A stretch of 63,557 bases of DNA, counting the filler, from Pirum gemmata (taxonomy: Eukaryota), in NCBI GenBank assembly GCA_002812295.1. It is 22 parts of 22 records of this genome, joined end to end, with 100 filler letters (N's around TTAATTAATTAA, not from the genome) between each part and the next. Parts side by side here need not be neighbours in the genome. Positions count along the whole stretch, not along the records: positions 25,583 to 28,203 come from PDIN01005424.1; 21 more parts are not named here. One strand, given 5' to 3'. Numbering within the stretch: position 1 is the stretch's first letter; each line of letters begins with the position of its first letter. Made by a program: the position numbers and the translations under genes. The notes beneath the pieces are model-generated. The model saw nothing but the letters and a program-made list of their open reading frames with translations. It was not told the origin of the DNA and did no database searches. Shown in pieces: positions 1-63,557 of the stretch.

Positions 1-157
1 ATGATTATGATTATGATTATGATTATGATTATAATTATGTAAGAAAAGTTCCGACCCACATCTGATTCCATATATATATTCAAATATGGTACTTTATTGA
101 ATAAAAAAGAGTCATATGACGTCATCCTCATTAGCCTCTTACTTGAGAGATTTCTGG

Positions 158-360
158 ATATTGTCTATTTCCATTAGTTGTCCTCTCAATTTTTAATTTG
201 GTACTATTTAAGTGTATAATTGAACTTGTTTATAAACCCTAACCCATTAACTATAAAATACCAAATTAATTAAAACATGTCTGATAGTTTAACCATAATA
301 GTAATTTGGTACGTTTATTTCAGTTTTTGAACTGGGCAACACTATTGAAAAACACAATAT
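158..360 (+). mobile_element. MITE-like dispersed repeat family A (~200 bp)
   Basis: Imperfect terminal inverted repeats ATAT(C/T)GTCTATTT...AAAAACAC(G/A)ATAT. Further copies at 9848-10038 (+), 2281-2484 (-), and partial copies near 20676-20820, 20907-21060, 48780-48865, 56215-56370, 57000-57152. Confidence 0.75.
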
Positions 361-1104
361 ATTCTTTTTAAGAATTTAATAATATAAACATTTCAATTAA
401 ATTAATTTTTTATGTACACCGAAATTGAATTTAATAATATAAACATTTCAATTAAATTAATTTTTTATGTACACCGAAATTGAAAAAATTGGATTTTTTC
501 TTGTGTTTTTGTAATGTTTATATAATATTATATATATATATATATAGTGCTTTTCAGTTGTTTTGTCATCATAAAATAAACAATAAATAGTACCAAATTA
601 ATACATAAAATAACATTTAAATACTGAAAACTGTTTTAAATTTTAGACTATTTACTGCTAAATTTGCAATATAAAATATCCTTTTTAGACTGGTATGGTT
701 TATTTTTTATTAATGGTAATAGGTCAAAGTCTTTATTTTATAACTAATTTTAATTGGTTATTAGCTTATTTATAAATTAATAATGGGTTTTTATTGTTAT
801 TTTTTAACTAAATTTAAAATCAATAATGGGTTTTTATAGGTTAGTCTTATTTTTATTAAATATTTCATTAGTTTTTAAAAACCAATAAAATTACGTTTTT
901 AATTATTTTAATATCAGATAATAAAATGTTAAGACTAGATATATATTAAAAAAAACCAATAAATGCAAAACTCATTCATAGGGTTAGGGTTAGGGTTAAG
1001 GCTAGCTAGAGTTAGGGTTATAGGGTTAGGGTTAGGGTTAGGGTCAAATGTCAAAATGAAAATTGTAAAGACTCAGGGTTAAAATAAAAATCTAAAATTG
1101 ATTA

Positions 1105-1480
1105 TTTATACTGTATTGTTACATTGTTACATAGTTTTATTGTTGCATTATTTCATTGTTGCATTATTGTATTGCATTGTTGTATTTTGTATTGTTGTAT
1201 TGTTATATTGTTATATTGTTGTATTGCTGTATTGTTGTATTGCTGTATTGCTGTATTGCTGTATTGTTGTATTGTTGTATTGTTGTATTGTTGTATTGTT
1301 GTAATATTGTATTGTTGTATTGTTGTATTATTGTATTATTGTATTATTGTATTGTTGTATTGTTGTAGTGTTGTATTGTTGTATTGTTATATTGTTATAT
1401 TACCTGTATTTTATGATATTGATATTATTATATTGCTATATTGTTATATTGTTATATTGTATTATTGTATTATTGGTTGT
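1105..1480. repeat. Compound TTG/TATTG microsatellite
   Basis: Direct reading; explains the three overlapping low-complexity ORFs at 1098-1501. Confidence 0.95.
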
Positions 1481-1534
1481 ATAAACTGTTTTGCATTCTA
1501 GTTGTATATTTGTGATTGTACTTATCTTTTATCA

Positions 1535-2484
1535 TGTTTTTTAATAGTTTTGTCCAATTAAAAAAAACTGAAATAAAACCTACTAAAACAAAAACTATCA
1601 GGCATGTTTTAATTAATTTGGTATGTCATAAAAAAGTTCAATTATGCACTTAAAACAGTACTACTAAATAAATGTGAAATATAAATATATTGTGTTCTTC
1701 CATATTTTTATTTATTTTTAAAAAATAAATTGCAATTTATTATAGTAAAACTATCAGACACGTTTTGAATAATTTGGTATGCCATAAGTAATTTTGTATT
1801 TTTATAACCAAGTTCAATTATGCACTTAAAACAGTACCAAATAAAGGTGATAATCATAATTGGTATAATATAAATATATTGTGTTTTTCAACAGTTTTGT
1901 CAAGTTAAAAAAAAAAAAAAATGAAATAAAACTTACCAAATTATCTATTGCAGTAAAACTATCGGGCATGTTTTAATTAATTTGGTATGTCATAAGTAAT
2001 GTTGTATATTTATAAACAAGTTCAATTATTCACTTAAACAATACCAAATAAAGGTGATAATTATAATTAGTACAATATAAATAAATCGTGTTTTTCAATA
2101 GTTTTGTCCAGTTAAAAAAAGAAAAAAACTGAAGTAAAACTTACCCAAATTATTTATTTAGTAAAACTATCAGACATGTTTTAATTAATTTGGTATGTCA
2201 TAAGTAATGTTGTATTTTTATAAACAAATTCAATTATGCACTTAAACAGTACCAAATAAAGGTGATAATACAATATAAATATATCGTGTTTTTCCATAGT
2301 TTTCTCCAGTTCAACAAAAAAAAACTGAAATAAAACTTACCAAATTATTTATTATAGACATATTTCAATTAATTTGGTATGTCATAATTAATGTTGTGTT
2401 TTTATAAACAAGTTCATTTATACACTTAAAACAGTACCGAATTAAAAGATTGAGAGGATAATTGTAAATGAAATAAGACGATAT
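1535..2484 (-). repeat. Tandem array (~200-bp unit, 4-5 copies) built from family A element
   Basis: Recurrent unit containing AAAACTATCAG(A/G)CATGTTTTAATTAATTTGGTATGTCATAA and AAGTTCAATTATGCACTTAAAACAGTACCAAAT; the last unit (2281-2484) is a complete reverse-strand family A copy. Confidence 0.85.
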
Positions 2485-2560
2485 ACTAAAAGTAAAAAAT
2501 AAAAAGCAGCAGCAGCAGCAGTAGTAATAGTAGTAGCAGCAGTAGTAGTAGTAGTAGTAG

Positions 2561-2660
2561 NNNNNNNNNNNNNNNNNNNNNNNNNNNNNNNNNNNNNNNN
2601 NNNNTTAATTAATTAANNNNNNNNNNNNNNNNNNNNNNNNNNNNNNNNNNNNNNNNNNNN
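2561..2660. other. Artificial scaffold spacer N-run/TTAATTAATTAA/N-run (first of 21)
   Basis: Identical 12-mer giving stops in all six frames, flanked by N-runs; recurs at about 5238, 7942, 11353, 14047, 16719, 19457, 22809, 25483, 28204, 30909, 33606, 38203, 40925, 43646, 46366, 49086, 52779, 55499, 58189, 60855. Confidence 0.98.
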
Positions 2661-2971
2661 CTAGATCCAGTCGCTACCGGAGGGACACCCCGCTATACAT
2701 TGGAGGTACAGTCTCAGGTACTTAATTAATAACTGAGAACGATGTGCGAAAACTACATAAATAGGCCCACATAAATAAAAAAAAAATACCTGATATAATA
2801 TCCTAGCTAGTCTAGCTAGACTAGTTTGAGTCTGTAAGATAGTATCTGATAAGTCCAATATTAATTAATATCATAGTACTTTAGTACTACTACTAGCTAG
2901 ATATCAATAATAGTGTACTAATATGATAAAATATGTTAAATATACGATCGCGAAACTAATTTAATCTCTAA

Positions 2972-3150
2972 GGGAGCATTCATAAAGGAGGTTACTTATT
3001 CTTTGATAGAAGTCATTGCTCGAAAGTGTGACTTAAACTGTTTTAGGCAGTAAATAATTATTAAAATGAACTTTAAAATTATGACCAAACGTGTTTTGGA
3101 CAAAAAGGCATAGGTAAGATTAGGTGACATCCTTTATTACGGATGATTCC
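2972..3150 (+). mobile_element. PIF/Harbinger-type MITE family F
   Basis: GGGAGCATTCATAAA ... GGATGATTCC imperfect TIR, flanked by TAA on both sides; reverse copy at 44188-44365 and partial copy at 44803-44904. Confidence 0.7.
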
Positions 3151-3883
3151 TAATTGATAAAATTTATTAATATATGAACCATTATGGACTTTTGTTTCAA
3201 AATTTGTATAATAACTAGCGCTCAAATTTTAGTCCAGGTCTCTAGATTTTCATTCATAAACGCTTATTAAATAAATAATATTATCTCCATTGCTGTTTGC
3301 TGTTATAAAGATGATGATGATTATTATTAGTGTAAATAAAGATTAAGTATTGTACTATATTATATAGTTGTCTTAATAATCATCTTCATATATAAAAAAC
3401 CTAGGTACCAGTGTCACCGTGCATGGGTTCATATAATATTATATACTTATTAATTAATCATATAAAACTATAATTATCAATCATATTATATTATAACCTC
3501 TAGCTACTAATACTGCCCATTGTGTTATTATATTAAATTAATGAATAATTGTTTTCTAACAACCAACTTCAGGGCTGATATAGAACAATATATTATATCA
3601 CTCGATAATTGGAATGTTTTTGTAAATAACCATTTTTTTGCTATATATATATGATATGGTTCATATAATATTATATTATTAATATTAATTAATTATATAA
3701 AACTATCAATCACATTATATTATAATCTATATTAATAGCTACTACGTATACTCATTTAAAATTATTAAAAAGATGAAATTGTGTTATTAAATTAATGAAT
3801 GATTGTTTCCTAACAACTAACTTCAGGGCTGACATAGAACAATATATGATATCACTAGATAATTGGAATGTTGTTGTAAGCAC

Positions 3884-3920
<37 letters not shown>

Positions 3921-3923
3921 TAT

Positions 3924-3970
<47 letters not shown>

Positions 3971-4090
3971 TTAGTAATATTATTATTAAATATTAATATT
4001 ATGATATTTGATTATTTTTGCTTTCTAATAATAATAACTTTCTAAAATCAGATAGCTCAAAGAATCGAAAGCCAAGATAGTTTTTCACTC

Positions 4091-4236
4091 AGATGTGGAA
4101 AACGATCGAATCGAGACTAGTTCGAAACCTTCGAAATTTTTCGATCTTATTTTAAGTATATATTGACACTGTATTGACCCGAAATTGTCGGTATTTAATC
4201 GAGCTGTTTGATTCGATTATGTTTCCCCATATCTCC
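4091..4236 (+). mobile_element. MITE family E, internally deleted copy
   Basis: Shares GATCGAATCGAGACTAGTTCGAAA and GAGCTGTTTGATTCGATT...ATCTCC with copies at 49637-49860 and 61582-61806. Confidence 0.7.
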
Positions 4237-4469
4237 CTGTGGCCCTCTTAGCATTGTGCTTTTTCAGTTGTTTTGTCATCATAAAATATACAATAAAGAG
4301 TACCAAATTAATACCATATAAATCCATTTTCAGAGTGACACAATCAGTGTAATGCACTATTCTACAGACTACAGCATTAGACTATAGGCTTGGCACCCCC
4401 AAAATAAGCCCAAAAACAATCCCAAAATGTGAATTAGATATCGGATGTAGACGGGATATTTTTTTTATT

Positions 4470-4703
4470 TTAACAGCCACTGCAGAAATCATTTTTTAGA
4501 TTTCTTTTCTAAAAAAACTTTATATTAAGTAGCCAAATTATTTTTAAAACTATGTATTGGTTTATAAAAAAGTTTTCTTGTAAGAAAATTTATCACAATT
4601 TCGGTAGTACTTTGATTAAAATTGGAAAATTTTGAGATTTTTGGATTTTGAGAGTATTTTGAGTTCAAATGCTGAATGCCGCCATTTTTTTCCGGCTTGG
4701 TAA
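4470..4703 (+). mobile_element. TTAA-flanked MITE-like family G (~235-250 bp)
   Basis: Homologous to 6491-6727 (-) and 52938-53186 (+); ends resemble TTAAC(A)AGCCGGAT / ATCCGGC(T/C)TGTTAA. Confidence 0.6.
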
Positions 4704-5193
4704 AAAAAAATCTAGTAAAATAGTAGTTTATATTGCTAGAGCTAGCAGCTAGCTTAGTAGTAGCTAGCTTAGTAACTAGCTAGCTAGATAGCTAGCTAGT
4801 CCTATCATAGCTACTAGCTAGCTAGCTAGGCTCTAGCTAGTAGTAGCCAAACAAATTCTATACTACGTATCGCCAATTTCTGGTCAAACACAGCTTCAAA
4901 TACCCGTACCTACCTACCCCTCGAAGTTAATTTCCGGTCAAATACCACCTACCTACCTACCCCTTGACGTGACTTATTATTGTAAGTCTCCTTTTTTTCC
5001 TTTTTTTCAGCCAGAGAATTATTTATAACTGGAGACAAAAACAGAAAAAAAGACTTTTTTATAATAATATAATATATTATATTAATACAGTATTAATACC
5101 ATAAACTATGAGATCAATAGTACTAGACAGTCAAATCATCATCATCGTCATCATCCATCTGTCATCATCATCATCAGCATCATCAGCACCATG

Positions 5194-5227
<34 letters not shown>

Positions 5228-8200
5228 TAATAATAANNNNNNNNNNNNNNNNNNNNNNNNNNNNNNNNNNNNNNNNNNNNTTAATTAATTAANNNNNNNN
5301 NNNNNNNNNNNNNNNNNNNNNNNNNNNNNNNNNNNNATAAAAAGGTACAATTTTGAAAATCAAAATTTTTGTTCAAAAATTGATTTTTGACGAAAAAAAA
5401 AAGTTGCCAAAAAGGCTATAATATTTTTTAATTTTCCTGCACGTCCTTGGGGTTGAAAAAACAGTGAACATTTTTTACTACTTAATAAATATGAATAAAT
5501 AGTATCCATAATTTTTAAAAAGAAATAAAAACACAAACTTTTACTAATTAAAGTCAGAAAAAAATATTTACAAATAAAAATGAACAAACCCACACATACC
5601 ACAATTATCTTCTCTTCTGCAACCCAACTATACATGCCTAAACTGTGTGTATTTTTTAGAGTGGTGCATAAATCGATGACTCTATCCTCTAGCTGTAATG
5701 AAGATTTTGGGTTTGCCTTATGCAATAACACCTGTAAAAAAAGGGGGGGGCGTAAACTCGTATCTAACTTTCCTATTTAGGCTTTCCTGAGATTTGCATA
5801 TCTTTCGGGAAAGTTACAGTTGTGAATTTTTCAAGCAAAAAACTCGAATGTGTAGTAAATCTCGATAAATAATTGTAGATTCGAAATTTTGTATTTTTTT
5901 AAACCTCATAAAAAGAGTCATAATTACTAAATAATTCGAAAATGTTGAAAAATGTCAAAAAATATAGTAAAAAAAGTACTGTAAAACCTCGAATTGTAGA
6001 TTTTCGAACATGCAACTACTGGGCAGGCCTATTATTTTTAACAACCATTAGAAATTATGTTTATTGGTATTACAAAAAATAAAAAATAAAAATTATTGGT
6101 TACATTTTATTTTTCCTTTTTATCTGATTGCATTGTTGATCCACCAATCAAAATTTGTTTTTAGGTTTGTAAATTCATACAACAATTAAGAGCTCATAAA
6201 ATAGTCATAAAATACAAACCCACAACTAAATGACAAAATTATTTATTGATTAGTTTGGTTTATTGATTATCTACGATAGTGTAACTTGATCAAGTTTCGA
6301 TTTGTTTTTGTAATATATATATATAATTTTCCCAAGAAAATCTGTTTAAAATTACAAATTGAAATAACTAAAAGCCAACAACTGAAAAAGATTAATCTAT
6401 TTATAAAAACATTTCCTTATTGAAAAAAATATAAAGTTATTAAATCTCGTTTAAAATCCTTCTATGCCTCCCCCCCTCACACACTTTTTTTAAAAGTCAA
6501 GTCGGATGAAACTTGCTAAATCCGCCATATGAGCTCAAAATTTGGCGAAATCTCAAAAATCTCCAATTTTAATGAAAGTGCTATCAAATTTCTAGAAATC
6601 GTCTAAGAAAAGTCTATTATGAACCAATGGCCAGTTTTTAAAAATAATTTGGCTGGTTAGCATTAAAGGTTTTTTAGAAAAGAAGTCTAAAAAAAAATGA
6701 TTTCTACAGTTTTATCCGGCTTGTTAATATATATATATTGCATTTTGTATTTTGCCTTAATTAATATTATTATTATCCTCTTAATCAAAAATCGCTAAAT
6801 AAAACATTAATTTCTATGTTTAGAATTCCATTTAAGTTATTAAATAAAGAATTTTGTTAAGTCATATTGGCAAGAAGACTCAGAAGCAACAGTTTCTTGT
6901 ACTATTTCAAGCTCTTGATGTTTGGTTGATATTTTATAAACCAAAAACCTCCCTGATACAACGAAAATTTGTAACTTCAGTTTTTGAACAGCACGCTCCC
7001 ATTTACGATATATATTCTATTTATGACATCGAATATTTTTTCAATATTTTTTAATATTTCGAACTTATTTGGTAATAATGATGAGGCTTTAAAAATATAA
7101 ATTTTCGAATTTGCAATTATTTCTCTCGTTTCACTGCAATATTTAAGTTTTTTTTTACTCTCACAATCTCCAATATAATGTCAAAATCAACGGGAAAAAT
7201 TGATTGACGCAACATTTTCAATACGCTGTGTGAATTACCAATAACATACCAAACTTGCACAGTACGAAATGACCAATAACACACAAAAAAAAAATGGCAT
7301 AACTTTGGAGTCTTATTACCAAAACCATAAAATAAATAAAAATGACCCTACACACAAAAAAAAATTGATTCATTTTTACTTTTAACTCAAAGGAGATTCT
7401 TGACCTATCCAAATGTTGCTACGACTGTTATAAATTTCGCTCTATTATTATGATTGGTAGTAATGTAGTTTTAAAATCCGAAAAACATTCCGTGTTGTGT
7501 TGCGTTGATTTGGGTTATTTGTTATCATGTGTATTGGTGTTGTTGAGATTAGTTTGTTGTTTGTTGTTGTTGTTGCTGCTGTTGCGCAATGTGTTGTATT
7601 GTTGCTTGTTGTTATAGATGTTGGTGTTTTGTTGGTTAATTTGCTGGGTTGTATGCTAGTGCGTATGTTATCACTTATTTTACGATATCTATGTATTGAA
7701 AAAAGCTCCAACTACAATATCCACCGAAATTCAAAATGTAATTAAATATCTATAAGAACATACAAACTCTGTATAACAGATAATGTTAATTTTTTCATTA
7801 AATTAATTTAACATTTTTTCATTAAATTTTGAACTTTGTTTTTTTGTAACTATTATTCCCTACGCAGCCTATAAACTGCGATCCTCCTCCACACACACAG
7901 ACAGACAGACAAACACAAACAAACACACACACACACACACANNNNNNNNNNNNNNNNNNNNNNNNNNNNNNNNNNNNNNNNNNNNTTAATTAATTAANNN
8001 NNNNNNNNNNNNNNNNNNNNNNNNNNNNNNNNNNNNNNNNNATTATTATTATTATAAATATTATTATTATTATAATTATACATGACTTGTACAAGCTAGC
8101 TTGCATATGTACATTTGTAAAACTGTGTAATAATATTTCTATACTCCATTTAATATCAAAGAATTTAAAAGTAAAAGATAATAAATCAATTCATTTTTAA

Positions 8201-8776
8201 ATTAAAATACTAAACAAAAGCAAATTCTAGTCGCCATTATCGATATAATAAATCTTTTCCAAGTTCCAACCCGTCTTTATAACTTCAAGTTTATTAACAA
8301 TTCTTTAGTGGTAATTAGACTGTAATTAGGCTCATTACTTACAACGGGAGAGAATGGTAGAAGGATGGTCGACTATATTAAATAGTCGACTATGAACAGT
8401 CTATAGTATGAACACAAAAAGTTTGTGGCAGTGCTAAAAACTTTTGTAAAGGAAAAATGCGATTTAATCATACATACACCATTCGCTATTCGATATCATT
8501 TTGTTTTATTTATTTCTTTATACCATATATATAATAATATATAATAATATATATATAGTATAATACTATATATAGATAATGTAGTAGGCTAATATGGTTG
8601 ATTTTTAATACCGGTATCGAACTGAAGTTTTCACAAATACTACGTAACGCCAATTTCCAGTCAAATACAGCTTCAAATACCCCAACCTACCTACCCCTCG
8701 ACGTTGAATTCCGATCAAATACCACCTACCTACCTACCCCTTGACGTGAAAGAGTCAAAGTTGTGGCTTGGAAGAG

Positions 8777-9001
8777 TAGGGGTGATATGACGTCATTTTA
8801 TTATTACCGAACAGCTGCCAGAACTTTTCCGATTTATGTTTTATTACTATTAATGTTAATAGTATTACTTTAATTGGTATTTATTAAATTAAATTTACTA
8901 TTTTAAGCAATTTAACTGCTATTATTAGTAAGAAATACGGAACTAAGGTTGGCTCGATAAGCATTTGTTCGAAAAAAGTTCCAGTAGATATCTCACCCCT
9001 A
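8777..9001 (+). mobile_element. MITE family D (~225 bp, TIR TAGGGGTGAGAT)
   Basis: TAGGGGTGA(T/G)AT...ATCTCACCCCTA ends; copies at 9308-9536 (+), 17557-17790 (-), deleted copy at 54536-54695. Confidence 0.8.
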
Positions 9002-9307
9002 CTCTTTGGAAGTTGGAGTGGAATCGATAGTATTTAGACTATATTTAGGTATTTATTTTTTTTGGAATGATATTTCTTTGTACCGGTAGTCTAATTTCTA
9101 AATAAGGAAAAGAGGGAAAGGCTCTGAGTGAGAGTGCTCTGAGTCTGATTTTTTTTTTTTTTTTTAAAAAGCGATTAGTGGCTAACTACAGGATTACTGG
9201 TTGACAACATCAGTGAGTGCGCGCAACCGGCGCAAGTGCGTACATACTACATAGTCTATTATTCATTCTTCATTTGTGATCTATAAACCGATTCTAAACT
9301 TGATTCG

Positions 9308-9536
9308 TAGGGGTGAGATGACGTCATTTTATTATTACCGAACAGCTGCCAGAACTTTTCCGATTTTACGGTTTTTATTACTATTAATGTTAATATTGTT
9401 TCTCTAATTGGTATCTACTATAATTAGATTTACTATTTTAAGCTGTTTAACTGCTATTATTAGTAAAGAATACGGAACTAAGGTTGCCTCGATAAGCATA
9501 TGTTCGAAAAAAGTTCCAGTAGATATCTCACCCCTA
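9308..9536 (+). mobile_element. MITE family D copy
   Basis: Perfect 12-bp TIR TAGGGGTGAGAT/ATCTCACCCCTA; highly similar to 8777-9001. Confidence 0.8.
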
Positions 9537-10111
9537 ATACTTGATTCTAATAGAGGTTGGGTGAGACCGTGAGGGGACTCGCTACTAGCTAGCTAGCTAG
9601 CTAGCTAGCTAGCTATGATAGACTATTGACATTAAGGGAGCGAAATAATACATCACGTCAAGGGGTAGGTAGGTAGGTGGTATTTGACCGGAAATTAACG
9701 TCGGGGGGGTAGGTAGGTAAGGGTATTTGAAGCTGTATTTGACAGGAAGTTGGCGTATCAAGGCTCTAATAACTAATAATAAGTAGAGTGCATGAGAGAT
9801 GATGAAGACACACACAGCACTGAACAGCTACATAATATATTATCATAATATCGTCTATTTTATTACAGTTGTTCTCTCAATCTTTAATTTGGTACTGTTT
9901 AAGTGTATAATTGAACTTGTTTATAAAATACAACATTAAGTATAAAATACCAAATTAATTAAAATATGTCTGATAATAATAATTGGGTAGGTTTATTTCA
10001 GTTTTTGAACTGAACAACACTATTGAAAAACACGATATCATAGACTATTAATATTATTATATTATAATGATATATAGGTAGACTACTCCAGAACTCTCCA
10101 GAGTTGTCTAG

Positions 10112-11350
10112 TCCTAACCCTAACCCTAACCCTAACTCTAACAGCCCCTAACCCTAACCCTAACCCTAACCCTAACCCTAACCCTAACAGCCCCTAACCC
10201 TAATCCTAATATCCTAACCCTAACCCTAACCCTAACCCTAGAATTAAGAATAGCTCGTACACACTATAAATAAATATTAATATTAATAATAAATATTATA
10301 ATTATTGTAGTCTTTATTATTCATCATTATGATGATAATTATATATTATATTATATGGTATAATTATATAGACTATATCATATCATGATACTACAATTAT
10401 TATAGCCCTAATCCTAACCCTAACCTTAACCCTAACCCGAACCCGAACCCGAACCCGAACCCTAACCTTTTAACCTTTACCCTAACTCTAACCCTAACCC
10501 TGACCCTAACCCCAATCCTAACCCTAACCCTAACCCTAACCCTAACCCTAACCCTAACACTAACCCTAACCTTAATCCTAACCCTAACCTTAACCCTAAC
10601 CCTAACATTATGCACTACTTAATTAACAGTAATATTGAAAAATTGATAAATTTGTAGAAAAAAATANNNNNNNNNNNNNCCCTAACCCTAACCCTAACCC
10701 TAACCCTAACCCTAACCCTAACCCTAACCCTCTAACCCTAACCCTAACCCTATAGCTAATCCTAACCCTAATCCTAACCCTATAGCTAATCCTAACCCTA
10801 ATCTTAACCCTATAGTTAATCCTAATCCTAACCCTAACCCTAACCCTATAGATAACCATAACCCTAACCCTAGCCCTAACCCTAGCCCTAACCCTAACCC
10901 TAATTCTAACCTTAATTCTAACAACTATATCCTGACCCTAATCCTATTTTTAACTATTAATTTCTAACCAACGACTAACCCTAACCCTGGACCCTGACCC
11001 AAACACAACCCAATCCTAACCCAACCCAACCCTAACCCTAACCCACCCTTACCCCTGCAGCTGATCCTAATTTAGAACCCACCATAATGGAAATATAACC
11101 CTAATTCACCTTGATTAAGTCTAATAGACTAACGTTTATATTCCTAACCCTATATATCCTATAGCTATAGCTAACCCTAAACCAACTACTATATACCCTA
11201 ACCAATCATAGGCCTAACCCACCATACTAACCCCACCATACTAACCCCACCATATCCTAACCTTTCAATATCTTACTTTAACCCTTACCCCATGGGCCTC
11301 ATCATTCCTAACCCTATGCCTCCACCACATTAGCCATGACCTTAACCTAC
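10112..11350. repeat. Interstitial (CCCTAA)n telomere-type tracts, degenerating 3'-ward
   Basis: Direct reading; includes CCCGAA and CCTTAA variants. Confidence 0.95.
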
Positions 11351-12311
11351 TCNNNNNNNNNNNNNNNNNNNNNNNNNNNNNNNNNNNNNNNNNNNNTTAA
11401 TTAATTAANNNNNNNNNNNNNNNNNNNNNNNNNNNNNNNNNNNNNNNNNNNNATATGTATAGATGTATTATAAGTATTTATAACCACTCCGATATTATTT
11501 TTTAATTTATTTTTAAATTTAAAATTATATTTTTGACAAAATTATTTGTTAAATTCTTTGTTTAATTGATTTTAGTGTGCATTTAATTGGGAAAGTTATT
11601 AATTTTAATTATATATATATATATCATAAAACTAGCAGATATGTTTGTTATTTTATAATTAATATTTTATTTTATAAAAAAATTTAGTTAATCTCTTAAA
11701 CAGTACTTAAACAGTACCAAAAATAAAGATCTAGAGAACTACTAGTATTACAATTGAAATAAATATGTTCGATTATAACCTTAAACAGTACCAAATTAAT
11801 TAATCGATAAATAGGAAGTTCAGCCTAAACTTTAAAAATATAAACATGAATCTTCTAAGAAAACCAATGAAGATTTAATTTAAACTAACAGATTTTTGGT
11901 AAATGTTTTTGGATACTTCCGTCCCGTTTACAAACTATAATAAACCGTACCATATTACATTTATAGTAAAACTATCAGGTATTTTACCCACCGTGAATCT
12001 CCAGTCAGTGATGGCTTTAACTTTTTTTGAAAAATACCGAGAACGTTTCATATACATAACATCGGAACCGTGTATATCCTCTTAATGGAAAATCAATGTG
12101 TAAGATTTCTTACACCTCGATGAAACTTTCTTTCTCTTATATAGCAGCAATCATCATGTGTTGCCATAAGAGTACTTCATTTTTCAGTGACTTCAGTGAC
12201 TTGGAATTATAAACTACTTTACAAACAATATGGAAGGCCCTCTGTTAGTTTAATAATCTCATCTTTATGTTGAGGAAATTGTTGCAACATTGTTGCCCTC
12301 AACTACAAATG

Positions 12312-13788
12312 TTACGGAAGGCCCTCTGTTAGTTTAATAATCTCATCTTTATGTTGAGGAAATTGTTGCAACAATGTTGCCCTGGACCCAAGTTCAAAAT
12401 CTTCAAACACAAACCCCTGTCCAAAAAAAAAATGAAAAGCAAAATTCATGTGAGTGCGTAATTAGCACTCGTCAGAACAGTATTATTTCACATGGGTAAA
12501 AACTACAAACGTTTTTTCCATTAAGTTAAATTATCAAGACATTACTAAAGTAAAGAATTAGGTTAGGGTTAGGGTTAGGGTTTAGGTTAGGGTTTATTAG
12601 AAATTGGGAGAATTAGGAACTGGGTTACGCTTGTGCTTATGGGTATGGGTGTGCTTATGAACATAATAATAATATTCTAGACCATACCGGATTAACTTGA
12701 CATCCTATCAGTGAATATTTTGAGTTCTCTTGGGGGTAAAACCCAAACCAATTACCTGCTTTTACAGTCTGAGAAGAAGTAAATGTTATTTGTATTAAAA
12801 ACTAGAACGATAAATAATAGAATTGTTAGGGTTAGGAAAAATAGTAATAAAACTAATAAAACTAATAATTACTTAGAAAACTAATAAAACCAATAAAACC
12901 AATAAAATTAATAAATCTAATAAACNNNNNNNNNNNNNNNNNNNNNNNNNNNNNNNNNNNNNNNNNNNNNNNNNNNNNNNNNNNNNNNNNNNNNNNNNNN
13001 NNNNNNNNNNNNNNNNNNNNNNNNNNNAATTGTTAGGGTTAGGAAAAATAGTAATAAAACTAATAAAACTAATAATTACTTAGAAAACTAATAAAACCAA
13101 TAAAACCAATAAAATTAATAAATCTAATAAACTTAATAAAAACTAATAAAACTAATAAAACTAATAAAACTAATAAAACTAATAAAGCTAATAAAACTAA
13201 TAAAACTAATAAATCTATTAAACATAATAAAACTAATAAAACTAATAAAACTGATATGAGAAGTAAAACTAATAAAACCAATATAAATTAATGTAAATCA
13301 ATGTAAATTAATAAGTAATAGTAATATTAATAATTATAATAATCATACTGATAAATTAAATAAAACAGTATCATAATATTTCCCAAAAAAAAAAACACAC
13401 ACACTAATACTAAACAAGTAAAACAATAAAAAAAACAATAATATCTATAACAACGTAGCACGTACATATTGAACTTCCTGACCGTTAAACACATCCTGAC
13501 CGATCGTCACTTGTTCCAGTGATCCATTTGGCGTTATAATTGATAATGTGAATGGATCTTTAAACAAAAGAGAGACGAAGTCAAATATAATAATATCTTC
13601 AAAATTCAATACACAAATACATGATAATTACAAAAAGTAGAAATACAAAGGTAAATAACAATACCTAAGTTAAATAAACTAGAATAATAATTAGTATTAA
13701 ATGGAATAAACGAATTAGCAAGATTCTAACCTCCTAAATAAAAGTGAAAAGTTTCATCAGATTGGCAAAGGCGATGAATTCTACTTAT
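12312..13788 (-). CDS. Cupin_5 / DUF985 family protein (yeast YML079W/Cff1-like), 5'-truncated, 4 exons: 13788-13731, 13557-13466, 12768-12688, 12416-12312
   Basis: GT-AG splicing with consistent phases gives ISRIHRLCQSDETFHFYLG-DPFTLSIITPNGSLEQVTIGQDVFNGQEVQY-TVKAGNWFGFYPQENSKYSLIGCQVNP-GFVFEDFELGSRATLLQQFPQHKDEIIKLTEGLP*, matching DUF985 hallmarks HRL..DE.(W/F)HFY.GDP, G.WF, L.GC.V.PGF.F.DFEL. Missed by the ORF track. Confidence 0.9.
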
Positions 13789-14970
13789 CTGCATAAATTA
13801 ATTGAAATATATTATGCTGTTATACAGATAATTCAATTTCATAATAGTAGTAATAGTAGTAGTAGTAATAATATTGATAATAATATTGATAATAATAATT
13901 ATGAATGATTTTGGTGGGTGAGGATTGAAAAATGAGGATTGCCGATTGACCATTGTCGATTATGACGATGATGATGATGGTAACAGTAATAACAGTAATA
14001 ATAATGACAATGATGATGATAACAACAACAACAACAACAACAACAANNNNNNNNNNNNNNNNNNNNNNNNNNNNNNNNNNNNNNNNNNNNTTAATTAATT
14101 AANNNNNNNNNNNNNNNNNNNNNNNNNNNNNNNNNNNNNNNNNNNNTTATTATTATTATTATTATTATGTAAAAAGAAAAAGAAAAACATTTTGTATTTA
14201 TAATAATGACTAATAATGTATATTAATATAATATAATATTATGACTAGAAACTGGTGGAGCTAGTAGCTGTAGAAAAACAGTTACTAGTCTAAATTTTCC
14301 AAACGCATTTTTTTTTTTTTTTTAATTTTGAAAGAAAAATCTGATTAAGGGTACGAAAAGGCTGTTGCTTCATAAGAATAATTGATCAAGGTGATTATAA
14401 TAATATATATTATTATTATATTATTATTGTGATATATAAAGAATAGTAATAGTAGTAGTTGAAATGTATATCTGATTGTGTGGTTTTTTAGTTTTATGAT
14501 TATGATTTATGTTGTAGGTTGTTTATGTGGTTTCTGTTGTAGTATTTTGCTATTGACATTTGCTGGTGTTTCTAGATTAATTTTTTTTTAATTTTTTTGT
14601 ATTCCATAATAACAAATGGAATACTTATTGCTAATGTATAATGACATACTACCAAGCCTATTGATTTCATTCGGGGGTATTTTTAGGGTTAGGGTTAGGG
14701 TTAGGGGGTATTTTTTAAACATGTTTATATAGTCCAAATCGCTCGCCAGACAAACAAGTAACCCTAACCCTAACCCTAACCCTAACAGGGTTAGGGTTAC
14801 TTGTTTGTCTGGCGCGATGCAATGAAATGGTTTTCTTCTTTACAACTTTACATGAAGATACCTCCTGGTTATGATGCACTCCCAGGGGCCAACAGTTACT
14901 GTGTTCTACCCCAAGCCTTGATGCCAGGTCTTAATTAAACAATCCAATCATGTTTGGAATGTTCTTATTG

Positions 14971-15259
14971 TTAAACTGAGCCTAAAGGAATCATCCTGTT
15001 TGGACCTAGTTTATCTTGTACTTAAGGCTTTCACATGCCCGCTCAACACACTCCCTCACGTAGAGGCTTAATAATTTATGGGACTTTTATTTATCGGCTT
15101 ACATCTAACCATTGTGACTTTGCGGGAATCGAACCCTGGACCTTTGGGTCACGTGACATTTATGACTGCGAATCTGTTAATTAAACTGAGCCAAAAGGAA
15201 TCATCCTGTTTGGACCCAGTTTATCTTGTACTTAAGGCTTTCACGTGCCCGCTCAACAC
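14971..15259 (-). mobile_element. Putative tRNA-derived SINE-like sequence with 79-bp direct repeat (14971-15049, 15181-15259)
   Basis: Reverse-strand B-box GGTTCGATTCC at about 15125-15135 in a tRNA-like context; repeat copies differ at about 3 positions. Confidence 0.45.
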
Positions 15260-15260
15260 G

Positions 15261-15337
15261 GGGCTGCGAAGTGGCGCAGTGGTTATTTGGTTAACAACCT
15301 GGATCCGGAGGTATTGGGTTCGAATCCCCCTGACCAA
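15261..15337 (+). mobile_element. tRNA-derived SINE head or tRNA pseudogene
   Basis: A-box TGGCGCAGTGG (15272-15282) and B-box GGTTCGAATCC (15317-15327) at tRNA-like spacing; acceptor and anticodon stems do not pair well. Confidence 0.55.
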
Positions 15338-16818
15338 GACGAAGACCGTCTATAAATTTAAATACAACATAAAAGTCCAAATATCGTTGTCCCAATAACA
15401 GTCGGGGTTTTCCAATAATTTCCCNAACTCCCATCAGATAAATAAAAAACAAAAAATCGACTCTGATAATTATAAAGGAGTTTGGCTTCAAACAAAGCAG
15501 TTATGATCCATGTTTATACTGGTGTCATTGTGATGGTTCTCTTTTCTTGCTCACTCTCTGGACAGATTATCTGCTACTAGCTTGTGCTAAAGTTGCTATT
15601 ATCAACAAGTTTGAAGACTTTTTAGCTGCCAAACATGACATCAAACGGTTAGGGCTCGCTAACTGGATTTTGGGGATTAAAGTTCATCAGGGTAAAGGGT
15701 TCATCTAACTAAATCAATCAAAATATATTCAGGATATTATCGCTTGTTTTCGTATGACTGACTCGAAACCAGTTCGAACAACCGGGTTTGAGCACTCTAG
15801 TGATGTTTCTGCACAACTTACTCATCAATTTTTTCGCGCTGTAGTAGGCTGTCTCCTGTGCTTGTCTCTTATGTATATAGCTTTTTCTGTTAATAAGCTA
15901 GCAAGAAAATCTAGTTAGTCTGCAATTTCCTATTTGTTTCAAGCAGCTTTTGGGTGATTATTAAGTTTCAAATACAATGGAAATTTAATCCCACATAGGC
16001 CTGCATTTAGTTACGGATAAACTTTACCGAAATGAAAAATCGGAAATTCCATCCCATCTTCATTTTAATAGAGTTTATCCGTGCATGGTATTAATATAAA
16101 GCATTAAATTATGATTTTCTTTTCTCCATAAATCGGAAATTTCATCTCATCCGTTAGTCTGCAATTTCCAAGTTGTTTGAAGCAGCTTTTGGTGTTTATT
16201 AAGTTTCAAATACAATGGAAATTTAATCGGAAATTTCATCCCATGTTCATTTTGATATAGTTTATCTGTGCATGCTATTAATATAAAGCATTAAATTATG
16301 CTTTTCTTTTCTCCGAATTAATAAATCGGAAATTTCATCCCATCTTCGTTTTTGTAATAAAGTTTATACCATATAAAGTAGTAATTAAATTATGATTTTC
16401 TTTTTTACTTTAACAGACTCCGCTTTAATAACTCTATATTATAATATATATGGTGGAAATTTCGTAGTTTACAAAAACTACGAAATTTCCACCATCGCAT
16501 TAAATGTCTTTGAAGCAGCTTTTTTTGTTAATTATATTACCATATTATAACATTCTAATATGGTAATATATTTAACCCTAAACTTTACCCTCGCCCTAAA
16601 CTTAACGCTAACGCTAACGCTAACCATAATAGAAACGGACTGCATTAGATTTGCATAAATTTTCTTCCATGCGAACTATGCAGTTATACCCTAACCCTAA
16701 CCCTAACCCTAACCCTAANNNNNNNNNNNNNNNNNNNNNNNNNNNNNNNNNNNNNNNNNNNNTTAATTAATTAANNNNNNNNNNNNNNNNNNNNNNNNNN
16801 NNNNNNNNNNNNNNNNNN

Positions 16819-17345
16819 TAATCTTTAAATTGACATTTTTAAATCAATGAATAGATAATAAAATATACCAAAGTAAATAAAATGGATTTATATTGTATTT
16901 ATTTGGTACAATTTATTGTATATTTTTATGATAACAAAACAACTGAAAAGCACTATAGTCTAATTATCATAATATTATATTATAAGTGAGTCCGTAAGTT
17001 TGTGTTTTTCCAGTTCAAAACTGAAATAAACTTAGACTATCATACTAACTGAACCCCTAAACCCCACCCTGTCTACCAAACTATTATCGATATTATGGTT
17101 AAAAAAAGTTAAACTAGACTATCAGACACTTAACCCTAACCCTAACCTTAACCCTAACCTTAACCTTAACCTTAAAACCCTAACCCTAACCCTAACCCTA
17201 TTAAATTTTATATATAGTGCTTTTCAGTTCAGGATAAAATATACAATAAATAGTACCAAATAAATACAATATAAATCCATTTTATATATATTGGTATATT
17301 TTATTATTTATGTATTGATTTAAAAATGTCAATTTAAAGATTATA
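16819..17345. repeat. Inverted pair of dispersed repeat family B (16819-16956 vs 17212-17345)
   Basis: Arms are reverse complements (TATAGTGCTTTTCAGTT...AAAAATGTCAATTTAAAGATTA); other family B pieces near 543, 4256, 45485-45620, 54165-54350, 54840-54960, 55700-55835. Confidence 0.75.
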
Positions 17346-18038
17346 ACCCTCCAAATAAATATTAATTAAGAGTGACAAAATTAATGAAAAGCAAGATACT
17401 AACCCTAACCCTAACCCTAACCCTAACCCTAACCCTAACCCTAACCCTGACCCTAACCTTAACCCTAACCCTAACCCTAACCAAATTAAATACTTGATCG
17501 AGACTAATTTTATGATAGATAATTTTTTAAAAAAGATAAGACAAGGTCCTTGGATAAGAGGGTGAGATATCTACTGGAACTTTTTTCGAACAGAATCTGA
17601 TGCTTATCGAGCCAACATTAGTTCCGTGTTCTTTACCAATAATAGCAGTTAAATAGCTTAAAATAGTAATCTAATTATAATATATACCAATTAAAGTATT
17701 ACTATTAACATTAATAGTAATAAAAACCATAAAATCGGAAAAGTTCCGACAGCTGTTCGGTAATAATAAAATGACGTCATCTCACCCCTACTGACTAAGA
17801 TAAGTCTCAGTCGTAGAGTCGACTATCATAGTAGAGTCTGGGAGTAGGGCTCAGCCGTTGTCTGTTGGGTTCAGTCTGTTGGTGGTGGAACCTTATTTAG
17901 TTCCTCCTTTCAACCAATCGATTGCGTTGTTTTCTCCTTTTGTTACCGCTAATTAGTCTGCTCGGGAACCTGTAACAGATCACTAACAGATCCTAGTTAG
18001 CTTCTAGGATAGCCTTTACTAGGCCTTTACTAAGTTTA

Positions 18039-18314
18039 GGGAGCGTTCAATAATTACGTAACGCCGATTTGGACAAAAACCTACCCTACTACCCCCATGT
18101 AACGACCTATCACGTTTGAGAAGGACTACCTACCCCTTATGACGTAACGATTTGGAAAAATAGTACCCTAAATTACCCCTCATGTTATATATATATATAT
18201 ATAGGGGTATAATTTTTTTNACGAAAACCTACCCCCCTACTGCGTCACGGCCTGTCACAAAAATCCGACCCCCCCTACCTACCCCCCAGCGTTACGTAAT
18301 TATTGAACGCTCCC
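18039..18314 (+). mobile_element. PIF/Harbinger (Tourist-like) MITE, 276 bp, perfect 26-bp TIR
   Basis: GGGAGCGTTCAATAATTACGTAACGC ... GCGTTACGTAATTATTGAACGCTCCC with TTA target-site duplication on both sides. Confidence 0.92.
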
Positions 18315-20538
18315 TTAGCACTGGTCCTCTACTACTACTAGTCAATGGCCAATGGCTGCATAGTTGTTGCATCCCGAAATTTGGGTTTTTTTTAAAAGCT
18401 AACTATTAGACTGGATCTCTAGCTAGAAACATTCAGACTCTTCAAATAATACGTCACGTCAAGGAGTAGGTAGGTAGGTGGTATTTGACCGGAAATTAAT
18501 GTTGAGGGGTAGGTAGGTTGGGGTATTTGAAGCTGTATTGGTGTTACACTCCCTAATCAGGCATTTTATAGTCATTTTATTCTCTTTACGTATATTTTAC
18601 GTATAGTTTTGCGTATAGAAAAAGAGGAATGCTTATGTACGAAACTACGAATCTGTATGATCTACCAAAAACATCCGACTTTTGGGTTTCACTATAATTT
18701 CAGTTTTCGAATATAAGTAATGTAATAGTTATTGGCCCAAAATACGCATAAATAAAAAAAAAAAAAAAAATTGAATAGATTTGAAATATTCGAATACATA
18801 ATTTTTAAAAAAAAAGAATGTGTAAAAAAAGTACTGGACGTTTTTAGAGGCTACTTTGCAGAGTTCAAATAACACGTCACGTGACTCACGTCAAGGGGTA
18901 GGTAGGTAGGTGGTATTTGACCGGAAATTAAGGTCAAGGGGTAAGTAGGTAGGGGGTATTTGAAGCTGTATTTGACCGGAAATACCAGGGTAGGACGGTA
19001 GACTAGGTAGAATCCTTTTTTTCTTTTTAGGTGGCCGCCTCCATGATCTTTTTTTGATTTTTTTTTTTTATTAGAATAGACTAGAGGGAACGTTCAAACA
19101 ATACGTCACGTCAAGGGGTAGGTAGGTAGGCGGTATTTGACCGGAATTTAACGTCAAGGGGTAGGTAGGTAGGGGTATTTGAACTATAGACTAGCTAGAG
19201 ATGAGTGACGTCATCTTAAACTCTATATGGCCCCTCTCGTATATTAAATCGGTTATTTTAATTATAAATGAGAGGTGTTAAATACTAAAATATTTTGATT
19301 TTTTTAAAAAAAAAATATCATAACTAGACTAGAGAGACCCTGTGTGTATCTGATACCATTCAATAGTTTACTATTCAATCCCTAACCCTAACCCTAACCC
19401 TAACCCTAACCCTAACCCTAACCCTAACCCTAACCGTACTCTACTAAGCTAGCTANNNNNNNNNNNNNNNNNNNNNNNNNNNNNNNNNNNNNNNNNNNNT
19501 TAATTAATTAANNNNNNNNNNNNNNNNNNNNNNNNNNNNNNNNNNNNNNNNNNNNATCTTTGTTTGTTCTCGTGTTTGTTCGCGTGTTTGTTCGCGTGTC
19601 GGTTTGTGTGTTTGGTTTGTCTCAACAGTTGCTTTTTTGTTTGTCACAGAATCGTCCATAAAGGAGTAATTTAGTCTATTGTCAACCGTTAGAGCTACGA
19701 TATGAATCAGATTAATAGTAGGATTGGTACAGCACTGGTCTACTAGCTACCTTCTTTATTATCATATTATTTTTTTTAAAATTATTTGATATTATATATT
19801 GCCATTATATACTTATTATATTGATATATATTGATATATATTGATATAATATATTGATATAATATTATATTGATAGTTATTGATATAATATTATATTGAT
19901 ATGTATAATGATATTATGATTAGAATAAATCCCCCCACTTGAATATCTTTACTACTATCTTTATAATCTTTATGCCCTTTCACAGAGACACCTTTCACTG
20001 TTTCACATATCTTGTTTCACATAATTATAGTCTATTATAACTTCAAGATACATTTTTTTTCAAAATAATAAAAATTTTCAGCAAGGACCTTGAAAAAGTC
20101 CTAATAAGTAAAAGTCACCTAAAAAAAGTAAAAGTCACTCAGCTCAAAATGCTTTTTATATACCATACTCTTTTTATTTTTAGAAAACGAGGTCATAATT
20201 TTATAAATACATGTTATTACTACATATAGATATAGTTTATACTTTTATAGGAATTTTTAATAATCTATGGTTATAGGCCTATGGTTATCTAGCTAAACTT
20301 CTAGCTAGCAAAAATTTTTTTTAAAATTATAATATGGNCAAGAACAAGAACAAGAACAAGAACACGAACAAGAACAAGAACAAGAACAAGAACAAGAACA
20401 AGAATAATAACACTAACACTAACACTAACAATTAACAATAACAATAACAATAACAATAGCAATAACAATAACAATAACAATAACAATAACCATAGCAATA
20501 ACCATAGCAATAGCAATAACAATAACAATTACAATTAC

Positions 20539-20580
<42 letters not shown>

Positions 20581-21357
20581 TAATAATAATAATAAATAAT
20601 AATAAATAATAATAATAACATGGAGATCTATGATAAGACAATAATAATTTTTATTTTTTTTATTTTTAGTCACGAGTTACAATTGTCTTCTCAATCTTTA
20701 ATTTGGTACCATTTAAGTGTAAAAGTGAACTTATTTATAATACACAACACAAGTTAAAAGTATCCAAATTAATTAAAACATACCCATTAGTTTAACTATA
20801 TTGATAATTAGGTATGTTTAGTACAATAGACTATTAGAAGTAGCTAGAGACCACCCGGTAGCTAGCCCAGTCTAGCTAGCTAGCTAGCTGTTAGAGACTG
20901 CTATCTTTTTCCTCTAAATATTTAATTTGGTACTGTTTAAGAATATATTGGATCTTTTTAATAAAATAAAATATTAAGTAAAAAATAGCAAATTGATCAA
21001 AACATGTCCAATAGTGTAACTATAATAATAATTTGGTATGTTTTATTTAGTTTTTGATCTTGAAGATAACTAGAGCTACTAGCTAGCTAGCTAGCTACTG
21101 CTAGGAATGTGATTACCCGTAGGTAGACAAAAAGAAGTTATAGACTACCAAATTAATTTTATTGCAGAGTTTTTTAATAAATTGGTATGTTTTATTAATA
21201 ATATTTTTTATCTAAAAAGTACAAATTATATATTTTTTGATACAAAATAAACAGTGACCCTACTGATAGATAGCGGTAGATAGTCTAGCTAGGTCTAGTT
21301 ACTAGTAGCCATCTTACCCATCTTACCTATCTAGTCTTACCTATCTAGCTAGCTAGC

Positions 21358-21398
<41 letters not shown>

Positions 21399-21555
21399 TT
21401 TATTATATAATAATAATAATAATAATAAAATAATATTTATTATTTATAATATCATAATAATAATAATAATAATTTATAACAATAACAATTATACCAATAA
21501 GAAAATAAACAACAACAACAACAAGAACAAGAACAAGAACAACAACAAGAACAAG

Positions 21556-21658
<103 letters not shown>

Positions 21659-21714
21659 TATAAAATGCGAGAAGTCTGAATTACATCCATATATATTTAT
21701 ATATAATATGTATT

Positions 21715-22003
21715 ATGGCTTTCGATAGTGCTGTTAACCCCAATATTAGGGATGATAGAAAAGTCACTAACGATGAATCAAACACTACTACAACCACAAT
21801 TACATCAACAGATGCATTGGGTATCGCAAAAGGAAGAAAAGTGAGGGATAAAGGTGAGCAGATTAGATATAGTGATGGTGGTGGGTTAGGGTTAGGGTTA
21901 GAGTTAGGGGAAATGAGAAATGATGATTTTGATGAAGAGGAAGAGGAGGAGGAGGATATTGATGATAATGATGATGGTGATGATGATGATGGTGATAATG
22001 ATT

Positions 22004-22066
<63 letters not shown>

Positions 22067-22808
22067 GTGGAGAAGAAGAAGAAGAAGAAGAAGAAGAAGA
22101 AGAAGAAGAAGAAGAAGGGGAAGAAGAAGGGGAAGAAGAGGAACGAAAAGATTTCGGTTATAGATTTGATAGCGTCAATAAAAAAAAAAAAAGATTTTCA
22201 AACGAAGTACCGATTACATTGAAGTATAAAGATCGTTATAAAGTAACAAGCAAAAAAAATAGCACCACCACCACCACCACCACCAACATTAATAATAATA
22301 ATATAGACAGTATTTTGTTTGATAATAATAAAAGCAGTGAATCTAGTAGCGATGATGAAGCTTATAATTTTTTTAGAATTGATAAAAAAAAAAAGACACC
22401 AACACAGACACCTACGCCTGAAATCAAACCAAAAGTTTTACGAACCCCGTCACTAACAAACTCTAGTTTGCGTGCAACAAAATCCAATGAAATAAGTAAA
22501 TCTTCAATCACAAAATCTTCAATCACAAAATCTTCACCAAAAGGGGCACCTCAAATTGTCACTCCTAATCGATTTAATAAAGGGCAACAATCAACTTTCA
22601 CTAGTACTATAATGGAAGATTCGGATGATGTTGACGTGGTTACTGCAACTACAAGCAAAGATCATAATGATTTGCAAACTACAAAGAGCATTTTAAGTTT
22701 GGATAATGATTTTTATCGAAATCGTCAAACTCGCAGCGTAAATAATATGAGCAGCCTAGGAGAGGATCATGGTCATAGTAATTATAATTATAATAATAGT
22801 AATAATAA
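21715..22808 (+). CDS. Acidic, low-complexity Ser/Thr-rich protein, 3'-truncated by scaffold end
   Basis: About 365 codons open with non-repetitive stretches between poly-D/E/T/N tracts and basic clusters (KKKKRF); no recognisable domain. Confidence 0.6.
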
Positions 22809-23036
22809 NNNNNNNNNNNNNNNNNNNNNNNNNNNNNNNNNNNNNNNNNNNNTTAATTAATTAANNNNNNNNNNNNNNNNNNNNNNNNNNNNNNNNNNNN
22901 NNNNNNNNACCCAAACCCAAACCCAAACCCAAACCCAAAAACAAACCCAAAAACAAAACAAAACAAACGAAAAGAAAATAAAAAATAAAAAAAATAAGCA
23001 AAATTTAATACATTTATTTTATCAAATCTTACAACC

Positions 23037-24551
23037 ATGAAAATAAATACCTTTATACTTGTTCTGGATTTTTTTGCAGTATTTGTGCTAGCAGATCATT
23101 TTTCCACAGGTACAGGCCAAGGAGATGCACCCACACAACAACCAACTAGAAAAATCAATGATGAACGTGTATTTGTACCTTTACCAAGTCTAAGAAAAAT
23201 ACTGAACAACATACCAAAACCATCATCACCAATTCACCCCACATCTGATGAACATCCAGACACCCATTACAAACCACCAACAAGAACTATCATCAATGCG
23301 AAAAATGACACAGAGACAGCAAATGATAGAAAACCTAAAACAAATGACACAGAAAAAGAAGATTTTTATTACAGCTTTGAACCCGCAGAGCATTGCTCAG
23401 AACATCAGTTGAAGCAATGTCCTCACTACGATACTAACCCGTGTGGTCAAGGTGAAATATTAAGAACCAGGCCTGGCAAATGTTGCCCAGAGTGTGTTTT
23501 AGAACATTGCACTGAAATGATTTTCCGTCAGTGTAAAGTTTTTGACAAAACAAAAAAAAACGTGTGTCCGGCTGGTCATACATTAAAAAAACTAGAAGGT
23601 AAGTGTTGCGAAGAATGTGTTAAAGAAAGGCATTGTGAGAAATTCACTTGCCCAGAAATAAATATAGAAAACGAACACGAACTCGAAAATTCTTTCTGTG
23701 GCTCGGATGGTTTAGTTTATGGCAAACGTTGTGCTTTGGACTTGTATGCTTGTACCAATTTTGGGCACGATCAAAATGGATTAAAATTCAAGGAGAAACA
23801 CATTGATAGCTTAAGCTGCGCTGACAATTTTGGACCTGAATTTGACCGAGGTAAACATTCTTAATTAATACTATTCTTTTTTCCATTTTTATACATAATA
23901 TATATTCAATTCGATTATATTTGTAAAAGTAAGAATGTTATTATTATCATTGTTCCTGTATAGTTATGTTCCAATTTTAATTATTATTAAATTTATATTA
24001 TTATTTTTTCTCCTTTAAATTTAGCTGTAAGCAAGCCCAAATGTACTCCTTGTACCCAACATAACGATCGCAATATACCGGTTTGTGGATTTGACGACCA
24101 AACATATTCTAATATGTGTGAACTGGTATACGCAAATTGCATAGCAGGGATCTATTTTATTAATGTAAAGCATACCGGCGCCTGTGCTAAACCTACCTTT
24201 ACCGAAGAAGAAATAGAAGATTTAGTGAATTTAGCCAATAACGATCAACCTAATGTTGAAGAAAGCTCTAATGTAAACATCGCTAGCACTAGCAGGACCA
24301 GTTTAAGCACTAGCAGTTTAAGTACTGGTGCTATAGTTGGAATTGTGATGGGATCTCTTGCAGTTTTGCTGATTTTAGTTGGTCTTGTAACTTTTATATT
24401 AATGAAAAATAACAAAAATACTGCCCATGATAAAGATGAGAATAATGTAGAAGCGCAAGAAAACTCGTTAACAAACTCTGATGAACCTGATGCTGTATTA
24501 AAATCCAATACAATAACGAGAGGAGGAGAAACATACCGCCAATTTACCTAA
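23037..24551 (+). CDS. Type I membrane protein (~446 aa) with Cys-rich repeats and two Kazal-type domains; exons 23037-23850 and 24025-24551
   Basis: Signal peptide; two C..(P/E)GKCC(P/E)EC repeats; Kazal motifs FCGSDGLVYGKRCAL...C and PVCGFDDQTYSNMCEL...C...GAC; phase-1 GT-AG intron joins the two ORF-track ORFs; TM helix GAIVGIVMGSLAVLLILVGLVTFILM; tail YRQF. Confidence 0.88.
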
Positions 24552-25059
24552 ACAAAACAAATTAATAAACAAAATAATAATGGTAATTAATCTTTATACT
24601 TCTATATATATTTTGTAAATGAAACTAATTAATTTTAAAAACTCAATAAAAAACCAAGTTTCCTAATAATAATGAATTGGTAGTTTTTAGGACAAAAAAA
24701 ATAAAAAATAAACAAACAAATAACACAATTTTGTTTATTATTAATTTCATTTAAAAGATTGTATTATGTTATTTCATAAACACTGAATGTTCTTATACAA
24801 CTGATTGATAATAATAACGAAATTGTAGTTTTTAGATATAATATTATATAATATACCAAAGTAAAATAAAAAAATTAAAGCCTTTATTTATTATTTTATA
24901 AACATCCAAGAATTCTGAATGTTCTACTGCGTATATCAAGCTAATAATCATTAAAAGTTCAAACCCTTGCTTTGTTCTGTTTGATAATACGTATATGTAC
25001 TCAACAAGTTTTTTTACAAAAAAAAAATCTTGATAATTTTTAAAAAATATATAGCTCTA

Positions 25060-25356
25060 TTAATCATATCGGCCTCTGCATGTGCTAGTTGGAGAGTGTC
25101 CGTAGGGCTTACAGATATTTGGAGATGAACACTGATTGTCGTTGGCACAATTTGATTTTGGTATCCTTTCACAACTCCAGCCAAATTCATTACACCACCA
25201 ATACATATCGTATTGTTGATTAAGTTCACCAGCGATCCAGTATGGTTCTCCGCAGTCACTATTCCTTTTGCAAGAAAAGCCACGGGAAGACGCTTTTAGA
25301 AATAATACAAATGTGCAAACTAAGCACAGTAAAAACTTGGATATTAATGGCAACAT
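25060..25356 (-). CDS. Small secreted cysteine-rich protein (98 aa)
   Basis: Hydrophobic N-terminal signal; mature part has 8 Cys in two C-x5-C..C..C modules (CKRNSDC, CANDNQC); GC content above the flanks. Confidence 0.75.
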   Translation of the reverse strand: MLPLISKFLLCLVCTFVLFLKASSRGFSCKRNSDCGEPYWIAGELNQQYDMYWWCNEFGWSCERIPKSNCANDNQCSSPNICKPYGHSPTSTCRGRYD

Positions 25357-25750
25357 TATGATTTAAATATATATATATATATGTTTATGATATAATTTTT
25401 AAAATATATAATGTACACGTGCACATGTATAATATATATGTCAAAGAAAGTCTTAGGTATAGTTTATATTATTATTATTATTNNNNNNNNNNNNNNNNNN
25501 NNNNNNNNNNNNNNNNNNNNNNNNNNTTAATTAATTAANNNNNNNNNNNNNNNNNNNNNNNNNNNNNNNNNNNNNNNNNNNNAAAAAAAATTGATTAAAA
25601 TTAAATTAAAAATTAAATAAAATTTTGAAATAAATATATAAAGAAAAAATAATAATAAATAGTAATAATAGTTAAAAATAATTAATAATAATAATTAATA
25701 ATTAATAATAATTAGTAATTTATAATTAATATATAATAATAATAGCAATA

Positions 25751-27421
25751 ATGAAAGTAACAGCAGTAACAGCAGTTATCACTACATTAGTGTTAAGTAA
25801 CATAGTAGATAGCAAACCATTATTTACCTTTGACATCAATGAATTTTTAAACAAAGATAAACCTAAAACTACACCAAAGTATTACAAAACCGACAAATAC
25901 ACCTTGGAAGACAAATTCAAAATAGTTTCAGTAACAGAAAAATACATCAAAGAAAATAATAAAATAGGCTACGGAGGTACAGCTATTAATAATATTTTAC
26001 CAAAAGAAGATCGTTTTTACAATTATAATGAAGAAATGCCTGATTATGATTTCTTTTCCTCTAATCCAAAACAAGAAGCAATGAATTTAGTCAATCTTTA
26101 TCATAGTATAGGTTACAACACAGCTTTTACTCATACTAGCACTTTTCATGAATCTACTTTCAAAGTGTTTGTTGGCAGTTTGGGTGTAGCTGATATTAGT
26201 TATGTTCCACCTGGTTTTATTAAAATTTTAGAAGAAGCACCAGAGGAAGATGAAAATGGATTTAAGTTTTCATCTACTAATTATTTAAGATTGGCTTTGT
26301 ATAAAGAATTAAGTAGACCTCAAGGGAATACAAAGCGTTGGGAAAAGTTGTTCCATCGTCTTAAAGTACTTAATCGTAATCATGGTTTATATTTCAACAA
26401 CGACAAAACAATAGACGGTAATGCATTATGTGCTGCATTTGAACAAGAGCAAAAACAAGAACAAGAACAGTTACCTCAAGCACATTTTAAGGTAATGGAA
26501 ATTACTAAACAAGTTCTTGTAGAAGAAGAAGGATTGTTTTTCAGTAAAGTTGCAAGAAATAACAAGAACGCTAGTTTCGATTACTCTATTTCTAATGATG
26601 TTTTTGAAGTAGCTTTACTATATCATGTACAAGCATTTGAAAAATTGCAAGCACAATTAATGAAAATTGACGGAGTTAAAAGTGTCACAATGTTTCTGAA
26701 AAACGACGCAGAAAACATGGAAGAAATCCCCGCTATGAATGAAATACAAGTAACCTATAACGATAACACCATTCGAACTATTGCGTACTTTTACGAACCA
26801 ATAGGCTGCCTTTCGTACGAAACCCAACACTCCACCGACATGGGTAAACCTGTTAGAATAGCAACAGTAAATACAATGCTAAACAATTATTTTGCTAGCA
26901 CGTTTATCGAAGATATACATTTTAATGAAAAACAAAGAAAGCGAGTGTTCTGTAATTCACTGCCTTTGATGTCAATACAAGAATCAGAGCAAAGTAGAAT
27001 AGAAGAATTAACTATTGGGGACAATTTACAATGTTCTGGTTTCGAAGGCGAGTCTTTTTCATTTTTGATGGCGAAAAAATCCGCTTATTATCAAAAGTTG
27101 AAAGCAGTTGAAAGAAAAAAACTTTTGAAAGCCGGCACCATGAACGAGGTTCCAACTGACTTAGTACTATTAAAAACAAAAACATCAGAATTGGAGGTTC
27201 AGGATTTTGGTGATTTTGATAGTGACATGTTCTTTTGTTATTCTCCAAAACATGAACCTTTGGAATATTGTAAGCAAAAGTTAGATTATAGTTTTATTCG
27301 CATAAAAAACGCGAGTTCTATTGTAGTTACTGCTGTTTTTATTTCTTTTCTTTTTGCTTTATTTACTCAGTTTATGTTTAGAAAAAATTTGACACCCATC
27401 TTCCCAGCTACAGAAAAATAA
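25751..27421 (+). CDS. NCLDV (giant virus)-type poly(A) polymerase catalytic subunit homolog with predicted signal peptide and C-terminal TM helix
   Basis: Motifs YGGTAINNILP..DRFY....E.PDYDFFS, TFKVFV....VADISY, NYLRLALYKELSRPQGN..RWEK...RL..LN and second-domain C.SY...RIATV.TML match Mimiviridae-like vPAP as I know the family; intronless, 556 aa. Confidence 0.9.
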   Translation: MKVTAVTAVITTLVLSNIVDSKPLFTFDINEFLNKDKPKTTPKYYKTDKYTLEDKFKIVSVTEKYIKENNKIGYGGTAINNILPKEDRFYNYNEEMPDYDFFSSNPKQEAMNLVNLYHSIGYNTAFTHTSTFHESTFKVFVGSLGVADISYVPPGFIKILEEAPEEDENGFKFSSTNYLRLALYKELSRPQGNTKRWEKLFHRLKVLNRNHGLYFNNDKTIDGNALCAAFEQEQKQEQEQLPQAHFKVMEITKQVLVEEEGLFFSKVARNNKNASFDYSISNDVFEVALLYHVQAFEKLQAQLMKIDGVKSVTMFLKNDAENMEEIPAMNEIQVTYNDNTIRTIAYFYEPIGCLSYETQHSTDMGKPVRIATVNTMLNNYFASTFIEDIHFNEKQRKRVFCNSLPLMSIQESEQSRIEELTIGDNLQCSGFEGESFSFLMAKKSAYYQKLKAVERKKLLKAGTMNEVPTDLVLLKTKTSELEVQDFGDFDSDMFFCYSPKHEPLEYCKQKLDYSFIRIKNASSIVVTAVFISFLFALFTQFMFRKNLTPIFPATEK

Positions 27422-28565
27422 TCAATGCTGACTTTAAAATTTTGAAAATAATAGTAATAATAAACAATAAGTAAAATATATTTAACAATAGAGAAAATGG
27501 TGATAATTATTCACATCAGTTTTTTACTATTTTTACATTGTAACAATGAATATAATATATATATTATATATTAATAACAAAGTTATAACAATAACAGTAT
27601 CAATAATATTATTATCAATAACAATTAATAACAATATAATTATATATAATTAATATATTATAACAATAACAATAACAATAACTATAACAATAACTATAAC
27701 TATAACTATAACAAGAACAAGTACTTTGTAATTTAAAAACTTTGTAAAGTATTATACTATATATAGTTTACATAATCAAATTCAAACATCAACTTATAAT
27801 TATACCAATATACAAAGAGTATGCAAAGTACAAAGTACTATGACCACAATTCAAATAATTCAAAATAATACATCTTTAATATTTAAATTGGTAGGTTTTA
27901 ATATATATGATAAGGTTATAATATATGATAATATGGTCTTATAGTAGTTTTTTAATGTTTAAATTAATTAAAATATAGCCATTTTTTTATTATTTCGGCT
28001 GAATTTCGGCTGAATAAAAAAATATAAATAAAAATGACAGAATAAATGAATGATCCCGTTCTTCCTACTTTTAGTGGGTTTATTATTATTATTATTATTA
28101 TTCTAAGCAATTTGTGGTGAATTTCCCTTTACATATAATAATAATAATAATAATCAGTTGCACATGTAATAATTAATAATAATAATAAATATTAATTAAT
28201 AATNNNNNNNNNNNNNNNNNNNNNNNNNNNNNNNNNNNNNNNNNNNNTTAATTAATTAANNNNNNNNNNNNNNNNNNNNNNNNNNNNNNNNNNNNNNNNN
28301 NNNTTTTTTAAAATTAAAAAATTGTAAATTTCTAAAATTTTAGGTCTGGCAATAATGTAAATTCTTATTTGCAAAAAAATTATTTAATGATAAAGGGCTC
28401 GGTATTATTATTATTCTATCGAATACTATTGAAATTAAAAAAGGCTTAATATTATTATTATTATTATCAATGAACGCGTCACAAAAGCGTAATTAATATC
28501 ACCCAGACCAGTTACACATTAGTAATTAGACGGTTTACTAATTTGTTCATTTTAAAAAATGGTAT

Positions 28566-28665
28566 ACACGGGTCTAGAAAGTCAAAACACGAGTCTGGAA
28601 AGTCAAAACACGAGTCTGGAAAGTCAAAATACGAGTCTAGAAAGTCAAAATACGGATCTAGAAAT
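28566..28665 (+). repeat. 21-bp minisatellite (ACACGAGTCTGGAAAGTCAAA) x ~4.5
   Basis: Head-to-tail copies without spacers. Confidence 0.9.
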
Positions 28666-28972
28666 TTCAAAAACCGAGCTCAAAAAAAAAATAACTAAAA
28701 CCCCGAGCAAAAAATCAAGCTAAAAATCAGTATGATAGATTTAGATATTATCTGTATAACAAAAATCAACAATCTGAATGCTCAAAAAAAGCTTTTCTGG
28801 TGCTTAGACCAGTTTCTGCGCTTTTTAACATTTTCCTCCCAATTTACTTCAATGAAGGATGTAAGTAAAAAATAAGTTCGAAACTTACGAAATTTACTAA
28901 CTGCTAATAAATTAGTAGCGCAGAAAAATAGTTTAGAAATGCTATTATTTCTACATCGAGGGGGGGGGGGGN

Positions 28973-29745
28973 AATGTGCAGCATTACTTATAAAATACCA
29001 AAAATTAATTACAACATGCCTGATAGTTTTACTACATTCGAGACTTACCGGTTTTCGAGTCATTAATAAATGACTAGTAGTGCTGAAAAAAACCTATGCC
29101 CGAGTGGCTCGATTATTATTGAGATAAGGAGGGTACTGTTTGATTGAACTTATTTATAAAATGTGCAGCATTACTTATAAAATACCAAAAATTAATTACA
29201 ACATGCCTGATAGTTTTACTACATTCGAGACTTACCGGTTTTCGAGTCATTAATAAATGACTAGTAGTGCTGAAAAAAACCTATGCCTGACCGGGTCGAT
29301 TATTATCGGGGTAAGTCTGATAGTTTTACTACATTCGAGACTTACCGGTTTTCGAGTCATTAATAAATAACTAGTAGTGCTGAAAAAAACCTATGCCTGA
29401 GTGGCTCGATTATTATTGAGATAAGGAGGGTACTGTTTGATTGAACTTATTTATAAAATGTGCAGCATTACTTATAAAATACCAAAAATTAATTACAACA
29501 TGCCTGATAGTTTTACTACATTCGAGACTTACCGGTTTTCGAGTCATTAATAAATGACTAGTAGTGCTGAAAAAAACCTATGCCTGAGTGGCTCGATTAT
29601 TATTGAGATAAGGAGGGTAAATACCAAAAATTAATTAAAACACCCCTGATAGTTTTACTACATTCGAGACTTACCGGTTTTCGGGTCATTAATAAAATAG
29701 CTAGTAGTAGTAGTGCGAAAAAACTATTCCTGAGCGGCTCTTATT
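28973..29745 (+). repeat. Tandem array of ~185-bp and truncated units containing a family A core
   Basis: Five copies of CTGATAGTTTTACTACATTCGAGACTTACCGGTTTTCG(A/G)GTCATTAATAAA; unit includes AAAATACCAAAAATTAATTACAACATGCCTGATAGTTT, related to family A. Confidence 0.85.
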
Positions 29746-29873
29746 ATTATTTGAACATGCTTTTGAACCCATGTGTTTGATTATATTCGAAGAACATGAT
29801 CGTTCAGTTAATTAAAAGCTTAATCTTGATTGCGATGTTTAATGCTTAATTAGGCTTTGTCCAACTGACTCGG

Positions 29874-30797
29874 TTTAGGGTTAGAGTTATGGTTAGGGTT
29901 AGGGTTAGGGTTAGGGTTAGGGTTAGGGTTAGGGTTTAATAGGGTTAGGGTTAGGGTTGGGGTTAGGGTTAGGGTTAGGGTTGGGGTTAGGGTTAGGGTT
30001 AGGGTTACAATTAGGGTTAGGGTAAGGGTTGGGGTTAGGGTTAGGGTTAATATTAGGGTTAGGGGTATACCCGGTTAGGGTTAGGGTTAGGGATAGGGTT
30101 ATAATTATGGTTAGGGGTTGGGGTCAGGATTAGGGTTGGGATTAGGGTTAGGGTTAGGGTTAGGGCTAGGGTTAGGGTTAGGGTTAGGGTTAGTACTAGC
30201 TATAGGATTAGGATTAAGGTTAGGGTTAGAGGCTAGGGTTAGTCCAAAAAGCTACAACATATCATATACAGCAGAGGGGGCCACAAACGGAAGTAAAAAT
30301 GGCTCAATATTTTAATTGTTATTTATTATAATAAGTGCCCCTTTATTTTGTGAAATAGCTAGCACGTTGAAAAAATCAAAAATCAACCATTTAAATTAAA
30401 ATCGTTTTTAATTGAAATTATTTTACCCCTTTATTAATGAAATGGGTACTTTGAAAATAATAATAATTATTTTAATAAATAAAAAAACCTAATGCCAACC
30501 ATTGGTAATAATAATAATAATTAGGGTTAGGGTTAGGGTTAGGGTTAGGGTTAGGGTTAGGGTTAGGGTTAGGGTTAGGGTTCTTTTTTACAGTTGATAT
30601 TAAATAATTATTAGAAAGCGATATTTATAAGTTAGGGTTAGGGTTAGGGTTAGGGTTAGGGTTAGGGTTAGGTTAGGGTGGTTAGGTTAGGGTTGGGTTA
30701 AGATTGGGGTTAGGGTAAGGGTTAAGGTTAGGGGTTAGGGTTAGGTTAGTGTTTTATGGTTAATTAAGATTAGGGTAGAGATTATTAGGGTTAGGGA
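29874..30797. repeat. Interstitial (TTAGGG)n tracts
   Basis: Direct reading; several tracts separated by unique AT-rich DNA. Confidence 0.95.
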
Positions 30798-31232
30798 CTT
30801 TGACTCTTTATATTAGAGATGCATCATTAGATTTTTTTTTTGTAGACTTTTTAATAAAAATGTAGAAGTTTTTGTTGGTGGTCTTTGAATGATGGTGTGG
30901 TGGGCTTTNNNNNNNNNNNNNNNNNNNNNNNNNNNNNNNNNNNNNNNNNNNNTTAATTAATTAANNNNNNNNNNNNNNNNNNNNNNNNNNNNNNNNNNNN
31001 NNNNNNNNTAATAATAGTAATAGTAATAGTAATAATAGTAATAATAATAATACTATTTATATAATACAATAAAAATAATAATACTTATAACAACATTGAT
31101 AATAGAACGCCTACTACCACCTCTACTGTTGCTACTATACTTCTTTTTAATACAGTATCACGAATATCCAAAAAAATAATAAACTACTACACGAACTGTA
31201 ATTAGTGGAATAAAAATTCTAATTTTCTAAAA

Positions 31233-32834
31233 ATGTCGGGTATTGATTTACTTGCTTCTGGTGACTCTATCTCAATCAATGCTTCTGAACAAATATTAAA
31301 AGAGTATAAAAACCAATTTTCCAACATTGAACAACTGTGGGATTCTATATATAAAGATTATTCAACTCGAATTAAAACCAGGGTTAAAGAAACTGAAAGG
31401 TTAAATGATATAATTAAGGAATATAATATCCTCAAGCAAAATGTTTACGAAATATTTAATGAACAGTTTCGCAACGGTGCCACCAACTATACAACTGCAA
31501 ACCTCGACGTCAACTTTATTCAAGTCAACGGTAAAATTGTCAATGCTGTAGAGTTGTGCGTTAAAGATGAAAACATAACATTTCTCAGGAAATTATTGAA
31601 AAATGGAGCTAGTCCCGACTATAAAGTTACCATTAACAAAGGTGATGATGATAAGGCTATCGAAAGTTCTCTCCATCAAGCCGTAAAATTGGGAAACGTA
31701 GCTATTACCAGATCATTGATTAAATATGGTGCTGATTTTTCTACATATGACAATGCCGGTAATACACCTTTACATGTAGCTATTGCTTTAGAAAATATAA
31801 TGGTAGTAAACACTTTGATTAAAAATATTGCGTTTATTAATTTAGTCAATCAAGAGGGATTTAGTCCTTTGGCTTTTGCAGAAAATTTAAATAAAGGTTC
31901 CAAAGTACAGCAAGGTATAGTTGATGCTTTACAAAGTTTAGGGGCCAAATCAATAAAACCAGAAGCATGTTCTGAATGTACTTCTTTGAAAAAATCTGTA
32001 AAAATAGGACATGCCCGTTGTCTAAAAATATTGTGTAATTCTGAAACAGATGTTAACGAAATACTTGTAAACGATAAAAAAACCTTGTTGTCTTTTGCGA
32101 GTGAGAAAGGGCAAGTAGATTGTGTTAAAGAACTTATTTTAGCAAATGCTGATGTAAATGATTATGGTAAAAGTAGGTTTGGGCCTCTTTATTTAGCAGC
32201 TGAAAAAGGCCATGTTGATTGTTTAAACGAATTGATCAAAGCTAAAGCGGATGTAAATAAAGTATTTGGAATCAAAGAATGGACACCATTAACTGTTGCA
32301 GCTCAATTTGGTAATTTTGAATGTTTAAATGAATTAATCAATGCTAAAGCAGATATTAATAAATGTTCGATCGGTGGTTCCACTCCTCTTCTTATATCAG
32401 CCGTATACGGTAAATTAGATTGCTTAAAGAAATTAATTTCCGTAGGGGCAGATTTAAATAAAGGCAACGACGATGGAGGCACACCATTGTTTTGGGCAGC
32501 TCACTACGGACATATGTTATGTTTAAATGAATTAATTAAAGCTCAGGCAGATCTAGACAAAGTTGATTTTCGAGGTAGAACTCCTCTTTGTCAAGCTGCA
32601 GAAAAAGGGAACCTTGCATGTGTGAAAAACTTAATTACAGCTGGTGCTGATCATTCGATAAAAGATAATCAAGGGAATACAGCCTTGATGCTTGCTGGTT
32701 TAAGAAATCAAAAGGAGTGTTTAGATTTTTTAAAAAATGTACCAATGAATAACAAAAGAAATCATTCTGATGATGATGATGAAGCAAACAATTCTGGCCC
32801 AGTGAGAGTCAAGAAAAAAAAAGGGGGGGGATAG
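31233..32834 (+). CDS. Ankyrin-repeat protein (533 aa) with N-terminal helical/coiled-coil region and C-terminal basic NLS-like tail
   Basis: About 11 ankyrin repeats (G.TPL..AA..G...C...LI.A.AD.N); tail RVKKKK; intronless. Confidence 0.93.
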   Translation: MSGIDLLASGDSISINASEQILKEYKNQFSNIEQLWDSIYKDYSTRIKTRVKETERLNDIIKEYNILKQNVYEIFNEQFRNGATNYTTANLDVNFIQVNGKIVNAVELCVKDENITFLRKLLKNGASPDYKVTINKGDDDKAIESSLHQAVKLGNVAITRSLIKYGADFSTYDNAGNTPLHVAIALENIMVVNTLIKNIAFINLVNQEGFSPLAFAENLNKGSKVQQGIVDALQSLGAKSIKPEACSECTSLKKSVKIGHARCLKILCNSETDVNEILVNDKKTLLSFASEKGQVDCVKELILANADVNDYGKSRFGPLYLAAEKGHVDCLNELIKAKADVNKVFGIKEWTPLTVAAQFGNFECLNELINAKADINKCSIGGSTPLLISAVYGKLDCLKKLISVGADLNKGNDDGGTPLFWAAHYGHMLCLNELIKAQADLDKVDFRGRTPLCQAAEKGNLACVKNLITAGADHSIKDNQGNTALMLAGLRNQKECLDFLKNVPMNNKRNHSDDDDEANNSGPVRVKKKKGGG

Positions 32835-32885
32835 TTTACTTTGTTTTGTTTTTTACGACATGTCACTTTATATAGTCTAGTGTTG

Positions 32886-33353
32886 AGCTGCACAAAACGG
32901 GAACCTTGTATGTGTGCAAAACTTAATTAAAGCTGGTGCTGATCCTTCGATAAAAGATATGAATGGGAATACAGCCTTGATGATTGCTGATAGTTTAAAT
33001 TGTTTAGATTTTTTAAAAAATGTACCAATGAATAACAAAAGAAATCATTCTAATGATGTTGAAGTAAACAACACTGGTCCAGCGAAACGTAAGAGAAAAA
33101 GGAAATAGTAAAATTTATTTTAGTTTTTTAAAACATGGTAGTAGTCGGGTTGGAGTATACACCTTTGATGCTTGCTGATCATTTCAATCAAAAGAAGTGT
33201 TTAAATTTTTTAAAAAATGTACCAATTAATAACAAAAGAAATCATTCTAATGATGTTGAAGTAAACAACGCTGGTCCAGCAAAACGTAAGAGAAAAAGGA
33301 AATAGTAAAATTTGTTTTAGTTTTTTAAAACATGGTAGTAGTCGGGTTGGAGT
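32886..33353 (+). pseudogene. Two partial tandem duplicates of the ankyrin gene 3' end
   Basis: 32886-33156 and 33159-33353 repeat the last ankyrin repeat and CLDFLKNVPMNNKRNHS tail, each ending PAKRKRKRK*. Confidence 0.85.
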
Positions 33354-33889
33354 TAGGGTTAAGTTAAGTGTTAAGTGTTAGAAAGCATGATCTCTTCTCC
33401 AGTTTTATTTATAGGTCTCATTAGAGTCATAATCAGCCTATCGACTTTCGCAAGTTAATATTTCATTATATAATTTCTTTCAATAGCCCCCCCAAATAAT
33501 TAAATTAACATTGCCCAGTTGTTTTTCATGTTTCTATATTTGTTTCTATATATATTTGTACTAATTTCCCGCTGATTAGAAACTAAACAAATGTTCATAT
33601 ATATNNNNNNNNNNNNNNNNNNNNNNNNNNNNNNNNNNNNNNNNNNNNTTAATTAATTAANNNNNNNNNNNNNNNNNNNNNNNNNNNNNNNNNNNNNNNN
33701 NNNNATAATAATAATAATAATATAACAATGATATTTATAATAATAATAATAAAAATAATGATAATGCTCTTGATAAAAACAATTATAATAATTATAATAA
33801 TCAGATCAGTGGAAGCGTAATAATTACAAAAAATAATATCTTTGGTCTATAAATTAATATAAAAACAAACAAGCACAAACATAGCATAC

Positions 33890-34791
33890 CCGCATAGGAG
33901 GGGGTGGAGTAGAAGAACTACCGACTCTGGAAACAGGCATTATATCAGCGTAATCAGATTCTTCAATTGGTATTGGTGGCAATTCCTCTTTGCTGTTGTT
34001 ATCCTTATTATAGGCTGCTGGTCGTTGTGTTGGTACAGGAGATGGCGCAGTAGGATCAAATGTTCCTACTTTCATGGTGTTCGTCATTTCAATGTCGGGA
34101 CATTGGTGTGAAAGTGCTAATAACCAACCCTACAGACAAAACAAAAAATTAATGTTATTTTAATTAGATACTACTGCTATTGTGGCAATATCCATAATTA
34201 ACGTTGTCATTGGTGGTGAAAGCTATTCATAATGACCACATTTGGTTTTATTTTTTTTACGTTTAATTTGGGTTTATTTATTAGGTGTAATATTGTTTTA
34301 TCATTGTTATTATGTTTCATGTGCATGTGCATGTGCATGTGCATAAGAATCTTATATTACATTCAATTATGAATATACAAAATAGGACGATGAAAGATTT
34401 CTATAACAATCAATTTATAAAACACAGTTATTTAAAAAAACAATATATATATATATACCTGACGCTCTTCTCTGCTTTTACAGGCAAGAACTACGGTACC
34501 TAAAGAAAATACGAAAAATTAAGTATATTTTATTTTTATTTTTTTTTTTTTGTTTTTTTTTTTTTTTTTTTTTTTTGGGGGGGGGGGTATTGCTGAATGA
34601 TGAAGTTAATATAGTTAATATACACCTTGTCTATTAGGATAGTACAACCAACAACCAAAAAAAAATAACATACCATCTACAACGTCTACAGTAAAAAAAT
34701 ATTGAAATTTAGCTTTATCTTGTGACTCGGCAGTATCGGATTCAGATATTGATAGGTCAGCTAAACTAAGACTTTGTATGGGGTGTTTGTC
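33890..34791 (-). CDS. PH-domain protein fragment; exons 34791-34674, 34499-34459, 34129-33890
   Basis: Phase-consistent GT-AG splicing gives DKHPIQSLSLADLSI...KFQYFFTVDVVD-GTVVLACKSREERQ-GWLLALSHQC... (C-terminal half of a PH fold: L.x.S.EE..W..AL), then Pro-rich region with SDYADI. Confidence 0.72.
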
Positions 34792-35012
34792 CTAGTAGTG
34801 AGAATTGCGTGTTAGTGAGGGATTCGGTTAATTAAATATAAATCTAATTTCCAACATTTTTTTACTAGCCCATGTCATTGTACAAAAAATTGGACCATGA
34901 TAATAATATTTTATTTTTATTTTTGCGTTCATTAATATGTTTATTTATTACCTTATACTTTTAGTTGGTCATAAGCATAATATTATTGTTGGATTTTATA
35001 ATTATGGTTAAA

Positions 35013-35108
<96 letters not shown>

Positions 35109-35174
35109 GTTAGNTTCTGGAATTATTGGTGGGGGAGAACACCTGTAGTAGATTTGACATTCACTTAGTGGGAA

Positions 35175-35212
<38 letters not shown>

Positions 35213-35979
35213 GGGTGATTGTTGCCGTTGCTGTTGCAGTTGCTGCTGTTAGTATTTGTATTGTTATTGGCATTGGCGCTATTACTAAGCTACCCTTATT
35301 TTGTGGATAATTGTACACAATAATCAACCTTAATTCATTATTCACTTGTGCATTCGCTAATTATTGTGCAAACTAAGATAGCACTTCTGATCAAGAACAC
35401 CTTAAGCTGCATTGCAAATACTTCCCAATTACTCTCGTGTATACTAACTACACGTGTGCCTTACCATTCTTTGCTTTGCTTGTTTCGATTGATTGTTTCT
35501 CGTGGAGACTTAATTATTCTTACAATGATAATAACCATAATCATCATAATTATAAATAAATAAATTAATAAATAAAACTAAACCAAAAGCAGCTTAACTT
35601 TCACATATAAAACAAAATATGATACAAGCATTCCAAAATACCAGCTGGTTAAAATTATAGCCCATATGTGTTTACATAATGGTTAGTTCCCACTCCTACA
35701 AAAAGTACTGCTAATTCGTTTTTGTTCGTGATTTTTTACAAAACTAGGGTTTTAACTCCGAACAGAGACATAATCTGAATTAGGTTGGTTGCTATTTATA
35801 AAAATATTTGAAAGAGTTTACCTTGGACGTATTGTACAACATATCAGGTACCAAGAACATATACGTGCACTCAAAAAATATTAATTTCATTAGACTATTC
35901 CATTTCAGAAATTTTATAAAAAAAACCTTACCATTTTTTGAACCAACATTAAGTATTATATCAAAAACCCATTTCTTTT

Positions 35980-37474
35980 CTATCGTGGAGGTAGAGCTGG
36001 TGGTGGACCGCTTGATTTAACAGGTACAGTGGGTAATTTTCTCAAAGAACTTGGTACTCCTTGGGGTAAAGCTCGCCCTCCAGGCTGTGGCGGTAGAGCT
36101 CTTTGATTTGTGGGAGACGGTAATGGTCGAGTATTTGGTAAAGACGGACTGGGACTGCGCATCGAAGCAGACCTATTCTGAAAGGAACCGGTTGGTGATC
36201 CAGGCAGAACCCGAGGCGAAGTTGGTGAACCTGGTGAACCTGGTGAACCTGGCGAACCGGGTAGCTGGGGCAAGCCCCGCCCAGCTGTGGGTGTTGTGCG
36301 TGGAAGAGGGCGTGTACCTCCAGAAAACGATTGGGGTCGCTGTTGCGGTTGCGACTTTTTTTGTTGCATGGCCTTACGTTCAGATAAGGTCATTGGCTTG
36401 ACTTTTTTAGAAAATGAAGCACGATTGGATGGTTGTAAACTGTTGCTGATGGAAGGAAAAGCGCTAAGAATTTTGGATGTCTGACTAGAAGAATGAGGAA
36501 CTTGAGGCTCTTCGTCCGCCTGACAGTATTCAGAATCTTGCTGTATGGCAGCTTCAGCGTACTCATCACACACGATTGGCTGTTGGGGAGTTGTAGCTGG
36601 TAACTGTCGCTGTGGTTGTGATTGTTGCTGAGAAGCAAAAACGTCTGCGTATTCCAGTTGTGTTTCAGCTTGTGGTGCATACGTCGTTGGGTTTGGCATT
36701 GGACGGGGACCAGATGCAGAATTTCGATTTTGTGCTTTGTTTTTGGCTTGAAACACATCCGCGTATTCCAAACCACCATCATCTGGGGGAGCAACTTGGT
36801 GTCCTGGTGTTGGTAAACCACGTACTTGGGGTGATGAATTATGTCGAACTGGGGGTGATACAGTTCCTCTGTTCCCTATAGGTTTATTTTGGGCACCAGA
36901 AAACACATCTGCATATTCCAATCCTGAATCTAATAGGTAATATACACATTAAAATTATTTACAATTTGTATTTTGTGGTTTTTGGTTTGTGAATTGTGAA
37001 TTATAAATTTGTTTAGTTGTTATGTATATAGATTATTGTGATAATTAATAAGAAATGCAAGGTCATTATTAAAAACTCAAAACCTGTTGATCAAACTTGG
37101 TCATAACTATTATCTACAATCATTATTAGCAAAAAGAAATATCTATCATGATTTATAAACTACATTTTTCAATATTTTTCAATATTGTTTGATGCTATTT
37201 TTTTAATAATATCTGTATTAGGTGCAATAGAGTAAAACAGAGCCAAAAACAAAATTGACAAACATGAACAGCAGTGAACACAATAATACGCTGAGGTCTA
37301 GATGTATCATTTCAAACGAAAAATAAAACAATGTATGTGGGTGGATGGATGGGTGATTTGTAGACAAACCTTCTGCCGGTGCTGGTGCCGGTGGCAATGG
37401 AGATGGTAGTGCTCTCCCTCCCGAAGAACTCCCACTAAAAGTTTGTCTAACAGGTGGAGAAGAAAATGAAGAGC
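35980..37474 (-). CDS. Pro-rich disordered signalling scaffold, C-terminal part; exons 37474-37370 and 36929-35980
   Basis: Phase-1 intron links SSSGGRALPSPLPPAPAPAE to DSGLEYADVF...; three LEYADVF motifs, repeated RxLP motifs, terminal PPALPPR*. Confidence 0.85.
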
Positions 37475-37579
37475 CTACAGCGGTTTGAAAATAAAGTTAG
37501 ATCAACGAGAACACAAACATTACTGACACGACAGAGAATAAAAAAAAACTAATAATAACAATACTAATAATAACAATAC

Positions 37580-37613
<34 letters not shown>

Positions 37614-38012
37614 TCAATAATAATAATAATAATAATAAAAACAATAATAATAATAATAGNACACCATCACCATCACCACTACCCTTACCACCACCACCAC
37701 CACCACGACTACTACTACCACGACTACTACTACTAATATTAATATTAATACTAATAACAATACCAATATTATTACTAGTATTAATACTTACTAATACTAT
37801 TACTGATACTATTATTAATACTCTTACTATTACTAATACTAACAACAAAAACAATAATAACAACAAGAAAAATAACAAGCACAACAAGAACAAGAACAAG
37901 AACAAGAACAAGAACAAGAACAAGAACAAGAACAACAATAACAACAACACCACCAACAGCACCACCAACAGCACCACCAACAATAACAACAATCGATTTT
38001 AATAAAATTTAG

Positions 38013-38129
38013 GACAGCTACGATATCAACGGTTAGTAGTATAACTCCAACCGAACGAAGACGTGTTGAAACAACCGATTCACCAACGAAAAAACGGCCA
38101 CACTCCATTAGTTTTATGGATCCAGAAAG
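38013..38129 (+). CDS. Isolated internal exon of an unknown gene
   Basis: TTAG|...|GTAG bounded, 117 nt, open frame TATISTVSSITPTERRRVETTDSPTKKRPHSISFMDPE. Confidence 0.45.
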
Positions 38130-38308
38130 GTAGTTTTTTCTATTATTACTATTATTATAACTGCTATAACTATGACCACCATACATACAACCCCCAATCC
38201 CCNNNNNNNNNNNNNNNNNNNNNNNNNNNNNNNNNNNNNNNNNNNNTTAATTAATTAANNNNNNNNNNNNNNNNNNNNNNNNNNNNNNNNNNNNNNNNNN
38301 NNTAATAC

Positions 38309-39730
38309 CTGCACTTTAACATACTCGCCTTCTTTAGCATGATAAATATCAGTATCCTTATTAAAAATACCGTCATTACCCCCAACACAACCCCCAGCTG
38401 ACTGTGCTTGGCGTCTTCTTCTAAAAGGGTCAGTGGGTAATGCCCCATTCCCTTTATTATTATTATTATTATATTAGTAAGGATTAGTATTTGAAGCAAG
38501 TCGTAACTGTAGTAATAACCGTAACCTTTCAACACTAATTCTATCATTAAAACCCTAATGCTTAATTAATCATTACAATCCTACTTCATTCTAACCCTAA
38601 CCCTAACCCTTACCCTAACCCTAACACCTTCAACCCCCTAATTTTGACAATTTAGTTTCATCCAAAATTAGAATCAAGTTTGTGATGGAGTGTATTAAGT
38701 GTTTTAGTGTGTGAGTAATAAATGAATTCAAGAAGTTTTGTTTTGTTGATGATATCATAATATATAACTACTTACATCCCAAAGAAATTTTTCATCTGTT
38801 GGGTCGGATATAATACGAAACAAGTGTTGCTGTTGAGAATTGATTTCCATCCAATGATCATTCATCAGAAGACTCCAATCATTTTGATTCATATATAGAA
38901 CTTCATAGCTAAATATAATAAAGATAAATTAAAAAAAGTTAATTGACACGCCACACACGCAGGATTTGTAATGATGATTGTTGATAACAATAGTACAACG
39001 TATAATGTATATACATATACTTACTCAGAATGTGGCAAGAACTTTCTAGTATCTTCTAACGAGCCGATAACTGCAACTCTACCAGCAGGAGCTGGTCGAG
39101 GGTAAACAACGCCATTATCACGAACTTGAACATTGTAAGTACGTCCGTCTTCGTCCACAAATGGGTTGTATGGTGCACCTAATTGATATGGTTATTGTTA
39201 TTGTTAGAGTTATGGCTAAAAATGATTATTGTAGTTACTTTTACTTGGATACTTGTTTATTTATGGTAATGGTTATGGTACTGTTATGGTTATGGCTATG
39301 GTTATGGTTATGGTTATGGTTATGGTTATGGTTATGGTTATGGTTGTGGTTGTGGTTGTGGTTGTGGTTATGGTTGTGGTTATGGTTATAGTTNNNNNNN
39401 NNNNNNNNNNNNNNNNNNNNNNNNNNNNNNNNNNNNNNNNNNNNTTATGGTTATGGTTATGGTTATGTTTATGTTTATGTTTATGTTTATGTTTATGGTT
39501 ATGGTTATGGTTATGGTTATGGTTATGGTTATGATTATGGTTATGGTTATGGTTGTGAAAATTATTGTGATATGAATGGACATGGTAATAGCCTTACCAT
39601 TCTTGTCTTTCCAAAAACCCGAGGCTAACACAGCTTTAGCATCTTGTGAGTTAAAAACTGCAAGCACGCTTACATTAACACTGCACAGAATTGAGCAGAT
39701 TATTAATATTAAATATTTTAAAAAACACAT
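38309..39730 (-). CDS. Secreted protein, 3'-truncated; exons 39730-39598, 39178-39025, 38908-38776, ~38451-38309
   Basis: Signal peptide MCFLKYLILIICSILCSVNVSVLA; first three exons splice in phase to ...RVAVIGSLEDTRKFLPHSDYEVLYMNQNDWSLLMNDHWMEINSQQQHLFRIISDPTDEKFLWD; a later exon encodes NGALPTDPFRRRRQAQSAGGCVGG...; the link to it needs a small intervening exon. Confidence 0.78.
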
Positions 39731-40379
39731 CTATTATTATTATTATTATTATTACTTAATAGTAAATATTTCAAAAAAAAACAAATCTATTATTATCGTT
39801 GTTATTGTGTTAATTTTTTTTAAAATTTTTTGATTTTTTTATTATTATTTTATCAGTTATTTTATTTATATATTACCCTGTAAATGATTACCCTGTCTAA
39901 GAGATACATATTTATTGACCTCTATTTATTTATTATTATTTTTTTTTTTGTGTCTAGAGTCTAGACTATATTATCTATATACCCACTCTGAAAGGGTAAC
40001 CACTCATACAATATCTAACAGAGTGAAATGTGAAAACTGATGCTGGTTTGTACTTGGTAGTAGTAGTAGTCAAGCTAGTAACTTGGCCTAACTTGGTAAT
40101 TGGACTATAATTGGTATCGTTGTGGCCTGGTTGTGGTTACAATGTAGACCAGTTAGAGTCTGTTAGACTGTTGATAAGGAGGACAATTCTGGTATTTAAC
40201 AAATTACTAACGGTATTCTTGCTTCTTGTAGTTCCTAATGGGAAAATTTTTTTAAAAAAAGCAGCCAATAACCAAAGTATTATCATAGAAAAATAGCAAT
40301 AATTCCAATTATCAGCAGCAGCAGCAGCAGCAGCACCATCACCATCGTTAGCATTAGCATCAGCATCATCGTCATCCTN

Positions 40380-40417
<38 letters not shown>

Positions 40418-41024
40418 GGGGGTAAGGTATTCTATTGGCCTAGAATTTTCGTAGAAAAAGGGTTAGGACAAATTACTAACGGTATTCTTGCTTCTTGTAG
40501 TTCCTAATGGGAAATTTTTTTTAAAAAAAGCAGCCAATAACCAAAGTATTATCATAGAAAAATAACAATATTTTTTACAATAATACTATGATAATGCATA
40601 AAAAAATATTTTTTTTAGACTTTTTTTTTTTTTTTGGTGTTTTATTTTGCTTTAATATAACGCTTATTATTTACCAAAAAAAAAAAATTACTATACTTGT
40701 TACTATACTTGGTAACTATTTTTTAATGCAGACCAGTGCAGACCATTAGATATTTTTTTCTACGAAAATTCTAGCTAGGCCAACAAAATAACTTACCCCC
40801 ATTTTTTTTGGGAGCGTTCAATAATTACATAACGCGGGGGTTTAACGAGGACAATTTTTATATCCGGTAACTATTTTTTTTTTTTAAGGCTCCTTTATTT
40901 TTTTTTCCGATAACTATTTTTTTTNNNNNNNNNNNNNNNNNNNNNNNNNNNNNNNNNNNNNNNNNNNNTTAATTAATTAANNNNNNNNNNNNNNNNNNNN
41001 NNNNNNNNNNNNNNNNNNNNNNNN

Positions 41025-41287
41025 GAAGTTTTTAATTTTTAGAAATAGTAAAATTGATAGTAAGACAAAGTTAATTATCTGGAATAATATTATTAAGCCT
41101 ATAATTATTTATAGTTGTGAAATTTGGTGGTGTGATGCGGTACAACTTAAAAAAAGCTAGAGAGTTTACAAATATGTGTGATGAAATGGATATTGGGTTG
41201 TAGTGATACAACTTCAAGTTCTTATGTTCGCAGTGAGTTGGGTATAGAAAAGTTGGAATAACAATTGATAAAATTAGGACTCGTATG

Positions 41288-41334
<47 letters not shown>

Positions 41335-41377
41335 GGGTATTTTGTATTCTAAAGATCCATTTATGTATGTTTGTTAC

Positions 41378-41409
<32 letters not shown>

Positions 41410-43645
41410 GGGTTAGGGTTAGGGTTAGGTTCTAAACTTATAAGTGATAAATTTAATGATCGTACAATGTGGATTAAGCTTGCTAATGGCAATGGTGGTA
41501 AAAATGTATGTTTGTGCTCTGTGTGTATGGATGTTGCAAATAGTAGTGCTATAGTTCGAGATAATACACTTTCTGAGATTAGTAAAATGAAATTTAAACA
41601 AACACTGGAGTTTTTGGGTGAGATTTGGATCTTGGGTGATTTTAATGCTAGAGTTGGAATTGGTGAAACTTACACTGGTGATGTTATTAGTGAATTTGGT
41701 GAATCTACTATTAATTCAAATGGTTATAAACTTATTGGTTGGTTAACTCAAAACAGTTTGAAAATTTAAAACGGTATAACAAAAAATAACAAATTTCAAG
41801 AGAACATCTTGTATACCTTTTGTTCCCAGACTGGTAGTAGTATATTATAATTGATTATGGTTTAAACCTTAATTAATTATGAACTCATTAGTTGGAGATG
41901 AAGTTGTGACGTTATCGAAAGTAATTATAAGATAGTTTATGCTCCCATTAAAATCGCTTTTAAATATAAAAGGGTTCCTTGTAAACTTATTCGAAAATGG
42001 AATATTAAGGTTGATAATCCTGAAATTATTGATAAGAGTACAAAAGGATTTAGATTCACGTTTTTGTCAAATGGATAGCTGTAAATTTGTCATTGGTGAT
42101 GTATTATATATTGTGAGTGGTTGAAACAGTTCCATAATTTTGATAATACGGTGCCAGAAGTAGATAATGATGATATGTATCGTGATGAGAATAATGTTTG
42201 TTTTAATGATTGGTTGTTAGAGTTTAACGATATATGTAATGATGTGGTTGGAAAAACTGGGATAAAATGTTTTGGTTTTCATCGTAAACATTCTTCATAA
42301 GTTAAAGAACTTGACTAGTAGAAGGAATAAATTTTAAAAAGGGGCCTTGGTTAGAAACAATGAGTCGGATTGGCATACAAATTGAATGTCAAGATTAAAC
42401 AACAAAGTTATAAAGATAATCAAAATTCGTATCAAGAATACTTGGGCCAAAAAGGTTTTATACTTTAATTAAATTGTTATTATAACTAATTGTCGTAATA
42501 ATGATGCTGATTTGGGTGTGAGAATATCTAGTGGTGAAATTGTTAATGATAAAAAGACGAAGAAAAAACCTTGAAGAGATCATTATGCTAAATTAAGTAA
42601 TGAAAATAATGACGATAGCTTTTGTTCTGAGTTTAAGAATGAGTTTGAAAATATTCTGTGCAGGCACGATATACTTAGTGGGGTTAACGTTGTTGATGTT
42701 GTTTTTACTATAGAGGAAGTAAATGCATTTCTAATTTAAAAGTCATAAAGCTGGTGGTGCTGATCGATGAGTTGACAAATGATTTGCTTAAACTGTATAA
42801 TACTGTAAATGGTGAAATACTGTTTGGAAAAGTTATCAATTGCTTTTGGGTTAATGAACATCCTTAGTGATGAGTTAAAAATTGGTAGAATACTTAATAT
42901 TTTAAATATCGTGATAAATTTGATTGTAATAATTTTAGGGGTATAACTTTACTTATGTAGAAATTATTGAGTTGTTTAAATGAAAAGCAATTAACCAAAT
43001 TTCTGGATACTTACTATTAACAGTGAACAAGGGGGATTTAGTAGTGGCAAAGGCTGTGTGGATTCACTTGTTTGTTTTAAATAAGATTAGTGAGAACAAT
43101 TTAGCTAATGGTATTCCTACTTATTTAGCTTTTATTGACGTGAAAAAAGCCTTTGATAGAGTGCGGGGAGAAGGTTTATTATGGGTTAAACTATTTGAAT
43201 ACGGTATTAAAGGCAGAATATGGTGTGGTGTGTTATTAGGCAGATGTATAAAAATAGTCATAGTACAGTTTTAGTTGATGGTGAAGACTGTAATCTGTTT
43301 GATATAATAATTGGTGTGAGGCAGGGTGGATGTCTTATCTCCTACTTTATTTAAATTTTTTATTAATAGTTTAATTGATGATATCAATAGTTTAAACTTA
43401 GATTTATCTGAGGATGAATTATGTTCTGTTATTCGATGTTTGTTATACGTGGATGATATAGCCTTAGTTGCTGTTAATAATAGTGATTTGGATAAACTCA
43501 TTAATTGTTTAATTTTATTTTGTAAAAAATAGAGACTTGAAATTAATTTCAAAAAGAGTGGTATTATGATAGTTGTTCAAAAAGATGGGGTTAGAAATGA
43601 TTTAATTCAGCAATATACTGACAATTTTCCGGAAAATAATCTGCC
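41025..43645 (+). pseudogene. Degenerate LINE (non-LTR retrotransposon) ORF2: APE endonuclease plus RT
   Basis: ILGDFNARVG and INSNG..L (APE); NNFRGITL, AFIDVKKAFDRV, GVRQG..LSPTLF..FIN, LLYVDDIAL (RT); many stops and frameshifts. Confidence 0.92.
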
Positions 43646-44007
43646 NNNNNNNNNNNNNNNNNNNNNNNNNNNNNNNNNNNNNNNNNNNNTTAATTAATTA
43701 ANNNNNNNNNNNNNNNNNNNNNNNNNNNNNNNNNNNNNNNNNNNNAAAATAACCGAATATTTGCTATAATTATATATATTAATAATATAATAATATAATA
43801 TATTAATTGATATAATATTAATATATAATACGATATTAATATCGATATAATTATAATATACTGTGACTTTACCATGCCCATGATGATAATATTTGCGAAC
43901 TGTCTCCCAGCATCAGCAAGGTGATTCAGGTGATTTAGTATTATATAGAACCAGTTTCCTGATTCAGTACTGGTTTAGCCTTTTGTTTTTGTAATAATTA
44001 TAATTAA

Positions 44008-44158
44008 GGGAGCATTCCATTTCAAATACTACTTAACTCCAATTTCCGGTCAAATACAGCTTCAAATACCCCTACCTACCTTCCCCTCGACGTTGATTTC
44101 CGGTCAAATACCACCTACCTACCTACCCCTTGACGTGACGTATTATTTGAATTCTCCC
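44008..44158 (+). mobile_element. PIF/Harbinger MITE family C (~140-150 bp, GGTA-repeat core)
   Basis: GGGAGC...TTTGAATTCTCCC ends with TAA TSD; copies near 4853-4985, 8634-8750, 9636-9760, 18440-18540, 18862-18982, 19086-19183, 57933-58062; TIR related to the 18039 element. Confidence 0.82.
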
Positions 44159-47100
44159 TAAGTTTACAACAGAGTTTACAACAGTTAGGAACCATCCATA
44201 TAAAGGGCGTCACCTAATCTTACCTATGCCTCTTTGCCCAAAACACTTTTAGTCATAATTTTAAAGCTCATTTTAATAATTAATTACTGTTTAAAATAGT
44301 TTAAGTCATACTTTCGAGCAATGACTTTTATCAAAGAATAAGTGATGTCGTTTATGAATGTTCCCATCTTTACTTTATATATATGACTTTTATTTTTTTT
44401 TGGAAGTCTGATAACTCTGATTTATTATATTATATAAATAAATAATCGAAACTATCTATTTTTATTGATTTATTGGGCGCCAACCAAAATTGAGAGTTCG
44501 CGCACATTGTGAATTTGTGAACTCGATGCAATTTGTAGAGATTTAGTCTAGACTATTTATAAATAATAATAATAATAAAAAAATAATAATAAAAAAAAAT
44601 AATAATAAAAAAAAAATAAAAAAAAAATAAAAAAATAATAATAAAAAAAGGTTTCTTTATTTGATTTAGGGTGATATCGCTAAACTTCTTTCCTAGATTT
44701 CCCTTTTAATGGCTTATATTACAATCTGAAAGCTTAGAATTTCATCTGATAGGTCAGGTCTATGTTTATTATTATTATTATCATAATATTATGACACTAT
44801 GAACCTAATCTTACCTATGCCTCTTTGTCCAAAACACTTTTGGTCATAATTTTAAAGTTAATTTTAATAATTAATTACTGCCTAAAACAGTTTAAGTCAC
44901 ACTTNNNNNNNNNNNNNNNNNNNNNNNNNNNNNNNNNNNNNNNNNNNNNNNNNNNNNNNNNNNNNNNNNNNNNNNNNNNNNNNNNNNNNNNNNNNNNNNN
45001 NNNNNNNNNNNNNNNNNNNNNNACCAAAAAAAAAAAAAAAAAACATTATTACGTTTTTTGCACCTCTTAACTTTATTATGGTTAATCAATCGGGCATGTT
45101 TTAATTAATTTGGTATTTTTTAATAAATATTATTTTTTATAAATAAGTTCAATTTACACTTAAACGGTACCAAATTAAATATTGAGGCCCACCCTCTACC
45201 GGTACGTCACTTTTACTATTTTACGTCATAGTCTACTATTTCGAAGTTCGAACGACTAAACGACCAAACACTGACCAAATATCGCTAAGGTTCGAAAAAT
45301 AATATATTAATGTTGAAATTCAAATATAATAAAAAAATATATTCGAAAGATAATTAATTGGTTTAGTTTTCAAAACAGTAAAAAAAAAAAATAAGTAAAT
45401 AAAAAAAATTCGTGAAATATTCGAGCCGATCTGTTTTTTGCCAATGAGCAAAATTATTTTCTTCGCTTTTCCTTTTCATTTATTTTGTCACTCTAAAATT
45501 TATTTGGAGGGTTATAATATTTAAATTGACACTTTTAAATAAATATATAAATAATAAAACATACCAAATTAAATAAAATGGAATTATATTTTATCAATTT
45601 GGTACCATTTATTGTATATTTATGAAAAAAACATAATTTAGTTTTAGATCATAAATTACATAATCATTTAGACCCCTTTCACTTATGGGGAGTCATGGTT
45701 TAATCACCACACTTTATACCGTTAAGAAGTGGGTTTGTTCCCCCCCAAAAACGGTTATGTAATTTTTGCGAAAAAAATAAACTCGAGTTTCAAGTTTTGA
45801 AATATTCGAATTCTCCATAACCAATCAGAAGACTATTCACGAACGCATGGTTGAAGATGGAAAATGATTGGTGGAATGTGTAACTGTTACTGCTACTGTT
45901 TTTGTAATAGTCGTAAGAATTGTACCCTTTTTAACAATTAATTTGGTATGTTGAAAATTGTAATTGTACTTTATATGAAAATATTTAATAGTAAAAAAGT
46001 ATCAAAATGGTAATTTACGTCTGTATAAAAACTAATTGCGTAGTTTTGTTTATTTTAGGGGTAAAATTTTTTAATGTTGAAAAAAAAAAAAAAAAAAAAA
46101 AAAAATGAAAAGGAGAATGGATTAGTTGGAACTTCTTTAGATAGTCTATCATATTTCATATCAGATATATATAAAGAAAAAAAAGAAGGAAAAAGCAAAA
46201 GGTGAAAGAATGAAAGTAGATTATTATTATTACAGTTATTACAATAAATAAATTATTTAGAAAAAAAAATTAAAATAAAGTAGAGAAGAGAATGATAATG
46301 ATAGTAGTTAAAGCAAAAGCACAGTTTAAATGAATTTCAGTAAAAGCAATAATAATAATAATAATNNNNNNNNNNNNNNNNNNNNNNNNNNNNNNNNNNN
46401 NNNNNNNNNTTAATTAATTAANNNNNNNNNNNNNNNNNNNNNNNNNNNNNNNNNNNNNNNNNNNNGAATTTGCGAAGTAAAAACAATAAGAACAAAGTCA
46501 TAATATTAATAATAATGATAGCAAGAATACAGTAAAAGCATGGTAATTAATATATATATAATATATTGTTATTATATTATTTTATTATTATACTAATAAT
46601 ATAATAATAATAGTAATATTAATAACAATAAAGATGATAATGATAATGATATCGATAATAATAGTAAAACCGTGACAGTAATTAATTATCCAAAACTTGA
46701 CATTAGAGATATGACAATACCATATTTTAGTATTTAATAAATATGCACAAAATCTAACCAGCAAAGAAAGACTGCGAATTTTCTCATCATGAAAAATATG
46801 TGGGAGAATTTGCGAAGTAAAAACAATAAGAACAAAGTCATAATATTAATAATAATGATAGCAAGAATACTATAGCTAATACTAACACCAATACCAATAC
46901 TAATGCTATAGCTAATACTAATCCTAATACTAATCCTAATACTAATCCTAATACTAACCCTACAGATATTAATACCAATTCTATTACTGATAAACAAAAT
47001 AACAATAACAATAACAATATTAATAACAATAACAATAACTATAACAATAACAATAACAATAACAATAACAATAACACTAACAATAACAATAACACTTTTA

Positions 47101-47459
47101 AATATGGACCTGATTATATATAAGAATGGTCGAAAACTTTCTTGTCTTTACTTTGAATTAGTTCAAAACCAATGGAGCTGAAAAAACGAAAGCAAATCCT
47201 ACGAGTGATAAGACGGGTAAAAGGCGCAAACCTGATGTTCTGCAACCTGATGTTCTGCAAATGTTGCTACTGGTAACTAATACTATTTGCGGTGAACGTG
47301 TGGGGCATTACCTTTGGAAAACATGTAAAAAATCTGTTCATAATTCAGTCAATTCTAAAGATTGTTCGATTATGCATCTATTCTGTACTTCATGCCATAA
47401 AACTTGGGAGTTTGAAATTAAATTTTGGTGGAAACAAATTGGTGATTATCGTGATGAAT

Positions 47460-48738
47460 AGTAAATAGGCTAGTGTAAGTCCTATGTGTGTAAGGCTAGT
47501 GTAAGTCCTTTGTGTGTCTGATATTGTGTGCGCGTGATATCAATTGTTTGTGTGTTACTGTGTGGTAACAAGTCTGTAAGTTTGTAGAGGCATTTGTTGT
47601 TTTAGTTTAAAATAAAAAATATATTGTCTGTTCATTTTAATATTAATCAAAGAGTAAAATCCAAATCGTTATCAGGTTGATTAGGATGGGCGGATTTTCG
47701 GAATATGGGATCCGTATGGACGAGGAAAACTTTAAATCTACGTTCTGGAACAGGTCTTAGCGATTCCTGAAGATAAGGGTTGTGAAGATGTATTCACGAG
47801 TGATACTGAAGAGTATAAACAAGTCGATGCGGCTAAAAAGGCCAAGATGTTGCAAATGTTGAAGTTATCGATGAATGCAAACACAATGACAATTGTGCTA
47901 AACTTGTCGGCCAGAGAGCGTTATAATGCACTGTTGGAAAAGTATAAGTAGTGAAAAAGTTAAGGGGAGTGCATGTTATGATGTGAGTTGATGCGTGTAT
48001 AAAGAATAAGGGGAGATTCAGAGTGTATTCTTTAATTCTATTGGTTGTAGACTTCCTTTTTAGTAGGTAGACCTGGTAGGACTGGCAGGGTGCAGACTTT
48101 TGTTTTTTAGTTGTTTAGGGCAAATGTTCTGACTTCTGAACCAGATGATTAGGTTATTGCTGTGACCATGTTTGGTAATAATGTGGTAGGTGGTCATTAT
48201 CCTGTTTGATAGTGGGTAATGATAGCTGTAATGATATAAGTCTTATTTAGTTATGATAAGCTGTTTTGTGTTAATATATATCGTTTTTAAGTATATATTA
48301 GTTGAATATTAATAATTGTTTTATGATAGTAATAGTTGTTTGTTAAAAAGTATAAATACAGGGAAGATTTGAATGAAAAATCATGTATATATATGTAGGT
48401 GAAAAATGTAAAAAGTCTATTTTGTGTAAAAATAATGTGTTCGTGTATGTGTGTAGTCTGTGTATGACTAGTGTGAAATAGTGTGTGCTATTGTGTTTAA
48501 TACTGAGTGGTATTAATATTAGTATTTGGTTTTGATACTGTGCGCGGTGTCAAGTTGTAAATAGGCTAGTGTAAGTCCTATGTGTGTAAGGCTAGTGTAA
48601 GTCCTTTGTGTGTTCGATATTGTGTGCGCGTGATATCAATTGTTTGTGTGTTACTGTGCGGTAACAAGTCTGTAAATTTGTAGAGGCATTTGTTGTTTTA
48701 GTGTAAAACTGTTCATTTTAATCAAAGAATATAATACA
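47460..48738 (+). mobile_element. Small non-autonomous copia-like LTR element (LTRs 47460-47663 and 48556-48738)
   Basis: Two ~190-bp direct repeats, second begins TG and both end CA; internal decayed gag-like frame (DKGCEDVF...KKAKMLQMLKLSM..V.NLSARERYNALLEKY); no TSD visible. Confidence 0.75.
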
Positions 48739-49636
48739 AATGTTTATAAAATAAAACATTAAAAATAAAAAACAACAAAATGACTAAAACATGTCTGATA
48801 ATTTAACCATAATAATAATTTGGTACATTTATTTCAGTTTTTGAACTGGACAACAATATTGAAAACCCTTTTTTTTTTATTTATTTATTAATGGGGGTAT
48901 TAAAACAGGTACGATAGAAACTGTATCATACAGTCTTATTTAAAAAATATTCCTTTTTTTTTTTTTTTTTAGCAGCTTTTAATAAAAACGTCACATAATA
49001 GACTAGACTAACACAAATGTGTCCTAAATTATCAAAAAAAATCCCAATAATTTAAGTAAAAACGTCCAAAATATAAGAATATAAANNNNNNNNNNNNNNN
49101 NNNNNNNNNNNNNNNNNNNNNNNNNNNNNTTAATTAATTAANNNNNNNNNNNNNNNNNNNNNNNNNNNNNNNNNNNNNNNNNNNNTATATGATCATATTC
49201 AATACAATTTAATTTGTTTATTCTCAATACCCTAACCCTACCCCTTAATCCTAACCCTAACCCTAACCCTAACCCTAACCCTAACCCTAACCCTAACCCT
49301 AACCCTAATTATTATTTTACCCCATTAAATCTTAATAACAACCAAAACCAAGAAGTCTAAAGTAAGAGGCTAATACGTATGGCGTCACCATAAATAAAAT
49401 TTTGTCAGATACCAATGATTAGCAGGGAAAGCATAATCGAATCAAACTACTCGATCTCTATTAATAAATGGAAAACTATTATTTTTTCGAGTTTCGAATT
49501 TTTCTATATATTTTTTTAGAATTTCCTAAAATCTTCTATAAAAGTTCAAGACTTCGAAAATTTGAAAATTTCGAACTAGTCTCGATTCGATTGTGTTTTC
49601 CCCGCATCCCCCAATGGTAAAGGCGAGGAAAGGCAG

Positions 49637-49860
49637 GGAGATACGGGAAAACACAATCGAATCAAACAGCTCGATCTTAAATTTTAAATAGAGACAATTT
49701 TGAAATGATATTTTTTTTTTCGAGTTTCAAGTTTTTTCTATGAAATTTCTAAGAATTTTTAAGAATTTTTTAATGAAATCAAAAGTGAGTCAATACTTAA
49801 AATCAGATTGAAAATTTTCGAAAATTTCGAACTTGATTCGATGGTTTTTCCCTCATCTCC
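49637..49860 (-). mobile_element. MITE family E (224 bp), CAG target-site duplication
   Basis: CAG|GGAGATACGGGAAAA...TTTTTCCCTCATCTCC|CAG; adjacent degenerate copy at about 49420-49611. Confidence 0.8.
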
Positions 49861-50029
49861 CAGATATTTAAAAGTGATATTTATATGATGACGTCATATA
49901 CAATACCCTCTTACTTAGGACCTCTTAAATAAATTAGTCTAAACAAGTCCAAAAAAACAGGGGAGGGGCCACTCTCGCCTAGACCTATGCAGAAAAAGGT
50001 TGGCCGGGTTGATGATGATGATGATGACT

Positions 50030-50114
<85 letters not shown>

Positions 50115-50316
50115 ATGGTGTTGGACATTGAATCGGAGATCTCCATTGCAGCTTNNNNNNNNNCCGTAACCGTAACCGTAACCGTAACCGTAACCGTAAC
50201 CGTAACCGTAACCGTAACTGTAACTGTAACCGTAACCGTAACCCTAACCCTAACCGTAACCGTAACCGTGATTAAAATATTATTATAACCAATGAAACTT
50301 TGTTGTTATGAAAAAG

Positions 50317-50502
50317 GTTACGCTCATGCAGTGGATTGGTGGGCTTTAGGGGTGCTTATATTTGAAATGAGATGTGGCCAGGCTCCATTTTTTGATAATA
50401 GTCAGATGGAGATGTACAAAAAGATAGTCGAAGGTAGAGTGATTTTCCCAGGGCATTTTAAACCAGAAGAAAAAGAAATAATTAGTATGTTCCTCACAGC
50501 GG
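50317..50502 (+). CDS. AGC kinase exon, PKA catalytic subunit/PRKX-like (subdomains IX-X)
   Basis: GYAHAVDWWALGVLIFEMRCGQAPFFDNSQMEMYKKIVEGRVIFPGHFKPEEKEIISMFLTA between AAG| and |GTAAGT. Confidence 0.88.
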
Positions 50503-50639
50503 GTAAGTATTTCATTTTTCATTGTCATTAACAATATAAAATCCTAACCCTAACCCTAACCCTAACCCTGACCCTGACCCTAACCCTAACCCTAACCCTT
50601 AACCCCAACCCCTAACCCTAACCCTAACCCTAACCTTAG

Positions 50640-52778
50640 GAACCATTACTAGCACGTCCACGTTTGTGCAGCATGATTCAGACGAGGATGAAAAACAAAA
50701 AGAACAAGAAAAAATGAAACAAATACAAAGCCAAAACTCTAAAGATTTATTTTCTTCTACCAGTGAACCAGTTCCACTCTCTAACATTCCTCGTTCTTTT
50801 AACCCAATGGTATAACCCTAACCCTAACCCTAACCCTAACCCTAACCCTAACCCTAACCCTAACCTCTAACCTCTAACCCTACTCCTAGCCTCTAACCCT
50901 GACCCTACTCCTAGCCTCTAACCCTGACCCTAACCTCTAACCCTAACTTCTAAGCCTAACCTCTAACCCTCCCCTGACCCTAACCCTAACCTCTAATATC
51001 AAACCCTAACCCTAACACTTAACCCTAACCTCTAATTCCAACCTCTAACCCAACCCCCTAACCCTAACCCTACCTAATCCAAACCCAAATTTTAAACCCA
51101 ATTTTCAATAGCAGAAAACTGGAAGGTCGTACTCAGACTCTTTCAGCACTGAGAAACCGTTTAGTAATTCAGAAAAGAAAAGCAATTTTCACACTTTTTC
51201 TAACAGGAAAATCGGTAATAATAGAAAAACCAACAACAACGATAACGATAATAACAAGGGTGGTAGTGGTAATGATGGTGGTGGTAATGGTGGTAGTGGT
51301 GGTAGTGGTGGTGATGGTGGTAGTGGTGGTAATGGTGGTAGTGGTGGTGATGGTGATGATTGGTATATTAAAGCCCAGCGAAAAGCTTCTAAAGTAAGTT
51401 TTGACGAGTTAAAAACCGCGAAAGCAGCCAAAAGTAGCGAATCATTGGTATTAGAAGCTGAAGATTTTTCACATTTTACAGGTAAATAGTAATAATAATA
51501 ATGATAGTAACTAGTCCCTGACTCTAACCTTTACTACAACCCTAACCCTAACCCTAGCCCTAACCTAAACCTAAACCCAAGCCTAAGCCTAAGGCTTAGC
51601 CTAAGACTTAGCCTAAGCCCAAGCCCAAGCCCAAGCCTAAACCTAAGCCTAAGCCTAAGCCTAAGCCTAAGCCTAAGCCTAAGCCTAAGCCTAAGCCTAA
51701 GCCTAAGCCTAANNNNNNNNNNNNNNNNNNNNNNNNNNNNNNNNNNNNNNNNNNNNNNNNNNNNNNNNNNNNNNNNNNNNNNNNNNNNNNNNNNNNNNNN
51801 NNNNNNNNNNNNNNNNNNNNNNNNNNNNNNNNNNNNNNNNNNNNNNNNNNNNNNNNNNNNNNNNNNNNNNNNNTAAGCCCAAGCCTAAGCCTAAGCCTAA
51901 GCCTAAGCCTAAGCCTAAGCCTAAGCCTAAGCCTAAGCCTAAGCCTAAGCCTAAGCCTAAGCCTAAGCCTAACCTTAACCTTAACCCTAACCCTAACCCT
52001 AACCCTAACCCTAATCTTAAGCTACTATCCCCTTCCCCTTCCCTTTCCCCTTCACCTATCCTCACCTATCCTCACCCCCACCCTAACCCATCAGCCTAAC
52101 TTTAAGCCTAACTCTAAGCCTAACTCTAAGCCTAACTCTAGGCCTAACTCTAGGCCTTAAGGCTAAAGCTTAAAGTAAGGCCTAAGCCTTAAGTCTAAAG
52201 CAAGTCTTAAGTCTTCCCTTTCCCCTTCCCCTATCCTCACCCCCCACCCTTACCCATCAGCCTAACTCTAAGCCTAACTCTAAGCCTAACTCTAAGCCTA
52301 ACTCTAGGTCTTAAGGCCAAAGCTTAAAGTAAGGCCTAAGCCTTAAGTTTAAAGCTAAGTCTTAAGTCTAATTATAACTCTTAAATCTAAATCTCAAACT
52401 AAGATTTAGCATATTTCTATTGTCTAGTTCTATTCATAACCTTACTGTAAACCTAAATTGAAGAATTACTATAATAACCACGCTAACCTTAACTTTAATT
52501 AATAATAATAGTAACAATAATCACCATTTTAATATTAATTATAGGGTTTGGGCTTGTCAGGCGTAGGCCTAGTGAAATGGTTATTAAGAATGATGGATCA
52601 GGTCCAAGTTATGCCACAATGTTAAGGGGAAGTCCTAGTAAACAAACAAATAATGAAGATGAAAACAGTAATAATAATAATAATAATGACAGTAACAACA
52701 ACATTAATAATAATAATAATAATAATAACCATAACAATAACAATGATATGGATAATGGTAATAATGATAATGATAATA
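50640..52778 (+). CDS. Three low-complexity exons (50640-50809, 51112-51481, 52545->52778) of an unknown protein
   Basis: Phase-compatible GT-AG chain with open frames (GTITSTSTFVQHDSDEDEKQ..., QKTGRSYSDS...DWYIKAQRKAS..., FGLVRRRPSEMVIK...); introns mostly hexamer repeats. Confidence 0.7.
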
Positions 52779-53381
52779 NNNNNNNNNNNNNNNNNNNNNN
52801 NNNNNNNNNNNNNNNNNNNNNNTTAATTAATTAANNNNNNNNNNNNNNNNNNNNNNNNNNNNNNNNNNNNNNNNNNNNTCGACAAATAATCTTTCCTGAG
52901 ACCGGTAGCAATAATCTTGGTAAATATTTTTGTTTTTTTAACCGGATATAACCACAGAGTATAAACTGTAGAAATCATTTTTTTAGACTTCTTTTCTAAA
53001 AATCTTTAAATTTTAACTATCCAAATTATTTTAAAAAGTTAGCAATTGGTCCATAATAGAGTTTTTTTAGTTATATTATTCTCAAACTTTGGTAGTACTT
53101 TTATTAAAATTGGATTATTTTGAGATTTTTGATTTTGAAATTTGAACTCATATGGTGGATGTCGCCATTTTTATCCGGCCTGTTAAAAAATAATAATAAT
53201 AATAAAATAAAAATAATTGCTTTTTTTTTTATATAATATGAGTATGCAATACTATGCATAATTATAAATATTCTTATCCTAATATTCTTATCTTTTTTTA
53301 TTTTTTTTATTTTATTTTTTTAAATTACAATCATGTTAGTCTTGTCAAGTAGTCTTATTATTATAGTCTAGTACTATTTTT

Positions 53382-53429
<48 letters not shown>

Positions 53430-56400
53430 ACACTGTGACACACACACACACACATACACACCACACACACACACACAGTACTATTTTTATAATAATTTGT
53501 TGCCGTTGTTGTCCTAGCGAATACTTCCTGTTATTATAAATTTAGATAATATTTATCAATTTGTTATAATAAAGTTGTAGTTATTAATATGTATTGTTAC
53601 ATTATTATTTTTATTATGTATTATCAATAATATCATATTATTAATTGTATTGTTATTGTCATTGTTATTACTATTGTCATTATTATTATTATTGTTATTG
53701 TTATTGTTATTGTTATTGTTATTGTTATTGTTATTGTTATTGTTATTGTTATTGTGTATTGATTATTGCAATAATCAATTAATCTATTGTTATTGTTAAT
53801 ATTATTATTAATTGTTATTGTTATATATTGTTATTGTTATAATATATTGTTATTGTTAAGATGTATTGATTAATGTTTTTGTTAAAATTTTCGTTGTAGT
53901 TATTGTAATTGTTTTATATCAATATGCCTATTGTTTATATGTAATATAAGTAGCTGTGGTGGTGTGGTGATGACCAGGTAGCGCCACGGCCAGGGCCGGC
54001 CAGAGCTAGTAAGACTAGTAGAGTGGGGGTTAGAGTTAGGGTTTTATATAGGGTTAGGGTTATATATACTATAGGGTTAGGGTTAGGGTTAGGGTTAGGG
54101 TTAGGGTTAGGGTTAGGGTTAAGGTTAGGGTTAAGGTTAGGATAGGGTTAGGGTTAGTATGATAGTCTTGTCATCATAAAATATATAATAAAGAGTACCA
54201 AATTAATACTATATAACTCCATTTCATTTAATTTGGTATATTTTATTAGTATATTTTATTAGACTGTATAGTCAATTTTATTCATTTAAAAATGCCAACT
54301 TAAATATTATAACCAACCAAATAGATATTCAGTGATAAAATAAATGAAAACTTGAGTCTACTAGCTAGACTACTAGCTCTAGATTCAGATTCGCCACAAA
54401 TGAGAAAAAAACAGTTCAAAAAACTCAAGAGGAGTTTTTTTTTTAAAAAATTAAATAATAAAAGACTGGCATAAGTTCTGTCTGTTCAAACTGAAAAACT
54501 TCGAAAAACTCTCAAAAATTCTAGAGTACAAAAAGTAGGGGTGAGATGACGTCATTTTTTTATTACTGAACAGCTGCTGGAACTTTTCCGATTTTTATGG
54601 TTTTTATTACTATTAATGTTAATATTATTACTTTAGAACACGGAACTAAGGTTGGCTCGATAAGCATCTGTTCGAAAAAAGTTCCAGTAGATACCTCTAG
54701 TTCCTAGAGTACAAAAATGGCACAAAAATAGTACAAAAATACAAAAATAGTAACAAAAATAGTACAAAAATAGTACAAAAATGCCTAGACAAAAATGTCT
54801 AGATAAAAATGCAAAATACTTGCTCCACTGTTCCTGAATATTTATTTGGTTGGTTATAATATTTAATTGGACATTTTTAAAAGAATAAATAGATAATAAA
54901 GCACACCAAATTAAATTAAATGAGTTTATATTGTATTAATTTGGTATTATTTATGGCATATTTTATCTCCCAATTCTGCTCGATCCCGAAAACTCAAATT
55001 TCTGCTGTCGAAAAAAAAAAGCCGAAATTCAGCCCTGTTCGAAATTTATTTTTTCCATTTTTTTGGGTTTATGTATAAATAAATAAATATACTTGAATAC
55101 TTAACTGTTAGCTTAAAATTTTCGAACTTATTTAATTAATGTATAGGCTCGAAAACTCGTTTTTTTTTTAAACAAAGCAGAATCGGGAGAAGTCTGGCTC
55201 AGCAAATTTTGTAAGAGGCCGTCTGATTGGGTGAAGATGAACTTCCACGTGGAGGGGAACCGTGAGATATCACACCAAATTCTTAAAATAGTAATAACTA
55301 CATTAAAACTTCTTTATATGGAAAATATATTTCGTTTTTTGGAAAATAAAACAATCAGTAAAAATCAATTGTTACATATTAAAGAGTGTTCAGTCGTGAC
55401 GTCATCCATGTTTTTTTTCTGGCAGAAATTTTTTAGAATTTTTTTAGGTAGTCTATGATAGAAATTAGTTATTTTTTATTTTTATTTATTTGTTTGTTNN
55501 NNNNNNNNNNNNNNNNNNNNNNNNNNNNNNNNNNNNNNNNNNTTAATTAATTAANNNNNNNNNNNNNNNNNNNNNNNNNNNNNNNNNNNNNNNNNNNNTA
55601 AAAAAAAAAAAAAAAAACCATTCACAATTGTACGTTTTTTAAAAAAAAATAAAAAAAAAAAAAAACAAAATTATTGTGCTTCTCAATATTTATTTAATTG
55701 GTTTTAATATTTAATTTGACATTTTTAAATGAATAAATATATAATATAGTATACCAAATTAAATGAAATGGATTTATATTGTATTAATTTGGTACTATTT
55801 ATTAAATATTTTATTACGACAAAATAACTGAATAACACGATAATAAAATTCCATAAACTATACCCATCGTTTTTTTTTTTTTTTTAGGGTTTAGGGACTG
55901 TTAGGGTAAGTGTTAGTATTAGGGTTAGGGTTAGGGTTATAATTAGGGTTAAAATTAGGGTTAGGATAAGTGTTAGGGTTATCACTTAGGGTTAAAATTA
56001 GGGTTAAAATTTGGTTTATATTAATGTTAAGGGTTATAATTAGGGTTTGGGTGTGTGAGGGATAGAGTTAGCTACAGGGTTTAGGTTGATACTTTAGTAT
56101 AAATAATATATTGTATAATTATATAATATAGTATAATAATTATTTATAATTATATGGTTAAATAATATTAATAATATATTATTATAGTACGTATACATAC
56201 ACTATGTATTATGTTCAAGTGTATAACTGAACTTGTTTATACAATACATCATCAAGTATAAAATTCCAAATTAGTTAAAACATGTTTGATAGTTTAACCA
56301 TACTAATATATATATAATTTGGTACGTTTATTTTAGTTTTTGAACTGGACAACACTATTGAAAAACGATAATATATGAATATAGTATAATATATTAATAT

Positions 56401-57224
56401 AATAATTTATTTAATTGCTAACTGCTGTAATTTTTTCATTTAGTCTATATATATAGACGTTAATTTGATTATTTGCATTCTTAATTAAATAGTATTTTAT
56501 AGTCTTATTTTTTACTATATTAGAATGTAAAATACTATATTTTAGACTATACTGGAAATCGGTATAAATACCTCTCTAGTCTAGCTTCTAACCTCTCTAA
56601 CTAGCTTCAAGCCTAACCTCTAACTAGCTTACCTTCTAGCCTAACTAGCTAGTTAGAAATATATATATATATAGTCTTAATATTTTTGTATAAATTGGAT
56701 TATCTTTTGTTTTGTTTGTGTTTTTCATTATAAAATTCCCACATAATACAATATTTTAAAACATTATAATGTGTATATATAGCCCATGATTAACAGTTGG
56801 ACATTGGGTCGTTCTTTTTGTGTAGAAGTATTATATGCTTTCGAATGTTTCTTGTTATTATATGTATATAGTGTAAATGTTGTATATAAAAATTATATTC
56901 AAGTGTTGCTTTAATTATTTTATATAATATTACATGGAACAAGATTTTGGTCTTTCGGAACTTTTTCTATATTTGAATAATATATACAATTATTATAAAT
57001 ATATCGTTTTTAATGTACCAAATTATTATTATTGTTAAACTATCAGATATGTTTTAATTAATTTGGTTTTGTATTTATAATGAAGTCCAATTATACACTT
57101 AAACAGTACCAAATTAAAGATTGAGAGGACTACTGTAATGAAATAGACGATAACGTTAGGGTAGGAGCTGGGGTTATTGAAGCTTGGACCTCGCCTTGGA
57201 GTTTATTTTTTAAAAGGAAGTACA

Positions 57225-57756
57225 ACCCTAACCCTAACTAACTCTGACCCTAACCCTAACCCTAATTTATAACCCTAACCCTGACCTTAACCCTAACCCT
57301 TACCTAACCCTATAACCCTAACCCTTACCTAACCCTATAACCCTAACCCTAATTGCAATTATAATCCTAGACTAACCCTTCAGCTGACTATAATTATAGC
57401 CCTAACCTTAACTACCTCAACTCCAATCCTAACCCTGACTCTAATTATAACCCTAACCCTAACCCTAACCTCAACCCTAATACCCTAACCCTTACCCTTA
57501 CACTAACCTTAACATGATTACCCTAACCCTAACCTTGACCTTATTACCCTATACCCTAACCCCAACCCTAACTCTAACCTTATTACTCTGGCCTTACCAG
57601 CCCTAGCCCTGACCCTCAGACCCCAGCCGTAACCTTAATTAATCTTATTACTCTACCTCCCTAACCCTAACCCTAACCCTAACCCTAACCCTAACCCCAA
57701 CCCTGACCCTAACCCTGACCCTGACCCTAACCTAACCCTAACCACACACCCTAACC
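57225..57756. repeat. Degenerate interstitial (CCCTAA)n tract
   Basis: Direct reading. Confidence 0.9.
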
Positions 57757-59300
57757 AAGACAAAGCTAAAAGTTGTAGTAAATGATATTATAGGCTAAAT
57801 CGTACCAACCAACATTGCTTGCTAAAATTGCCTGGTAGTACTGGCAGTCTATTAGCTTGCGGAATTTTTTTAAAAAAATAAACGTTTACTTATTTGGAAG
57901 TTTTTTCAATATAATACTGGTATTATGATAAGAGCTTTCGAATAATACGTCACGTCAAGGGGTAGGTAGGTAGGCGGTATTTGACCGGAAATTAAGGTCA
58001 AGGGGTAGATAGGTAGGGGGGATTTGAAGCTGTATTTGACCGGAAATTGGCGTTAAGTAATACTAAGAGAAAGTTAAAAACTAAAAAGCCGCTGAAAATT
58101 AAAAAAGTTAGCCTTTGGAAACTATGGTTAGGGTTAGGGTTAGGGTTAGGGTTTAGGTTTAGGTTAGGGTTAGGGTTAGGGTTAGGGTNNNNNNNNNNNN
58201 NNNNNNNNNNNNNNNNNNNNNNNNNNNNNNNNTTAATTAATTAANNNNNNNNNNNNNNNNNNNNNNNNNNNNNNNNNNNNNNNNNNNNGGTTAGGGTTAG
58301 GGTTAGGGTTAGGGTTAGCATATTATTATTAATATAGACATTAAGTAGGGTTAGGGTTAGGCCTAGGGTTGGGGTTGGGGTTAGGGTTAGGTTTGGTTAG
58401 GCCTAGGGTTAGGGTTAGGGTTAGGGTTAGGGTTAGGGTTAGAATATTAGTATATATTTTAATTTTAATTAAGTATTAGTATTAATATTGATATATATTA
58501 GTATATTAATAGCTGTTAGTGAACAAAAAAATGGGTCAGTTAATTAACGTTAATTAACGTTTGTATTACGGTTATTATTAAAAACTTTTGGGTTTGTTTT
58601 AATTGATGAGATAATGAAAACTTTGATCATTATTTATTAAACTTTTATTATAATTAATCATGCACTAGTTAACGTTCTCGTTTTTATATTAAAATTTATC
58701 AGTCATTATTTTCACTATGGTAACATTACCTGGAATATACAGCAAGCATTAAGTAATGTTCTCGTTTTCATATTAATATTTATCAATCATTATTTTCACT
58801 ATGGTAACAGTACCTGGAATATACAGCAAGCAAATTATTGCAATTGACTTACAGACGGGGTGTTATGATGCAAGGAAAGAAACAGAATTATGTTTGCTTA
58901 ATTAACCAAAAAAATAGTCATTGAAAGAGAGGTGGTTCAGAAGGATTGAATTTCCGTTAACCATTGGAACTACCAGAGTTTTATGTGAAACGAAATTATT
59001 GCTTTTATACATGCGTATCCCTAACCCTAATCCTAACCCTAACCCTAACCCTAACCCTAACCCTAACCCTAACCCTAACCCTAACCCTAACCCTAACCCT
59101 AACCCTAACCCTAACCCTAANNNNNNNNNNNNNNNNNNNNNNNNNNNACCCTAACCCTAACCCTAACCCTAACCCTAACCCTAACCCTAACCCTAACCCT
59201 AACCCAAACCCTAACCCAAACCCTAACCCTAACCCTAACCCTAACCCTAACCCAAACCCTGTTAACCGCAACCACAACCATAACCCTAATCCTAACCCTA

Positions 59301-59482
59301 TTAAATGAAATTAGAATGCGTACCAGGCAACAATTCCCTTTTCTTTAAAATAAACACTACAGGAACAGCACTCCATAAAAACCAGTTTGCTTTACCACCA
59401 CGTACGTGCATCAAGCCTAAAATCAACGAATACTCATAGCCTTCCATCATTTGAATCTGCATTTGTACTAACAAAACACCAA
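59301..59482 (-). pseudogene. Tandem duplicate of the 3' half and donor site of the 59996-59625 exon
   Basis: Encodes MQIQMMEGYEYSLILGLMHVRGGKANWFLWSAVPVVFILKKRELLP, near-identical to 59602-59783; period 301 bp. Confidence 0.85.
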
Positions 59483-59624
59483 GAGAAAGTACCCTAACCG
59501 CAACTACAACCACAACCACGACAGCAACCCTAACCCTAACCCCAACCCTAACACTAACCCTGTTAACCACAACCGCAACCGCCACCCTGATCCTAAACCT
59601 GTTAAATGAAATTAGAATGCGTAC

Positions 59625-60805
59625 CAGGTAATAATTCCCTTTTCTTTAAAATAGACACTGCAGGAACAGCACTCCATAAAAACCAGTTTGCTGCACCACC
59701 ACATACGTGCATCAAGCCTACAATCAACGAATACTCATAGCCTTCCATCATTTGAATCTGCATTAATACCAACATAATACCAAAACAAACAACCCCTTTT
59801 TGTAATTGTGGCATATCGTATTGTTCTTTGTAATTTGGAGTTTGGTTAAAAAAACCGAAAGCAGCCGCAACTAAAAACCCACCACACAGAACTGCTTCCC
59901 AAATAACAGAGTCCCAACTATCTCGAAGTTTAGTTATCCACGCTAATGCAAAGCTAACGTACCGTAGAACAATATTTATATTTTCATCTTCGTTTCCTGT
60001 AGAGTTAGTAGAGTGAGTAGTAGTAAAAATATGTTGTTAAGTAATTGTGGTGGTGGTGATGGTGATGATGATGATGGTGGTGGTGATGATGATGGTGGTG
60101 ATGATGGTGGTGGTGGTGGTGATGATGGTGGTGTTGGTGATGATGATGAATGCGCCCAACCCTAACTCCAACTCCAACTCCAACTCTTAACTCCAACTCT
60201 AACCCTAACCCTAACTCTAACGGTAACTCTAACGGTAACTCTAACGGTAACTCTAATAATAACGGTAACCATAACCCTAACCCTAACCCTAACCCTAACC
60301 CTAACCCTAACTTTAACCCTAACCCTAACCCTAACCCTAACTTAACCTTAACTTTAACTTTAACCCTAAATAGGTGTAATAATTATTGCGTGTTGTATTG
60401 TGTGTTTGTACTGCGTTGTATTTTCTTTGTTAAGAACATATTCTTAAACAAACTTACTCATAAAATGAATTAAAAAAAAAAAACAACAACACAAGGTTTA
60501 ATAGTAAAGAATTAATATCATTTATGAAAAGCTACTAGCATTGTATGTGTAGTAATGTGTGTTTATATTGTGTTGTATTTTCTTACCTTAACCCTAACCC
60601 TAACCTTAACCCTAAAAAACTTACCCATAAAATGAATTAAAAAACAACAAACAAATGTTAACGAAGTAACATCATTTATAAAATGCCACTCTATTATATC
60701 GATAAAAATTGGGCTGTCTACAGCATGACTGAAATTGTACATGAACGCGCTGATTAACTGAAAAATACCGATAAACAAAGTGAAGTGTCTTTTATGTTTC
60801 GCGAC
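59625..60805 (-). CDS. Multi-pass membrane protein, TMEM8/DUF3522 (CREST superfamily)-like, partial; exons 60805-60625 and 59996-59625
   Basis: Splices in phase to VAKHKRHFTLFIGIFQLISAFMYNFSHAVDSPIFIDIIEWHFINDVTSLTFVCCFLIHFM-GNEDENINIVLRYVSFALAWITKLRDSW...YEYSLIVGLMHVCGGAANWFLW; helix spacing and S.FMY., WH..D, Y....G..H positions fit the family as I recall it. Confidence 0.65.
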
Positions 60806-61569
60806 CTGATGGAAGGCAGGGGTCAGGGTCAGGGTTAGGGTTAGGGTTAGGGTTNNNNNNNNNNNNNNNNNNNNNNNNNNNNNNNNNNNNNNNNNNNNTT
60901 AATTAATTAANNNNNNNNNNNNNNNNNNNNNNNNNNNNNNNNNNNNNNNNNNNNGTAAACGTAACCGTAACCGTGACCGTGACCGTAACCGTAACCGTAA
61001 CCGTAACCGTAACCGTAACCGTAACCTTAACCGTAACCTTAACCGTAACCTTAACCGTAACCGTAATCGTAACCGTAACCGTAACCGTAACCGTAACCGT
61101 AACCGTAACCGTAACCGTAACCGTAACCGTATAATAAAGGATTATAAATTACAAAATAAGGATAGTCTAGTACCTTTTTAACATATTTTGAGTCAAAATT
61201 GACTTTTGATACATTTTATTATATTGTTACAATATAAATTTTATTAATAATGAAATAATGATATTCTTATTTTTTGGTATTATATTCTTAATTATATCAT
61301 ACCAAATAGATTATATCATACCAAATAAGTAATAGAAACTTGAGGGCAGTTACGTACGTTTAGAGCGTATCTAGAGTACCTAGAACGTACCTAAAGCGTA
61401 CCTAGAGCGCACCTCGTATAAGTTTTTTTATACGTTTTTTTTTTATTTCTTTCCAAAAAAAATATATTATGAAAAAAATATTATACAGAAAATAAAAAAA
61501 AAAAAAATTCTATTCAGAAAATTAAAAAGAAATGTTCTGTTTAGAAAATAATAAAAAACAATAATTGAC

Positions 61570-62330
61570 ATAAAACCGTAGGGAGAAACGGGAAAACCAT
61601 CGAATCGAGACTATTTCGAAATTTTCTAAATTTTCGATATAATTTTAAGTATTGACTTGCTTTTCGATTCTTAGAAATTTTAAAAAAAATATTTGAGAAT
61701 TCATAGAAAAACTTGAAAGTCGGTAAAAAAAAAGAATATCATTTCAAAAATTGTCACTAGTAATTAAGATCGAGCTGTTTGATTCAATTGTATTTCCTGC
61801 ATCTCCTAGCTATTCGTTTTGAGTGTCATTATTTAATGCTATAAAACCGTAGCTATTCGTTTTTGAGCGTTATAAAACCGTAGCTATTCTTTTTTGAGCG
61901 TTATAATTTTTGTATATATTGAGCGTTATAAAACCGTAGCTATTCGTCTTTGAGTGTAGCTATTCGTTTTTGAGCGTTATAAAACTGTATTCGTTTTTAA
62001 ACGTTATAAATCGTAGCTATTCGTTTTTGAGCGTTATAAAACCTTAGCTGTTCGTTTTTGAGCGTTCAGAAAATAAAAAAAATATTGTTCCAATATATAT
62101 ATATATATATATATATAATTTTTATTTCATTTTATCAAGAATTGTTTTTAATGAAAAAGCGATTTTTTGATTTTTGAGCATTAGCTATTCGTTTTGGGCG
62201 TTATAAAACTGTAGCTATTCGTTTTTAAACGTTATAAATCTTAGCTATTCGTTTTTGAGCGTTATAAAACCGTATCTATTGGTGGGTTTTGAGTGTTATA
62301 AAACCGTAGCTATTCCTTTTTTGAGCGTGC
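61570..62330 (+). repeat. ~31-bp minisatellite TTATAAAACCGTAGCTATTCGTTTTTGAGCG
   Basis: More than ten degenerate copies; the first is split by a MITE. Confidence 0.9.
61582..61806 (+). mobile_element. MITE family E (225 bp), TAG target-site duplication
   Basis: TAG|GGAGAAACGGGAAAAC...TTTCCTGCATCTCC|TAG. Confidence 0.88.
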
Positions 62331-62789
62331 AGAAAATAAAAAAATATTCTGTTCCAAAAAAAAAAAGAATAATATAATTTTTATTTTATTTTATAAAGAA
62401 TTATTTTTAATAAAAAAACGATTTTTTTGATTTTTGAGCATTATAGTTAATTAATGACTTTATAACAATTAATATGATACAAATTAATAGAAAAATATAA
62501 TGAAATATGTAGAATTTTAGTTATACGGACAGTTATATAACGTTGAAGTAGAAGGGAAATTACAAAATTGACAATTTTAAACTCAGAAAATAAAATTAAA
62601 TGAAACGTTATAATTTTTTTATTAATTTCGAACAAAATAAAATAATAATAAAATGATAACGCTGCAAAAATGAATAAGCTATGGTTTTACAGCGTTATAA
62701 TTTTTTTAAATTTTATTTACTAAAGATCATTATTAGCTTCATCAATATCATTATCTATGTTTGTATAACATGATTCCAAGAGTCACTAG

Positions 62790-63432
62790 AACCACTAACC
62801 GTAACTGTAACCACTAACCGTAACCGTAACCACTAACCGTAACCGTAACCACTAACCGTAACCATAACCACTAACCGTAACCGTAACTACTAACCGTAAC
62901 CGTAACCACTAACCGTAACCGTAACCGTAACCGTAACCGTTAACCGTAACCGTTAACCGTAACCGTAACCGTAACCACTAACCGAAACCACTAACCGAAA
63001 CCACTAACCGTAACCGTAACCACTACTAGAACCACTAACCATACCCGTAACCGTAACCGTAACCGTAACCGTAACCGTAACCGTAACCGTAACCGTAACC
63101 GTAACCGTAACCGTAACCGTCACCGTAGTAACCCGTAACCGTAGTAACCGTAATCGTAACCTTAACCGTAACTGTAACCGTAACCCTAACCCTAACCCTA
63201 ACCCTAATCCTAATCTTAACCCTAACCCTAACCCTAACACCAATCCTAATCCTAACCTTAACCCTAATCCTAATCTTAACCCTAACCCTAACACACTAAT
63301 CCTAACCCTAACACTAACACTAATACGTTGGGGTAACGATTATGGTTAAGATTGGGTTAGGGCTTAGGATTGGGCTTAGACTTAAGCTTAAGGTTAAGCT
63401 TAGGGTTAAGCTTACGGTTAGGGTTAGGGTTA
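62790..63432. repeat. (CCGTAA)n/(CCACTAA) tract grading into (CCCTAA)n, then inverted TTAGGG-like repeats
   Basis: Direct reading; similar CCGTAA tracts at 50164-50270 and 60955-61131. Confidence 0.92.
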
Positions 63433-63487
63433 TACTTAACTCGTACATCTTTTTTTCATTTTTTTATGATTAATATTCTTTCCGTAG

Positions 63488-63520
63488 GTTACCTGGGACT
63501 TTTAACCGGCATGAAAAAAG
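63488..63520 (+). CDS. Possible 33-nt exon resembling the acid ceramidase/NAAA GYxGxLTG motif
   Basis: Pyrimidine tract + CGTAG| ...|GTATAT; reads (G)YLGLLTGMKK(G). Too short for a firm call. Confidence 0.35.
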
Positions 63521-63557
63521 GTATATAGAAATAGGAGAAATAATTGTAATAATAATA

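Follow-up and report, generated by a model that had tools for sequence, protein, structure and literature searches.

Poly(A) polymerase (vPAP) genes of the Mimiviridae lie in gene-dense genomes, near an RNase III gene. The closest known enzymes to the protein considered here are Mg561 and R341: in their structural description (PMC4402537), a helix, D1, is said to swap between monomers, the enzymes deprived of D1 are monomeric and inactive in poly(A) synthesis, and the basic D4 region is proposed to bind RNA.

OAS1 p46 is reportedly a membrane-associated nucleotidyltransferase (NTase) of the cytosolic side, and the fukutin/LicD/MNN4 enzymes are located in the Golgi and N-terminally anchored. 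In the latter, the NTase fold is described as serving glycosylation-type modification (PMC2794190), while the TENT5 poly(A) polymerases are presented as membrane-associated NTases on the cytosolic side (PMC9668313). Moreover, the ALPH phosphatases are reported to be an RNA-acting family found mostly outside the cytoplasm and still accepting RNA in vitro (PMC8220851).

Giant-virus genes found in protist genomes are mostly silent passengers, real domestication being rare and hard to show (PMC11244446, PMC12344493); the domestication of giant-virus genes is called hard to assess in the former, and sequence-only screens are said to overestimate function in the latter. The present case comes from Pirum gemmata, described as an ichthyosporean (PMC11286789): a viral information-processing enzyme appears to have been retained in two diverged eukaryotic proteins, one of them encoded by a lone gene. 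The reading preferred here, with a probability of about 0.5, is that the gene was domesticated and encodes a type I membrane nucleotidyltransferase whose active site lies in the lumen or outside the cell; its acceptor would not be mRNA and would most likely be a glycan or glycoprotein.

The reading frame and its scaffold

The window, i.e. the whole stretch of 63,557 nucleotides that was analysed, is made of 22 short scaffolds (about 2.6 kb) strung together with spacers, and is therefore without a physically linked gene neighbour for the reading frame, which sits alone on a scaffold of 2,621 nt (25583-28203), with 168 nt on its 5' side and 782 nt on its 3' side. Translation of 25751-27421 (+) gives the intact, stop-free frame of 556 amino acids announced in the initial annotation, and the same protein is also present in EukProt. 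The description of the gene as intronless and the putative cleavage site S21|K22 are readings of this frame from its sequence.

Several other features were observed in the window. A two-exon gene at 23037-24551 (+), taken as host control, has a signal-like start, cysteine-rich repeats, presumably Kazal-like, and a C-terminal hydrophobic helix; its intron, near 23851-24026, has a T-rich acceptor. A small cysteine-rich ORF of about 97 aa with a signal-like start is found at 25063-25356 (-), and an uninterrupted ankyrin-repeat ORF of 533 aa stands alone on its scaffold at 31233-32834 (+). The fragments at 41353-41766 and 42984-43271 (+) resemble the endonuclease and reverse transcriptase of a non-LTR retrotransposon, and arrays of CCCTAA and variant telomere-like hexamers occur at assembly-gap edges (10680, 50164, 58289 and 59148).

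Family membership and catalytic site

The protein belongs to the PF19244 domain family: its sole Pfam match covers residues 62-192 (E 3.8e-27, 95.5 bits against a curated cut-off of 30.2), and PF19244 stands alone at E up to 0.1, no LicD-type Pfam domain being present. In the homologue search, 7,999 best candidates were scored and 3,530 matches obtained, the best 120 of which were examined. Within these 120, the best relative after the query is a second Pirum gemmata protein, EukProt EP00122_Pirum_gemmata_P021697 (hereafter P0002; 36% identity, 287 bits), followed by metagenomic vPAPs with 30-34% identity, about 75% of the length and at most 199 bits. No paper on P0002 (EP00122_P021697) was found.

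A single-sequence search of solved structures found nothing; the profile search succeeded, a profile of 18 sequences matching the Megavirus and Mimivirus vPAP chains (E 5e-29 and 9e-29). An AlphaFold model built from 115 sequences (mean pLDDT 78.5) folds well over residues 51-460, with pLDDT below 50 at residues 1-46, 270-276, 462-488, 513-522 and 544-556. Its best Foldseek matches are 4WSE and 4P37 (E 5e-19 to 3e-18, TM about 0.52), then vaccinia VP55, and an earlier model from 18 sequences gave the same best structural matches. Furthermore, the Atlas neighbours of the protein are PF19244 clusters, 96-100% viral. The viral poly(A) polymerase ancestry put forward in the initial annotation is thus supported by PF19244 and by the outcome of the checks it had suggested, profile search and structure prediction against the Mimivirus and Megavirus enzymes, in both of which the best matches are vPAPs.

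The catalytic nucleotidyltransferase domain D2 (about residues 52-215; 25904-26395 (+)), delimited by Pfam, alignment and model, contains G75-G76-T77-A78, D98, D100 and D148, as well as R196, K199 and R203, the aspartate triad being invariant in 132 of 132 diverse relatives. It thereby carries the hG[G/S]x(n)Dh[D/E]h signature of the family and the third acidic residue. With the L085 protein used as Mg561 (16 of 16 cited residue numbers agree), Mg561 D94/E96/D143 align with D98/D100/D148, R189/K192/R196 with R196/K199/R203, and the D3-D4 cysteine pair C350/C426 with C353/C428; all of them are also kept in P0002. Sixty-four columns are conserved in at least 80% of the 132 relatives each, and 54 of these 64 are kept in the ORF protein and 55 in P0002 (other relatives: median 60, minimum 50); with so many kept at about 30% identity, the active site is therefore regarded as being under purifying selection.

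The degenerate second nucleotidyltransferase-like domain D3, with C353, occupies about residues 243-400 (26477-26950 (+)) according to alignment and model, and Foldseek and alignment agree on the tandem of catalytic D2 and degenerate D3 folds with the D3-D4 cysteine pair. NTase motifs had been claimed over both subdomains: the catalytic GG/D/D/D set is kept, but the GG and DFD motifs that viral relatives carry in the second subdomain are absent from the ORF protein in the alignment.

Lost features of the viral enzyme

At residues 22-51 (25814-25903 (+)), the position of the D1 dimerisation helix in viral relatives, the D1 motif is not recognisable: in a sequence-level test the ungapped profile score is -14.5, whereas 80 relatives have a median of 28.7, six of them scoring lower still, and shuffled sequences have a mean of -19.4 and a 95th percentile of -9.0. 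The helix following the D1 region is still detectable.

In the D4-like region (about residues 401-510; 26951-27280 (+), from the alignment), C428 is kept and the basic patch is replaced by acidic residues. The segment C401-C428 has a net charge of -4, compared with a median of +3 in relatives, none of 132 being at -3 or below, and 0 in P0002; from C401 to the end the net charge is -1 against a median of +19, only four of the 132 relatives having 0 or less, and +10 in P0002. The whole ORF protein is net -8, as few as 6 of the 132 relatives being negative, and P0002 is net +11 before its C-terminal helix. Since P0002 is still basic, it shares the loss of RNA-binding charge only in part. Moreover, the hydrophobic helix 520-543 departs from a soluble protein. 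As D1, the basic D4 and solubility are all wanting, the ORF protein should not be classed as a functional viral poly(A) polymerase.

A predicted membrane anchor common to two Pirum gemmata proteins

As the initial annotation had noted, the C-terminus carries a hydrophobic helix followed by RK. The uncharged stretch N520-F543 (27308-27379 (+)), a predicted transmembrane helix on the basis of hydropathy and model, has a 19-residue hydropathy of 2.26 (chance 0.06%) and replaces the Lys-rich viral tail directly after the conserved F-x-x-Y-x-P motif; the stop-transfer-like pair R544-K545 and 11 more residues complete the chain (residues 544-556; 27380-27418 (+)). P0002 ends likewise, with a hydrophobic helix (19-residue hydropathy 2.57), RK and 14 more residues, basic residues being more numerous after the helix than before it, so that a single C-terminal helix followed by basic residues is present in both proteins.

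The other 118 of the best 120 matches have a C-terminal hydropathy of at most 0.53 in the last 70 residues, and such an anchor is found in none of 255 other full-length homologues (these 118 plus 137 further 50%-cluster representatives); two of the 255 exceed 1.6 in the last 90 residues, and are, by eye, shortened proteins with an inner helix in the scored window. In IMG/VR, 80 loci were considered, a motif picking the vPAP ORF in 49 of them (31 unscored), of which 45 were complete: none of these 45 has the anchor, the maximum C-terminal hydropathy being -0.25. The claim of a membrane anchor foreign to viral relatives is thereby supported.

Hydrophobic ends were also seen in two fragments. P0369 (272 aa) terminates in a hydrophobic run, and P0141, a metagenomic vPAP fragment of 276 aa, has an N-terminal hydrophobic helix (hydropathy 3.2) instead of the usual start; lying outside the clade of the ORF protein and P0002, it is possibly an independent membrane-anchored form or a frameshift.

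The two Pirum gemmata proteins have other characters in common. The C496/C507 pair and a nearby NAS sequon occur in both, the pair being present in these two alone among the alignment rows displayed. All six cysteines are common to them and four also exist in the soluble viral enzymes; these four being ancestral, only C496/C507 count as luminal support, and weakly. The hairpin after DYD is altered in both proteins, with His in place of a conserved Lys, and in a shorter-protein search it was found altered in this way in none of the 120 listed of 213 matches. A search with the C-terminal region recovered the query alone, and the motifs peculiar to the pair had 0 matches in IMG/VR and JGI metagenomes. 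Finally, a HMMER search over 1.84 billion representatives gave 1,511 matches, and among the best 150 of them only the ORF protein and P0002 score above 207 bits. Sources were checked for 9 of these 150 and one other protein, all being metagenome or run assemblies; with few sources checked, other eukaryotic captures may occur lower in the list.

The initial annotation had also offered a GPI anchor. In a GPI signal the hydrophobic stretch ends the chain, and no charged tail comes after it. Here the helix is followed by RK and 11 more residues, and in P0002 by RK and 14; with a charged tail in both proteins, GPI anchoring is unlikely, and this candidate was rejected.

N-terminus and topology

The hydrophobic N-terminus described initially was recovered as a 17-residue uncharged run: residues 1-21 (25751-25813 (+)) contain a single Lys, the 17 uncharged residues and, at -3/-1, small residues, with a best 11-residue hydropathy of 2.38. 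Such a run would arise by chance in 0.1% of cases given the protein's own composition and in 0.6% given random open DNA of the ORF base make-up, and it is, from hydropathy and these chance tests, a plausible signal peptide. The stretch ends where the viral relatives begin in the alignment, and its h-region is weaker than those of two host signal-like starts in the window (2.85 and 3.05). Among the 255 other homologues, N-terminal hydropathy reaches 2.0 or more in two, apparently with over-long starts.

The 168 nt upstream of the ORF are without ATG, and the next Met, M96, comes only after the GG motif; of the 13 candidate splice acceptors near the start, not one exceeds 50% pyrimidines, compared with the T-rich acceptor of the host intron in the window. 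With no other ATG and no host-like acceptor, the hydrophobic start is probably translated; an upstream exon may lie past the scaffold end. A 9-nt tandem repeat at 25756-25773, preceded by AAT repeats, encodes part of the signal-like region, which suggests that this region arose from host low-complexity DNA.

The search for orthologs with the same topology, proposed at the outset, gave a divided result: P0002 has the anchor, but its N-terminus is missing from the record, which starts a few residues before the GG motif and lacks about 65 first residues together with the first helix of the catalytic domain. Starting at the catalytic motif, this record is probably incomplete and cannot confirm the signal peptide, the signal-like start being visible in the ORF protein only. 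N-glycosylation sequons number 2 against 4.4 expected, and 6 against 5.5 in P0002; the counts are neutral in both proteins, and sequon enrichment was rejected as support for a luminal domain. With P0002 lacking its N-terminus and sequon counts neutral, the luminal topology depends on a single putative signal peptide. Of the type I or GPI-anchored luminal enzyme foreseen initially, the C-terminal anchor has thus stood, in two proteins, and the GPI option has not.

Genomic setting and phylogeny

The 3' flank (27422-28203) is AT-rich (18% G+C) and non-coding, with ATAACA / ATAACT / AAT/TTA microsatellites and without any ORF of at least 60 aa over its 782 nt; in all 41 viral loci whose flank is long enough, coding sequence takes up at least 75% of this stretch. 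Tandem repeats of 3-6-mers occupy 82 nt/kb of the flanks; the 22 scaffolds of the window have 10-173, and not one of 80 viral loci exceeds 9.3. Within the limits of a 2.6-kb scaffold, the host-like setting and the microsatellites resembling those of host scaffolds, both claimed in the initial annotation, are therefore borne out; domestication is supported as well, and strengthened by P0002 with the same anchor. GC3 is 0.25 in the ORF and 0.24-0.28 in two window genes; codon G+C was rejected as a discriminator between host and virus, since viral loci are also AT-rich.

A tree of 74 rows (every second representative, seven earlier proteins and seven Mimiviridae-like outgroups) places the ORF protein and P0002 in one clade with support 100, whose stem measures 1.75 changes per column and which falls within a group of 56 rows with support 97. 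In an AU test on 33 rows, a position of the pair beside the Mimiviridae-like outgroup was not rejected, being 6.6 log units better (p 0.68), and the nesting of the pair inside one viral clade was not upheld. The phylogeny against NCLDV vPAPs thus unites the pair and does not fix its placement among viral sequences; with the donor placement unsettled by the AU test, the virus-to-host direction rests on the distribution of the family, not on the tree. Since the pair stands as a single clade on a long branch, the anchor appears to be ancient and to have been selected.

Proposed mechanism and alternative explanations

In the preferred reading, a vPAP gene would have been captured, probably once, in an ancestor common to the ORF and P0002. 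The signal peptide would take the chain into the ER, with a cut near S21, and the C-terminal helix would stop transfer, leaving RK on the cytosolic side and the nucleotidyltransferase domain facing the secretory lumen or the cell exterior. There, AMP would be moved from ATP to an acceptor other than mRNA by a non-processive monomer that lacks the D1 swap helix and the basic surface of D4 and tail. The most likely acceptor, by analogy with the fukutin/LicD/MNN4-type NTase-fold enzymes that modify glycans, may be a hydroxyl on a glycan or glycoprotein that is secreted, as into a cell wall or surface coat, followed by short oligoadenylates or extracellular RNA ends. A wider proposal, that in unicellular animal relatives a vPAP became an active cell-surface or luminal enzyme adenylating glycans or proteins, or making extracytoplasmic oligoadenylate signals, is tentative and given somewhat less than even chances; if true, either by glycan or protein adenylation or by the oligoadenylate reading, a viral core gene would have given rise to a new secretory-pathway modification.

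The main rival is a domesticated enzyme that is tail-anchored and faces the cytosol, A- or U-tailing RNA at the membrane, the N-terminal stretch being no working signal; its targets might be mRNAs bound at the ER, by analogy with TENT5, or, in a defence role, viral RNA. Of the two hydrophobic ends, the C-terminal one alone is seen in both proteins, P0002 stays basic, and ER-associated cytoplasmic poly(A) polymerases are described (PMC9668313); in addition, ATP and RNA are both in the cytosol, so that the ancestral chemistry would need no change. This explanation is nevertheless held to be unlikely, given an uncharged N-terminal run of 17 residues that is improbable by chance (0.1-0.6%) and has no counterpart in the viral start, and given that D1, on which poly(A) synthesis by Mg561/R341 depends, is not recognisable. 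The loss of D1, the weakened basic surface of the ORF protein and the stem of 1.75 changes per column would also suit a protein of the lumen or cell surface with the fold retained and a nucleotide or metal bound, as a receptor, decoy or hydrolase, but with no transferase activity; all catalytic residues are kept in both proteins while most other positions have changed, which makes this reading improbable.

The host-like origin of the gene itself may be questioned, as a membrane-anchored enzyme could belong to a giant-virus lineage not yet sampled, present as an endogenous fragment or a co-cultured virus. The reading frame has no intron, no host gene is linked to it on the 2.6-kb scaffold, the AU test leaves the placement among viral sequences unfixed, and the metagenomic fragment P0141 has its N-terminal hydrophobic helix. 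Against this, the 782 nt on the 3' side are non-coding (at least 75% coding in 41/41 viral loci), the microsatellite load is host-like, the motifs specific to the pair are unmatched in IMG/VR and JGI metagenomes, and in a published ViralRecall screen (PMC11244446) neither Pirum gemmata nor other ichthyosporeans yielded a reliable giant-virus region; a low probability is accordingly given to a viral gene. Lower still is that of an assembly or frame artefact producing hydrophobic ends on a decaying viral relic: the assembly is indeed one of short, microsatellite-rich scaffolds, but the anchor is common to P0002, the frame is open throughout and residues 51-460 model well. 

Significance

A new anchor shared by two proteins whose catalytic residues are intact is the mark of selection for a new function. 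Should the active site lie in the lumen, a so far unknown ATP-dependent modification would take place in the secretory pathway or cell wall; if it is cytosolic, the protein would be a poly(A) polymerase carrying a membrane helix of its own. No eukaryotic or membrane-anchored homologue of the PF19244 type was found in the literature searched, judged mostly by titles and the starts of abstracts, and a viral poly(A) polymerase homologue with a membrane anchor common to two eukaryotic proteins is apparently undescribed; the supplementary tables of virus-eukaryote transfer surveys (e.g. Irwin et al. 2022) may include the gene.

Comparison with known systems

Mg561 (PDB 4P37), R341 (PDB 4WSE) and PF19244 in general resemble the ORF protein in fold, D2/D3 tandem and acidic triad, the two viral enzymes also sharing with it the R/K/R residues of helix 7 and the D3-D4 cysteine pair. 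In contrast to them, the ORF protein has a signal-like start and a C-terminal membrane helix, is without a recognisable D1 helix, has its basic D4 and tail replaced, and is encoded in host-like surroundings, on a 2.6-kb scaffold that carries no RNase III gene beside it. The metagenomic vPAPs (P0003, L001) are the nearest viral-type sequences among the best 120 of 3,530 matches and have the same GG-DYD spacing of 21 residues; they differ in their polar, mostly Lys-rich tails and in keeping the ELxILR motif of D1. P0002, sister at 100, is like the ORF protein in its helix plus RK, six cysteines and altered hairpin, and unlike it in being more basic and in a record without the first 65 residues or so.

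Outside the family, the fukutin/LicD/MNN4 enzymes serve only as a model of how the ORF protein may work, since they belong to a different family and, unlike what is proposed here, use NDP-linked donors. ALPH (eukaryotic ApaH-like phosphatases) is a precedent only, with unrelated fold and chemistry and an origin that is bacterial-type, not viral. Finally, TENT5 and OAS1 p46, members of cellular families, are the model for the tail-anchored, cytosol-facing alternative: they are held at membranes by partners or prenylation, whereas the ORF protein would be held there by its own predicted helix.
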